The position numbers and the translations under genes were made by a program. Shown piece by piece: positions 1 to 64,000 of a stretch of DNA of 64,000 bases (position 1 is the first letter of the stretch; every line of letters starts with the position of its first letter). The notes beneath the pieces were generated by a model. The model ran no database searches, was not told where the DNA came from, and was given only the letters and a program-made list of their open reading frames with translations. This DNA is from Heterodontus francisci (taxonomy: Eukaryota), in assembly GCF_036365525.1 (NCBI RefSeq), contig NC_090397.1:44718893-44782892 (forward strand). The letters are read 5' to 3'.

Positions 1-682
1 TTGTCAGCCTCCATGGGAAAGCAAATGAACTGTTAACGCCTCACAAACAGGGACTTGTCAGATCGCTATGGGCATAGCAAATTGACTGATGTTGCTGATG
101 TCGTTCTAACCAGAAGCAGTTTGGACAAGCCAGAGGGGTCAGATGCTTCTAATCCCCACTGGGATATGTTGAGAGGCAACAGCACTACCCGAAATATTCT
201 GCCCAGATCACCCTGATAGATCCAGCAGAATGTCCTATTCTGACTGTAGGAAAGTATAACTGCTACAGTAAATCTAATTAATTGATCTCAGGAGGGGCGG
301 AGACTGAATTTCCATTCCATGTAACTAACAGAGCGATATCCTGGCAAAGGCCTGGGTCGCTTTCTGTTCCCTGAAAAGGAAAGGTATACATTTTCTTCCC
401 TAGTTCTTTGGACCTCAGGAACCCTCTGCTGGAATGGCACGGTATGGCTCTGATTTCCACCTTTACAGTGAGGCAGCAGCCTCTACTGTGCCAGTACAAG
501 TTTGGACATCCACTCCAATTAATCAAATGACTGCATTCCCAGGATTTAGGATAGGTCAGCTGCAAGCATAGCAGCAGATGAAAGTTTAATCCATCACACT
601 TCTGTCCCCTCACAAAGATCGGTGGAGTTGCCTACTCCCTGTTCACAGGAAAAATCAAGTCTAAATAATCCAAGATTGTTTC

Positions 683-1000
683 GACTGGTTGGGGAATCTA
701 GAATGCGGGGGCACAGTCTCAGGATAAGGGGCCAATCATTCAGGGCTGCGATGAGGAGAAATTACTACACTCAAAGGGTTGCGAATCTTTGGAATTATCT
801 CCCCTCGAGGGTCGTGGATGCTCCATCATTGAATACATTTAAGGCTGGGATAGATAGATTTCTGGTCTCGCGGGGAATCAACGGATATAGCGAGCAGGCA
901 GGAAAGTAGAATTGAAGCCCAAGATTAGCCATGATCACATTGAATAGCGGAGCAGGCTCGATGGGCCATATGGTTTACTTCTGCTCCTATTTCTTGTGTT
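683..1000 (+). mobile_element. CR1 LINE 3' fragment
   Basis: Encodes the CR1 ORF2 C-terminus (RMRGHSLRIRGQSFRAAMRRNYYTQRVANLWN) followed by the CR1-type 3' end (...GGCCATATGGTTTACTTCTGCTCCTATTTCTT). Confidence 0.85.
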
Positions 1001-1164
1001 TCCTCTAACATTTGTAATTAAAGCCATTTGATGGTGATGAATTTAGGATACTGTAAAAAGAATTTCCACAAGGACACACACACACAAAGGCTTTTAACAT
1101 TTAAAAAAATATCAATGCATCAATTAATTATTGATTAGCTATAATCAGTTAAACAATGTTGTAC

Positions 1165-1247
1165 CTTTTTAAAGCCTCGTGTAATGATATGTATTTGGAT
1201 TTCAAATGGCCAATTTGAGTTCCTGCGATTTTTCCAGCAACAAACAA
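1165..1247 (-). CDS. CCDC146: Coiled-coil domain-containing protein 146, second coding exon (83 nt)
   Basis: Minus strand reads ttctaactttcAG|TTG TTT GTT...TTA AAA AG|GTac = LFVAGKIAGTQIGHLKSKYISLHEALK. This matches recalled human [28 protein letters not shown] and joins in phase 0 to the exon at 34590-34742. Confidence 0.9.
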
Positions 1248-1427
1248 CTGAAAGTTAGAAAAGAAAGTTGTGTTTGAGTAATAGTAATGTATATTGTACA
1301 ATGTCAAGGTTACTGCTTTTTACTCGATATAATCACTATTAGTGGAGAAAGAAAATTATTAATATTTCCATCTTTAATATCTTATCACAATGTCATACAT
1401 GGTAAAATCAAATTTTTATATGTCATT

Positions 1428-1795
1428 TAAAAAAAAATTCTTTCATGGGATGCGGGTGTCACTGTCAAGGCCTGCATTTGTTGCCCTAATTGCCCTTGAT
1501 AACTGAGTGACTTGCTCAGCCATTTCAGAAGACAGTTACGTGTCAACCACATTGCTGTGGGTCTGGAGTCACATGTATGCAAGGTTTCCTTCCCTAAAGG
1601 ACATTAGTGAACCAGATGGGTTTTTACAACAATCAATGATTAGTTTCATGGCACCATTACTGAAAATAGCTTTCAATTCCAGATTTTTACTAATTAATTG
1701 AATTTAAAATTCCACCAGCTGCCATGTCTCCAGGCCATTAGCCTGGACCTCTCTATTACTAGTCTAGTGACATTACTACTGCGCCACCGTCTCCC
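1428..1795 (-). mobile_element. tRNA-headed SINE composed of the 5' ~300 bp and 3' ~65 bp of the LINE family at 61630
   Basis: Reverse complement starts GGAGACGGTGGCGCAGTAGTAATGTCACTAGACTAGTAA and matches 61630-61945 up to AGCAAGTCACTCAGTTATC. It then joins directly to AAGGGCAATTAGGG...CATCCCATGAAAGAA, the 3' end also seen at 34030-34105 and 45785-45858. Confidence 0.8.
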
Positions 1796-2056
1796 CTGGT
1801 AAATATATAGGCCCCGGAAATCTGTATGTTGTAATCCTAGTAGATACACTAGGATCACGTTTGATGGTTCCCTCCAGCCCTGATCTTGAGAAATTGTGTG
1901 GGATCAATGAGATGGCACCTATCTTGTATGGGGCTGATGAGTGCTCATGTCACTACAGGTGAATCCTGGAGACACTTCACCTCACTGACAGAAAGTTCTG
2001 TGTTCTCTGCCGAAACCCCATGCAGTTCTCCACTTGGGCCCTTTGGTTGAGGAGCA

Positions 2057-4977
2057 ATCCAGTGGCCCAGACTTATTCTCCAGCAACATGAGTTTAAGCC
2101 CCACCACGGCAGCTGTGGGCATTTAAATTCAATTAAATAATAAATCTGGAATAAAATGCAAATCTCATTAAGAATATAAGAAATAAGAGCTGGAGTAGAC
2201 CATATGGCCAGTCAAGCCTATTCCGCCATTCAAAACGATCGTTGCAATCTTTGGCTTTGACTCCACTTCCCCGCATGCTCCCCATATCCCTTGATTCCCT
2301 GAGAGACCAAAAATCTGTCTATCTCAGCCTTACATATATTCAATGATGGGGCATCCACAGTCCTCTGGGGTAAAGAATTTCAAAGATTCACAACCCTTAG
2401 AGTGAAGAAATTTCTCCTCATCTCATTAATAATGATCATGGATCTACTGGATTGTTGCAAAAACCCATCTGGCTCATTATTGTCCTTCAGGGAAGGAAAC
2501 CTGCTGTCCTTCCTGGTTTGGTACACATCAATGTGGTTGACTCTTAACTGCCCACTCAAACAACCACTCAGTCGCATCAAAAGAATAAAACTAGGTATCG
2601 ACCTAGGCAACGGAAATGCCAAATGTTCACCCTGTCCTGTGACCTTGCAAAACCCTCCTCATTAACATCTGGGGAATTGAGGAAAAGCTGTCCCACATAC
2701 TAGTCAAGCAATAGCTTGACATAGTCATACTCACTGAAACATACCTTACAGCCAATGTCCCAGACTCCTCCATCACCATTCCTGGATACGTCCTATTCCA
2801 CTGGCAGAACAGACTTGCCAGAGGTGGCAACACAATGGTATACAGGTGGGAGGGAGTGGCGCTGGGAGTTCCCAACATTGACTCCGGACCCCATGAATTC
2901 TCATGGCATCAGGTCAAAATGGGCAAGGAAACCTCCTACTGATTACCACGTACTTCAACTGATGAATCAGTACTCCTTCATTTTGAACACCTCTTGGAAG
3001 AAGCACTGTGGGTAGCAAGGACACAGAATGTACTCTGGGTGGGGGAACTTCAATGTCCATCACCAGTGTGGCTGGGTAGCACCACTACTGACCGAGACCT
3101 GAAGTATATCTGCCAGGAGGCCTGTGGCGGGTGGGTGAGAGAACCAACAAGAGGGAAAAACCTACCTGACGTTGCCCTCACAAATGTATGTGCTGCAAAT
3201 GCATCTGTCAATGACAGTATTGGTAGGAGTGACCACCACACAGTCCCGTCTTCACATTAAGGTCACGATCCATCATGCTGTGTAGCTCTATCACCATGCT
3301 AAATGAGATAGATACAGAATAGATCTAGCAGCTCAAAACTGGGCATCCATGAGGTGCTGTGGCCCATCAGCAGCAGCAGAATTGTATTCAGCCACAATAT
3401 GTAACCTCATGGCCTGGCATATCCCTCACTCTACCATTACCATCAAGTGAGGAGATTCAAACCTGGGTCAATGAGGAGCGTAGGAGAGCATGCCAGGAAC
3501 AGCACTAGGCATACCTAAAAATGAGGTGCCAACCTGGTGAAGCTACAAGACAGGATGACATGCATGCTAAACAGCAGAAGCAGCATACTATAGACAGAGC
3601 TAGGTGATCCCACAACTAACAGACCAAATCAAAGCTCTGCAGTCTTGCCACATCCAGTCATGAATGGTGGTGGACAATTAAACATCTAACCATAGGAGGA
3701 GGCTCCAAAAACATCCCATCCTCAATGATGGTGCAACCCAGTACATGAGTGCAAAAGACGAGCCAGAAATGCTGAGTGGATGATCCATCTTGGCCTCCTC
3801 CTAAGGTCCTCACCATCATAGATGTCAGTCTTCAGATAATTCGATTCACTCGACGTAAAATCAAGAAACCGCTGAAGACACTGGTTACAGCAAAGGCTGT
3901 GGGCCCTGACAGTTCAGTTTGGGTTCTGCCAGGGCCACTTACCTCCTGACCTCATTGCAGCCTTGGTCCAAACATGGACAAAAGAGCTGAATTCCAGAGG
4001 TGAGATGATAATAATTGCCCTGGACATCAAGGCAGCATTTGAGCGAGTGAGGCAACGTCAGGTAGGTTTTTCCCTCTTGTTGGTTCTCTCACCCACCCGC
4101 CACAGGCCTAGCCTGGCAGATATACGTCGGGTCTCGGTCAGTAGGAGCGCTGGCAAAATTGATGTCAGTGGGAATCGGGGGAAAATTCTTCACTGGTTGG
4201 AGTCATACCTAGCACAAAGGAAGATGGTTGTGGTTATTGGAGGCCAATCACCTCAGCCCCAGGACATTGCTGCAGAGGACACTGCTGCAGGAGCTCCTCA
4301 GTGTAGCATCCTAGGCCCAACCATCTTCAACTGCTTCATCAATGACCTTCCTTCCAACATAACATCAGAAGTGGTGATGTTCACTGATGATTGCACAGTG
4401 TTTAGTAGCATTTGCAACTCTTCAGATACTGAAGTACTCTATGTCCACATGGAGCAAGACTGGGACAACATTCAGATTTGGGCAGATAAGTGGCAAGTAA
4501 CATTTGCGCCACAAAAGTGCTGGGAAATGGTCATCTCCAACAACAGCGAATCTGATCATCTTGCCTTGATGTTCGATGGTATTGCCATTGCTGAATCCCC
4601 CACCATCAATATCCTGGGTGTTATCATTGACCAGAAACTTAACTGGACCAGCCGTACACACGTTGCAATGCTGCAACTCACGAAGGCTCCTTTTAAACCT
4701 GCGACCACTGCCACCTAGAAGGACAAGGGCAGCAGATGCATGGGACCATCACCACCTGCAATTTCCTTTCCAAGTTACTCACCATTCTCACATGGAACTG
4801 TATCACAGTTCCTTCACCGTTGCTGGGTCATAATCCTGGAATTCCCTCCCTAATAGCACTCTGGGAGTACCTGCACCCATAGCAGTTTAAGAAGGCAGCT
4901 CACCACCACCTTCCCAAGGGCAACAAATGCTGGTCTTGCCAGTGACGCTCACATCCTAAGAAGGAATAAAAAAAAAT
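2057..4977 (+). mobile_element. Decayed near-full-length copy of the tRNA-headed LINE (CR1/L2 group; exact clade uncertain)
   Basis: Contains a 5' head remnant, APE endonuclease motifs (DIVILTETYL, VLWVGELQC, SIGRSDHHTV) and RT motifs (ALDIKAAFER, PQCSILGPTIFNCFINDLP, MFTDDC). Has internal deletions and an A-rich 3' end, and is interrupted by a CR1 fragment at 2172-2419. Confidence 0.85.
2172..2419 (-). mobile_element. CR1 LINE 3' fragment inserted in the LINE 5' region
   Basis: Antisense EMRRNFFTLRVVNL plus CR1 3' UTR, flanked by the direct repeat ATCTCATTAA (2162-2171 and 2420-2429). Confidence 0.8.
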
Positions 4978-5149
4978 CCTCAAAATTTTCCAGAGTATGA
5001 CAGCAAAAAGTACACTTTTGACTTAAAAGATCAGTTCTCAACCCATGAGAATCTGGATGGCCTTTAATGTCCATGTGAAATGGGCACCGCATGTGCAGTC
5101 TGTGAAAACAGAACAATTTTGATGCATGCTTTTATAATCTTGTCACTGG

Positions 5150-5570
5150 ACTTAACCACCACTCTCCTTGTCAGCCTTCCAATGTTTACCATTCATAAAC
5201 CACAAGTCATCTAGAATGTTATGGCCTGTGCCCTCACCTACATTATGGCCTGTATTACCATCCTCAAAGCTCCATTGGCTTCCTGTGTTCCAGAGAGTTA
5301 ACTTTATTAAGACTTTTGTCCTCACCTTCAAATCCATGGCCTTTCTCATTTCTACTTCTGTAATCAGTTCCAGTCGCATGTCCGTAAATGTATCCACCAG
5401 TTTTCCAACACCATCCTGCTTCTCAATCTCTGCTTCACCCTCAGCAGCTGTTACTTTGCCACTCCTAACCCTCCTCCCTTTTCCCTATCATTGTGTCCAC
5501 TCAGCTTTTGAACACCATGTAAAGTGCTCAGTCTCTGTACATAATAAGCATTAAAGGAATGCAAGTTATT
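5150..5570 (+). mobile_element. Old L2 LINE 3' fragment
   Basis: L2-type motif PVLPSSKLHWLPVFQRVNFIKTFVLTFKSM and a degenerate ...AATGCAAGTT 3' end. Confidence 0.6.
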
Positions 5571-6574
5571 TTTGAAGTGACAACTATATATGCTCATTAA
5601 GGGCTTCGATACTTTAAAACAGAATTTGGAAAATAGGGCTTCCCAATGTTTTGTAATTTACAGAACTGTTGCTTTTGGTAAAATAAAATCCCAGAATGGT
5701 ACATAGCTGTTTTGAATTTGAAATATTTTATTGCTAGAAATGACTTCATCATGCAAACAATATTGCACTGCAACATTCCAAAATATATTCTGGAAGATGG
5801 AAAGCTATGTACAAATTTATGACCCATTTTAGTTTTCAAGTGGATCCTATATTTTCAACTAGTTCAGAACCAACCAAGAGACCATTTGTCACTTTCGCCT
5901 TAACAACTGTTCCTTTGGAAAACTTAGTCATCCTGGATGTCAGGATGTAAACATTAATTCCAAATGCCGCAAACATTAATTTCTATGACAACAGCATGTA
6001 CGTCAGGTCATGCTGTTACTTCCTGTAAAGCAAAGATTGAGTTTTTTTTTTCTTAAAATACTCTTTGTAGTTTCTTTTGTACTGAAATTCAAAAAAAATC
6101 ATGGAGACAAATTTTCTCTTCACATTAGTATGCCAAAGCAATGTTATGAACTTTTGACATTTTCAAGCTGAACAAATGGAACATTTTGTGCTCGGACAAA
6201 CATGTAGCTGGTCATAAAATAATGGTACTCAGGAAATACAGTACTTCAAAATGTGTTTATCCTTCAGGAGACAAATGCGCAAAATAATACAAATCATGAC
6301 ATTTCAGACACATTAACCCATGGTAGGAAATTAATAATGAGGTCTACCTTTTTGTATTATTAGCTATCAATGATCTTAATCTGTATAGGGGCTTAAGATA
6401 TCTAGTCCCTTCTCCTGGTTCTTGGACATATCTGGGCAGTGTTGGAAACTGGTTGGGAATGCACTCTGCAGTATGCCCTCCTTCTCCACCCTTCTCTCCT
6501 GTTGCATAAGATGCAGCTACCCGTATGTTGGCAGTGCAGATGCATACAAATGAGATTTAAATCAGAGAAACACA

Positions 6575-7900
6575 GGGCAGAATTTTAACTACCAAAGGCG
6601 AGGGGGGTTGGGAGGGGTGGGGGAGGTTCGGGTGCAGTTGGGTTTAAGGCCCCAAAAAGTGGGGTTAGGTCAAAGATCCGACAGAATCCCACACACTTTA
6701 ACCCAGGCGAGTTTGCAGGCAAGTGGGGAACCCCCATGGAGCTGTCGGAAGTAATTAAAATATTTAAATCCCCAGTTAACTCGGAATTTAACACAGATGT
6801 CTGACTTTAACAGTCACTCATGTGTTTCCCAAGCTGTGTGGACCTCTCCAGCATCAACCAGGCGAGCACACAGTGGGGCTTTCTTCTTCAGTGGAACTGA
6901 CAGGCTGGGAAGCCTTCAAACAGTGAAACTGAAGACCTGCAGCCATGCCTAGGTGAGAGGCTGTTGCTCACAGCACTTCTGAGAGCGTGCTCTTCCTGGT
7001 TGACAGATGATTTCCAACTTATAGGAAGTCAGTTCACCTGTCTAAGACTTCACTCACCTTGATTTGCACTTCTCTGCTGTCAGCCTTTACTTCTGCTGCT
7101 CTACCTTTAATCTTTGATGAGGAACAAGAGGAGCAGCAACACTAAGAGCACCAGGAGCAACACGAGCAGCTGCATCAGCTGCCTTTCCTCTGCCACATGC
7201 CACCCCACAGGACAGAGGCAATGGGCATAGAGGTCCAGCTCAAAGAAGGCGAATCCCCCAACACAGGGTCTGCAGGCAGAAGATCAGCTCTCAACATGTG
7301 AGCACTAGTGCCTCAGGAGGCTCAGGCTTTCACGGCATATCATTACGGATATCTGCAGCCTCCTGGAACAAGGCTTCCTTCCCAGTGGACCAGTTGGGCA
7401 CGCATTGCCAGTGGTTGTCAAGGTCACTGTCACTGGAGGTCCACCACCCCCCCCATTCTCTCACACCCTGGAGTTCTGCGCTCTTTTCTCCTGCAAGGAA
7501 AGAAAGCAGAAAGTTGTGAATGTGGGAAATGGATTGTGTGGAGAGGAGGGAAGAGCAGCATTTGTGGAGGGTGACTGTGAGGCATGAGTGTGAGATGGCA
7601 CAAAGATGAGGGCGAGTCAGCATTGGCTGTCCAGATAGGGATGTGAGGAAGTGCTTGAAAAGAATGAGGGGAGCTGCATGGTGTGTTGGTCTGAAGGCTT
7701 TTGTGCAGGAGACTGCTGGGAAAGTCAGAGTGTAAGCTTGGCTCCTGAAAGTGTTATGCCAGTCACCTTCTGAACTTCTTGGGACAATGTCTCCAGGTTC
7801 AAGGGACTGCACTCCTCTGCTGCTCATTTCTGCAGCCACTTCCATCCGTAACTGCTTGGTTTGAGAGATTAGTCTCTTCCTCCCAGCAGGACCTCTAGGT
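6575..7900. mobile_element. Harbinger/PIF DNA transposon remnant (transposase N-terminus on +, Myb/SANT fragment on -)
   Basis: Left end GGGCAGAATTTT. 7260-7430(+) gives CLRRLRLSRHIITDICSLLEQGFLPSGPVGHALPVVVKVT, a HARBI1-like N-terminus. 7760-7860(-) gives a Myb-like MEVAAEMSSRG fragment. Confidence 0.65.
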
Positions 7901-9677
7901 AAGAGTCAGAGACAGGAGAAGTGGGTGGGGAGGAGGGGGCGGGGGAGGGCAGCGTGCAACCTTCCCAGGTCTCCTTTCCATTTCTGTGGTTGCTGAAGCC
8001 TCAGGAATCAATGCACAGTTCAGCCATTTTGACCCCTATTGGGATCCCTTTAACTAAAAAATCTTTCCTTTGACAGATTTGGCACGTTATCCCATCTGCC
8101 CTCTCTGTTTGGTTTGGAAACCTGGAAGTGGGATGCCAATGCTGTGGTTGAGTTAAAGAATCATGGAAAAGCCACTTCAATGACAAATGAGTCCCACCCC
8201 GCTGCAAGCGGGTCTGTTTAGATAAACTTCTACCCATAGCTTCTGCTGCTTCTTCAGGTATTTGGCCTGCGGATACCATACTCAACGGGCTGTCTGTTAA
8301 GTCTTGGCGACTAGCGTTCAAAGATCAGCAGTGGGGGAACTCAAAAGGTTTTTTGGAGATGGGTCCTTGCAATTCACTCAAAGCATAATCATGAAGAGGC
8401 CCCAGAAGCAGCAGCAAGATTTTTTTTTTAATTCAACCATTTTCAAGGCAGAATGGAGCCTCCTCCTTTTTCCTGAAGCAGTCTCCAAGACCTGCTTCAC
8501 CAAGTTTCCTGTTCCAGTTCAGTACAACCAGCTGGCAGACGTTGGGGACCATGTTTCCAGCCTGCGGATAACAGGTAAAAAGTTGTTCAGGGAACATCCC
8601 TATGGTGGATGGAAGTCACCCCATCAGAAAGCCTTTTCCTATTGTCCATTTGTCTGCAATTGAAACTCAGCACAACTCCAAATGTAATTTACAGCAATGT
8701 TGGAAAATTTAACCGTGCACTATGTTTCATTCTGCTCTATCATTAGGACTCTAAAAAAAAAACTAGAACACATTTTTCATTGTGGTCCTAAAATATTAAT
8801 TCCTGATGAAAAGAACCTCACTACCCACCAACATGATGATGAAATGTGACTATGCTGCAGTCTTTTCAGTAGTACTAAATGGATTTTGTTCACTGTAGTA
8901 ACACTGTACATTTTTGGCAGTTCTGAATTTCCTTTAATTTTTTTATGCCAGCTGTAACGGCAGCAGCCCATTAATATTGTGTAAATAGCCTGTACAACTA
9001 AGCCAGGACACAATTCCATGGTTGACTGGGTCGTACTAATGCATATAACTACCTGAAATTCGTGTGTAAATGTGCGGAAGTACAAGAGATGTAACGGCCA
9101 ATTACTCGCCAAAACATCACACAAGCATGTTTCCATTCCCTTAAACTATTATTATTCCTAATACGACTATTTTAAAAATGGTTATTTGTACAAGTTTGGC
9201 ATTTGTCAGCATAGCAACTTTATCGTCAATAGTACCATTAACAACTATTGCAAACTCTAACACAGAGATTTAAACCATTTGTTTTGCAGCATATTTTTCA
9301 TGATAGGTGGTAGTAAGGATAGGAGTAAATTGCCACTCCACCGGGGCAGCGCCTCGACAATCCTGGTAACCTGTTGCAGTGCAGATTGTTGGACTGTTGT
9401 GATATCCTGCAAACCCCTTTGAGCACTGTAATCCACAGCCATGATGGCAGCTGTCTGAGCCTGCATGGCACCCATCTGGGATTGTTGCAAGGCAACAAGC
9501 AGCGATCTCATGACCTCAGTTTGAGCTTCCACTGCAGGACTCAAACATTGGACGGACTATGCCTCTGCTGCAATGGAAGCTGAAATGTGGGCCATCAGAC
9601 GCTGGATCACGGCTGGGTCCATAAGTGTTATCATGGAATTGGCAACCACTTCTATGCTGGAAAGGATGGGTTCGAAG

Positions 9678-9809
9678 CAATGTTCCCATTGGAGTGCATT
9701 GGTGATTTATTTAACGGCATGGCCTCTTTAAAGTTTTTTGCATGGCAACTTAAAGGGGTCGAGTTGTGCGGGGTCTTTTGGGTTGCTGCACGGCTTACAG
9801 GGAACATTG
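9678..9809. mobile_element. 132-bp hAT-type MITE
   Basis: TIRs CAATGTTCCC / GGGAACATTG; 8-bp TSD GTTCGAAG (9670-9677) / GTTCCAAG (9810-9817). Confidence 0.85.
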
Positions 9810-10705
9810 GTTCCAAGCTGTGTGTGAAACCCTCTGTCAAGTTGTACCCAGGCTCCTCCCTGCTCCTTGACAGTGGCAACTGGTTCTTTGACAGGCTTGT
9901 CAATGCACCAAGCATGCCCATCAACGTTCTCCTGTGTGCCGCCCCATCAAAGTCCTCATCTGAGTTCTCTACAACAGAACATGTGTGCAACCTTGCCCCC
10001 ACCCCCAATGGTGCTGGCACACATGCTATCCTTTTCCTCTGGGCTTACTGCAGCCCACTCGTGTTCGGTGACTCACCAGGTGCATACCCTGCCTCTATAC
10101 CATCCGCTAAGGTACGGGCAGTGCCAGTATCTGAGCTGGTGGCTGAATGTGTCAGATCAAGTGACTGTTCTTCCTTAGAGGTGTGCTCTTCCTCTGGGTC
10201 TTCCTGCAAAGCGTGACTAAAAGATTGATAAGGAAGGTAGAATTAATACAAGAGAAAGCTAGCTAGAAATATAAAGTAAGATAGTAAGAGTTTCTATAGA
10301 TATTTTAAAAAGTAAAGAGTTAACAAAATGAGCGTTGGTCCTGTAGAAAGTGAGTCTGGGGAATTAATAATGAAGAACAAGGAGATGGCAAATGAATTGA
10401 ACAGATATTTTGCATCGGTCTTCACTATTGAGGATACAAGTAACATCCCAGTATTTGCTGTAAGTCAGGAAATGGAAGGGAGGGAGGAACTCAAGAAAAT
10501 GACAATCACCAGGGAAGTGGTACTGAACAAATTCTTGGAGCTGCGGGCTCACAAGTCCCTGGGTCCTGATGGACTTCATCCTAGGGTATTAAAAGAAGTG
10601 ACTAGTGAGATAGTTGATGCGTTAGTTTTAATTTTCCAAACTTCCCTAGAGTTGGGGAAGGTTCCATTAGATTGGAAAATAGCAAATGTAACTCCTTTAT
10701 TCAAA

Positions 10706-11827
10706 GGCTGTGTTTGCTGACAATGCAACCACTAGGTGGCGCAGTACTTGCACATGCACAAATGCAGGCTCTTCAACTGGAACATCAGTGTCTGCAACGT
10801 TCAGGCAGCTGCCAGGATGAAAGATGGCGCTGCTCAATTTATCACAGGAAATGTTTATGGCTAGATGTTCCAGCAAACTAACCTTACATTAAGTTGGATT
10901 GAAGCCCAGTAATATGCTATTAGATATTTTGCATCGGTCTCAACTACTGAGGATACGAGTAACATCCCAGTATTTGCTGTAAATCAGGAAATGGAAGGGA
11001 GGGAGGAACTCAAGAAAATTACAATCCTCAGATCCATTTAATATTCCAGTAATCCTATTAAATACAAAAGGAATTTTATGATTGAATTTCCATTGGAAGA
11101 TAGTGAATTGATCCCCGTCACTCGCTCCCAGCCTACTGGCCGCGCTCCCCCCCTCGGCAACTCGTTTTCTGCCCCTCCTCCCCACCGGCCACTTCCCCCC
11201 ACCCCGCCCCACTCAGCCGCTTGCTCCAGGCCTCGCTGCTCTCCCCCCACTCCCATGGCTGATTGTTTCCCGCTATCGCCACCCCCGTTCTCCGGTCAGT
11301 CGCTCACTCGCTCCCCGCATCCCCCCCCACCATGCTCCAGCCGCTAGCTCTAGGCCGCACCGCTTTCCTTCTCTCAGTCACTCGCTCCTACGTTTGATCA
11401 GTCTCCAAGCGCCGCCCGAAGCAGCAAGGCGGGCCGCAAGGGGTGACATAGGAGGTGGTGGCTGAGAGGAGGGAAGCAGCGCGGCCTGGAGCTAGCGGTA
11501 GGAGGTGGGGGCGGGGGGAAGGTGTGAGCGAGCGGCCGGAGAACGGGGTGGTGTGAAGAGAGGAACAATCGGCCAGGGGAGAGCAGCGAGGTCTGGAGCG
11601 AGCGGCTGAGAGGAGGAAGCGCCAGGACGGGGATCGAGCTCCAGCCTCAGTCTCCCATTCAGTTGCTTCCTCCAGCCGAGCGGGGGCTGGATACCCGACG
11701 TGGCTTTATCGCGCATGTGTGAAGATGGACCAAGCGCAGATATGCGATGACATTGGGGCCGCGCGATAACGTTATCCTGCGCACGCGCCACTTAGTCCTG
11801 GCAAGATGTAGCTACGCATGTGCTTTG
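10706..11827. mobile_element. Unclassified 1.12-kb insertion with GC-rich internal inverted repeat
   Basis: Flanked by the 9-bp direct repeat TTATTCAAA (10697-10705 and 11828-11836). Imperfect inverted arms at ~11205-11390 and ~11450-11615. Confidence 0.7.
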
Positions 11828-12114
11828 TTATTCAAAAAGGGAGGTAGACACAAAGCAGGGAACTATAGGCCAGTTAGCTTAACATCTGTCTTAGGGAAAA
11901 TGTTAGAAGCTATTATTTAAGATGATATAGCAGGGCATTTAGAAAAATACAAGGTAATCAGGCAGAGTCAACATGGTTTTATGGAAGGGAAATCATGTTT
12001 AACCAATTTATTGGAGTTCTTTGAGGGAGTTACATGTGCTGTGGATAAAGGGGGACCGGTGGATGTACTGTACTTAGATTTCCAAAAGACATTTGATAAG
12101 GTGCCACATCAAAG

Positions 12115-14975
12115 CAAATATAGACCTGTTAATGCACAAGTGAAAAATGCAAAGCTGGATTGCATATACTTGAATGCAAGGAGTCTTACTAATAAGGCAG
12201 ATGAATTGAGGGCATTGATTAGCACATGGGATTATGATATTATTGCTATCACAAAGACATGGCTAAGGGAGAGGCAGGCCTGGCAACTCAGTATTCCAGG
12301 GTAAAGAATCTTCAGGCATGATAGGGGAGGGGATAAAAGAGGAGGTGGTATTGCACTGTTGATCAAGGAGTCAATTACTGCAGTAAGGAGGGATGATATC
12401 TTAGAAGGTTCCTCAAATGAGGCCATATGGGTAGAACTTAAGAACAAAAGGGGGGCAATCACTTGGCTGGGCGTGTACTACAGGCCTCCAAACAGTCAGG
12501 GAGAGATAGAGGAACAGATATGTAGGCAAATATCAGACAGGTGTAAAAATAATAGGGTAATAACAGGAGGGGATTTCAACTTACCCAATATCAACTGGGA
12601 TAGTCTTAGTGCAAACGGCTTAAAGGGGGAGGAATTCTTAAAATGCATACAGGAGAGCTTTTTGAGCCAGTATGTAGAAAGTCCTACAACAGAAGGGGCA
12701 GTACAGGACCTAATCCTAGGGAATGAAGCTGGACAAGTGGTAGAAGTATCAGTGGGGGAGCATTTCGGGGATAGTGACCATAACTTTGTAAGATTTAAGG
12801 TAGTTATGGAAATGGACAAAGACGGGCCAGAAATAAAGGTACTGAATTGGGGGAAGGCCGATTTCAATTTGATAAAACAGGATCTGGCCAAAGTGGGCTG
12901 GGAGCAGCTACATGTAGGAAAGTCTACATCAGTCCAGTGGGAGGCATTCAAAGAGAAAATGGTGAGTGTTCAGGGTCAATATGTTCCCATTAAGGTCAAG
13001 GGTAGGACCATCAAGTCCAGGGAACCCTGGATGCCCAGGGATATAGATCAGGGAAAAAAAAGGAGGCTTAAGGCAGATTCGGAGCACTGAAAACAGCGGA
13101 GGCATTAGAGGAGTACAGAAAGTGTAGGGGGGGTACTTAAAAAAGTAATTAGGAGAGTGAAGAGGGGACATGAAAAAAGACTGGCGGTCAATATAAAGGA
13201 AAATCCTAAGGCATTTTATAAGTATATTAAGGGCAAGAGGATAACCAGGGAAAGATTAGGGACCAAACTGGCAATCTGGGTGTGGAGCCGGAGGACATAG
13301 GTGAGGTTTTAAATGATTACTTTTCATCTGTTTTCACAGTGGAGAACGATGATGCAGCTGTAGAGATCAGGGAGGGGGGATTGTGATATATTTGAACATA
13401 CTAACATTGAAAGGGAGGAAGTATTAGATGCTTTAGCGGGCTCAAAAGTGGATAAATCCCCAGGCCGAGATGAGATGTATCCCAGGCTGTTGTGTGAGGC
13501 AAGGGAGGTGATAGCAGGGGCCCTGACATAAATTTTCAGATCCTCTCTGGCCACAGGAGAGGTGCCAGAGGACTGGAGGACAGCGAATGTGGTGCCATTA
13601 TTCAAGAAGGGTAGCAGAGATAGACCAGGAAATTACAGGCTGGTGAGTCTAACATCAATGATTGGGAAACTATTGGAAACAATTCTGAGGGACAGGATTA
13701 ATCTCCACTTGGAGAGGCAGGGACTAATCAGGGATAGTCCGCACAGCCTTGTCAGGGGGAGATCGTGTCTAACTAACTTGATTGAATTTTTCGAGGAGGT
13801 GATTAGATGTGTAGATTAGGGTAAGGCAGTTGATGTAGTCTACATGGACTTCAGTAAGGCTTTTGATAAGGCCCCGCATGGGAGATTGGTTAAGAAGGTA
13901 AGAGCCCATTGGATCCAGGCCAATTTGGCAAATTGGAAACATGGGGTAATGGTCAAGGGTTGGTTTTGCGAGTGGATCGGTGCTGAGACCCTTGCTGTTT
14001 GTAGTCTACATTAATGATTTAGACATGAAGATAGGAGGTATGATAAGTAAGTTCGCAGATGACATGAAAATTGGTGGTGTTGTAAATAGTGAGGAGGAAA
14101 GCCTTAGATTACAGGATGATATAGATGGGCTGGTAAGATGGGTGGAGTAGTGCCAAATGGAATTTAATCCTGAGAAGTGTGAGGTGATGCATTTTGGGAG
14201 GACTCACAAGGCAAGGGAATATACAATGGATGGTAGGACCCTAGGAAGTACAGAAGGTCAGAGGGACCTTGGTGTACTTGTCCATAGATCACTGAAGGCA
14301 GCAGCACAGGTAGATAAGGTGGTTAGGAAGGCATATGGAATACTTGCCTTTATTAGCCGAGGCATAGAATATAAGAGCAGGGAGGTTATGATGGAGCTGT
14401 TTAAAACGCTAGTTAGGCCACAGCTGGCGTACTGTGTACAGTTCTGGTCACCACACTATAGGAAGGATGTGATTGCATTGGAGAGGGTGCAAAGGAGATT
14501 CACCGAAATGTTGTCTGGGCTGAAGCATTTTAGCTATGAAGAGAGACTGAAAAGGCTAGGGTTGTTTTCCTTAGAACAGAGAAGGATGAGGGAGGACATG
14601 ATTGAGGTATACAAAATTATGAGGGACATTGATAGGTTAGATAGGAAGGGACTTTTTCCCTTTGCGGAGGGGTCAATAACCAGGGGGCATAGATTTAAGG
14701 TAGGGGGCAGGAGGTTTAAAGGGGATTTGAGGGAAAACTTTTTCACCCAGAGGGTGATTGGATTCTGCAATGCACTGCCTGAAGTGGTGGTAGAGGCAGG
14801 AACCCTCACAACATTTAAGAAGTATTTAGATGAGCACTTGAAATGCCTTAGCATACAAGGCTACAGGCCAAGTGCCGGAAAATGGGACTGGAATAGTTAG
14901 GTGCTTGATGGCTGGCACAGACACGATGGGCAAAGGGGGCCTGTTTCTGTGCTGTATAACATTATGACTATGACT
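12115..14975 (+). mobile_element. CR1 LINE (CR1-B), essentially whole decayed ORF2, nested in CR1-A
   Basis: EN motifs (CIYLNARSL, YYRPPN, GDFNLPNINW, GDSDHN), RT motifs and C-terminus ...GYRPSAGKWD. The 3' tail ends ATGACTATGACT. Multiple stops and frameshifts. Confidence 0.9.
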
Positions 14976-17358
14976 GAAAAGGTTATTGCAGAAAATGAAA
15001 GCTCATGGTGTAGGGGTAACATATTGGCATGGATAGAAGATTGGCTCAATAACAGGAACCAGAAAGTAGGCATAAATGGGCAATTTTCTGGTTGGCAAGA
15101 TGTAACGAGTGGTGTGCCACAGGGATCTATGCTGGGGCCTCAACTTTTTACAATTTATATAAATGACTTAGATGAAGGGACCGAAGGTATGGTTGCTAAC
15201 TTTACTGATGACACGAAGATAGGTAGGAAAGTAACTTGTGAAGAGGACATAAGGGGGCTACAAAGGGATATAGATAGGTTAAGTGAGTGAGCAAAGACCT
15301 GGCAAATGGAGCATAATGTGGGAAAGTGGGAAATTGTCCACTTTGGCAGGAAGAATAAAAAAGCATATTATCTAAATGGTGAAGGATTGCAGAGCTCTGA
15401 GATGCAGGGTGATCTGGGTGTCCTAGTGCATGAATCGCAAAAGGTTAGTATGCAGGTACAGCATGTTATCGCGATGGGAATTGAATACAAAAGTAGGGAG
15501 GTTATGCTTCAGCTATACAGGACATTGGTGAGACCATATCTGGAGTACTGTGTACAGTACTGGTCTCCTTATTTAAGGAAGGATGTAAATGCGTTGCAGG
15601 CAGTACAGAGAAGGTTTACTAGACTCAAACTTGGAATGGGCAGGCTGTCTTACGAGGAAAGACTGGACAGGCTAGGCTTGTATTGACTGAAACATATAAG
15701 ATTCTGAGGGGTCTATCACAGGTAGATGTGGAAAGGATCTAGAACTAGGAGTCACTGTTTAAAAATAAGGGGTCGCCCATTTAAGACAGAGATGAAGAGA
15801 TGAGAAATTTTTTTCTCAGAGTTGAGAGTTTTTGGAATTCTCTTCCTTGAAAGGTGGTAGAAGCAGAGTCTTTGAATATTTTTAAGGCAGAGGTGGATAG
15901 ATTCTTGATAAATAAGGAGGGGGGTGGAAGGTTATCGGGGGTATGTGGAAATGTGGAGTAATCAGTTCAGCCATGAAACTTATTGAATGGCGGAGCAGGC
16001 TCAAAGGGCCGAGTGGCCTACTCCTGCTGCTAATTTGTATGTTCGTATCCTCAGGCACCACTGGCTGGCCAGGTGGCAGGTCTTAGGTATCTGAAAGCAC
16101 AAGTGCACAAGAAGAGGGTTGGAGTGAGGGAAGAGGGTGTAGGTGGAAAGATAGAGGTGCATGGTGACACCATCTGCTGCATATATATTATACCAGATTG
16201 CGGGATGAGGGTCGTGAGATTTCAGAAGATGCATAAGGCAGGGACATACCATCCTGGATGGATTCAGCGATGCTGGTTGCTATGGCCTCAGTGATGACTA
16301 CGTCAATAACGCCGAGCAAAGGGTGAGGATGGGAAGCTGTGTCTGTCCACTGCTGGTTCTTTCCTGCCCTCTCCTGTTGTGTCACCTTGTCTGGCAAGAG
16401 AGAGGGAACAGTATCGATAAGTGTGTTGCAATCTGTTTGGATGATGTGTCTGTCATAGCTGACTAGCTGGAAGAATGTGGAAGCTGCGTGATGTGGATGA
16501 GAGGCTTGCAGCAGTGGTAAGTTTGTGACAGTGAGGTGAAGCATATGAATGCTAGACATGAGTCCTGATTGCTAGAGATTGTTGATGGGTGAGTGATTGG
16601 GTGTTCATATTGAGCAGTGTGTGAGGTTGGTGGGGTGCTTGGTTGGAGATGGTGTTTGAAGATGCAGTCACTGCTGACTTTAACCTCTTGTGAGGTTATT
16701 AACCTTTTTATGGCACTATATCCAGGTCCTCGGAGTCAGACTCCTTGCAATGATCTCCATGGCTATCTACTCCCACAGTCTTCATTGTGTATGCCTGGCT
16801 CGCTTCCTGCAGAAAGATGATCTCTCTCCTCCTTTCCACCTCCTGCACTAAGGCCTCCAGCACTGCATCGGAGAACCTAGGAGCCTGCTCTCTCGCCTAC
16901 TGCTCCAATGCTCTGGTTTCTTGCTGCTTAGAAAGTCTTTCCCATCCACTTCCAACACTTGTTGCAGCCAGAATGAACCTCTCCTTTAAGGGGCACAGGG
17001 TGACCTTAGGAAGTGCAGTCCAGTTTTAATTGGTTCGAGTCTCATATTAACGTGCAGCCACTTAGCAGCGCATTTAGCACTAGACTGCACACCACATTCG
17101 TGGAGATCAGCAGGCATTTTGAAGTTTGTGTTCTGCTTGCATCACTTCCATCTGGCATGGGGCAATCGCGCATCACGATCCTCGTGCCCGCTAATAGGCC
17201 TTATCAAATTTTAAGCCTAATTACAACACCCCCTTAAAGTTATTTATTGTACACAGAAATATTAATTCAAGAAACAGGCCTGTACAAATATGGTCATTTT
17301 TGAAATATGTTGGGAAACACCCAGGCTGACTGTTCGCCTTTTTATTTCCCATCAATCA

Positions 17359-18300
17359 ATACCTTGCTCTACGGCAGTGAGGCCTGGACAACGTATGTCA
17401 GACAAGAGTGACGTCTCAACGCATTCCATCTTCGCAGTGGTTAGCACCGCAGCCTCACAGCTCCAGGGACCCGGGTTCAATTCTGCCTGTGCGGAGTTTG
17501 CAAGTTCTTCCTGTGACCACGTGGGTTTTCGCCGGGTGCTCTGGTTTCCTCCCACAGCCAAAGACTTGCAGGTGATAGGTAAATTGGCTGTTGTAAATTG
17601 CCCCAAGTGTAGGTAGGTGATAGGGAATATGGGATTCCTGTAGGGTTAGTATAAATGGGTGGTTGTTGGTCGGCACAGACTCGGTGGGCCGAAGGGCCTG
17701 TTTCAGTGCTGTATCTCTATATAAATAAAAATAAATAAATTCTTGGCATCAGGTGGCAGGACCGCATCTCCAATGCAGAAGTCCTCGAGGCAGCCAACAT
17801 CCCCAGTATGTATGCCCTACTGAGCCACCAGCGCTGGAGATGGCTTAGCCATGTGAGTCGCATGAAAGATGGTAGGATCCCCAAGGACGTAATGAACAGC
17901 GGGCTCATCACTGGTATTAGACCCACTGGCCGCCCATGTCTCCGCTTTAAAGACATTTGCAAACGCGACATGAAGTCTTGTGACATTGACCACAAGTCAT
18001 GGGAGCCAGTTGCCAGCGATCGCTAGTGCTGGCGGACAGCTATAAAGGCGGGGCTGAAGAGAGGCGAGTCAAAGAGACTCAGCAGCTGGCAGGAAAAGAG
18101 ACAGCAGTGTAATGGAGAGAGCCAACTGTGTAACAGCCCTGACAACCAACTTTACCTGCAGAGTCTGTGGAAGAGTCTGTCACTCTAGAATTGGCCTTTC
18201 TAGCCACTCCAGGCTCTGCTCCACAAACCACTGACCACCTCTAGGCGCTTACCCATTGTACCTCCAGTCAAGGAGGCCAAAAAGGAAAGGAAAAAAGAAA
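17359..18300 (+). mobile_element. RTE-clade LINE 3' fragment (interrupted by SINE at 17433-17739)
   Basis: Reads TLLYGSEAWTTYVRQE*RLNAFHL...ILGIRWQDRISNAEVLEAANIPS...RMKDGRIPKD...RPTGRPCLRFKDICKRDMK, with a C-terminal CRVCGRVCHSRIGLSSH zinc knuckle. Probable TSD AATCAA. Confidence 0.85.
17433..17739 (+). mobile_element. tRNA-derived V-domain SINE (HE1-like)
   Basis: tRNA-like head (CGCAGTGGTTAGCACC...GGGTTCAATTC), V-domain core (GGGTGCTCTGGTTTCCTCCCACA) and CR1-type tail (GGCACAGACTCGGTGGGCCGAAGGGCCTGTTTC). Confidence 0.85.
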
Positions 18301-20036
18301 TCAAAGAGCCAGAAGTTTTGGCAAGGTATGTTTCTAGAATGAAGAGCTTTGGGAAAATGCCAGTTCAATTCTTTAATGAACATAAATCTAAATATTGAGA
18401 CCTGCACTTGAACTATTTTCAGTACTTTGTATAATGAATAAAACGTAAGTATTTTTTGAGTGAAGAACATGGAACATATATTTCCATAAAAGGGTTCAGC
18501 AAAATTGCTGAATGCCAAATAATAATACAAAGGACTGAAAATAGCTCATGTGCAGGTCTAAATATTTAGATTTATGTTCATTAAAGGACTGAACTGGCAT
18601 TTTCCCAAAATTAGGTCTTCATTCTAGAAACATACCTTCCCAAAACTTCTGGCTCTTTGACTGATGAGAAATAAAAAGGCGAACAGTCAGCCTGGGTGTT
18701 TCCCAGCATATTTCAAAAATGACCATATTTGTATAGGCCTGTTTCTTGAATTAATATTTCTGTGTACAATAAATAACTAATAAGAGGCTATCTTTAAATT
18801 ATCATAGTTTTCACAAGACTACAGAGTTATCTGATGGGGAGGGGCCAAATGAAAGTGAGAAAGAGAGGATTTAAAATATGTTTTTAAGAAGTATGCAGGG
18901 AGGATGGAAGAATGTGTAAACAAAACAGCATTCTCTGAATTATTTTAAAAACAAACAACAGTGAATGGCTCCAAAATAAAAGCGAAGTTTGAGTCCCTTA
19001 CAAAGAATGTGAAGTTTAGAGGCCATTTTGGGATTTAATTCATACCTGCAGTAAATCAATAACTGGTAATTCAATCATATCATTGCACTTGAGATTCTGA
19101 CGCATTCCAGGATGCAATACCAATTACTTTGTGTTCAGTAGTGAGATTTAAAGCACTGTAATTAAAAGGTTCAATGAAGTAACACATTGGGGTAGATTTT
19201 CAACTTTGTCACCCAGGTGTAAAGCTGGTGTTGTGAATCAACTAGCTGCCTTTTACGGAAACTACCCAATTTTCATTTCCACTTAATTCAACAGGCAGCT
19301 GTAACCCCAATTTTGAAAATCTATACCATTATTTCAATAAACATCTTTCAGCTTACAGTTAAAGTCAGGCAATATTAAATTGTTTTGTTTGTAGAGAAAA
19401 CCATAGCAACATTTTCTTCAAGCCAGAAAATTTGTATCAGATGGTTTGTATTTGTTCTGTTAATTGTTCCAGATGCGTAAGAGTTTCTGTTTTGAGATCC
19501 CTCAGTAAATCATGGGGCAGGGTGGGGGAGGGTGGGGGAGGGTTTCTTCCTTAAATGAATGTCATCACATTTAATTGTCATGCATAAAGACAGAAAACAG
19601 CTAGTTTCAAGAAATATTTGAAGGCCTGAAAGTAGATAGTTCCCCATATGTTTTCTCGTTTTGAAACATATGGAAAAAATTCTAAATGTAGTTTAGTGAA
19701 TTGATGACTGGGTGAGAATTAACCCATTAAGTAATTAGTTTATTTTGTGCAGGGCACGGTAAGTTGTACATTTGCACCCATGTTTCTCCAAGATTACAGA
19801 GTTTCTGGTTGCACTTGGAAACTCTCCTGAAGGAGGTAACAAGCAGATACAAGAAGAAATTAAGCCATCAGTTCTGTCAATTCAGACTTGTGTATTTCTC
19901 AGCTGTCAGTTACATAGTCACAACAGTACGGATCTAAGAACCAAGTTACTTGTCTTCCCTCTCAGTCATATAAATATTACACAGAACCTGGGAAAGAGGA
20001 ATCAAAAAGCACAAATCTTTCAGACAGTATAACATA

Positions 20037-20710
20037 GGCAGGGATTTTGGCTTGGGGGCGGGGATCTCTATCACTGGCAAAAGCTTCGGCTTTCCTCTGG
20101 GAAAGGCCCACTGGATCAAGTGCCAATTAGGCACTTGTGGACAGCGACAGGCCTTCCCCTGGATCAAGGACCCCAGCAATGGAAGTCCCGCCTGCTGGGA
20201 GCTGTTGGCCAATTAGAGGTCGGCTGCTCTTTAACTGAGCAGCGCCACTGCGGAGGCAGTGCCTGCTGCCAGTAATGGACACACTGGAGGTGCTGGACCC
20301 AGGCCACAGGTAAGTCAGGGTGCGAGGGGTTTTACAGGGTGAGGGATGCGGGTAGGGGGATCGGCAGCAAGGGCAGGGGGTGGCTCTCAGCAGGCCTCCC
20401 CTTCCCAATGCTAGGACCCTTGATCAGGCACTAAGTGCCTTTTAATGAGGGAACCCCCCTCGTCCCCCCCAATGGAAAGCAATCCATTCTGGTTTGCTTG
20501 TTGCACTCCTCGTGGCGAAAGGCCTGCCCGCTGCTGGGATAATTCCAGCGACAGCGAGATGGGGAGGGAATTGACGGTGAGGAGGGAATGCCATTCGCAG
20601 GCCTTCCCACCCCGGACTTAATTTGGGTGGAGCCGTGAAGTTGGCGGGGATCCCCTCCACCACCATCCCGCCTCCAGATCAGACATGGGGGATGGAATAA
20701 AATTCCCCCC
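20037..20710. mobile_element. Harbinger-type non-autonomous element (MITE)
   Basis: Imperfect TIRs GGCAGGGATTTT / AAAATTCCCCCC, 3-bp TSD ATA, and a GC-rich interior related to 21774-22441. Confidence 0.7.
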
Positions 20711-21469
20711 ATAATATTTACCCCACCCCAACCAAATACCCTGCATGGTATAAAAAGTAAATTACAGCATGGTTTTATTAATCCAATAGAACCTTTTTAA
20801 AATGTTAGCTTTGGAATCTATCTGAAAAAGTATTGTAGAATTGGGTGTCAAACTAACACGATATGTCATGGGATTTGTCTATTAGTAACATGCTTCCTAT
20901 CAGGGATCATAGAGTGCAAGTAGTTACTGTATTGAGAAACTGACACTTGCTACCATAGACAGCCTAACAGATGTGAATTGATCATTTTTAACTTCAACAA
21001 TATTTACCGTAAATATTCATGAGGAGTATTATGTTATTTTTTATATTTTTATTATATTTTTAACAAAGCTTATAATATAATAATTGATGCTGTTATACTG
21101 CACAACAATACAATATAGTACAGGGTCTCTGGGATGAATTTTAATCTGGTGTGCGTGGATTTTGGTGCAAATTGAAATTGAAAGTGCATAGGGAAGCCAG
21201 TTCCAACTCACCAACTTCTGCATTTCACTTGAGCGCGTTAGGCTGCACGCGCACAACCCCTCAGGAGAGGCAGGTTAACAATGCCATGTGTTAATCACTC
21301 AATTAAAATGATAATTTAACACACTTGAGTTCAAGGTCGGGGCCATAGGTTTCCCAGCTTCCTTGCCAATGAAACCAAGGCAAGTACACAGCATCAATTG
21401 AGGGAGTGGAATCAATCTCAGGGAAATTCCTAATGAATAGCGAGTACTCTCAGCTGCTTTCTTAATTGG

Positions 21470-21665
21470 ACTTCTCTCACTAAACCTCTCCACCTTTCTC
21501 TCCTCCTATAAGATGTTCCTTAAAACCTACCTCTTTGAGTAAGCTTATAGTAGGCGGACATAATATCTCCTTTGTTGACTCAATGTCAATTTTTCTGATT
21601 ACACTCCTGTAAAGCGGCTTGGGACATTTCACTGCAGTAAAGGCACTATATAAATGCAAGCTCTT
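21470..21665 (+). mobile_element. L2 LINE 3' end
   Basis: Reads CCTTAAAACCTACCTCTTTGA...GTAAAGCGGCTTGGGACATTT...AAAGGCACTATATAAATGCAAG, the typical L2 tail. Confidence 0.75.
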
Positions 21666-21773
21666 GTTAAGTATAACCTGTCCTTCCTGGTATTGTTCTA
21701 GCAAATCTTTACTGTACTATTTCTATGGATCTAATATTCTTTGTACAATGCAGTGTCCAGAACTGCACACAAT

Positions 21774-22441
21774 GGGCTGAATTTTATCAGCCCTCTAGGG
21801 ATTGCGGGGGGAGGGGGGGGCCATAAAATGGCAAGGGAAGGCTGGGGTTGGGGTGCCCGATGCCACTGAATTGTGTCAGGGCAGGGAAGGTCAAGGACAG
21901 GCCTTCCCGCCCAGAGGCCAATTGATGCTGTTAAGTGGCCACTTAAGGGCCTTTTCCTGCTGTCTCTGGTATTTTACCTCGCCCCGCCACATGGGGATAC
22001 CGTCCAGCATAACAAAGCAGCCTCCCTGAGAGCTTGGGCAATCTGTGGAACATGGAGGCCCCCCGGCGGAAAAAGCTGCCCATGTGTCAACACACCCCAC
22101 TTGCCCTCCTCATACCCGCACCCCACCCCTTGCCAGTGCTTGCCTGCCTGCCCTTAGCAAACCCACCCCTACTTACATGCTTCCAAGTCCGGTGTCCATG
22201 TTGCCTCTTCTAGCTGGGTGCAGTCCCAGCAGTAGACACTGTTCCTGGTGGCACTGCTGAATTGTCAGCCCTCTGATTGGCAGGCAGCGCTTAGAGGTGA
22301 GATAACACCGTCGCCAGGTATTTAACTGCCTGAGCGCTATAAAATGCGGCTGGAGGTCCCCCAAACAGCTGCGGACTGGCTCCCCCCGCTGTCTTTCTGG
22401 CCTGGCGTCAGGACTCCTGCCACCTCCATAAAATTCAGCCT
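21774..22441. mobile_element. Harbinger-type non-autonomous element (MITE)
   Basis: TIRs GGGCTGAATTTTAT / ATAAAATTCAGCCT; 3-bp TSD AAT on both sides. Confidence 0.8.
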
Positions 22442-23175
22442 AATGTTTCAACTGTGACTCACCCAAAGTCTTGAACAAATTCAACATTGCTTGCTGTTGT
22501 AGTCTGTGCCCCGATATATAACATCCTGCAGCTCATTATCCTCTTATCTGTACACTTAGCTTTAATGATCTATAGGGTAGAATTTGGGCATGAAAAGTTA
22601 GGAGGCCTCACAGAATTTTCTGACCATTAAAATTAACAGATAGAAATTCTGCAGTACTCACTGACCTTTGCACCTGAATTCCTGATATGCGCTCAGAGTC
22701 CATGAAGCTCAATGCTGGGAGAACAAATTTGTAAAATCTACCATTAAGTACCTAGCCCTCAACTCGCTCTGTTCCATACTGTGCCAACAATTCTACTAAT
22801 GTGATCTCAGTTGCAACACTGAGGGTTGTACCATGTTGAAGGCAGGCACTTTTCTACAGAGAGAAAAAGGTTAATTAAAATTAAATAATTTGGAGAGATA
22901 TCACCTCAGGTTGTTTTCATGCATGTCCAAGAAAGCAGTTACAGAGCTACATTGACAGACTCTTGGGAGTATGCAGCTTCTCACCCTCTTACCAGTTAGG
23001 TTTGTAAGCATTCGAGGGGAATAATACTAAATAGCTTGCACATTTTTTTCTCCTCCCTACAAAAAGTTCTGGATTGACATTGATGGCCTCTGTTGAAAGA
23101 GATAAAGAAGATTGCTGCTAAAAATGGAACATGCCTGTAATGTTGTGCATTTCTTGAAAAGGCAAAACACTATAG

Positions 23176-25240
23176 GGGTTAAATCGGATAGCCTCCCGAA
23201 ACCGAGTGGAGGGTTATTTTAATGCACGGTTAACCCATGCCCATTGTGCTGCCAGTTGTTTTCCATGATTGCAGCGACCAGCCAGCATTAAACGTGCTGT
23301 TTATTGGCTGGAGGCCTAGCAGGGGACCAATACTGTGAGTGACAAGCACCAGTTAAAGCTAGCCTGCTCCACTTTAAAGGGGAGGTGCATTGTGACTGGC
23401 GAAGGTGCCTGGAGTCCTTTGTGAGCTGAATCTGACCTGGGAAAGAAATAATGGCACAACATGGGAGAGAGCAGGCTCCAAGCTTTTCAGATGATACACT
23501 GGAGACCTTGGTAGAGTCGGTGCAAAGAAGGAGATATATCCTGTATCAACAGAAGGCAGTGGGAGCAGATAGCTGCACAGGCCAATGCCATGAGTCAAGC
23601 CCCAAGGATGCAGTGCCACACGTACTTCAATAACCTCACACGAATGGTTAACATGAGAAATTGCAGCTTCAAATGCCATATCCTACCACTGCAGCACTAG
23701 CCTCAGACACTGCTCAATTCACCATACTCCTATCTCTCATCCACCAACAATCTATCAGTTAGGACTCATACCTGACATTCATATGCTGAACTGCACCCTC
23801 ACATACTTAGCACTGCTCGCACCCTCACATACTTAGCACTGCTCACACCCACACCTCACAGCTTGTAAACACAGCCAGCTATTCAACTATGACAGCCATA
23901 TCACCCAAACAGATTGCAAGGCACTCACTGACACACTTCCCTCTCTCTTGCAGGACAAGACGGCGGGGAACTGGAGGCATCATGAGTTAACTGGAGGGGG
24001 ACAGACAGGCCTACATGGAGTAGATGGTACTGGCCTTTATTGGGATGTCCATTGCTGGAGCCATGGTCTGTGGCAGGACTGAAACCATCAAAGATGGTGG
24101 TATCCGCATACCTAGTCTTCCTTCTCACATTGCACCTCCCTTTCATGCCACATCTTCTGATTTACAAGTGCCAGACGATGTGAGTATGCATCTCTTATTT
24201 CTATCACCACCCCCGCTAACTCACCCCACCACAACCTTACCCTTGTGCCTTTCTCCTTTAAGATCCAAGAATTACGACCTGGCCAGTGGCTGGAGCTGAA
24301 GATTTTTGTAACATCTTGCAATTTTCCGTCCCACTGTTGAACGAGTGAGGTCACTGATGCTCTTCTATTCACTGACAACTAATTACATTTTATTCCCTCC
24401 TGCCAGAGAGAAGTAGGCAGATCAAGCATGCAACTTCACTAGAATTACAGGGTTTCTCATGGTGCACATCGCTTTGTGGGCACTGAATGTCAGCTCTGCC
24501 CTGTACCGTAATTCTGTCAACATCCAGCTGGGTTCTAACCATAGACAGAAAATCATGCAGGTCAATTACCAGCACGCTGGTAGAAGTCATGATGCCTTCA
24601 TTCTGTGGCAGCTGCATTTGAACCACCACGGCAAACCAAAGATGGCTACTGGGTAACAAGGGCTATCCACATGGCTGAAGACTGCAGTGTGCAAACTATG
24701 CACACGTGCACAGCATGCATACAATGAAAGCCATGCTGTCATACAAAATGTGAAAGAGCAGACCAATGGGTTGCTAAAACAGCACTTCCACCGCCTGGGC
24801 CGCTCCAGAGGTGCCCAGCAGTCCAGACACATAAAAGTCACCTTCACGGCAACTGGCAATGCAATCCATGCCCGGCTCTGTGTTTGCAGTTGTGGCTGCA
24901 GCAGGTGGCAGATTTCAGTGAGGACGTCCTTAATGAAGCACAGACGTCTGACAATGTTCCTCGCGGGGGTTAAAGTAGGGGAATTGCTCACTCTAAATCC
25001 TGAGCAGATAGGGCCTCCCACTGAGAGCCATTCCCCTCACCGCTCCTATCCCTCTTCCAGCAGCTTGTCCTACTTTACAGCCCCTCTGTTCATTCTCTAA
25101 GTCATGCAATTGCAAGGGGAATGGGTGCTGATGCACCCCTGTTTGGGAATAACTGGTGTGTACAGAAGCCTTGAAGTCAGCAAAAAGTGCTTTAGCACCT
25201 ACCACACCACTCCTTGTAGACTTTTGAAGCTTTTAACAAG
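23176..25240. mobile_element. Decayed autonomous-type Harbinger transposon (Myb/SANT gene + DDE transposase) with internal inversion
   Basis: 23451(+) reads MAQHGREQAPSFSDDTLETLVESVQRRRYILY. 24275-24830(+) gives SVNIQL...AGRSHDAFIL, WLLGNKGYP and YNESHAVIQNVKEQTNGLLKQ (DDE_Tnp_4-like core). 24835-24950(-) gives EICHLLQPQLQ...ALPVAVKVT (transposase N-terminus). Confidence 0.8.
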
Positions 25241-26170
25241 TATAGTGGTGAACCGTGGCTCAGTTGGTAACATGCTTGCCTCAGCCAGAAAGAAGGCTGT
25301 GGGCTCAAGTCCCGGGAGCTGAATTTTCCCGGCTCATTGGTGGTGGGCTGGGAGGCGGCAGAACTGGTAATATGGCCGGGGAAGGCATCAGGACAGGAGC
25401 CCGATGTCTTCCCGCCACCATGACATATCAAAGCAACAGCCAGAGAAGTCAAACGGCACCTAACTTGTAAGCAGCTGATGATCCCTTTAAATCGCGCTGG
25501 TGGGATGATCCCATTAAATAGTGCTGGTGGGATGATACTTCCTGCTGCTGCATGCGTGTTCAACTGTGTGAGGTTAGGAGAGGGTGTAAGCTGGAACGTT
25601 GAGCTCCAAAATGACAGCGCTGGTGTCAAACCAAAGTGATGTTATAATCTGGCTGCTCTGCACAATTCCAGCAGCCGTTCGCTGTTCATGCATTAATGCC
25701 TTCACCAATATGGCATCCGGTGTGACTTACCCAAAAGTGTGTACATACCGTACATACACCATCTTGGATACCAAATGGCACCTGTAGTGCCCAAACAATG
25801 CGCTACCAATAGAATTTTGTGTCCTTTTTATCTGAATAGAAATATGTAGTATGCACGTTTAAAGCAGAAAAACAATGAGCATGCTAGTAAATATAAATGT
25901 TGCACTATACTGTACGTAACTGAGGTAATGCATCACTTCCAGTTTAAGTAGGCAGGCTTAGTGACTGTCAGTAGTAAACACTGACGATTATGATTTCACA
26001 ACTGAACTGGCCACCTAGAGTACAGTATTAATATCCCTAGCAGCAAATAGCAGTTTGAGCACTAACTTCCCTGTTAGTCAGTGCTGGGATACTGACACAG
26101 CACAGCATTGCTTTACAATAGCTATAAAGCATTCTCTTATTTCACTGTTCGTGAAAGGTTTGTTTACACA

Positions 26171-26765
26171 ATGAACACTGCTGTTGCACTCTTTCTCCTT
26201 AATGTTGGAGTAATACTATGTACAGAGGTTCCTGTGGGATACAACAAAACTAGCAGATTCAAGAATCCAACAGAAAGAAAAGCAAATGGAGCCTGTGACA
26301 TCAAGCTGAAGCCCAGAGTGTGTGAAGATGATGAAGTCTGTGGCTATCAGGTAAACTTTCCGCCTCTCACCATTCAGCTACCCAAGCAGACAAAGCTCCT
26401 CGAAGAGACTGTCAAACAGGTAAAAAGTCTAAAAGTAACAGTAAATAAGCTGAAGAATAGGTGGCTGGAAGGAAAACAGAAAAAGCCCATCAGTCGTGAT
26501 CAAGCTACTGAAAGCATAGAAGACGGGAGAGAAAATGCCAACAGGATAACGGTGTTGGAGGAGAAAATTACCAAACTAGTAGCTTCATTACGGAATGCCA
26601 GAAACCAAATCAATGTGCTTCAGGGTCGTTTGGAAGAGATGAGTATTTTGAATATGGACACTGTTTTGCACTACATTGACAACGAGCTTTCAAATATTAA
26701 CTACACTGTGAATACGTTGAACAACAAGTGTTATACAACCTGTGCAGCTGTAGCTCAACCACTAG
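26171..26765 (+). CDS. FGL2: Fibrinogen-like protein 2 (fibroleukin), exon 1: signal peptide and coiled coil
   Basis: ATG at 26171 begins a hydrophobic signal peptide, MNTAVALFLLNVGVILC. CGYQVNFPPLTIQLPKQ matches recalled human CPYQVSLPPLTIQLPKQ. Phase-1 donor CTAG|GTAAG. Confidence 0.95.
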
Positions 26766-29223
26766 GTAAGTTAATCAGTGTATGTAATATAAAGTACAAA
26801 ATTATAAATAAGATGTTTTTATACAATTGAAACAATTTTTCCACTTTTATCAATTCTGTTTACACAAAGTCAAAATATCCAAGATTATTCAAGCTTTTAA
26901 ATTACTTTTTCCATTCCAAATAGATGTAAACTTGAAATGTTAGAATCATACTTTAATTGACACATTAAACAATGCAATACTTTGATTCAAGGAGCTTATC
27001 TGTATTACATATTGGAAAGCATTCTTACCTAATAAACAGTCAGTAGTAAGACTTCACAACTTGAAGCTTATTCAGGTTAAAATCCCACTAGTTTTTACAG
27101 TAATAGGAGAAATGTATATAAAATGTGATTTTTTTATTAAACAGTTATGATGTTGTCCATAGACTAAAATGTCCAATGTGACATACTTCCTAACCTTTAC
27201 TCCCTTTCACTTTTTAAGTAAAACTAGTTGGCTGGTTGTTCTTTCTGAATAATTAGGAAAGCATTGCCGAGCCTATTTTAGTAACTAAATTTAGAGCAGT
27301 CAGGAGTTCAATCCCCAAGGCTCTTGAAAAAGCATTAAATTAAAGTACTGCTTCACAATTTTGTGACAAAACATCATCGTGGAAACATGTAGATAGAATG
27401 ATAAACTCTTCAGTTATGGGAGTAGAAAAATTAAAATACTTTTTATATTAACTTCAACTACAGCTGATGGATTTCTTTTCTATAACTCACCTTCCACCAA
27501 AATATTATTTTAAACTACATTTGAACTCACATCAAACCACAGCAATTCGAGTCAAGTCAATTATCATAACCACACTGGAAAAACCAAGGTCTACATCTGC
27601 TCTGAGTAGTGCTGCAATTCTTTAAGATTCTCCCTGATCACTAACACTGGTAATAGTCATATATTTGAAAGAACAGTTAAAGCAAATTTAATATTACAGG
27701 AACAGAAAATATCGTAGGAAGACTAAACTCTTTATGCTCACAACTTCTTTAATCATAAACGACAATAAACTGGACTCCTACTAAGTAGTAGGAAGTTTCT
27801 TGCTAATCTTAAACAGTGAACTGATGGAAAATTAAATATTTCAATAGTGCATGCCTTAGCTAAAAATTGCATCAACTTGATTAATTTTAATGTTAGTTTT
27901 ATCGCAAACTCAGGCTTTTTTGTGGCTTTTATCACAGCAAGTATAAATTAAAAAGTAAATATTTTTGAATGTAAACAGTTTGCATATTATATTAGCATGT
28001 TATTTATTTTTACATTATAATTAAAAATAAAATTTCTGAAAAACACTGAGACAGGTTTTCTTTCTATGTAACTGACTTGCTCTAATCCCTAATTTTCATA
28101 CACTATACTTTTGCAATGCTGTGATCTTGAGGATGGTTACAGTGCTCTATGTCAAGGGTCAAGGATTAAGAATGTAAAAAACTAACAGATCTTAAGGCTC
28201 GATTTCAACTCAAGGCGGGATTCACGTGGACAAGAGGTGAGGCCTGGGAGATTGTAACTCCTGAGCTTCACCTGCATTGGTCCCACCCAAAACTGGCGGC
28301 AGGAGAAAAAATATAGTAAATTTGAAATAAAAGCACTTAAAAAGAAACAAATGATCGAGAAGGACTGGGCATGCACATTGCTTTTGATGAAGTTTTCTGT
28401 CCTGGTAGTTAACTGTAATGTTCAAACCTTTATTGTGAAGCATAATCATAACATTCTTTCTTTACAAATGGAATGCTTCCTTTTTAGATTAACTCTGAAA
28501 TGAAACTATTAATATTAAAGAATATCTTGAGGCACAGAAACTACCAAATTATTTCCATCACATCCTGTTAATATTTAATTGTGGAATCTACCTTTATTGG
28601 TTTTCCTATATGCAGGACTCCAGTTATTAAAGGGCCATCCTTATCACTAAAATGGCTAGCAAATTTTGTTCTGTTTGCAAGCATACAATATGATATTGCA
28701 AAATATTTTTAAGTGCATAACTTGCTTATCTCCCTCTGCAGTCAAATATTGTTTGTCAAACATGTTTTCTTGAATACTGTGCTCTATTAAAACCACAGAT
28801 ATAGGGAAGTAGTTAGTTAACATAACATATACCGTACAGATTAATTGCACAGTAGTAATTGTTAGGAAAAAAATTGAAAAAAAATTATGTTATTTGGCCC
28901 CATTTGTGTAATTCGTTTTTGCTTGCTTTCCAAATCATCTCACTGATTGGAAAGTAGAATTCCTACAATTTGAAACACAGAGAAAACACTGATCACTGTC
29001 AATTAAGACTTCTCTTAAGAATTTTCTAACATCTGACTGAGATCTGCTTGTTTAAAAACCATTCAAAATAAAACTTTTCCCTTTTCTAGTTGAATTATAT
29101 TTAATGTTGTGAAAGATTAACAATAATGTATACCTGTTAATTGTAAAACAGTTCAAGCTGGTCAGAATTCATCTTTTGGTACAAAAGGTGAGGTTAATGA
29201 CCTATTTCCATACTTACTTTCAG

Positions 29224-29927
29224 TGGTACAATGGATGCCTCAAGATTGCTCAGATCGTTACAAACTGGGATATCGGAAAAGTGGCATCTATGAAATTGCC
29301 AAAGGCTCTAACAAAAGCTTTTCAGTTTATTGTGATATGAAAACTCTGGAAGGCGGCTGGACAGTACTACAGTCTCGCAAAGACGGCAGTGTCAATTTTA
29401 ATCGCACCTGGGCAGATTACAAAAATGGTTTTGGGAATCTATCAACAGAATTTTGGCTGGGAAATGACAAAATACATCTATTGACAAAATCCAAGGACAT
29501 GATCTTGAGAATTGAAATTGAAGATTGGGATGGCATCCAAAAATATGCCACATACAATCAATTCTTCATTGCAGATGAAGATCACAATTATCGCCTGACT
29601 GTTACTGATTACTCTGGCACAGCTGGTGATGCACTGCATTACAGCAAGAATTACAACCATGATCAAAAATACTTTACCACCAAAGACAAAGATAATGATA
29701 ATTACCCTTCAGGTAACTGTGGGGCCTATTACAGCTCTGGTTGGTGGTTTGATGCTTGCATGTCTGCCAATCTCAATGGCAAATATTATAAAAAGAAGTA
29801 CAAGGGTATACGAAATGGTATTTTTTGGAGCACTTGGTACAATGCACCAGATGAAACTCTGAGTGGCTACCGCCATGCTTTTAAGTCAGTAAGAATGCTC
29901 ATCAGGCCTAAAGCATTTGTGCCATAG
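29224..29927 (+). CDS. FGL2: Fibrinogen-like protein 2, exon 2: fibrinogen C-terminal (FReD) domain
   Basis: Acceptor tactttcAG|TG in phase 1. Motifs YCDM..GGWTVLQ, EFWLGNDKIHLLTKSK, YPSGNCGAYYSSGWWFDACMSANLNGKYY and IRPKAFVP* match FGL2. Spliced CDS is 595+704 = 1299 nt, or 432 aa. Confidence 0.96.
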
Positions 29928-30004
29928 GTAGGTGGCAACAACAAAAGTTTCCAAAAGATTATAAAAATACTATTGGGAAACTTTCACTGTGCAACTTTTT
30001 TAAC

Positions 30005-30905
30005 AGCTTAACTTTAAAACATCATCTATAATACCAGTAACACCCACTCTAATTCTCCATCACTTTCCTCACCCCCACGACCACTTTCATGATGTCAGAC
30101 TACCTCTCTGAAATTAAGTCATGGGTGCGTTAAAATTTCCTCCAGCCAAACAATGGGAAGATTGAAGCCATCATTTTCAACCCTGCTAGAAACTCTACTC
30201 ATTTACCACCAACTCCAACCATATTGACTCAGGGAGAACCAGATTGTGCAAAACCTTAGTGTCCTGCTTGATCCAGAGATAAGCTTCAGACCCCATGTCT
30301 TTTTCATCACTGATTCTGCTTGCTTCCACCTCTGCCCTTACATCAGCTCCACTGTCACCAAAAACCTCTTGCATACTTTTGTCATCTCTAGAATTCAGTT
30401 CTTCATTGGCGCCTGGCTGATTTCCCATCCTCCAATTTACAATAACTACAACTCGTCAAAATGCCAGCCATTCATAGTCTGTTTCACACTAAATCCCAAT
30501 CACCTGTTATCCTGTCCTTGTTGATCTACATTGGTTTACTCTCCTCTAAAGTATTGAATTTTAAATCCTTGTACTCATTTTCAGATCCCTCCAAGGCCTT
30601 GCTCTGCCTTATAGCCTCTCCCATACCTTTCAGTCTTCTGACTGGCCTCCTGTGCATTCCCCGTCACTTTTCCCTAACACTGATGGCAGGTTCTTCGGCT
30701 GTCTCAGCCGTACTGTTTGGAACCCGTACTTTTAGATCTTACTCCCTGAACTCCACTATCGCTCCACTTGTCTCTAGACCTTTAAAAACCTTCTCAAAAC
30801 CCATCTTTTCAGCCAAGCTTTTGGTCACCCTTCCATGGCTCAGCATCTATTCCTTATACCTATGAAAAATGCCTTGGAACATTAAGTGTGATATCAGTGT
30901 AAGTT
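30005..30905 (+). mobile_element. Old L2 LINE 3' fragment just downstream of the FGL2 stop codon
   Basis: L2 RT-like pieces LSEIKSWVR*NFLQPNNGKIEAI, VQNLSVLLDPEISFRPH and LLHTFVISRI. Confidence 0.7.
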
Positions 30906-31692
30906 CTTGTAAACAGGAAAGAGAATATGCAAAAGAAATATGTATATGTGGGTGTAAAGTATTTCTACTGGTTATTAATGAGTGTAGTTGAGGTGCGACT
31001 GGCAGCATGCCAAACATTGAAATGAGGCCCAAGGCCCAATTTTGGGGATGCCTAGGGTATCCCAGTTGGGGCGCAGGCTGCCCAATACAGCTCTGAATCT
31101 AAGCGCATAAATGGGCCCAAATGAATTTCTACCCCCTCATCTTTTAAGAGCTAGATGGAGACAATTAGACATCTATTTTCTATTCCTTTTTTTGAGGAAT
31201 ATCAGGTAAACTTGAGTAAATCAAACAGGCTTTTCAGTGAAAAATAATTTTGAAAGAAATTTAGCAAGAATTAGCCTGAGATATACTGTAAATACTGATT
31301 AATCATTTCATAACTTCAACAGCATTCTGATTATAGCAGACAATAGAACTTTATTAGCTTTGAGCTATACCAATACATATTCAAATACATTCTTTAGCTT
31401 TAAGTATTTTTCTACTATAATGTCTTATGTTATTGAAATGCTCATCCAATGTGAACATATAATTTTCACAGATTATTCAGCAGTTTAATGGTAAGGTCAG
31501 AGAACTGTAAATACTGTACGTCTGCCTAATTATTAAAGGCATGCCACTGAAAGAATCAAAATAACAGCACTGTACAACACTGTTTTTGAAAGATGTATCA
31601 AAAGTTGAACAGTTCTCATTATGATGCATTTACCAGAAGCATTAAGACCTGTTACAAACTCCGTAAAATTGTTGAAAACAAATATGTCTATA

Positions 31693-31698
31693 AATAAA
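31693..31698 (+). terminator. Candidate FGL2 polyadenylation signal
   Basis: First canonical AATAAA I could find after the FGL2 stop, at the end of an AT-rich non-repeat stretch. No transcript evidence. Confidence 0.35.
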
Positions 31699-32440
31699 GC
31701 AAACAATGTACATTTAATTGTGCACGGTCTATTCCATTTACATCAATGTTATTTATGAGCAGTGAGTTCTCCAAGTATCCTAACCAAAATTCCTCCTTCA
31801 ACCAATACCATATTTTTTTTTTAAAAAGATAAACTGGTCTTTTGTCTTGTTTTCTTTGGGTTCATGATGCGTGCAAAATGGCTGCTACATTTGCCTATAT
31901 AAATCATTACATTGAAAAGTAATGAATGCATTTAAAGCACAGCGGGGTAGATGCAAAATTAAGTAGATTTGGGAAGGGGTAGGGAGATGTAGGGGCAAGG
32001 GATAAAGTTAAATTGTTGGAGATGGTCTTGCCAATGATTAAGAACACTGGAGGAGAAAAAACACAAAGGAAAACAAGGTCAAGGAGACAATTTCCAGTAA
32101 TTTTTTCTCATCTGCAATAAATTATAATGCTGTCCACACCTCTCCTCCCATAGATAAATGTATAGTCCTCTCCTGCAGTAATGAACTGGCCATGGCAGAG
32201 GGTAAAGCAAACTCTTACCTCCTCCCTCCCTCCAGCAAAGGTGAAAATCTGGGCTAGGTGGAGGGATTGGCAACTAGATATACTGAATTCTCTTTGTCCA
32301 CCCACCTTTGATTTTCTTTGGTGGAGTCTGCCAAGAGTTACGTAATTTGATGTTCAACTCCTTCTGCTGTAGCATTTGTTTTCAAATTCACTTGCTGAAA
32401 AGAAAATTGGTTGCCTGTCCCCCAATAACGTTGTTTTATC

Positions 32441-34106
32441 AGTCTTCAGCCAGAAGTGCTGACTGGATGATCCATCTCGGCCTCCTTCTGAAGTTACCAG
32501 CATCACAGATGCCAGTCTTCAGTCATTTCGATTCATTCCGTGTGATATCAAGAAATGACTGAAGGCACTGGATACTGCAAAGGCTATGGGCCCTGACAAC
32601 ATTCCGGCAATAGTACTGAAGACCTGTGCTCCGGAATGCGCTACGCCCCTAGCCAAGCTGTTCCAGTACAGCTACAACACTGGCATCTACCCGGCAACGT
32701 GGAAAATTGCCCATGTATGTCCTGTACACAAAAAGCAGGACAAATCCAACCCGGCCAATTACCACCCCATCAGTCCACTCTCAATCATCAGTAAAGTGAT
32801 GGAAGGTGTCAGCGACAGTGTTAACAAGCGACACTTGCTTAGCAATAACCTGCTCAGTGGCGGTCAGTTTGGGTTCCACCAGGGCCACTCAGCTCCTGAC
32901 CTCATTACAGCCTTGGTTCAAACATGGACAAACAAGCTGAACTCAAGAGGTGAGGTGAGAGTGACTGCCCTTGACATCAAAACAGCATTTGACTGAGTAT
33001 GGCATTAAGGAGCCCTAGCAAAACTGGAGTCAATGGGAATCAGAGGGAAAACACTCCGCTGGTTGGAGTCGTACCTAGCGCAGAGGAAGATGCTTGTGGT
33101 TGTTAGAGGTCAATCATCTCAGCTCCACAGCATCACTGTAGGAGTTCCTCGGGGTAGAGTCCTAGGCCCAACCATCTTCAGCTGCTTCATCAATGATCTT
33201 CCTTCAATCATAAGGTCAGAGGTGGGGATGTTCGCTGATGACTGCACAATGTTCTGCATCATTTGTGACTTCTCAGATACTGAAGCAGTTAGTATAGAAA
33301 TACAGCAAGACCTGGACAATATCCAGGCTTGGGCTGATAGGTGGCAAGTAACATTTGTGCCACACAATTGCCAGGCAACGACCATCTCCAACAAGCGAGA
33401 ATCAATCTATCTCCCCTTGACATTTAATGGCATTACAATCGCTGAATCCCCCACTGTCAACATCCCGGGGGTTACCACTGACCAGAAATTGAACTGGAGT
33501 AGTCATATAAATACCGTGGCTACAAGAGCAGGTCAGAGGCTAGGAATCCTGTGGCAAGTAACTCACCTCCTGACTCCCCAAAGCCTGTCCACCATCTACA
33601 AGACACAAGTCAGGAGTGTGATGGAATACTCTCCACTTGCCTGGATGGGTGCAGCTCCAACAACACTCAAGAAGCTCGACACCATCCAGGACAAAGCAGC
33701 CCGCTTGATTGGCACCCCATTCACAAACATTCACTCCCTTCACCACTGATGCACAGTGGCAGCAGAGTGTACCATCTACAAGATGCACTGCAGCAATGCA
33801 CCAATGTTCCTTAGATAGCACCTTCCAAACCCATGACCTCTACCACCTAGAAGGACAAGGGCAGCAGATGCATGGGAACACCACCACCTGCAAATGCCCC
33901 TCCAAGCCACACACCATCCTGACTTGGAACTACATCGCCAGTCCTTCACTGTCAATGGGTCAAAATCCTGGAACACCCTTCCTAACAGCACTGTGGGTGT
34001 ACCTACCCCATATGGACTGCAGCAGTTCTCGAGGGCAATTAGGGATGGGCAATAAATGCTGGCCTAGCCAGCAACGCGCACATCCCATGAACAAATAAAA
34101 AAAAAA
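32441..34106 (+). mobile_element. 5'-truncated copy of the tRNA-headed LINE (RT and 3' end)
   Basis: Motifs MGPDNIPAIVLKTCAPE, KSNPANYHPIS, ALDIKTAFD, GVPRGRVLGPTIF and MFADDC. The 3' end reads GGGCAATTAGGGATGGGCAATAAATGCTGG... followed by poly(A). Confidence 0.9.
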
Positions 34107-34589
34107 TCGTCACCCAACCCCCAACACAACCAACGAGATTGTTTGTTGATCCCAGCCCAGGAACAGAAAATGCTTGTCGGTCATCTCCAGAGTTTGCTTG
34201 CTGAAACCACTGATATGATTTACCAGCATCATCTTCTCTCCCCCACCATGATCATTTTCCAGCTTCATTTACAATTTTCTGGCGTTCCCCACCCCCATCC
34301 ACTCCTCTTCCATTTGTCCATCCTCTCCTCCCATTCCCCATCTCCTAAATCTCCTTCTCATTCCCCGTCTTCCCCTTATCTGCGCCCCACTGAAGTCAAT
34401 AGGAATAAAAATCAGGAGATGATGTAAGACATGCTGCTGGTTCATTATTACCCGTGTTATGCTATCACACAAAGTCAAAATGATCCCCAGGGAGTCCAGA
34501 CCAAGTGCAGTGCTCAGTTCAAGTAAAATTATCCCCCTATATGCATCACCACAGGACATCAACTAGTGTAAATATAGAAGGGAACTTAC

Positions 34590-34742
34590 TTCATCCAGGC
34601 ACTGAAAAGCAGGACTTGTAGTCACATCTGCAGGTTCCTCTTCTTGAAGGACTACTGGTGGGGCTACAGCGGTGATGGTTTCTTCCTCGTCTTCATCAAT
34701 CTCGTCTTCAGATGCATTAGGAGGATTTTCCTCTCCACTCAT
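34590..34742 (-). CDS. CCDC146: Coiled-coil domain-containing protein 146, first coding exon (exon spans 34590-34747)
   Basis: Minus strand ctccAG|GAGAA ATG... = MSGEENPPNASEDEIDEDEEETITAVAPPVVLQEEEPADVTTSPAFQCLDE|GTAAGT. The acidic N-terminus and SPAFQCLDE correspond to recalled human ...PIYAIVPTINIQDERFVDLSETPAFIFLHE. Confidence 0.9.
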
Positions 34743-37019
34743 TTCTCCTGGAGTATGAATATTTAAAAATGTATTATATAAAATATGGAAATCATATATG
34801 AACAGGAAATTGGGCGGGGTATATAATGGGTGACTGATCCGATATCATCTATTTACTCTTATCACCGAAAGTTAAAATTACTCCCAAGCGGCTGTGACCT
34901 CTTCATTTAGGACCCACACAAACAAGCTCAATCTTTTCCTGCCTTGATGCCAAGAGCGTATCCCTCTAATATCTCAGGAAAGTACCCAATTCTTTTTCAA
35001 AACCTGCCACAGAATTCCACTGACAGTCTATTCCATAAGTTAACAACTGCACTTTAAGTACTCACACTTTAAGATATATGTGGCAGGACAGAAGCAAATT
35101 ATTTGTGGAAGGCAGCAGACTGGGGTTGAATAGGAGGGTATAGGATGGAAATAGTTTTGCTTGATAACCCTTGGTGATCAGAACAGTATTTGTGCAGAAC
35201 TGACCCTCAGTAAATTAAACAGGTTAATTAATCTACCCAATAGGGTAGACTATACATCTTTGTAGAAGGTGTGGTATTGATGGGAAGAATGTCTGATTTC
35301 TAGTTTTTTATTTAAGTCATGGTTTGCTTGGGCTATAAATCATATTACTTATTGAATTACTTATCTGATTTGGCCAATCTGGAAAGAAATTAAACTGATT
35401 CAAACCAACAAGCCTATAATTCAGTGTGATTTATCTGATCTGGCCAGTACAGAGATTTTAAACATCTGAAGTAAAAACAGAAAATGCTAGAGAAACATTG
35501 CAGGTTGATCAGCATTGAATGAGAAAGAAAGATGGTGTAAGACAGGCTGCTGATTCGCTATCACCCGTGTTACTCTATTTTCAGTGTAACCCTTCATCAT
35601 AATGAGGGTGAAGAATAACATCTGAAACATCAACTTTTATTTCTCCTTCAGATGCTGATGTGATTTCAATATTTTGTCTTTTATTAGAGTTGCTAAATTA
35701 TTGTTCATTTATATTATATGGTATAACGTATTGGAAACGCCGGTCAGGCAAAATCCATTAAGAAAACGCTAGCATTTATTTGCCGTACTGGTTACGCCTA
35801 TAGGTATCACTGTAGTTGGCATTTACAGTATTAAATGCTTGTTACAGTAACATTAACTGAAAAGCTCATCAATAAGGCTGTGATGTGCCTAAGAGAGTGA
35901 GCATGCAGTCCCAGTACAAAGACACTGGCTACCAGCAATTGAATATGTCAGCAGTTCTCACAGTATCACAATTTGTGAATGAAAAGTAACTGTCCCCTTG
36001 AACTGAAAAATATTTGAGAAAAAAAAACCTAAAAGTATACTTTTTTAAAGTGGATTTGGTACTCACTTGTGCCTGAAACTGAAATTAGCTTTACCTAGCT
36101 GCAAGGCCCGATCAACACATTCTAACTTCCTCTCCAAGTTCAGGTCCCAATAGCAACAATTTTCTACAATTCTTACACCCTGCCCCTGGCAACAGAGATA
36201 TAAATTCCTGCAAGTTCAAGAACTTCTTCCATGCTATGGAAGGTGAAGCTGATGCAGACTGCTCCCTTGCTCCACTCAGATCCCCCACCCCGCCAAGACC
36301 TTTTTTATAGCCTTACCAACTGCAACAAATTTTCACTTCCTGATTACACCAACATCCTGAAAGATTTGCCCAACATGTAGTGCTCCAATTTTGAAAAGCC
36401 TGAACAGCAACACTGTAACACCTGTCTAGAACAGCAACACACTCTCTTCTACTGAGCAATGGTAAAGTGGGAGAAACCCTGCTTGTATTACCATTATAAC
36501 TTTCTGAGTATGAGACTTTATCAACTTTCCCAATATACATTCAGCAACAAAAATGAAACCAGGATGTGGGCAGGATCATGTCAGGTTTCTGACCTGTTGC
36601 CACTTTTCAAGGCTCTAACGCCCCCACCTACACCTGAATCCGCACCCCCTCCCTCCTCCCCCTGCAACCTTGGCAGTTTAAATTCTGCCCATTTTCAGGG
36701 TATCGGACATAGAAAGCAGCTTTAAGAAGCTCTCATTAAGTTCATTTCTTGCTAAGCAGCAAAAATGATTAAAAGATAAAGAGGAACAAAGCACTGAAAC
36801 AGGTGAAAACAAACAGGTGAAAACAAACACATCAACCACTGGCAGCAATCATCCCCTTTCAAGTGAAGGACCAAACACATGGATAGAGGCATGCCATGCA
36901 GTGCCATTTCATAAGGATGCCAAGTCTCTGGACTGCTGTTTAGAAAGAAAGAAAGACTTTCATTTATATGGCACCTTTCACAACCTCAGGACCTCCCAAA
37001 GCGCTTAACAGCTTTGAAC

Positions 37020-37340
37020 TGTGGTCGGGTTCGGGTCAGGTTGCACTTCTGGGTCCGGTATTCGGGCTCAGGTTGGGCATGGTCTATCACAGGTAAGTGG
37101 CTCCAATGTTAATTTAATTTTTGGACTAGAAAGGTGGTTTTGTTACAGTTATTTTAAGCTTGTGCAGATCAGCAACAAAGTGAAAAACGGAAGGTAAGGT
37201 AACTGATGGTGGGGTCGGGTCGAGTCGGGCACGGGAACAAGTAGAATGACTTGGGCTGGGTCATGCTCAGGTCGGATGTAGTTCTGTCAGGCTCGGTTCG
37301 GCTCGGGGCTTTTTTTTTGCAGACCCGAGCAGGCCTTTAT
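37020..37340 (-). repeat. Dispersed non-autonomous repeat rich in GGTCGGG/CCCGACC units (probable DNA-transposon MITE)
   Basis: Reverse-complement homologue of 55392-55735, e.g. GCAGACCCGAGCAGGCCTTTA vs TAAAGGCTGGCTCGGGTCTGC. Confidence 0.65.
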
Positions 37341-37546
37341 TGGCAAGGACACCATGTACAACTTTCCCATTCTTCTTCAGGATAATTCGATCATGGGAGC
37401 ATCCACTCCTGCAATATGTCCAAGTAACATTGGCGCTGAATCAGCATCATGTATGATGACTTTCTGACATTCACTGTGCACCAGCTGCTTAGCAGGCCTT
37501 AGCACCACATAATGCCAGATGCTAGCACCTAAGGCACTAATACAAT

Positions 37547-38113
37547 GGGCTTGATTTTCATCCCCCGACGGGACCAGGAACTGAGGCATGCAGGTGCAGA
37601 ATTTCATGCCGTCAGCCTGCATGCAGGTTCTTTTGCTCCATCTCGCCCCCAGGCTATTTTCCCAGAGGCAGGATGAGGGTGGGCAGGTGGACAATTATTC
37701 CAATTAAAGGTCTATTGAGGCCTGTTAACAGAGGTTCCCGGAGGTGGCAGGGGCCAGTTTAGCTATCAAGAGGTGGCCTCCTGGTGGCAGACTTGTGTGA
37801 GGGGGGCCAACGCTCCATGTAGGCTTACAGGCCCTCTTGCTTGCCTGGGTGCAGCAGCAGTCGTAGATCGCCCTGTAGATGGATTCCTCCACAAAAGTGA
37901 TGGCCTGTCTGCAAGGCCATTTTCAATTTAAAGTTTGGAAAAAGTTGAAGAGGGTGCCTCCAGCTTCGAAAGCCTGCTCAATCCCAATCTCTGGCAATTA
38001 ATTGGTCGCTCCAGGGAAAATCATTTGGAGTGACTGTTTCCCATGCAGTGCAGATTCTGATCCCCATTTGAGCCTGATGGCAGGGCTCAGAAGCCCGCTG
38101 GGAAAATCCTGTC
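37547..38113. mobile_element. Degenerate Harbinger-type MITE
   Basis: Ends GGGCTTGATTTT...AAAATCCTGTC, with a GC-rich interior resembling the MITEs at 20037 and 21774. Confidence 0.45.
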
Positions 38114-38329
38114 GAATGGGTGCTGAACTTTGCATCATCAGCCCCATTTGCTCGTATAAATGCAGGCATCCAAAAGTTGCTCATCACCCTAAGTGCATAC
38201 TGCCACCTGGTGGGATTTTACAGTAGTACAGTAATATAAATTGCATCAGAAAAAAATCTAATTCCATTATTTATGTTGCATAACTCACAGATACTTTCTG
38301 GTAAAATATTCAAGATGCTGCACAGTGGA

Positions 38330-39560
38330 AGTTTTCTACAGTAGCCAAGAGATGTACGATGAAGCTTAGGTAAATGAGGGGCAATAGAGAGAGGGATCTG
38401 GACAAGGAGTGTGGGGTGGGGGATGAAGATATGGCAAGCCACGAACAGGGGATTGGGAGATTTGGATTTGGGGTTCAGGGACTGGGAGATGTAGAGGTTC
38501 TGGCAACAAGTTTGGAAATAAAGGGCATTATGTTGTCATTCAGATAAATTTGAGGTCAGTTCAAATAGTTATGAGAGCCTGGGGAGTGAGAAAGTCCCAG
38601 TGGCGGAGTGAAAGAGGTGGCGTCATGACAGGGGATTAGGTAGGGCTTGGTGGTGTGTTAGTTGCATGCAAATTAAAGAAGATTTAGATTGAAACAAAGA
38701 AAGGGGGATTGTAATGTGTCAGTGGAGAGTTATTTAAAGAGCAAGGATTATAAAGAAAGCAGCAATTTTGCTGCTGGCAAGGTATAGGAATCAGAATAGT
38801 AGTCATACTGTGAGTACAGATATTGTACAGGTAGGAGTTCCAGTTAAAGTTGGTTTTAAATTTTGAAGATGAATGGATGACGATGAACAGGCTACTAGGG
38901 ATGAATGAAATTCACCCTTTAGAAGTCAGATCCGGTGACAAGAAGAAGAATAAACATATTAACTAAAAACAGAGAATGAGATGTTGGCTCCAGTCATCTC
39001 CATCATTATTCATTATTATTAATGATGGCAAAGATGAAAGTATGGGAGGGTGGGGAGAGGCAGAGGTATGGAAAATGTGGGCCAGGCATCCTGGAGTGTC
39101 AGTGGTGTTCAGGGGCCTGACGGGGCAGCCTAGGAGTCTGACACTTGATGGTGGAGCATTGTTTGAGATTTTAGAGTAACAGAGAGGGTCTTACAATGTA
39201 GGAGTATTGAAATCAAAGTCTCTGGTTCTGGCATCTAGGAGAAGGGTTCATAGGATATGGAAGTAGGAAGGCTGGTTCTGAGGCGAGTGGCTATTGGGGA
39301 AGCAGGTTGAATGGTTCAAGATATGGGTGAGCGATCCAGGTAAATTGTGGGCAGCATTTGGCAGTAATGGGTGAGGCCAGGATATGGGGCAGAAGCATTT
39401 GGCAGGATTGAGGGCAGGATTTGTCAGTATTTAAAGGGCAAACATCGAATAGCGAAGTAAAAGCATGGCACATTACAGCAAAGATGGGAGCTAAATAATA
39501 TTGATCCTGGCCTTTGTGAATCTTAAGGTAGCTTCCCTTTGATTGCTGGTTTTCAGACCC
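38330..39560 (-). mobile_element. Highly decayed L2-like LINE internal region
   Basis: Purine-rich plus strand typical of antisense L2 in this window. Motif-level support is weak. Confidence 0.4.
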
Positions 39561-40505
39561 TTTCATACCGACCCTCTCCTGATCTGAGAAGCACTTTCCA
39601 CAGCAAGTTTGGAACTTGGGACTGGCATTAGGATGGTTGTTGCACTTTTACTGTATTTTCTGACTTCACAATTATTGCTCAAGGCAAATTGGAGGATAAA
39701 TTATTTTATAACAGGGTGTTGTATTACATCAAGCACAATGTAATGGAAGGGTCACTGACAAACCGACCAAATAGATGAAATTGCATCTTATTATGTAACA
39801 TTCTGGGGTTTTAGGTGGCATTTTGGGTACTGACTATTGCAATTTTGAATAGTTTTCTTGAAAATCATTCCCAAGATTATTAGACATTCATTTAGTTATG
39901 ACCTAGAAATTCCACTCAGCCATTGTGCCAGTGAAATGCAGAGGGCAATCCATGTGTGCACTCCTGACACTGGCCTACCATCCGGCCAGGGTTAGTCAAC
40001 TTGAATAATGAGGAGCAGACCTGCTGGAGCACCACTGGGGTCTGCTGTTGTGTGCTGGTAGGGGACAGTCATCTATCATATAGCTTCAGGATTTAAAGTC
40101 CAATGGCAATTTAAAGGTGGCAAGCAGATTCAGGTCAAGAGCATTAATGGCAGAAAAGACACAATATAGGCTATTCTCTGTAAATTTTAATGACAAGGAC
40201 CATAGAGGTGCTCCTGAAGCAGTTGAGGAGAGGAAGAGATGCCTTGTTGGGGCTTGGAATTCGGGAAAAGACATCATTAGACAACCTCAGCTTCCCAGAA
40301 AGCAGCCATGTCACCATTGTCTCCTCACTAATTAGCAAAAGTGTGGTTCAGGGTTCTGATTAGTTATTCTGCTTCCCAAGCCTACTGCCCATTTGCCTCT
40401 TCCTACATAATGCCCTTCTTGCATAACCACACCTACTGGTTTCCCCTAGAAACAAAAATCTATGAATTGAGTGTTTGCAAGCAGCCTCAGTCAATACCTA
40501 TGTAA

Positions 40506-40936
40506 CAGCTGTGGCTCAGTTGGTGGCAATCTCACCTCTGAGTCAGAAGATTCTGGGTTCTGGATTCTGACACAAAAATCAAGGCTGACACTGCACTGCA
40601 GTATTGAGACAGTGCTTTGCTGTTGGAGGTGTTGTCTTTTGGATGAGATGCTAAACTAAGGACCTGCCTGCCCTCTCTTAAGTTCCCATGGCCCTATTTC
40701 GAAGAGGAGCAAGGGAGTTATCCCCAGGGTTCTGCCAATATTCATCCCTCAAATCAACATCACAAAAACTGATTATCTGGTCATTATCATGTTGCTGTTT
40801 GTGGGAGCTTTCTGTGCTTAAATTGGCTGCAACATTTCTACATTACAACACTGACTACACTTCAAAAGCACTTCATTTACTGTAAAGTGCTTTGAGACGT
40901 CCAGTGCTTGTGAAACGTACTATATAAATGCAAGTT
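40506..40936 (+). mobile_element. tRNA-derived SINE with L2-type tail (SacSINE1/DeuSINE-like)
   Basis: A box TGGCTCAGTTGG, central conserved domain (...GTGGGAGCTTTCTGTGCTTAAATTGGCTGC...) and tail GTAAAGTGCTTTGAGACGTCC...TATATAAATGCAAGT shared with L2 ends. Confidence 0.75.
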
Positions 40937-41297
40937 GTTTTTATTATTTATTTTTGTGTCTCACTCACAATCATTACAGGAGATGACGGCCCATAATATG
41001 AGGGAGCAAATGGCCACGGGGGTGAACTAGCTAACATCAGGATTCTGACCTACCCCTACGATGTTCCCCGCCTCCCCCACAACACACACACACACAATTT
41101 CTGAGGGCAGTAGCTGAAGGCATTAGCGGATGGAATAATGGAAGTGCAGGTGTCAGCTGAGGTTTATCATCATATTCTCCTAGTCTTCCATTTGTTGCTG
41201 CAGTTATCCTTCCCAATTCACACCCTGCACCCTCCCCTCACAATCCCTGGGATCCCTGCTACAAGACTTGAATTCATGCTTCTCCTGAAATTGAGTA

Positions 41298-41835
41298 GAT
41301 TGTGTACAGTTCTGGGCACCACACTATAGGAAGGATGTGATTGCACTGGAGAGGGTGCAGAGGAGATTCACCAGGATGTTGCCTGGGCTGCAGCGTTTCA
41401 GCTATGAAGAGAGACTGAAAAGGCTAGGGTCGTTTTCCTTAGAGCAGAGAAAGCTGAGGGGGGACATGATTGAGGTATACAAAATTATGAGGGGCATTGA
41501 TAGATTAGATAGGAAGAAACTTTTTCCCTTAGTGGAGGGGTCAATAACCAGGGGACATAGATTTAAGGTAAGGGGCAGGAGGTTTAGAGGGGATTTGAGG
41601 AAAGATTATTTCACCCAGAGGGTGTTTGGAATCTGGAACACACTACCTGAAGAGGTGGTAGAGGCAGGAACCATCACAACATTTAAGAAGTATTTAGATG
41701 AGCACTTGAAATGCCTTAGCATACAAGGCTACGGGCCAAGTGCTGGAAAATGGGATTAGAATAGGTAGGTGCTTGATGGCCGGCACAGACACGATGGGCC
41801 AAAGGGCCTGTTTCTGTGCTGTATAACTCTATGAC
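41298..41835 (+). mobile_element. CR1 LINE 3' fragment (same subfamily as CR1-B)
   Basis: ALERVQRRFTRMLPGL...GYGPSAGKWD is nearly identical to 14430-14970. Confidence 0.9.
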
Positions 41836-42164
41836 TCAGTCAGCCATTCTGTAGCTGGAGATAAAGCAGTTCTCAGCAGTGTAATTTCCTGCTGCCCACC
41901 CCCCCACCCCACCCCCACTACTTAACTCCCAAGGTTCTAAAACAATAGCGGTGTCAAAAGCAGCTTCTAACCCCAACCACTAACCCTAATCCTATCTGCA
42001 ACCCTTAATGCCAACCACTAACCCACACCTCTAGTCCTAACATCTGCTGACCCAATCCTATACAATCAATCCCTCAAAACATCTTTGGTTATAACCTCAA
42101 TACAACTTTCTAGTTTGTTTCTTATCGTAAATTATCCTGAGCATCTTATATTATATTATCTTCA

Positions 42165-44385
42165 AATACCCTAATATCAACTGGGATACAAACAGTGTGA
42201 AGGGCACAGAAGGCACAAAATTCTTGAACTGCATTCAAGAGAACTTTTTTAGCCAGCATGTAACAAGCCCAACGAGAGGGGGCGCAATTCTAGTTCTAGT
42301 CTTTGGTAATGAAGCTGGGCAAGTCCAGTGGGAGGCATTCAAAAGCGAGATTCTACAGACACAGTGTAGGTATGTCCCCACAAAGATAAAGGGTGGTACA
42401 GCCAAATCTTGAGTTCCCTGGTTATCTAGAGGCTTATGTGGTATGTTGAAGCAGAAAACTTAATACTTCAGAAAGCCTACAGGAGTATAGAAAGTGCAGG
42501 GGTGAAGTAAAAAAGGAAATTAGAAAAGCAAAGAGAGGACATGAAAAAATATTGGCAGGTATAACAAAGAAAAACCCAAAGATGTTTTATCAGTACATTA
42601 AGAGCAAGAGGATAATTAAGGAAAAGGTAGGGCCTATCAGAGATGTACAAGGGAACTTACACGTAGATGCAGATGATGTGGCCGGGGTTCTTAATGAGTT
42701 TTTTACCTCTGTCTTCACAAAGGAGAGGGATGATGCAGACATTGTAGTAAAAGAGGAGGAGTGTGAAATATTAGATATGATTAGCATAATGAGAGAGGAA
42801 GTACTGAAGGGTCTGACATCATTGAAAGTGGATAAATCACCTACTTAAAGGAAGCCAGGGAGGAAATAGTGGATGCACTGAGGATCATCTTCAAATCCTC
42901 ACTGGATACTGGCAAGGTGCCAGAGGATTGGAGGTCTGCGAACGTTGTACCATTGTTTAAAAAGGGTGCGAGGGATAGGCCAAATAATTATAGGCCGATC
43001 AGTCTGACCTTGGTGGTGGGCAAATTATCAGAATCAATTCTGAGGGACAGGATAAACTGCCAATTAGAAAGGCACAGACTGATCAGGGATAGTCAGCATG
43101 GATTTGTTAAGGGAAGTTCATGTCTTATTAACTTAATTGAATTCTTTGAGGAAGTAACAAAGAGGATTGATGAGGGTAGTGCAGTGAATGTGGTCTACAT
43201 GGATTTTAGTAAGGCAATTGACAAGGTCCCGCATGGCAGACTGGTCAGTAAGGTGAAAGTGCATGGGATACTGGGGAATGTGGCAGATTGGATCCAAAAT
43301 TGGCTCAGTGACAGGAAGCAAAGGGTAGTAGTCAACGGATGTTTTTGTGAATGGAAAGCTGTTTCCAGTAGTGTTCCACAGGGCTCAGTGTTGGGTTGCT
43401 TGCTGTTTGTGGTATATATTAATGATTTGGACTTAAATGTGGGAGGCATGATTGGGAAATTTGTTGATGACACAAAAATTGGTTGTGTAGTTGATAGTGA
43501 AGAGGATGGCTGTAGACTCCAGGATGGTATCAATGGTTTGGTTGAGTGGGCAGAAAACTGGCAAATGGAATTCAATCCGGAGAAGTGTGAGGTAATGCAC
43601 TTGGGGAGGTACATAAAGCGTGGGAATACACAATAAACGGGATGATATTGAGAGCGGTAGAAGAAGTGAGAGACCTTGGAGTGCATGTCCACAGGGTCCC
43701 TAAATGTGGCAGGACAGGTAGACAAAGTGGTGAAGAAAGCATATGGAATGCTTTCCTCTATTGCCCAAGGTATAGAATACAAAAGCAGGGATGTAATGCT
43801 GGAACTGTATAAAATGCTGGTTCGGCCACAGTTGGAGTATTGCATACAGTTCTGGTTGCCACATTACAGGAAGGACACAGTTGCTCTGGAGAGAGTGCAG
43901 AGGAGATTTACAAAAATGTTGCCAGGGCTTGAAAGTTGCAGCTATGAGGAAAGATTGGATAGACTAGGGTTCTTTTCCTTAGAACAGAGGAGGCTGAGGG
44001 GGTCACTTAATTGAGGTGTACAAAATTATGAGGGGCCTAGACAGAGTGGACAGGAAGGACCTGTTTCCCCTAGCAGAGAGGTCAATTACCAGGGGGAACA
44101 GATCTAAGGTGATTGGTAGAAGGATTAGAGGGGACATGAGGAGAAACTTTTTCACCCAAAGGATGGTGGGTGTCTGGAATTCACTGCCAGGAATGGTGGT
44201 GGAGGCAGAAACCCTCAATTCTTTTAAAAGGTACCTGGACATGCACCTGAAGTGCTGTAACCTGCAAGGCTATGGACCAGGTGCTGGAAGGTGGGATTAG
44301 ATTGAGGGGCTAGTTTTTTCAGAAGGCACGGACACAACAGGCTGAATGGCCTCCTTCTGTGCTGTAACTTTTCTACGGTTCTATC
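42165..44385 (+). mobile_element. CR1 LINE ORF2 with internal deletions
   Basis: EN remnant (FLNCIQENF), RT (YMDFSKAIDKVPH, VPQGSVLG, FVDDTK), C-terminus GYGPGAGRWD and a CR1 tail. Confidence 0.9.
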
Positions 44386-44516
44386 TTATATAAATTGACA
44401 TGTTCAGACATTTGATAGTATACAGACCCTAGAGATAGATAGGGTCATTGAGTAAAAGTAAATAGTCGAGATATATAGTTTTCACTTATTCTACTCGCAG
44501 TGAATGGGACTATCAA

Positions 44517-45665
44517 CACAACTTGCATTTAGATAGCACCTTTAGCATAGTGAAACATCCTGAGGCGCTTCATAGGCAATCAGACAAAAATAAATTGAAG
44601 CAAAATACTGTAGATGCTGGAAATCTGAAATAAAAACAAGAAATGCTGGAAATACTTAGCAGGTCTGGCAGTGTGCGAATAAGAAATACTGAAATGTTGT
44701 TTCTACAGCTTGTGGAAAATTACCGAGAAGTCATTTCTACACAACATAATGAAATCACTGAAAAAGAGAACTGATAAGGGTATGTAAGTAAAGACCTTGA
44801 GACAGTACAGCAGTTAAAAATTGTGCTTAGGCAGAGAAAAGAGAAACAGCAAGAGTTAGAACAAAGGATGTAGTGAATAAGAAACTGCCCCACTAAGATA
44901 AAGGCTGACAGCTACAAGTTAAAACACACAATGGAGAGCCAAATAAGGTAAAACAAAAACAAGAGTTAGGGGCTAGAAAGTTAGAGTAGGGGGAGAAGTA
45001 AACAGAGGAGGAGACTGTAGCAACCATAGGATAGGTTAGTGTCATAATATGTTATAACCAATAATGTAAACTAAAGGCGTGGACAAATGGATTTGTATTG
45101 TATAAACATGAACTGAATATGTTGATCGGTGTGCCTGCTTGTAGGACACCCGATCTTGCAAGAACGTTAAATAAACTTACTTCTTCAGAGTTTGACTTGG
45201 TGTAAATTATTATTAAGTGGGCTATGTTTCTCACAGCAGTATCTGTGGACAGAGAAGCAGAGTTAACATTTCAGATCAGTGCACCGTCATCTGAAAATAA
45301 ATTGGCACTGAGCCAAAGAAGGAGACATTAAGGCAGTGACCAAATGCTTGATCAATGAAGTAGGTTTTAAGCTGAGCCTAAAGAGAAGTGAAGAGGTTTA
45401 GGGACGAATTCAGGAGCTTGAAGTCCAGACGGCTGCGGATGATGGGGCGAAGGGGACGCACAAGAGGCTGGAATTGGAGCAGGGCAAAGATCCACGAGGG
45501 TTGTGGTGCTGGAGGGAGTTACAGAGATAGGGAGGGGGCTGGGCGATTGAACACAAAGATGAGAATTTTAAAACTCGAGGTGTTGCTGGACCAGGAGCCA
45601 GTGTAGGCCAATGAGCACAGGGGTGGACGGGACTTGCTGCCAGTTAGGACACAGGCAGCAGAGTT
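44517..45665 (-). mobile_element. L2 3' fragment hosting a Penelope-associated-like short repeat (44597-45290), itself hosting a solo LTR
   Basis: L2 tail ACTTGCATTTAGATAGCACCTTTAGC at 44520 continues at ~45300. The inserted repeat reads AGCAAAATACTGTAGATGCTGGAAATCTGAAATAAAAACAAGAAATGCTGGAAATAC...ATCTGTGGACAGAGAAGCAGAGTTAAC. The Penelope link is from recall. Confidence 0.6.
44672..45235 (+). mobile_element. Solo LTR (564 bp)
   Basis: TG...CA termini with inverted ends TGTGCGAA / TTCTCACA, AATAAA near the 3' end, and a 4-bp TSD GCAG (44668-44671 and 45236-45239). Confidence 0.85.
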
Positions 45666-45696
45666 TTGCTGGCACATTCAACATGCAAACAGTGCA

Positions 45697-45858
45697 CGGA
45701 ACTCCCTTCCTAACAGCACTGTGGGTGTACCTACCCCTAATGGACTACAGTGGTTCAAGAAGACAGCTCACCGCCACCTTCTCAAGGGCAATTAGGGATG
45801 GGCAATAAATGCTGGCCTGGCCAGCGACGCCCACATCACATGAACGAATAAAAAAAAA
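45697..45858 (+). mobile_element. 3' end fragment of the tRNA-headed LINE
   Basis: Matches 33970-34105 (CCTAACAGCACTGTGGGTGTACCTACC...GGGCAATTAGGGATGGGCAATAAATGCTGG) and ends in poly(A). Confidence 0.85.
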
Positions 45859-45914
45859 GTGCCCTCGACATTTAGAGCCCCAGTCCTTCAAATGTACCTC
45901 AGCAGCCGCGTTAC

Positions 45915-45990
45915 CTCAGGGTGAGGATGTCAGTCAGTATCCCCCCTGTCCGGTGTCCAGACTCCACAATCTCTCCCAGTTTGCAACCAA
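45915..45990 (-). other. CCDC146: Probable non-coding exon 1 of CCDC146 (5' boundary approximate)
   Basis: Minus-strand donor GAG|GTAACG lies just downstream of an X-box and CCAAT boxes. The ATG exon has an acceptor only 5 nt before the ATG, so an upstream exon is required. Confidence 0.6.
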
Positions 45991-45995
45991 GTGCC

Positions 45996-46009
45996 ATCAC
46001 CATGGCAAC
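45996..46009 (-). promoter_or_regulatory. RFX X-box
   Basis: GTTGCCATGGTGAT versus the palindromic consensus GTTGCCATGGCAAC, located at the inferred CCDC146 start. RFX control is typical of ciliary genes. Confidence 0.7.
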
Positions 46010-46456
46010 CGCCCTCTTCATTCCTGCCCACCCATTGGTTAATAAGACGTGACTTTTGACCAATAGCAAGCCACGAGAATAAACGAACTGCCGGAGACAT
46101 GGCCAACAATAACTATTCCAATCGTGATTGTACTAACCACCCTTATGTGTACTGTAAATACGAATTAATTTTACATGAATACATATGTCATATATAGATC
46201 TATGTTGCTGTAGCATTAAATCCCTCCCCAACTATCCTTTATGCTGTTAAAACAGAAAATGCTGAGGTGGATCAGCACATTGAAAAAATAAGTTTATTGA
46301 CTCCACGCCAGGTCGTCATCAAAATTACTTTTTTTCAAAAATCAAGTATAATTTCTTCCTTGAATTATGTGGACGATTAGTTATCCAGCAGTGTATTGCA
46401 GCCAGTCTCGCCTGCATTATTCGGTGTGATGGTTGGCCAGCCACTGGTGCGTACAC

Positions 46457-46476
46457 TGCATTGTGGGAATTGTAGT
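46457..46476 (-). promoter_or_regulatory. ZNF143/THAP11-type motif in the CCDC146-FAM185A divergent promoter
   Basis: Minus strand ACTACAATTCCCACAATGCA matches the ACTACAATTCCCA-NN-ATGC element. It lies in a CpG-rich stretch 135 bp upstream of the FAM185A ATG. Confidence 0.75.
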
Positions 46477-46611
46477 CTGCAAGCGGCCGGCCGCGGTTAA
46501 AGCGCGTGTGCGCAGACTCCAACCCCCAGCGTAAACAACAACAGTGGGAGAGGGTGAGAGGGGCTTAGGCCGTAAGTTAGCAGGCATTACTCGTCTGTTC
46601 TCGGGTGCATT

Positions 46612-47011
46612 ATGACTTCCTTGGCTGTGTTTTGCCGCAGGGGTTGTCGAGGAGCTTTACTGAGGGAGAGTGCTCAGTGCTTTCCCCCTTTGGTGTCCCG
46701 GAGGTTGGTGTCCGGGACTTGCCGCTTGGCCTCCCGGCACAAGGGCAGCGCCTTGAAACGCTGGACTTTGCTGGTGGATCCTTTCGGCTCTTTAAAGGTT
46801 CGCCTGCCCTGCGATGTGACAGTTAAACCGCTAGACCCACATGGCTATCCGGCGGCTGACCGCGCTTTCGTGGAACTCGTTTCCTCCAACCAAGGAGAAA
46901 ATGTGGACGATGTTCTGGTCAAATATGACAAGGCTCTGAAGCAGATGGTAGTGAGTTCAGAAAATGTTAGTGGTGATGCTCGCATTGATCTGGTAACTCC
47001 GGTAAAGTTTG
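46612..47011 (+). CDS. FAM185A: Protein FAM185A, coding exon 1
   Basis: LKRWTLLVDPFGSLKVRLPCDVTVKPLDPHGYPAADRAFV...VKYDKALKQM...TPVKF matches recalled human LKEWTLQVSPFGRLRARLPCHLAVRPLDPLTYPDGDRVLV...VKYDEDLEEM...APLKF. Phase-1 donor TTTG|GTGAGT. Confidence 0.92.
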
Positions 47012-47257
47012 GTGAGTAATTATCTGCATTTTGCGAAATTGAACTGCAGCTGATTTTATTAAAGCTCTTTCGTAGTTATAATCCAAGAGTGATTATTATA
47101 ATACAGGAAAAAGTGCAGTACTCTGATTATTACTGCTCTCTTGTTTTCTTCCGTGAATCTTCTAATTCTTTCCATGTATTTTTTTTAAAGTTAGTTTTTT
47201 TTTGGAAAATTACCACAAATTTTAGAATCAATAAAAAGAGTCAGTGGAAATAAATGA

Positions 47258-48650
47258 AACTATTTATTTATATAGCGCTTTTCACATCCTCAGTATATCC
47301 CAAGGAGATTCCCAGTAAATTAAGTAGTTTTGAAGAGTAAGCACTGTTGTTATGGAAGATATGTCAGCCATTTTTGCACACAGCGAGGTTCTAGAAAGAA
47401 CAGTGAGCTAAATTACTGTTTTAGTGGAAGGATAGTGGCCAGGACACTGAGCACTTCACTGTTCTTTGAATAGAAATATAGAAAATAAGAGCAGGAATAG
47501 GCTATTTGGTCCTTCGAGCCTGTTCCGCCATTCATTATGATCACAGCTGATCATCCAACTCAGTAGCCTGTTCCCGCTTTCGCCTCATACACTTTGATCC
47601 CTTTAGACCCAAGAGCTATATCTAACTCCTTTTTGAAAACATACAATATTTTGGCCTCAACTGCTTTCTGTGGTAACGAATTCCATTGGCTCACCACTCT
47701 CCAGGTGAAGAAATTTCTTCTCATCTCCGTCCTGAATGGTTTACCCCGTATCCTTAGAATATGACCCCTGGTTCTGGACTCCCCCACCATCGGGAACATC
47801 ATTCCTGCATTTACCCTGTCAAGTCCTGTTAGAATTTTATAGGTTTCTATGAGATCCCTCCTCACTCTTCTGAACTCCAGCAAATATAATCCTACCTGAC
47901 TCAATCTCTCCTCATACGTCAGCCCGCCATCCCAGGAATCGGTCTGGTAAACCTTCACTGTACTCCCTCTATAGCAAGAACATCCTTCCTCAGATAAGGA
48001 GACCAAAACTGCACACAATATTCCAGGTGTGGCCTCACAAAGGTCCTGTATAATTGCAGCAAGACATCCCTGCTCCTATACTTGAATCCTCTCGAAATGA
48101 TGGCCAACATACCATTTGCCTTTTTTACCGCCTGTTGCGCCTGCGTGCTTACCTTCAGCGACTGGAGTACGAGAACACCCAGGTCTCACTGCGTATTCCC
48201 CTTTCTCAGTTTATAGCTGTTCAGATAATAATCTGCCTTCCTGGTTTTGCTACCAAAGTGGATAACCTCACATTTATCCACATTATACTGCATCTGCCAT
48301 ACCCATTCACTCAACTTGTCCAAATCACCCTGAAGCCTCTCTGCATCCTCCTCACAACTCACCCTCCCACCCGGTTTTGCGTCATCTGCAAATTTGGAGA
48401 TATTACATTTAGTTCCCTCATCTAACTCATTAATGTATATTGTGAATAGCTGGGGTCCTAGCACCGATAAATGCGGTACCCACTAGTCACTGTCTGTCAT
48501 TCGGAAAAAGAACAATAGGATGGGATCTTTTATATCTACCTGAACAGACAGATGGGGGCCTCAATTTAATGTCTGTTCTGAAAGAAAGCACACCTGACAA
48601 TGCAACACTCCCTAATTAATGCACTGAGTTGTCAGCCTAGATTATGTGAT
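47258..48650 (-). mobile_element. Deu-like SINE split by a CR1 insertion (SINE pieces 47258-47473 and 48515-48650)
   Basis: Antisense tail TTTATATAGCGCTTTTCACATCCTCAG and central domain ...CTGTTCTTTGAATAG|ATGGGATCTTTTATATCTACCTGAACAGACAGATGGGGGCCTCAATTTAATGTC. Confidence 0.6.
47474..48512 (-). mobile_element. CR1 LINE RT/3' fragment
   Basis: Antisense LGPQLFTIYINELDEG...KFADDAK and TRGHILRIRGKPFRTEMRRNFF, plus a CR1 tail. Confidence 0.9.
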
Positions 48651-49673
48651 GAAGTAAGTCATTCAGCAGATGACAGATAAATTAACATTTTCATAGAATG
48701 GTTACAGCACAGAAGGAGACCATTCAGCCCATCATGTCTTTGCCAGTTTCTGCAAGAACAACTCACCTAGTCCCACTTCCCTGCCTTTTCCCTGTAGCTT
48801 TGCAAATTTTTTCTCTTCAGATAACTATCCAGTTCTCGTTTGAAGGCCTCGATTGAATCTGCCTCCACCATACTCTCAGGCAGTGCATTCCAGATCCTAA
48901 CCACTCAGCAATTTTTTAAAGAAAAGGTTTTTCCTTGTGTCACTGTTGTTTCTCTTGTCAGTTTCATATAGACCTTGCGTTAGAACCACCTCACTGATGC
49001 TGACAGACCTCCTAAGTGTTTCCAGCATTTTTTTTTTGTTTTTAGATTTCCAACATCTTTAGTTTTTTTTTTGCTTTTTCTTGGGCTCAAACTGCTGGGG
49101 TGGGTCTTGAACCCATGACCTGACATATCTAATCCATCTTTATGAGGAGGAGGAAAAATCTTGCCAATTTTATTTGTTACTTGTTTGTTTATGTCCTCTA
49201 GTTAGGAGTTCATGGTTCAAGTTGAATAGTATACTAACATGCATGATTTTTAGGGGCAGGTAAAAAAAAAATTGGTAGTTCTCATGCAACTTTTAATGTT
49301 GCCCATGGAATTTGAGATTTGGTTGTTTTACCTCTGTTGGCCAAGGTGTACTTGGCAGAACCATAATGTTGACAATAACGTAAATGGTACATTGCCTTTC
49401 AAAGGGATGGGCCAAATTATCATCTTTCCTCGTTCCTTACCTTCCTAAGCGATTCTGGGCTTCTGTGACAGGTTTCTCTATTAGCATTGTAGGGAACCTT
49501 ATTAAACTAAACATTACTTATCCTGCCCTATGGAAAATATTTTCTCTTTTTAAATAAAATGAACTATAATTTTATAATGTAACATGCATTTAGAATATGT
49601 AAATGCCTGGTTTGGTATGTTGTGACTTGATTGATAAAAATAATCAACTAAATTTTCATGTTTCTGTTTGCAG

Positions 49674-49783
49674 ACCTGAACATTAGAACCTTTCATAAAG
49701 GATGTGTTAAGATAAAAAAAATGGAGTGTGATAACTGCTTTGTAGAAACTGAGAGAGGGCACAGTATCCTGAACTCATTAAAG
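49674..49783 (+). CDS. FAM185A: Protein FAM185A, coding exon 2 (110 nt)
   Basis: tttctgtttgcAG|AC CTG AAC...TTA AAG|GTAC = (D)LNIRTFHKGCVKIKKMECDNCFVETERGHSILNSLK, versus recalled human GLDIKSSGSGCVKVQSIEGDNCKIETEHGTSILQSVK. Phase matches exon 1. Confidence 0.92.
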
Positions 49784-49864
49784 GTACAAACAATTTTCCT
49801 CAAAGACTGTTTGAGAGTTCTTCATTTGAATGTTTTAATTTTGATGCAAGTAATTCACAACAAC

Positions 49865-51213
49865 AAATTAGATTTATCTGGGACCTTTTAGTGTAATAAA
49901 ATGTCCCAAGATGCTTCACAGGAGCATTATAGAACAAAGTATGACCCAGAGCCACAAAAGCAACTATTGGGTCAGAAGACCAAAAGCTTGGTCAAAGAGG
50001 TAGGTTTTAAGGAGTGTCTTAAAGTAGGAAAGCAAGGCGGAGAGGTGTAGGGATGGTATTCCAGAGCTTGGGGCCGAGGCAACTGAAGACATGGCTGCCA
50101 AAGACGGAGCGATTAAAATCAGGGATGCACAGGAGGCCAGAATTAGAGAAGCACAGATATTTTAAAGAGTTCTGGGATTGAAGGGGATTGGAGTTGGGGA
50201 GGGATGAGGTCATGGAGGGATTTGGAAATAAGGATGAGGATTTTGAAATCCAGCCAATGCTTGACTGGGAGCCAATGTAGGTCAACGAGCACAGGGGTGA
50301 TGGGAAATGGGATTTTTTGGATGACCTCAAGTTTATGAAGAGTAGAATGTGGAAGACCAGCCAGGAATGCATTGGAATAGTACAGTCTAGAGGTAACAAA
50401 GGCATGAATGAAGGTTTCAGCCACAGATGAGCTGAGACGGACGAACATAGGAAGATAGGAACAGGCGTAGGCCATTCAGCCCCTCGAGCCTGTCCCGCCA
50501 TTCAATGAGATCGTGGCTGATCTGCGGCCTAACTCCATATACTTGCCTTTGACCCATATCCATTAATATCTTTGCTTAACAAAAATCTATCTATCTCAGA
50601 TTTTAAATTAACAACTGTTCTAGCTTCAACTGCTGTTTGTGGGAGAGAGTTCCAAACCTCTACCATCCTTTGTGTGAAGAAGTGCTTCTCTTGAACGGTC
50701 TGGTCCTAATTTTTAGACTATGCCCCCTAGTTTTAGAATCTCCAACCAGTGGAAATAGTTTATCTTTATCTAGCCTGTCTTTTCCTGTTAATATCTTGAA
50801 GACTTCAATCAGATCACCCCTTAACCTTCTAAATTCTAGCAAAAACAGGCCTAATTTGTGTAATCTCTCCTCGTAACTTAACCTCTGTAGTCCAGTGAAG
50901 TTAGGAGATGTTACGGAGGTGGAAATAGGTGGTCTTAGTGATGGCACGAATTTGAGGTTGGAAGCTCATCTTGGGGGCAAATGTGATGGGTTGCAAACCG
51001 ACTGGTTTAATCTCCAACTGTAGCTAGGGAATGGAGTTTGGAGTGGTGGAACGAAAACAATGGCTTCAGTCTTCCCAATATTTAAATGGAGGAAATTTCT
51101 GCTCATCCAGCACTGATGTCAGATAAGCAATCTGATAATTTAGCAACAGAGGAGGAGTCAAGAGAAATGGTGAGGTAGAGCTGAGTGTCATCAGCATACA
51201 AGTGAAAACTAAT
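49865..51213 (-). mobile_element. L2 LINE fragment (continues at ~55275-55335), with an antisense CR1 3' fragment at ~50443-50893
   Basis: Antisense AETFIHAFVTSRLYYSNAFLAGLP...PITPVLVDLHWLPV (L2). The nested piece reads LSYEERLHKLGLFLLEFRRLRGDLIEVFK (CR1). Confidence 0.8.
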
Positions 51214-54200
51214 TTGGACTGTGGTCAGGGACAGAAGGGTGTGACTGCGAGTGAGACAGATATGGGGATCCAGAATGTAGCTTTGGGGGAGCCTCAGGCA
51301 GTGCCCTTATCTAGTAGGTATGAGGTTCTTGCTCCCAGTGTGGACGAGGGCACAGACTGCAAGGAGGATAAGCAAACTGGCCACAGCACCGTGGTTCAGA
51401 GGGCCATTCAAGTGGGGGAAGAAAATGGAAATGTAGTAGTAATAGGAGATAGCATATTTAGGGGAATAGATACAGTTCTCTGCAGCAAAGACAGAGAGTC
51501 CTGAAAGTTGTGTTGCCTACCTGGTGCCACGGTTAAGGACGTCTTTTCTGGGCTAGAGAGGAACTTGGAGTGGAAGGGGAAGGATCCAGTTGTCGTGGTC
51601 CACGTAGGTACCAACGACATAGGTAGGACTAGGAAAGAGGTTCTGCTGAGGGACTCTGAGCAGCTCGGGGCTAAATTAAAAAGCAGAACCACAAAGGTAA
51701 TAATCTCCTGATTACTACCTGAGCCATGTGCAAATTGGCTGAGGGTAAATAAGATTACAGAGGTAAATGTGTGGCTCAAAGATTGGTGTGGGAGAAATGG
51801 GTTCCGATTCATGGGACACTGGCACCAGTACTGGGGAAAGAGAGAGCTGTTCCATTGGGATGGGCTTCACTTGAACCATGCTGGGACCAGTGTCCTGGCG
51901 AATCATATAACTAGGGTTGTAGATAAGGCTTTAAGCTAAATAGTTGGGAGGAGGGTTCAATTGAAGGGAAGTTTAAAAAGTCAAAGTAACGAGAGAGCAG
52001 AGGTGCAGGGTAGTGAAGGAGCATGCATTAATGAGAGTGTGACAGGAAGAGACAGAGAATACAAGCATAAGAGTACAGCAGAAATTAGAACCAGAGTAGG
52101 TCAAAAGTCAAAGCTTAAGGCTCTTTATCTGGATGCACATAGCATTTGTAACACGATAGATGAGCTGACGGCACAAATAGAAATAAATGAATATGATTTG
52201 ATAGCTATCACAGAGACATGGTTGCAGGATGGCCAGGACTGGAAACTCGGTGTTCAAGGATATTTGACATTCCGGAAGAATAGGCAGAAAGGAAAAGGAG
52301 GTGGGGTAGCTTTGTTAATACAGAAAGGGATCAGTGCAGTTGTGAATAATGATACAGATGCAATAGATCATGATGTAGAATCAGTTTGGGTGGAAATAAG
52401 GACTAGCAAGGGAAATAAATCATGGGTGCGAGTGGTCTGTAGGCCCCCGAAGAGTTGCTTCTCTGTAGGACTAAGTATTAATCAGGAAATAATGGAAGGG
52501 CACTACAATTATCATGGGTGATTTTAATCTGCATATAGACTGGACAAATCAAATTGGCATGGGTAACATGGAAGATGAATTTGTAGAGTGCATCAGGGAT
52601 TGTTTCTTTGAACAGTATGTTGCAGAAGCTACCCGGGAACAGGCTATTTTGGATTTGATAATGTATAATGAGGCAGGATTAATAAGAGATATCGTAGTTA
52701 AGGATCCTCTAGGGGGAAGCAATCATAACATGGTAGAATTTCAAATTCAGTTTGAGGGTGAGCAACTCGGGTCTCAAACCAGTGTCTTCAACTTAAACAA
52801 GAGCAATTACAGAGGTATGAAGAAAGAGTTGTAAAAAGGGGGCTGGCAAAGTCAGCAGATGAGCAGTGGCAGACTTAAGCAGATATTTCATAACACTCAG
52901 CAAACATTTGTTCCGAAGGAAGGACTCGATGACAACGATGAACCACCTGTGGATAACAAAAGAAGTTAAGGAGAGTGTCAAATCAAAAACAAAGGCATAC
53001 AATGCGGTGAAAGCTAGTGGTAAGCCAGAGGATTGGGAATTTTTTAGAACCCAGCAGCGGATGACTGAAAAAACTAATAAAGGGGGAGAAAATTGATTGA
53101 GAGTAAATTGGCAAGAAATATAAAAACAAACCGTATGAGCTTCTACGGGTATATAAAAAGGAAGAGAGTAGCTAAAGTAAGTGTGGGACTCTTAGAGGAT
53201 GAGACTGGGGAATTAATAACAGGGAACAGGGAAATGGCAGATAATTTAAACCAATATTTTACATCGGTCTTCATGGTGAGGACGCTATAAACATCCCAAC
53301 AATAATAGATGAGCAAGGTATAAATAGGAGGGAGGAACTTGTAATGAGGGAAAAGGTGCTTGACCAGCTAATGAAACTAAAGGCAGACAAGTCGCAAGGA
53401 CCTGATGGCTTGCATCCAAGGGTTTTAAAAGAAGTGGCTGCAGAGATAGTGGAGGTATTGGTTGTATTATGCCAAAACTCACTGGATTCTGGTACGGTAC
53501 CAGTGGATTGGAAAACCGCTAATGTGACGCCCTATTCAAGAAAGGAAGGAGACAGAAAGCAGGAAACTATAGACCAGTTAGCTTAACATCAGTCATTGGG
53601 AAAATGGTAGAGTCCATTATTACGGAAGAAATAGCAGGATATTTAGAAAAACATAATGCAATCAAACAGAGTCAACATGGTTTTATGAAAGGGAAATCAT
53701 GTTTGACAAAGTTGTTAAAGAGTTCTTTGAGGATATAACAAACAGAGTGGATAAAGGGGAACTGGTAGATGTAGTGTATTTGGATTTTCAGAAGGCGTTT
53801 GATAAGGTGCCACATAAAAGGTTATTGCACAAAATAAGGGTATTGGGGGTAATGTGTTGGCATGGATTGAAGATTGGCTAACACAGAAGGCAGAGAGTCA
53901 GGATCAATGGGTCTCTTTCAGGTTGGAAAGCTGTAACTAGTGGGGTGCCACAAGGATTGGTCCTAGGGCCTATATACTATCTATATTAATGACTTGGAGG
54001 AAGGGACAGAGTGTGGTGTATTCAAATTTGCTGACGATACAAAAATAGGTGGGAAGGCATGTTGTAATGAGCACACAAAGAATCTGCAAAGGGATATAGA
54101 TAGGTTAAGTGAGTGGGTAAAAACTTGGCAGATGGAGTTCAATGTGAGAAAGTGTGAGGCCATCCACTTTGGTAGGAAGAATAAAAAGGCAGATTATTAT

Positions 54201-55274
54201 TTAGATGGAGAAAGACTACAAAATACTGCAGTACAGAGGGATCTGGGTGTTCTTGTACATGAAACACAAAAAGTTAGCATGCAGGTGCAACAAGTAATTA
54301 GGAAGGCAAATGGAATTTTGGCCTTTATTGCTAGGGGGTTAGAGTTTAAAAATAGGGAAGTCTTGTTACAACTGTACAGGGTGTTGGTGAGGCCACAGCT
54401 GGAGTACTGCATACAGTTTTGGTCCCCGTATTTAAGGAAGGATATTCTAGCATTGGAAGCAGTTCAGAAAAGGTGCACTAGACTGATTCCTGGGATGAAC
54501 GGGTTATCTTATCAAGAACGGCTGAACAGGTTAGGCCCTTATTCATTGGAGTTTAGAAGAATGAAACTTATTGAAATCTTATTGAAACATATAAGATTCA
54601 AAGGAGGCTTGACAGGGTAGACGTTGAGAATGTTTCCACTGGTGGGGGAATCTTGAACTAGGGGACATAATTACAGAATAAGGGGTCACACATTTGAAAC
54701 TGTGATGCAAAGGAATTTCTTCTCTCAGAGGGTGGAGAATCTCTGGATTTCTCTGCCTCAGAGAGTTGTGGAGGCTAGATCACTAAATGTATTTAAGGAG
54801 GAGGTAGGTAGATTTTTGAAATTTCGGGGAGTCGAGGGTTATGTTGAGCAGGCCTAAATGAGTTGAGGCCTGGCACAGATCAGCCATGATCTTATTGAAT
54901 GGCAGGGCAGGCTTGAGGGGCTGAATTATATTTTATTTTTTTATTAAGAGATACAGCACTGAAACAGGTCCTTTGGCCCACCGAGTCTGTGCCGACCAAC
55001 AACCACCCTTTTATACTAACCCTACAGTAATCCCATATTCCCTATCACCTCCCTACACTAGGGGCAATTTACAATGGCCAATTTACCTATCACCTGCAAG
55101 TCTTTGGATGTGGGGGGAAACCGGAGCACCCGGCGAAAATCCACACAGACACGGAGAACTTGCAAACTCCGCACAGGCAGTACCCAGAATCGAACCCGGG
55201 TCCCTGGAGCTGTGAGGTTGCGGTGCTAACCACTGCGCCTGAATGGTCTACTCCTGCTCCTATTTCTTATGTTC
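51214..55274 (+). mobile_element. Near-full-length decayed CR1 LINE with SGNH-esterase ORF1 and EN/RT ORF2
   Basis: ORF1 motifs VVIGDSIFRG, CCLPGATVKD, VHVGTNDIG and DGLHLN. ORF2 motifs IAITETWL, MGDFNLHIDW, YLDFQKAFDKVPH and KFADDTK. TSD CTAAT (51209-51213 and 55275-55279). Confidence 0.9.
54927..55238 (-). mobile_element. V-domain SINE (HE1-like) inserted in the CR1 3' UTR
   Basis: Antisense homologue of 17433-17739; TSD CTGAAT (54921-54926 and 55239-55244). Confidence 0.88.
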
Positions 55275-55391
55275 CTAATGCCATGCTTTCAGATGATGTC
55301 ACCAAAGGTCAGCGTGTAGATGAGAAGAGGAGGAATACTTCTGGTTTGAGTTGAATTAAGGTCACTTGTTGACTAAACAATATACCACAGT

Positions 55392-55735
55392 AAAGGCTGG
55401 CTCGGGTCTGCAAATGAAGCTCGACCCGAGCCCAACAGAACCATATCCAACCTGGCCCAAGTCCTTTCATTTTTTTCCCACACCCGACTCGACCATCAGT
55501 TAACCTAGCTTCTGTTTTTCACTTTGTTGCTTATCTACACAAGCTTTAAAAAACTGTAACAAAACAACCTTTCAAGACCAAAAAAGTACACTAACATTGG
55601 AGCCACGTACCGGAGGTGGTGATAGTGTGCCTGACTTGACCCGAGCCCGAATGTCGGACCTGGAAGAGCGACCCAACCTGAACCCGACACATCGTCTGGT
55701 CCTGTCGGGTTTAGGTCGGGTAGCCATGCTGTATA
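55392..55735 (+). repeat. CCCGACC-rich dispersed repeat (probable MITE), homologue of 37020-37340
   Basis: Shares termini and interior (TTTTTCACTTTGTTGC, AAAACTGTAACAAAAC) with the reverse complement of 37020-37340. Confidence 0.65.
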
Positions 55736-57257
55736 CCACAGTACATTCATACAGAACTGACTTGTTGAGTGGAACCTAAATTACACAGATTAACCACAAG
55801 GGGGCATAGCTGACAAACAAATGACAATAGATATAAAATTTGTTTCAAATTTTGAAAATCACTTTCTTAGCTGATAATTATGTGGGATTACCCCAAAAAG
55901 GTTATTTGGACCAATTAGCACACTTGTTTGTTTGCAATAAACTTGTGATTTATAGCATACAGTACCTAGGACCTAGAGTCAAGATTCTTGTTTATATATT
56001 TTAATTGCAAATTGAAATATTAATGCCATTACTGTTCGGCCTGCCCTCTGCTGGTTCCACAACTCTGCTGTTCAGCTGGGAGGGAAGCCAGTTTGGGCCA
56101 TGGATTTCCTCGGCTTCAGTCCACTTTATGTTTTCTGATGGAAGAGAAGGTTTTCAATCCAATATCTTCTATAAGAAATTATGTTTCTATTTTTCAATGA
56201 CGTCAATATTTCTGGTGGGATAGTTGTACCTTCATTATCATTAAATAGTTTTGTCAGGACTTAGTTAATGTGTTGTCATCAATGCACAATTGGAAAAATC
56301 GAACAAGTTTTAAAGTTCTGACAATATGCTTCTCTTGTATTGCTCCCTCCAACACCACCCTCAGTAACCACAAATATTAGCTTCATGTTATATAGTTCAA
56401 AATAATCTCTTTAGATATAGTCAGAATTTGCAAGGACAAAATGTGTAATTGTATTGCTTGATGCTCTTCACAATTGTAGTGAAATTAGTCCCAAGGGTTC
56501 ACGCATACACCATTGTACTAAATTGAGATCCTAATTGTAACATTATAAAATGAAACAGAAGGAAGCCAATTTCTCAACAGAATCCTGAACTCTATAATGG
56601 GGATCTGGAGTGAAAACACACCCTTTGTTAATGTAACCATAACTACACTCATCTAGTTTAATGGATTAGTTTGATGAATCTGACCAATTGGTTTTTCTTT
56701 TTTTCTTGTGAGATGGAGTGTTCCTCCATTCCAAGATACTCCAACTGCTGGTAAAACTTAATTTTTTGAAACCAGTGAGATCAGACATTGGTTTAGGTTG
56801 AGCTTCCAACCTCGGTCTCAGCCAAGGACTCTAGTGCTGTGATTGTGTTTTTTTTTTAGGCCTTTGCTGCCATTTTTAAAAAATGGTTTTAAAAAACACA
56901 GACTACCATCATGTAACTCTATTTGATGCTGGTTTTAATGAAATAATTTTAGAAAATTAAGCAATACCAATAGAAGAAACTTAGTTTTTTGTTATTTTGT
57001 TTCCAACAGAAAATTTCTTAAGTCAGTAATAACATCTTCAAAAAATCAGTGTTACGAATTATTTCAAAGTCTTTTTTATTATACAGATGAGGGCCGAAGA
57101 ATAGCCTTACAGATTACTAGGAACGCTGTTTGTCAGTGAAACATAAACTGTCCATTCTGTTTTAATGTCATTCCTGTTTTGATGTCACAGCCATCCTTTG
57201 GATTTCACAAAGCATTTCATCTATGTAATTATTTAAATAAGATATAATTTAAGTAAG

Positions 57258-57535
57258 GTGTGAAGTTTGCAAGTTCTCCCTGTGTCTGCGTGAGTTTTCT
57301 CCGGGTGCTCTGGTTTCCTCCCACAAGCCAAAAGACTTGCAGGTTGGTAGGTAAATTGGCCATTATAAACTGCCCCTAGTATAGGTAGGTGGTAGGGAAA
57401 TATAGAGACAGGTGGGGATGTGGTAGGAATATGGGATTAGTGTAGTATTAGTATATATGGGTGGTTGATGGTCGGCACAGACTCGGTGGGCCGAAGGGCC
57501 TGTTTCAGCGCTGTATCTCTAAACTAAACTAAATA
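57258..57535 (+). mobile_element. 5'-truncated V-domain SINE (HE1-like)
   Basis: V domain and CR1-type tail ending in (CTAAA)n. Confidence 0.88.
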
Positions 57536-58329
57536 TAAACAATCCATTAAATGTCTGTACTTAAATTTGAGTATAATTACAAAAAAAGGAAGCAGGTCGA
57601 TAAAATGTAACACTAGCAGCCTTTTGTTTTGGAACTGAAATTCCTTAGATCAAGCACTTAACACTTCAATGTTTATTTGAAAAAAAAAATCCTTTTCTGT
57701 TTCGCTAATAAAGCTCACATACGCAGCTATCAACTGTGTTGCTCACTGTTGACTCTCACTCAAATATAGATGGACAGATATCCCTGTGAGCACAGGACGC
57801 TTCTCAATAAAGGGACTGCAGTGCTTGCACTGCTGGGATGGTGTATTTGCAGTGTGACAAGGTTGTACTTGGGTGTTATAATGGAAATATGAACATTAGG
57901 ACAGAATGTATGACAATTGTGAATGGATTACATCTGCCCTAGTCCAATTAGTCCCAGCCTCTAATTCCTCTACATTTAGTTAATATCCCTAGTGTGCAAT
58001 TCCTGTCAGTAACAATTAGTTCCTCCTGTACACTCTTGCCTCGTGCTTTTATACCACAATTAAATCTACTTATTAATTTTACTTGCCTCTGATTGGATCC
58101 TTCAAGCTTGACTCCGCTGTTGCTTCCAAGATATGTAACGGTGTTAGGTATAGTGCTGCTTCTCCAATTTGGAGCTCCTAACATCGGACACATTGTCTGG
58201 TACTGCCCAACCCCTTGTTTATTGCCTTTTAAGGAGAGTGTTGATGCCCACCCACTGCAATTAAACAACTGCAACCAAGCCTCAAGGTGCCAGAGCCACC
58301 CCCCACACAGGGACAAAAGACACTGATTT

Positions 58330-60120
58330 ACTGTTTTTATTTTTTAAATGTGCATGTCTGTGCTGTGAGTGGATACATATAGTAAGTTGGCAAATATGTT
58401 CTGTCTCTTCTCAGTTTTGTCATAGGTTTGCCAACTCTCATTTAAACTGCCTATAACCCCTTGTAGCTTTCTGCTACCATTTACACTTACTATGTCCCCT
58501 AATTTAGTGTCATCTGTAAACTTGGATATCAAACTCTGTATTCCTTTTATTATCAAAGCCATTAATATATATGCTAAAATGTTGAGACCCCAGTACAAAC
58601 CCTTGGGGAACACCATTTGTTATATTCCACCAATCAAACAACATACCCTTTATCCCTGCTGTCCCTGTCCTACCTTCCAATCACTTACCAACTGGTGTCA
58701 CAAAGTTCACCAATTCCTTGCACTTTTATTTTTGCTAACAATATCCTGTGTCGGTATATGTCTAATGCTTTCTGGAAGACAATATAGGCAACATCCATAG
58801 ACAGTTCCATCTACTGTTCCAGTGACCACATTAAAAATAATTCAACTAGATTTGTTAGGCATAACCTATCGTTAACAAATCCATGTTAGCTCTCTATGAT
58901 TGGCTTATACTTGTCCGAGTGCTCAGTTGCTCTGTCTCTGCTAACAGTAACTTCCTGACAATTGCTGGGTCTGTCATTACTTATTTTCTCCCTCTTTCCC
59001 ACCTTAAATAATAGAATGTTTTTTTAAATCCAGAGGCCCAATAGCTGAAACTAGCGAGCTTTGGAAAATTATGATTAAGCACCTGCAATTTCCTGACCCA
59101 TTTCTTTTTAATATTCTGGGTGTGAACAATCAGACATTCAAGATTTGTCTATCTTGGCTCCCATTATTTTCTCCAAACTTTTTTTTTTACTTATTTGAAA
59201 TTCACCAACTTTAGTTTAGAGATACAGCACTGAAACAGGTCCTTCGGCCCACCGAGTCTGTGCCGACCATCAACCACCCGTTTATGCTAATCCTACACTA
59301 ATCCCATATTCCTACCAAACATCCCCACCTGTCCCTATATTTCCCTACCACCTACCTATACTAGTGGCAATTTATAATGGCCAATTTACCTACCAACCTG
59401 CAAGTCTTTTGGCTTGTGGGAGGAAACCGGAGCACCCAGAGAAAACCCACGCAGACACAGGGAGAACTTGCAAACTCCACACAGTCAGCACCCAGAATTG
59501 AACCCGGGTCGCTGGAGCTGTGAGGCTGCAGTGCTAACCACTGCGCCACTGTGCCGCCCTTCTGCCCCTTTAGCTTATTTTTAGTCTGCTGATAATGTTG
59601 CATTTTGTCTTCAACTTTGAAAAGGGGTACAGAGTTTGCCGCTTCCTTATTGCCGTAGTTGTGCCTTACAACTGTCTTTAAATGGGTCCACATTCCCCTT
59701 TACCACTCTTTCTCTTAATAAATTTATTAAATTTGCTGTTGGCTTTGATATCCTTTCCAAATATTTTTCATATTCTCCATTTTGCAATTCTTACTTTCTT
59801 TGTATCCTTTTGTGTTTTTAATCTAGCTCACAGTCTGTTGGATTTCCACTTTTCCTTTTCATTTGTGTCAGCCTTTTAGCTCGATCCTGTCTCATGCCAG
59901 ATTTGTTGACCATGGTTGCTTAACAACACAAATGGAGCCTTGCCTTTTAGGGATATGTACTGGTTTTAAATAATACCAAATACCTCTTAACCTATTTTCC
60001 ACTGTTTGTAGGTTTAGCCTTTTATAACTCAGCCCAGTTTACGGTGGTCAATTAATTTGTCATCCCTTCAAAATTTGTCTTATTCTCCTCCTCATCCATA
60101 ATAACTTAAATTCTAGTTTT
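58330..60120 (-). mobile_element. Old decayed CR1 LINE region
   Basis: Antisense GIQSLISKFTDDTKLG and other RT remnants, interrupted by the SINE at 59210. Confidence 0.65.
59210..59559 (-). mobile_element. Full-length V-domain SINE (HE1-like)
   Basis: Antisense GGGCGGCACAGTGGCGCAGTGGTTAGCACT (A box), GGGTTCAATTCT (B box), V domain and CR1-type tail. Confidence 0.9.
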
Positions 60121-60591
60121 GCCACTTTTTCCAGGAGTTTCTTTTATCATCAGATTGTTAACTAATTCTCCACCTCAGAATTTTTATATTTAAGAAAAAA
60201 AAAATTGCCAAATTCTGTACCTCTTGCTTACTTAAACCACTTTTTCTTCCTACCCACATTAATCCTGGTGCCCTACAGCTGAAACTTGAGTGTGCGGTTT
60301 TATTTTTCAGCTGTTTTCATGCTCTGCCACAATCAATCTTCGTTATGCTCCTGGTCACTTGCACATCCCGCTGGCCAGCATGATAATTTACTTAACTTGA
60401 CACTTAATGGAATTATAGAATCTTACAGTAAAGATGGAGGCCATTCAGCCACAGTGTGAATGCTGGCTCTTATGTTCTCTGGCTTCTCATGGTTCAAGTT
60501 CTGAGATTCATGCTTAATTCTTAACCATTTGTGTTTTTCTCTTCCTTGCTTCAATTTGTTTCTCTCATTTGAAAACTTTTTTTAATCCTGT

Positions 60592-61499
60592 TTTCATGAA
60601 GACTCTCACCAGCCAAGAATGAGGCATATTAATTTTGTCACATGAACATTAATTTTAAACTGTTGCTGGAGTGGAGAGTTGACTTGCTTTGAAGATATCA
60701 GCAGTGGCTGGCAAAAAATTTGCATTCGAAGAGACAGTCACCTAGGAAAAGACAATGGGAACTGCTCGCTCATTCAATTACCAGAGGTTGGTCTGGGCAA
60801 TGGTGATCCACATCTTATCAGTGTAAGAGACAGCATTACACACCTGCTTTGAAATCCACAAACTGCAGGAGTGGTTGTTCCCAAATAAGGGGGTTAGTCA
60901 CATGACTAATCTGCTGGCCAACTTGGAGTTTTGAATTGTGTTCACAGGACAGTTTGAAGACAGAGACTGAAGATTGCAACTGAACTTGGAACAACAGTCT
61001 CTCTCCTGTCTGGCTCTCTCTCTTTCGCTAATCTCAAGAAAGAAAAGACTCCTACATCGAAACAGGTTTTAAAGCATGCACTGGGCCCCAACAAAATGGC
61101 AAGACTTACCGGCAACCAAAGACTCTGCATCGAACACAAAGGGACCATAACTAAAACACAGCTATTGCCTCAAACTTTTCCCCTTTATTCTTTCTACTTT
61201 TTCTGTCTCTAGTCGCGTGTGGGTTTATCGCGTATTCATGCTAGCTTGGTTGTGTCGCCTATTCGTAGTCATTCACCCAATTGGAGTTTAAGATGAATAA
61301 ACTTCCACCTTTCTTGTTTAAATCTAAGAAAACCTTTTCCAAAACCAAAGATTTCTTTGTCTTACAATTGGAAAGCAGTGTACAAGGATTCACTGAGGGG
61401 GAGCTAAAAACACTATTTTTAAAATTAAACTCCTTTACGGTTAAATCAGGCAAAGGCTGAGAGGGAATCCCTAGACCCCTTTCTCACCTGGTCGTAACA
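60592..61499 (+). mobile_element. Solo LTR (~908 bp)
   Basis: Ends TTTCATGA (probably a mutated TG start) / TCGTAACA, internal AATAAA, and 4-bp TSD CTGT (60588-60591 and 61500-61503). Confidence 0.7.
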
Positions 61500-61629
61500 C
61501 TGTAAATATCCTCCCAGACCCCATACCCCAATCTATCAAAACTGCACAGAATAACACTGCGTAAATTCCTTGCACCCCATGGGAAGCTGGAGTTGTAATC
61601 TGGAGGCACTGATATTTTAACAATGTCAT

Positions 61630-64000
61630 GGGAGGTGATGGCATAGTGGTATTGTCACTGGACTAGTAAACCAGAGACCCAGGGTATTACTCTGGGGACA
61701 TGGGTTAAAATCCCACTACAGCAGAAGGTCGAATTTGAATTCAATTAATAAAAATCTGGAATTCAAAAGCCAGTCTAATAATGGTCATGAAACTATTGTC
61801 GATTGTTGTAAAAACTCATCTGGTTCACGAATGGCCTTTTAGGGAAGGAAATCTGCTGTCCTTATCTGTGACTCCAGACCCACAGCAATGTGGTTGACTC
61901 TTACGTGCCCTCTGAAATGGCCTAGCAAGCCACTCAGTTGTATCTAACCGCTATGAAGTCAATAAAAAGGAATGAAACCGGACGGATCACCCGGCATCGA
62001 CCTAGGCACCGGAAATGACAACTGCAAACCCAGCCCTGTCCACCCTGCAAAGTCCTCCTTGCTAACATCTGGGGGCTTGTGCCAAAGTTGGGAGAGCTGT
62101 CCCACAGACTAGTCAAACAACAGCCTGACATAGTCATGCTCACGGAATCATACCTGACAGACAATGTCCCAGACACTACCATTACCATCCCTGGGTATGT
62201 CCTGTCCCACTGGCAGGACAGACCTAGCCGAGGTGGTGGCACAGTGATATACGATAGTGGGGGAGTTGCCCTGGGAGTCCTCAACATCGATTCTGGACCC
62301 CAAGAAGCCTCATGGCATCAGGTCAAACATGGACAAGGAAATCTCCTGCTGATTACCACCTAACGCCCTCCGTCAGCTGATGAGTCAGTACTCCTCCATG
62401 TTGAACACCATTTGGAGGAAGCACTGAAGGTGGCAAGGGCACAAAATGTACTCTGGGTGGGGGACTTCAATGTCCATCACCATGAGTGGCTCGGTAGCAC
62501 TGCTACTGACCGAGTTGGCTAAGTCCTAAAGGACCTATCTGCTAGTCTGGGTATGCGGCAGGTGGTGAGGGAACCAACAAGAGGGGAAAACATACTTGAC
62601 CTCATACTCCCCAATCTGCCTGCCGCAGATGCATCTGTCCATGACAGTATTGGTAGAAGTGACCACCGCACAGTCGTTGTGGAGACTAAGTCCTGCCTTC
62701 ACATTGAGGATACCCTCCTTCGTGTTGTGTGGCACTATCACCATGCTAAATGGGATAGGTTTCGGACAGATCTAGCAGTGCAATACTGGACATCCATGAG
62801 GCGCCGTGTGCCATCAGCAGCGGCAGAATTGTACTCAACCACAATCTGCAACCTCATGTCCAGGCATATCCCCCACTCTACCATTAATATCAAGGCAGGA
62901 GACCAAACCTGGTTCAATGAAGAGTGCAGGAAGGCATGCCAGGAGCAGTGCCAGGCATACCTAAAAATGAGGTGTCAACCTGGTGAAGCTATAACACAGG
63001 ACTATCTGCGTGCCAAACTGCGTAAGCAGCATGCGATAGAGCTAGGCGATCCCATAACCAACGGATCAGATCTAAGCTCTGCAGTCCTGCCACATCCAGC
63101 CGTGAATGGTGGTGAACAATTAAACAACTAACTGGAGGAGGTGGCTCCACAACTATCCCCATCCTCAACGATGGAGGAGCCCAGCACATCAGTGCGAAAG
63201 ATAAGGCTGAAACATTTGCAACAATCTTCAGCCAGAAGTGCCGAGTTGATGATCCATCTCGGCCTCCTTCTGAAGTCCCCAGCATCGCACATGCCAGACT
63301 TTAGCCAATTCAATTCACTCCACATGATATCAAGAAATAACTGAAGGCGCTGGATACTGCAAAGGCTATGGGCCCTGACAATATTCGGGCAATAGTACTG
63401 AAGACCTGCGCTCCAGAACTTGCCATGCTCCAGAACTTGCCGTGCCCTTAGCCAAGCTGTTCCAGTGCAGCTACAACACTGGCATCGACCCTGCAATGTG
63501 GAAAATTGCCCAGGTATGTCCTGTACACAAAAAGCGGGATAAGTCCAACCCGGCCAATTACCGCCCCATCTGCCTACTCTCAATCATCAGTAAAGTGATT
63601 GAGGATGTCATCAACAGTGCCATCAAGCAGCACTTGCTTAGCAATAACTTGCTCATTGACGCTCAGGGCCACTCAGCTCCTACCTCATTACAGCCTTGGT
63701 TCAAACATCGACAAAAGAGCTGAACTCACGAGGTGAGGTGTGAGTAACTGCCCTTGACATCAAGGCAGCATTTGACCGAGTATGGCAGCAAGGAGCCCTA
63801 GCAAAACTGAGGTCAATGGGAATCGGGGGGGAAACCCCTCCACTGGTTGGAAACATACCTAGCGCAAAGGAAGATGGTTGTGGTTGTTGGAGGTCAATCA
63901 TCTGAGCTCCAGGACATCACTGCAGGAGTTCCTCAGGGTAGTGTCCTAGGCCCAACCATATTCAGCTGCTTCATCAATGACCTTCCTTCAATCATAAGGT
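61630..64000 (+). mobile_element. 5'-intact copy of the tRNA-headed LINE (head, endonuclease, RT start); runs off the window
   Basis: A box TGGCATAGTGG and B-box-like GGTTAAAATCC. EN begins at ~62050 (KVLLANIWGL...PDIVMLTESYL, VGDFNVHH, IGRSDH). RT motifs KSNPANYRPICLLS, ALDIKAAFDRVW and GVPQGSVLGP. Scattered stops. Confidence 0.9.

Follow-up and report, generated by a model that had tools for sequence, protein, structure and literature searches.

Long interspersed elements (LINEs) are as a rule described as RNA polymerase II (Pol II) units, and SINEs as noncoding Pol III units (PMC5786205, PMC10886601). Heads derived from tRNA are known from SacSINE1 and the CmiSINEs, which have L2 tails (PMC5499810), and from the MetaSINEs, whose heads resemble tRNA-Thr (PMC4824008); like the element described here these are tRNA-headed, but they do not code for protein. 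Bipartite SINEs such as Bov-tA, CoeSINE4 and SINE2_Gav consist of a tRNA head, a LINE 5' part and a LINE 3' tail, and the donors found for them are RTE and Vingi only (PMC5786205). A protein-coding LINE with a tRNA-like sequence, RTE-1_DAn of the RTE clade, was noted together with its relatives in a single sentence, which includes no position, polymerase or terminator analysis (Kojima 2018, PMC5786205); a literature search for its name returned that paper alone. The lepidopteran Zenon, a single-frame CR1-group LINE with poly(A), is accompanied by Persaeus, a short derivative made of its 5' and 3' parts, which carries the Zenon 5' UTR and is reported to have neither tRNA homology nor a Pol III promoter (PMC6740152).

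Zenon elements have also been reported from five elasmobranchs, all of them without ORF1 and with poly(A), and they make up 290 Mb, or 6.8%, of the white shark genome (Stuart et al. 2026, PMC13343379). The supplement of that paper holds 10 Zenon consensuses (7 elasmobranch from 5 species, 2 hagfish and 1 coelacanth), and the main elasmobranch ones (CarCar_, HypSab_, RhiTyp_, ScyCan_ and SquAca_Zenon, n = 5) measure 3244 to 3314 nt. The terms tRNA, pol III, polymerase, promoter, frameshift and start codon have no match in its main text, nor have the first four in the main text of a preprint (10.64898/2026.01.13.699120). The family is known; its tRNA-type promoter head, avoidance of T runs and start problem apparently go undescribed in the main text of PMC13343379. 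Among literature titles and abstract openings, none dealt with a Pol III-transcribed autonomous LINE or a tRNA-headed Zenon; Repbase, Dfam and subscription journals could hold a prior note.

The window analyzed here is a 64,000-nt stretch of Heterodontus francisci contig NC_090397.1 (positions 44,718,893 to 44,782,892, forward strand). It contains the following copies and parts of the element:

61630-64000, forward strand: copy A, with head, endonuclease and first part of the reverse transcriptase (RT), cut by the window edge
61630-61715, forward strand: tRNA-like head of copy A, with A box, anticodon-like loop, inserted hairpin and B box
61716-61945, forward strand: 5' body, common to the short element, its second half near-invariant between sharks and ray
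61946-61971, forward strand: A-rich spacer, of a length that varies between species (by eye)
61972-62112, forward strand: AUG-led leader frame (MKPDG...), 46 codons, overlapping the endonuclease frame, which lies at -1
62052-62666, forward strand: APE-type endonuclease domain (PF03372, E = 2e-9; PF14529, E = 7e-10)
62667-64000, forward strand: linker and first part of the RT, with several private frameshifts, continuing past the window
32440-34105, forward strand: copy B, 5'-truncated, with RT (32733-33407), C terminus, 3' stem-loop (34042-34086) and poly(A) (34097-34105), and without T4
2053-4976, forward strand: copy C, older, 72 to 86% identical to copy A, with a CR1 fragment in the head, internal deletions and a poly(A) tail
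45698-45858, forward strand: copy D, a 3'-end fragment with poly(A)
1437-1798, reverse strand: short bipartite element, in which tRNA head and body (up to about copy A position 61940) are followed directly by the terminal ~65 nt of the LINE

Elsewhere in the window, open frames at 26096-26827 and 29127-29924 (forward strand) look like exons of a secreted fibrinogen-domain gene, which we take to be FGL2-like; the second matches PF00147 with E = 4e-81.

Judged by its sequence, the element at 61630-64000 is a decayed copy of the elasmobranch Zenon LINE, a CR1-group element of ~3.3 kb. We file it there because its 5' region matches consensuses placed as Zenon in PMC13343379: their first 400 nt are visibly (by eye) the same sequence as 61630-62030, and in this comparison nothing in sequence sets them apart from the window element, which belongs to the same family. 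The original prediction, which had allowed that the family might already be catalogued, was correct in this. The endonuclease and RT lie in one frame, poly(A) tails are present at 34097-34105, at 4968-4976 and in copy D, and ORF1 is absent, the first endonuclease motif lying at 62052, 422 bp after the 5' end and so where the predicted distance of ~420 bp had placed it. The missing ORF1 is weaker as an argument for an unusual mode of expression because all Zenon elements lack it (PMC13343379). Copies A and B overlap (63222-64000 with 32440-33216, 85% identity) and together cover nearly the whole element, as had been stated, with a total closer to 3.3 than to 3.2 kb after allowing for losses of 13 nt in A and 27 nt in B. 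The RT of copy B matches PF00078 (E = 3e-24), and the endonuclease domain of copy A carries two private stops. In the RT region of copy C, a 98-bp piece (4047-4144) is an inverted duplicate of the copy's own endonuclease segment 3085-3181, to which it is 95% identical (82% to copy A), pointing to a local inversion-duplication.

A search of the RT half against 1.84 billion representative proteins returned nameless single-frame proteins of ~940 to 1000 aa at ~40% identity, an amphioxus protein and a whale shark gene model with 69% identity. Homolog searches found no long proteins related to the endonuclease half or to the leader peptide encoded from 61972, in both cases weak evidence; searches of viral contigs gave 0, 1 distant and 0 loci, and those of metagenome contigs 1 distant locus. 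A quick RT tree of 114 rows (from 116, after removal of two short loci) pairs the window RT with the whale shark model as sisters (support 100) inside a weak 39-row group (support 83). The tree separates the window RT from the window CR1, but it includes no named Zenon protein and its deep support is weak.

The head was predicted to be tRNA-like, and the boxes named are present: an A box, TGGCATAGTGG, at 61639-61649 and a B-box-like GGTTAAAATCC at 61703-61713, 53 nt apart in copy A, a tRNA-like spacing as in type-2 Pol III units. In an Rfam alignment, 61638-61717 matches tRNA weakly (16.3 bits, E = 2, under the gathering score of 29), and the anticodon-like loop (61663-61669) reads AGU, a Thr anticodon, which suggests a likeness to the MetaSINE heads (PMC4824008). 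ARAGORN called no tRNA on the window head. An extra hairpin (61678-61696) precedes the T arm; its counterpart in the short element (1748-1730, reverse strand) keeps the pairing with different letters, as do the published heads (by eye).

Contigs from four sequencing runs, two of which (X1 and X15) come from one sample, were mapped on 61300-64000 at 80% likeness; contig depth in the two runs presumed to be RNA is no measure of transcription or of the relative abundance of parts. In run X7, 858 contigs have unrelated sequence before 61630, and summed contig depth is 14 to 45 upstream of this position versus more than 400,000 downstream. The DNA immediately before copy A (61000-61500) belongs to another repeat, whose end resembles by eye that of a long terminal repeat; runs X1, X15 and X16 cover it deeply, but X7 has almost none of it. 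All seven elasmobranch Zenon consensuses begin at the equivalent of 61630 with an A-box/B-box head. On these sequence comparisons, the 5' end of the element is 61630, the tRNA 5' end, in five species. The B box reads GTTCGAATCC in the white shark, whale shark and catshark consensuses and GTTCAAATCC in three dogfish rows; the stingray form is one base shorter. When the first 400 letters of each row of the supplementary table (numbered to at least 910 rows) were searched for these two motifs, the 6 rows matched were all elasmobranch Zenons, and the MetaSINE supplement, all but one file of which was covered, gave no motif match (PMC4824008). In the 3 Zenon rows from hagfish and coelacanth the head is missing, and their first 400 letters contain runs of four or more T (T4+) (by eye; the ends may include flank). 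By this sequence comparison, the tRNA head is particular to the elasmobranch lineage among the Zenons compared. Upstream of 81 control LINE frames (below), neither a strict A/B-box pattern nor blastn with the head gave a match; for the nine loci grouping with the window RT, L005, L058 and L073 were inspected, the others having little or no upstream DNA. ARAGORN called no tRNA in 55 of 82 relative loci, which is uninformative, since the tool also misses the window head.

The head could in principle belong to a SINE that happened to insert before a 5'-truncated LINE, and it does exist as a separate short element in the window. This chance adjacency is refuted, and we give it practically no weight: the same junction recurs in copy C, in all 7 elasmobranch consensuses (PMC13343379) and in 4 of 4 runs, where, among the contigs listed, contigs span the body into or up to the endonuclease. 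The head is hence a family structure conserved in sharks and a ray, as predicted. Copy C, originally cited at 2057-4977 for the same head-to-endonuclease junction, bears this out in part: it is colinear with copy A from the body into the endonuclease, but its A box is missing and a ~255-bp CR1 fragment (about 2172-2426) sits in its head, so that the junction is only partly displayed.

Vertebrate Pol III stops at runs of T4 or longer. T4+ runs number 1 in 61627-64000, 0 in 32436-34105 and 3 in 2050-4976 (one of these within the inverted piece of copy C), and the predicted lack of TTTT on the sense strand of 61841-64000 and 32441-34095 was confirmed by count. The single run in copy A (61837-61840) is private, as had been stated; it is absent from 1798-1437, 2427-2550 and all 7 consensus heads (by eye). 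No T4 is common to several copies, and none lies in the first 400 nt of the seven elasmobranch consensuses (by eye).

Several null models were run, the cross-codon null being chosen last. Against base shuffles, T3 runs were depleted (7 versus 19.7 expected in A, 6 versus 13.4 in B), with the absence of T4 borderline (P = 0.04 per copy); against dinucleotide shuffles, significance was lost (T4, P = 0.16 to 0.34). For 2595 nonoverlapping in-frame bases from copies A and B, synonymous shuffles gave 9 versus 16.4 T3 runs (P = 0.0006) and 0 versus 3.1 T4 runs (P = 0.02), without a depletion of A, C or G runs, and CpG-preserving synonymous shuffles gave 9 versus 14.5 (P = 0.01) and 0 versus 2.1 (P = 0.08). 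For copy A alone, the CpG-preserving null was not significant (T3, 5 versus 7.4, P = 0.14). With protein and CpG fixed, TTT spanning codon boundaries occurs 2 times versus 9.8 expected (P = 0.0015), whereas AAA (25 versus 27.3), CCC (32 versus 34.0) and GGG (25 versus 26.1) are at expectation, as is cross-codon TTT in the window CR1 frames (57 versus 58.7). A first context test was confounded by CpG decay, the window CR1s also showing the effect (odds ratio [OR], 0.45); with G and A contexts removed, the OR was 0.23 (p = 0.04), versus 0.71 (n.s.) for CR1 and 0.34 (p = 0.02) for the GC-rich relative L003. TTT is the most depleted non-CpG trimer.

As controls we used 81 LINE frames from 82 related loci, of which L001 yielded none that qualified; nearly all come from prokaryote-labeled genome bins and are taken by us as animal host DNA. 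Loci L003 to L082 comprise many intact animal-type CR1-group LINE frames in bacterial or archaeal bins (401 confirmed stretches, 80 kept), likely host DNA carried over. The cross-codon TTT ratio is 0.20 in the shark element, below all 81 controls (0.59 to 1.5, median 1.0), and not one of the 81 frames is free of T4. The nine loci grouping with the window RT have 0.35, 4.0, 6.3, 6.8, 7.0, 7.4, 7.8, 8.7 and 9.5 T4 per kb. The lowest, L003, has 1 T4 in 2859 nt of frame and a cross-codon ratio of 0.59; the DNA compared covers its frame and 3' end, the latter with T5 and T6. Since L003 combines T-run poverty with high GC, composition can explain part of the T scarcity.

The avoidance of T runs is real and T-specific, and goes beyond protein and CpG effects. 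Because A runs, the complement of T runs on the opposite strand, occur as often as expected, the effect is confined to one strand, and avoidance of self-insertion is an unlikely cause; avoidance of polypyrimidine is not seen either, pyrimidine runs not being depleted. The original prediction was of an element purged of TTTT terminators; the depletion of TTT is robust, but the absence of TTTT by itself is not significant (P = 0.08): with 2 to 3 runs expected in the coding region given its codons, that absence proves little. Avoidance of T3 would fit weaker terminators, or terminators one mutation away.

These data bear on the conventional explanation, an ordinary Pol II LINE with a capped RNA, whose tRNA head would be a passenger acquired by template switching or serve another use (TFIIIC binding, RNA structure), and whose scarcity of T runs would come from base and codon composition or from selection against U runs at the RNA level. 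Most of the missing T4 is indeed accounted for by a low T content (22%), scarce Phe (2.3%, the second lowest value in a comparison with the 81 controls) and a preference for TTC; L003 is biased in the same direction, if less strongly, and the published record favors the Pol II explanation as well, LINEs being described as Pol II units and the tRNA-like sequence of RTE-1_DAn having been noted without a Pol III claim (PMC5786205, PMC10886601). It is less at ease with an element that begins exactly at the tRNA 5' end and keeps near-canonical boxes in sharks and a ray, with the cross-codon ratio, and with two AATAAA motifs within 340 nt of the start of copy A. Nor do the 8 AUGs that precede position 61972 in copy A suit it, as they make cap-dependent scanning awkward; plain scanning from the 5' end is in fact unlikely whichever polymerase is used. 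We regard the Pol II explanation as unlikely, though a serious contender.

Where translation begins is a second peculiarity. The endonuclease frame was predicted to lack an obvious ATG; no in-frame AUG is indeed conserved, but copy A does have an in-frame ATG at 61953. It is followed by an in-frame TGA at 62016, and both are private to copy A, the TGA site being a sense codon in three consensuses and in gene model P0170; a start at 61953 was rejected as private. A start at TTG 61938 was rejected too: copy A and three consensuses have this codon in frame with the endonuclease, but in whale shark it is out of frame and in dogfish a stop follows (by eye). The MKPDG frame, first described as a short uORF, probably marks the true start and is no decoy: its AUG at 61972 is kept in 6 of 7 consensuses, after the variable A-rich spacer and with a purine at -3, and likely initiates translation. 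It lies 30 codons before the first endonuclease motif, near the position of the in-frame Met of relatives L003, L005 and L073 (~15 to 25 codons before). The N terminus of L058 (723-900) carries before the endonuclease the motif GDIELNPGP, a 2A-like ribosome-skipping motif; the window element has no such motif.

The leader frame from 61972 ends inside the endonuclease, and the stingray consensus shows the -1 offset too. Counted by hand, four consensuses differ from white shark at 12 sites in the first 14 to 18 codons, of which 8 are third positions of the AUG frame; 5 of the third-position changes are synonymous, 5 of 8 differences are third-position once CpG transitions are dropped, and no frame-breaking indel occurs. 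The pattern lends weak support to the AUG frame being read. No slippery heptamer (X XXY YYZ) was seen by eye in 61972-62060 or in the consensus leaders, nor a significant fold in 61970-62190, so that the features of programmed -1 frameshifting were not found. The 5' body (61716-61945) matches no Rfam family and has no significant overall fold, and the 5' region folds no better than its shuffles (z = 0.38). An HDV-like 5' ribozyme gave no Rfam match, and a rough descriptor of it had no match in the 3 decayed copies. The second half of the 5' body may be an internal ribosome entry region.

An awkward start would also be expected if labor were split, with Pol III making the template RNA and the protein supplied by less frequent capped Pol II transcripts (read-through or spliced) or by those copies, a minority, that are in frame. 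Such a division would account jointly for the head, the T-run avoidance and the start. In SquAca_Zenon-2, a shortened dogfish consensus, the AUG is in the endonuclease frame (by eye), and the EukProt gene models P0166, P0167 and P0170 join the two frames at three different places, so an individual copy can be in frame or be annotated that way. The -1 offset in both copy A and the stingray consensus speaks against it. LINE proteins copy their own RNA, and a frame under protein-level selection is most simply explained by a protein that does so. We consider split production improbable, more so than the Pol II explanation.

Our preferred reading is end-to-end transcription by Pol III with cap-independent initiation and a frame switch, to which we assign a probability of about 0.5. 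The tRNA head together with the T-run avoidance makes it likely that the full 3.3-kb RNA is produced by Pol III. TFIIIC would bind the A and B boxes inside each copy, and Pol III would initiate at the first base, read the terminator-poor body and the A tail, and end at the first T run in flanking DNA. Uncapped Pol III RNAs are poor messengers. Ribosomes would have to enter internally, likely via the near-invariant block ahead of the A-rich spacer, start at AUG 61972 and, near 62030-62050, change frame by -1 so as to read the endonuclease. In copy B, the 3' stem-loop (34042-34086) is more stable than expected (z = -4.3); CR1-group LINEs and their SINEs are usually recognized through such a stem-loop. 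Once bound to it, the protein would copy the RNA in a target-primed reverse transcription like that of other CR1-group LINEs, and would also mobilize the short derivative. Within this scheme the Pol III step is the better supported one; the entry site and the frameshift are each somewhat short of an even chance.

The short element (1798-1437) has the architecture of Bov-tA, CoeSINE4 and SINE2_Gav, and it alone is short and noncoding as a SINE2 should be, copy A belonging to the 3.3-kb coding element. In those bipartite SINEs the head was added to the deleted derivative only (PMC5786205), whereas here the autonomous LINE carries it; unlike Persaeus (PMC6740152), the shark derivative is tRNA-headed, as is its LINE. 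The window copy has lost its B box, and in place of the A tail of the LINE copies it has a T9 run at its end (1420-1445, reverse strand); this change may be confined to the one copy, or the short family may carry a Pol III terminator of its own. In each of the four runs, loose contig ends at 61939-61943 run on into the LINE 3' tail, with two different continuations. Two different joints favor repeated deletion of the LINE, which would then have given rise to the short element, over capture of a SINE head by a LINE.

Taken at its widest, the proposal is of an autonomous coding retrotransposon that makes up several percent of shark and ray genomes, was present before the shark-ray split and is transcribed by Pol III from end to end, its uncapped 3.3-kb RNA being translated by internal entry at the AUG leader with a noncanonical -1 switch. 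Such a natural Pol III mRNA and living LINE-SINE intermediate is a tentative and, on sequence evidence, rather unlikely picture as a whole. If true, a high-copy vertebrate LINE on a tRNA promoter would break the division between LINEs with Pol II and SINEs with Pol III, and a 3.3-kb Pol III RNA would be shown to serve as a natural messenger through a compact cap-independent translation element. A direct route to tRNA-SINEs would also follow, namely, one internal deletion of a tRNA-headed LINE.
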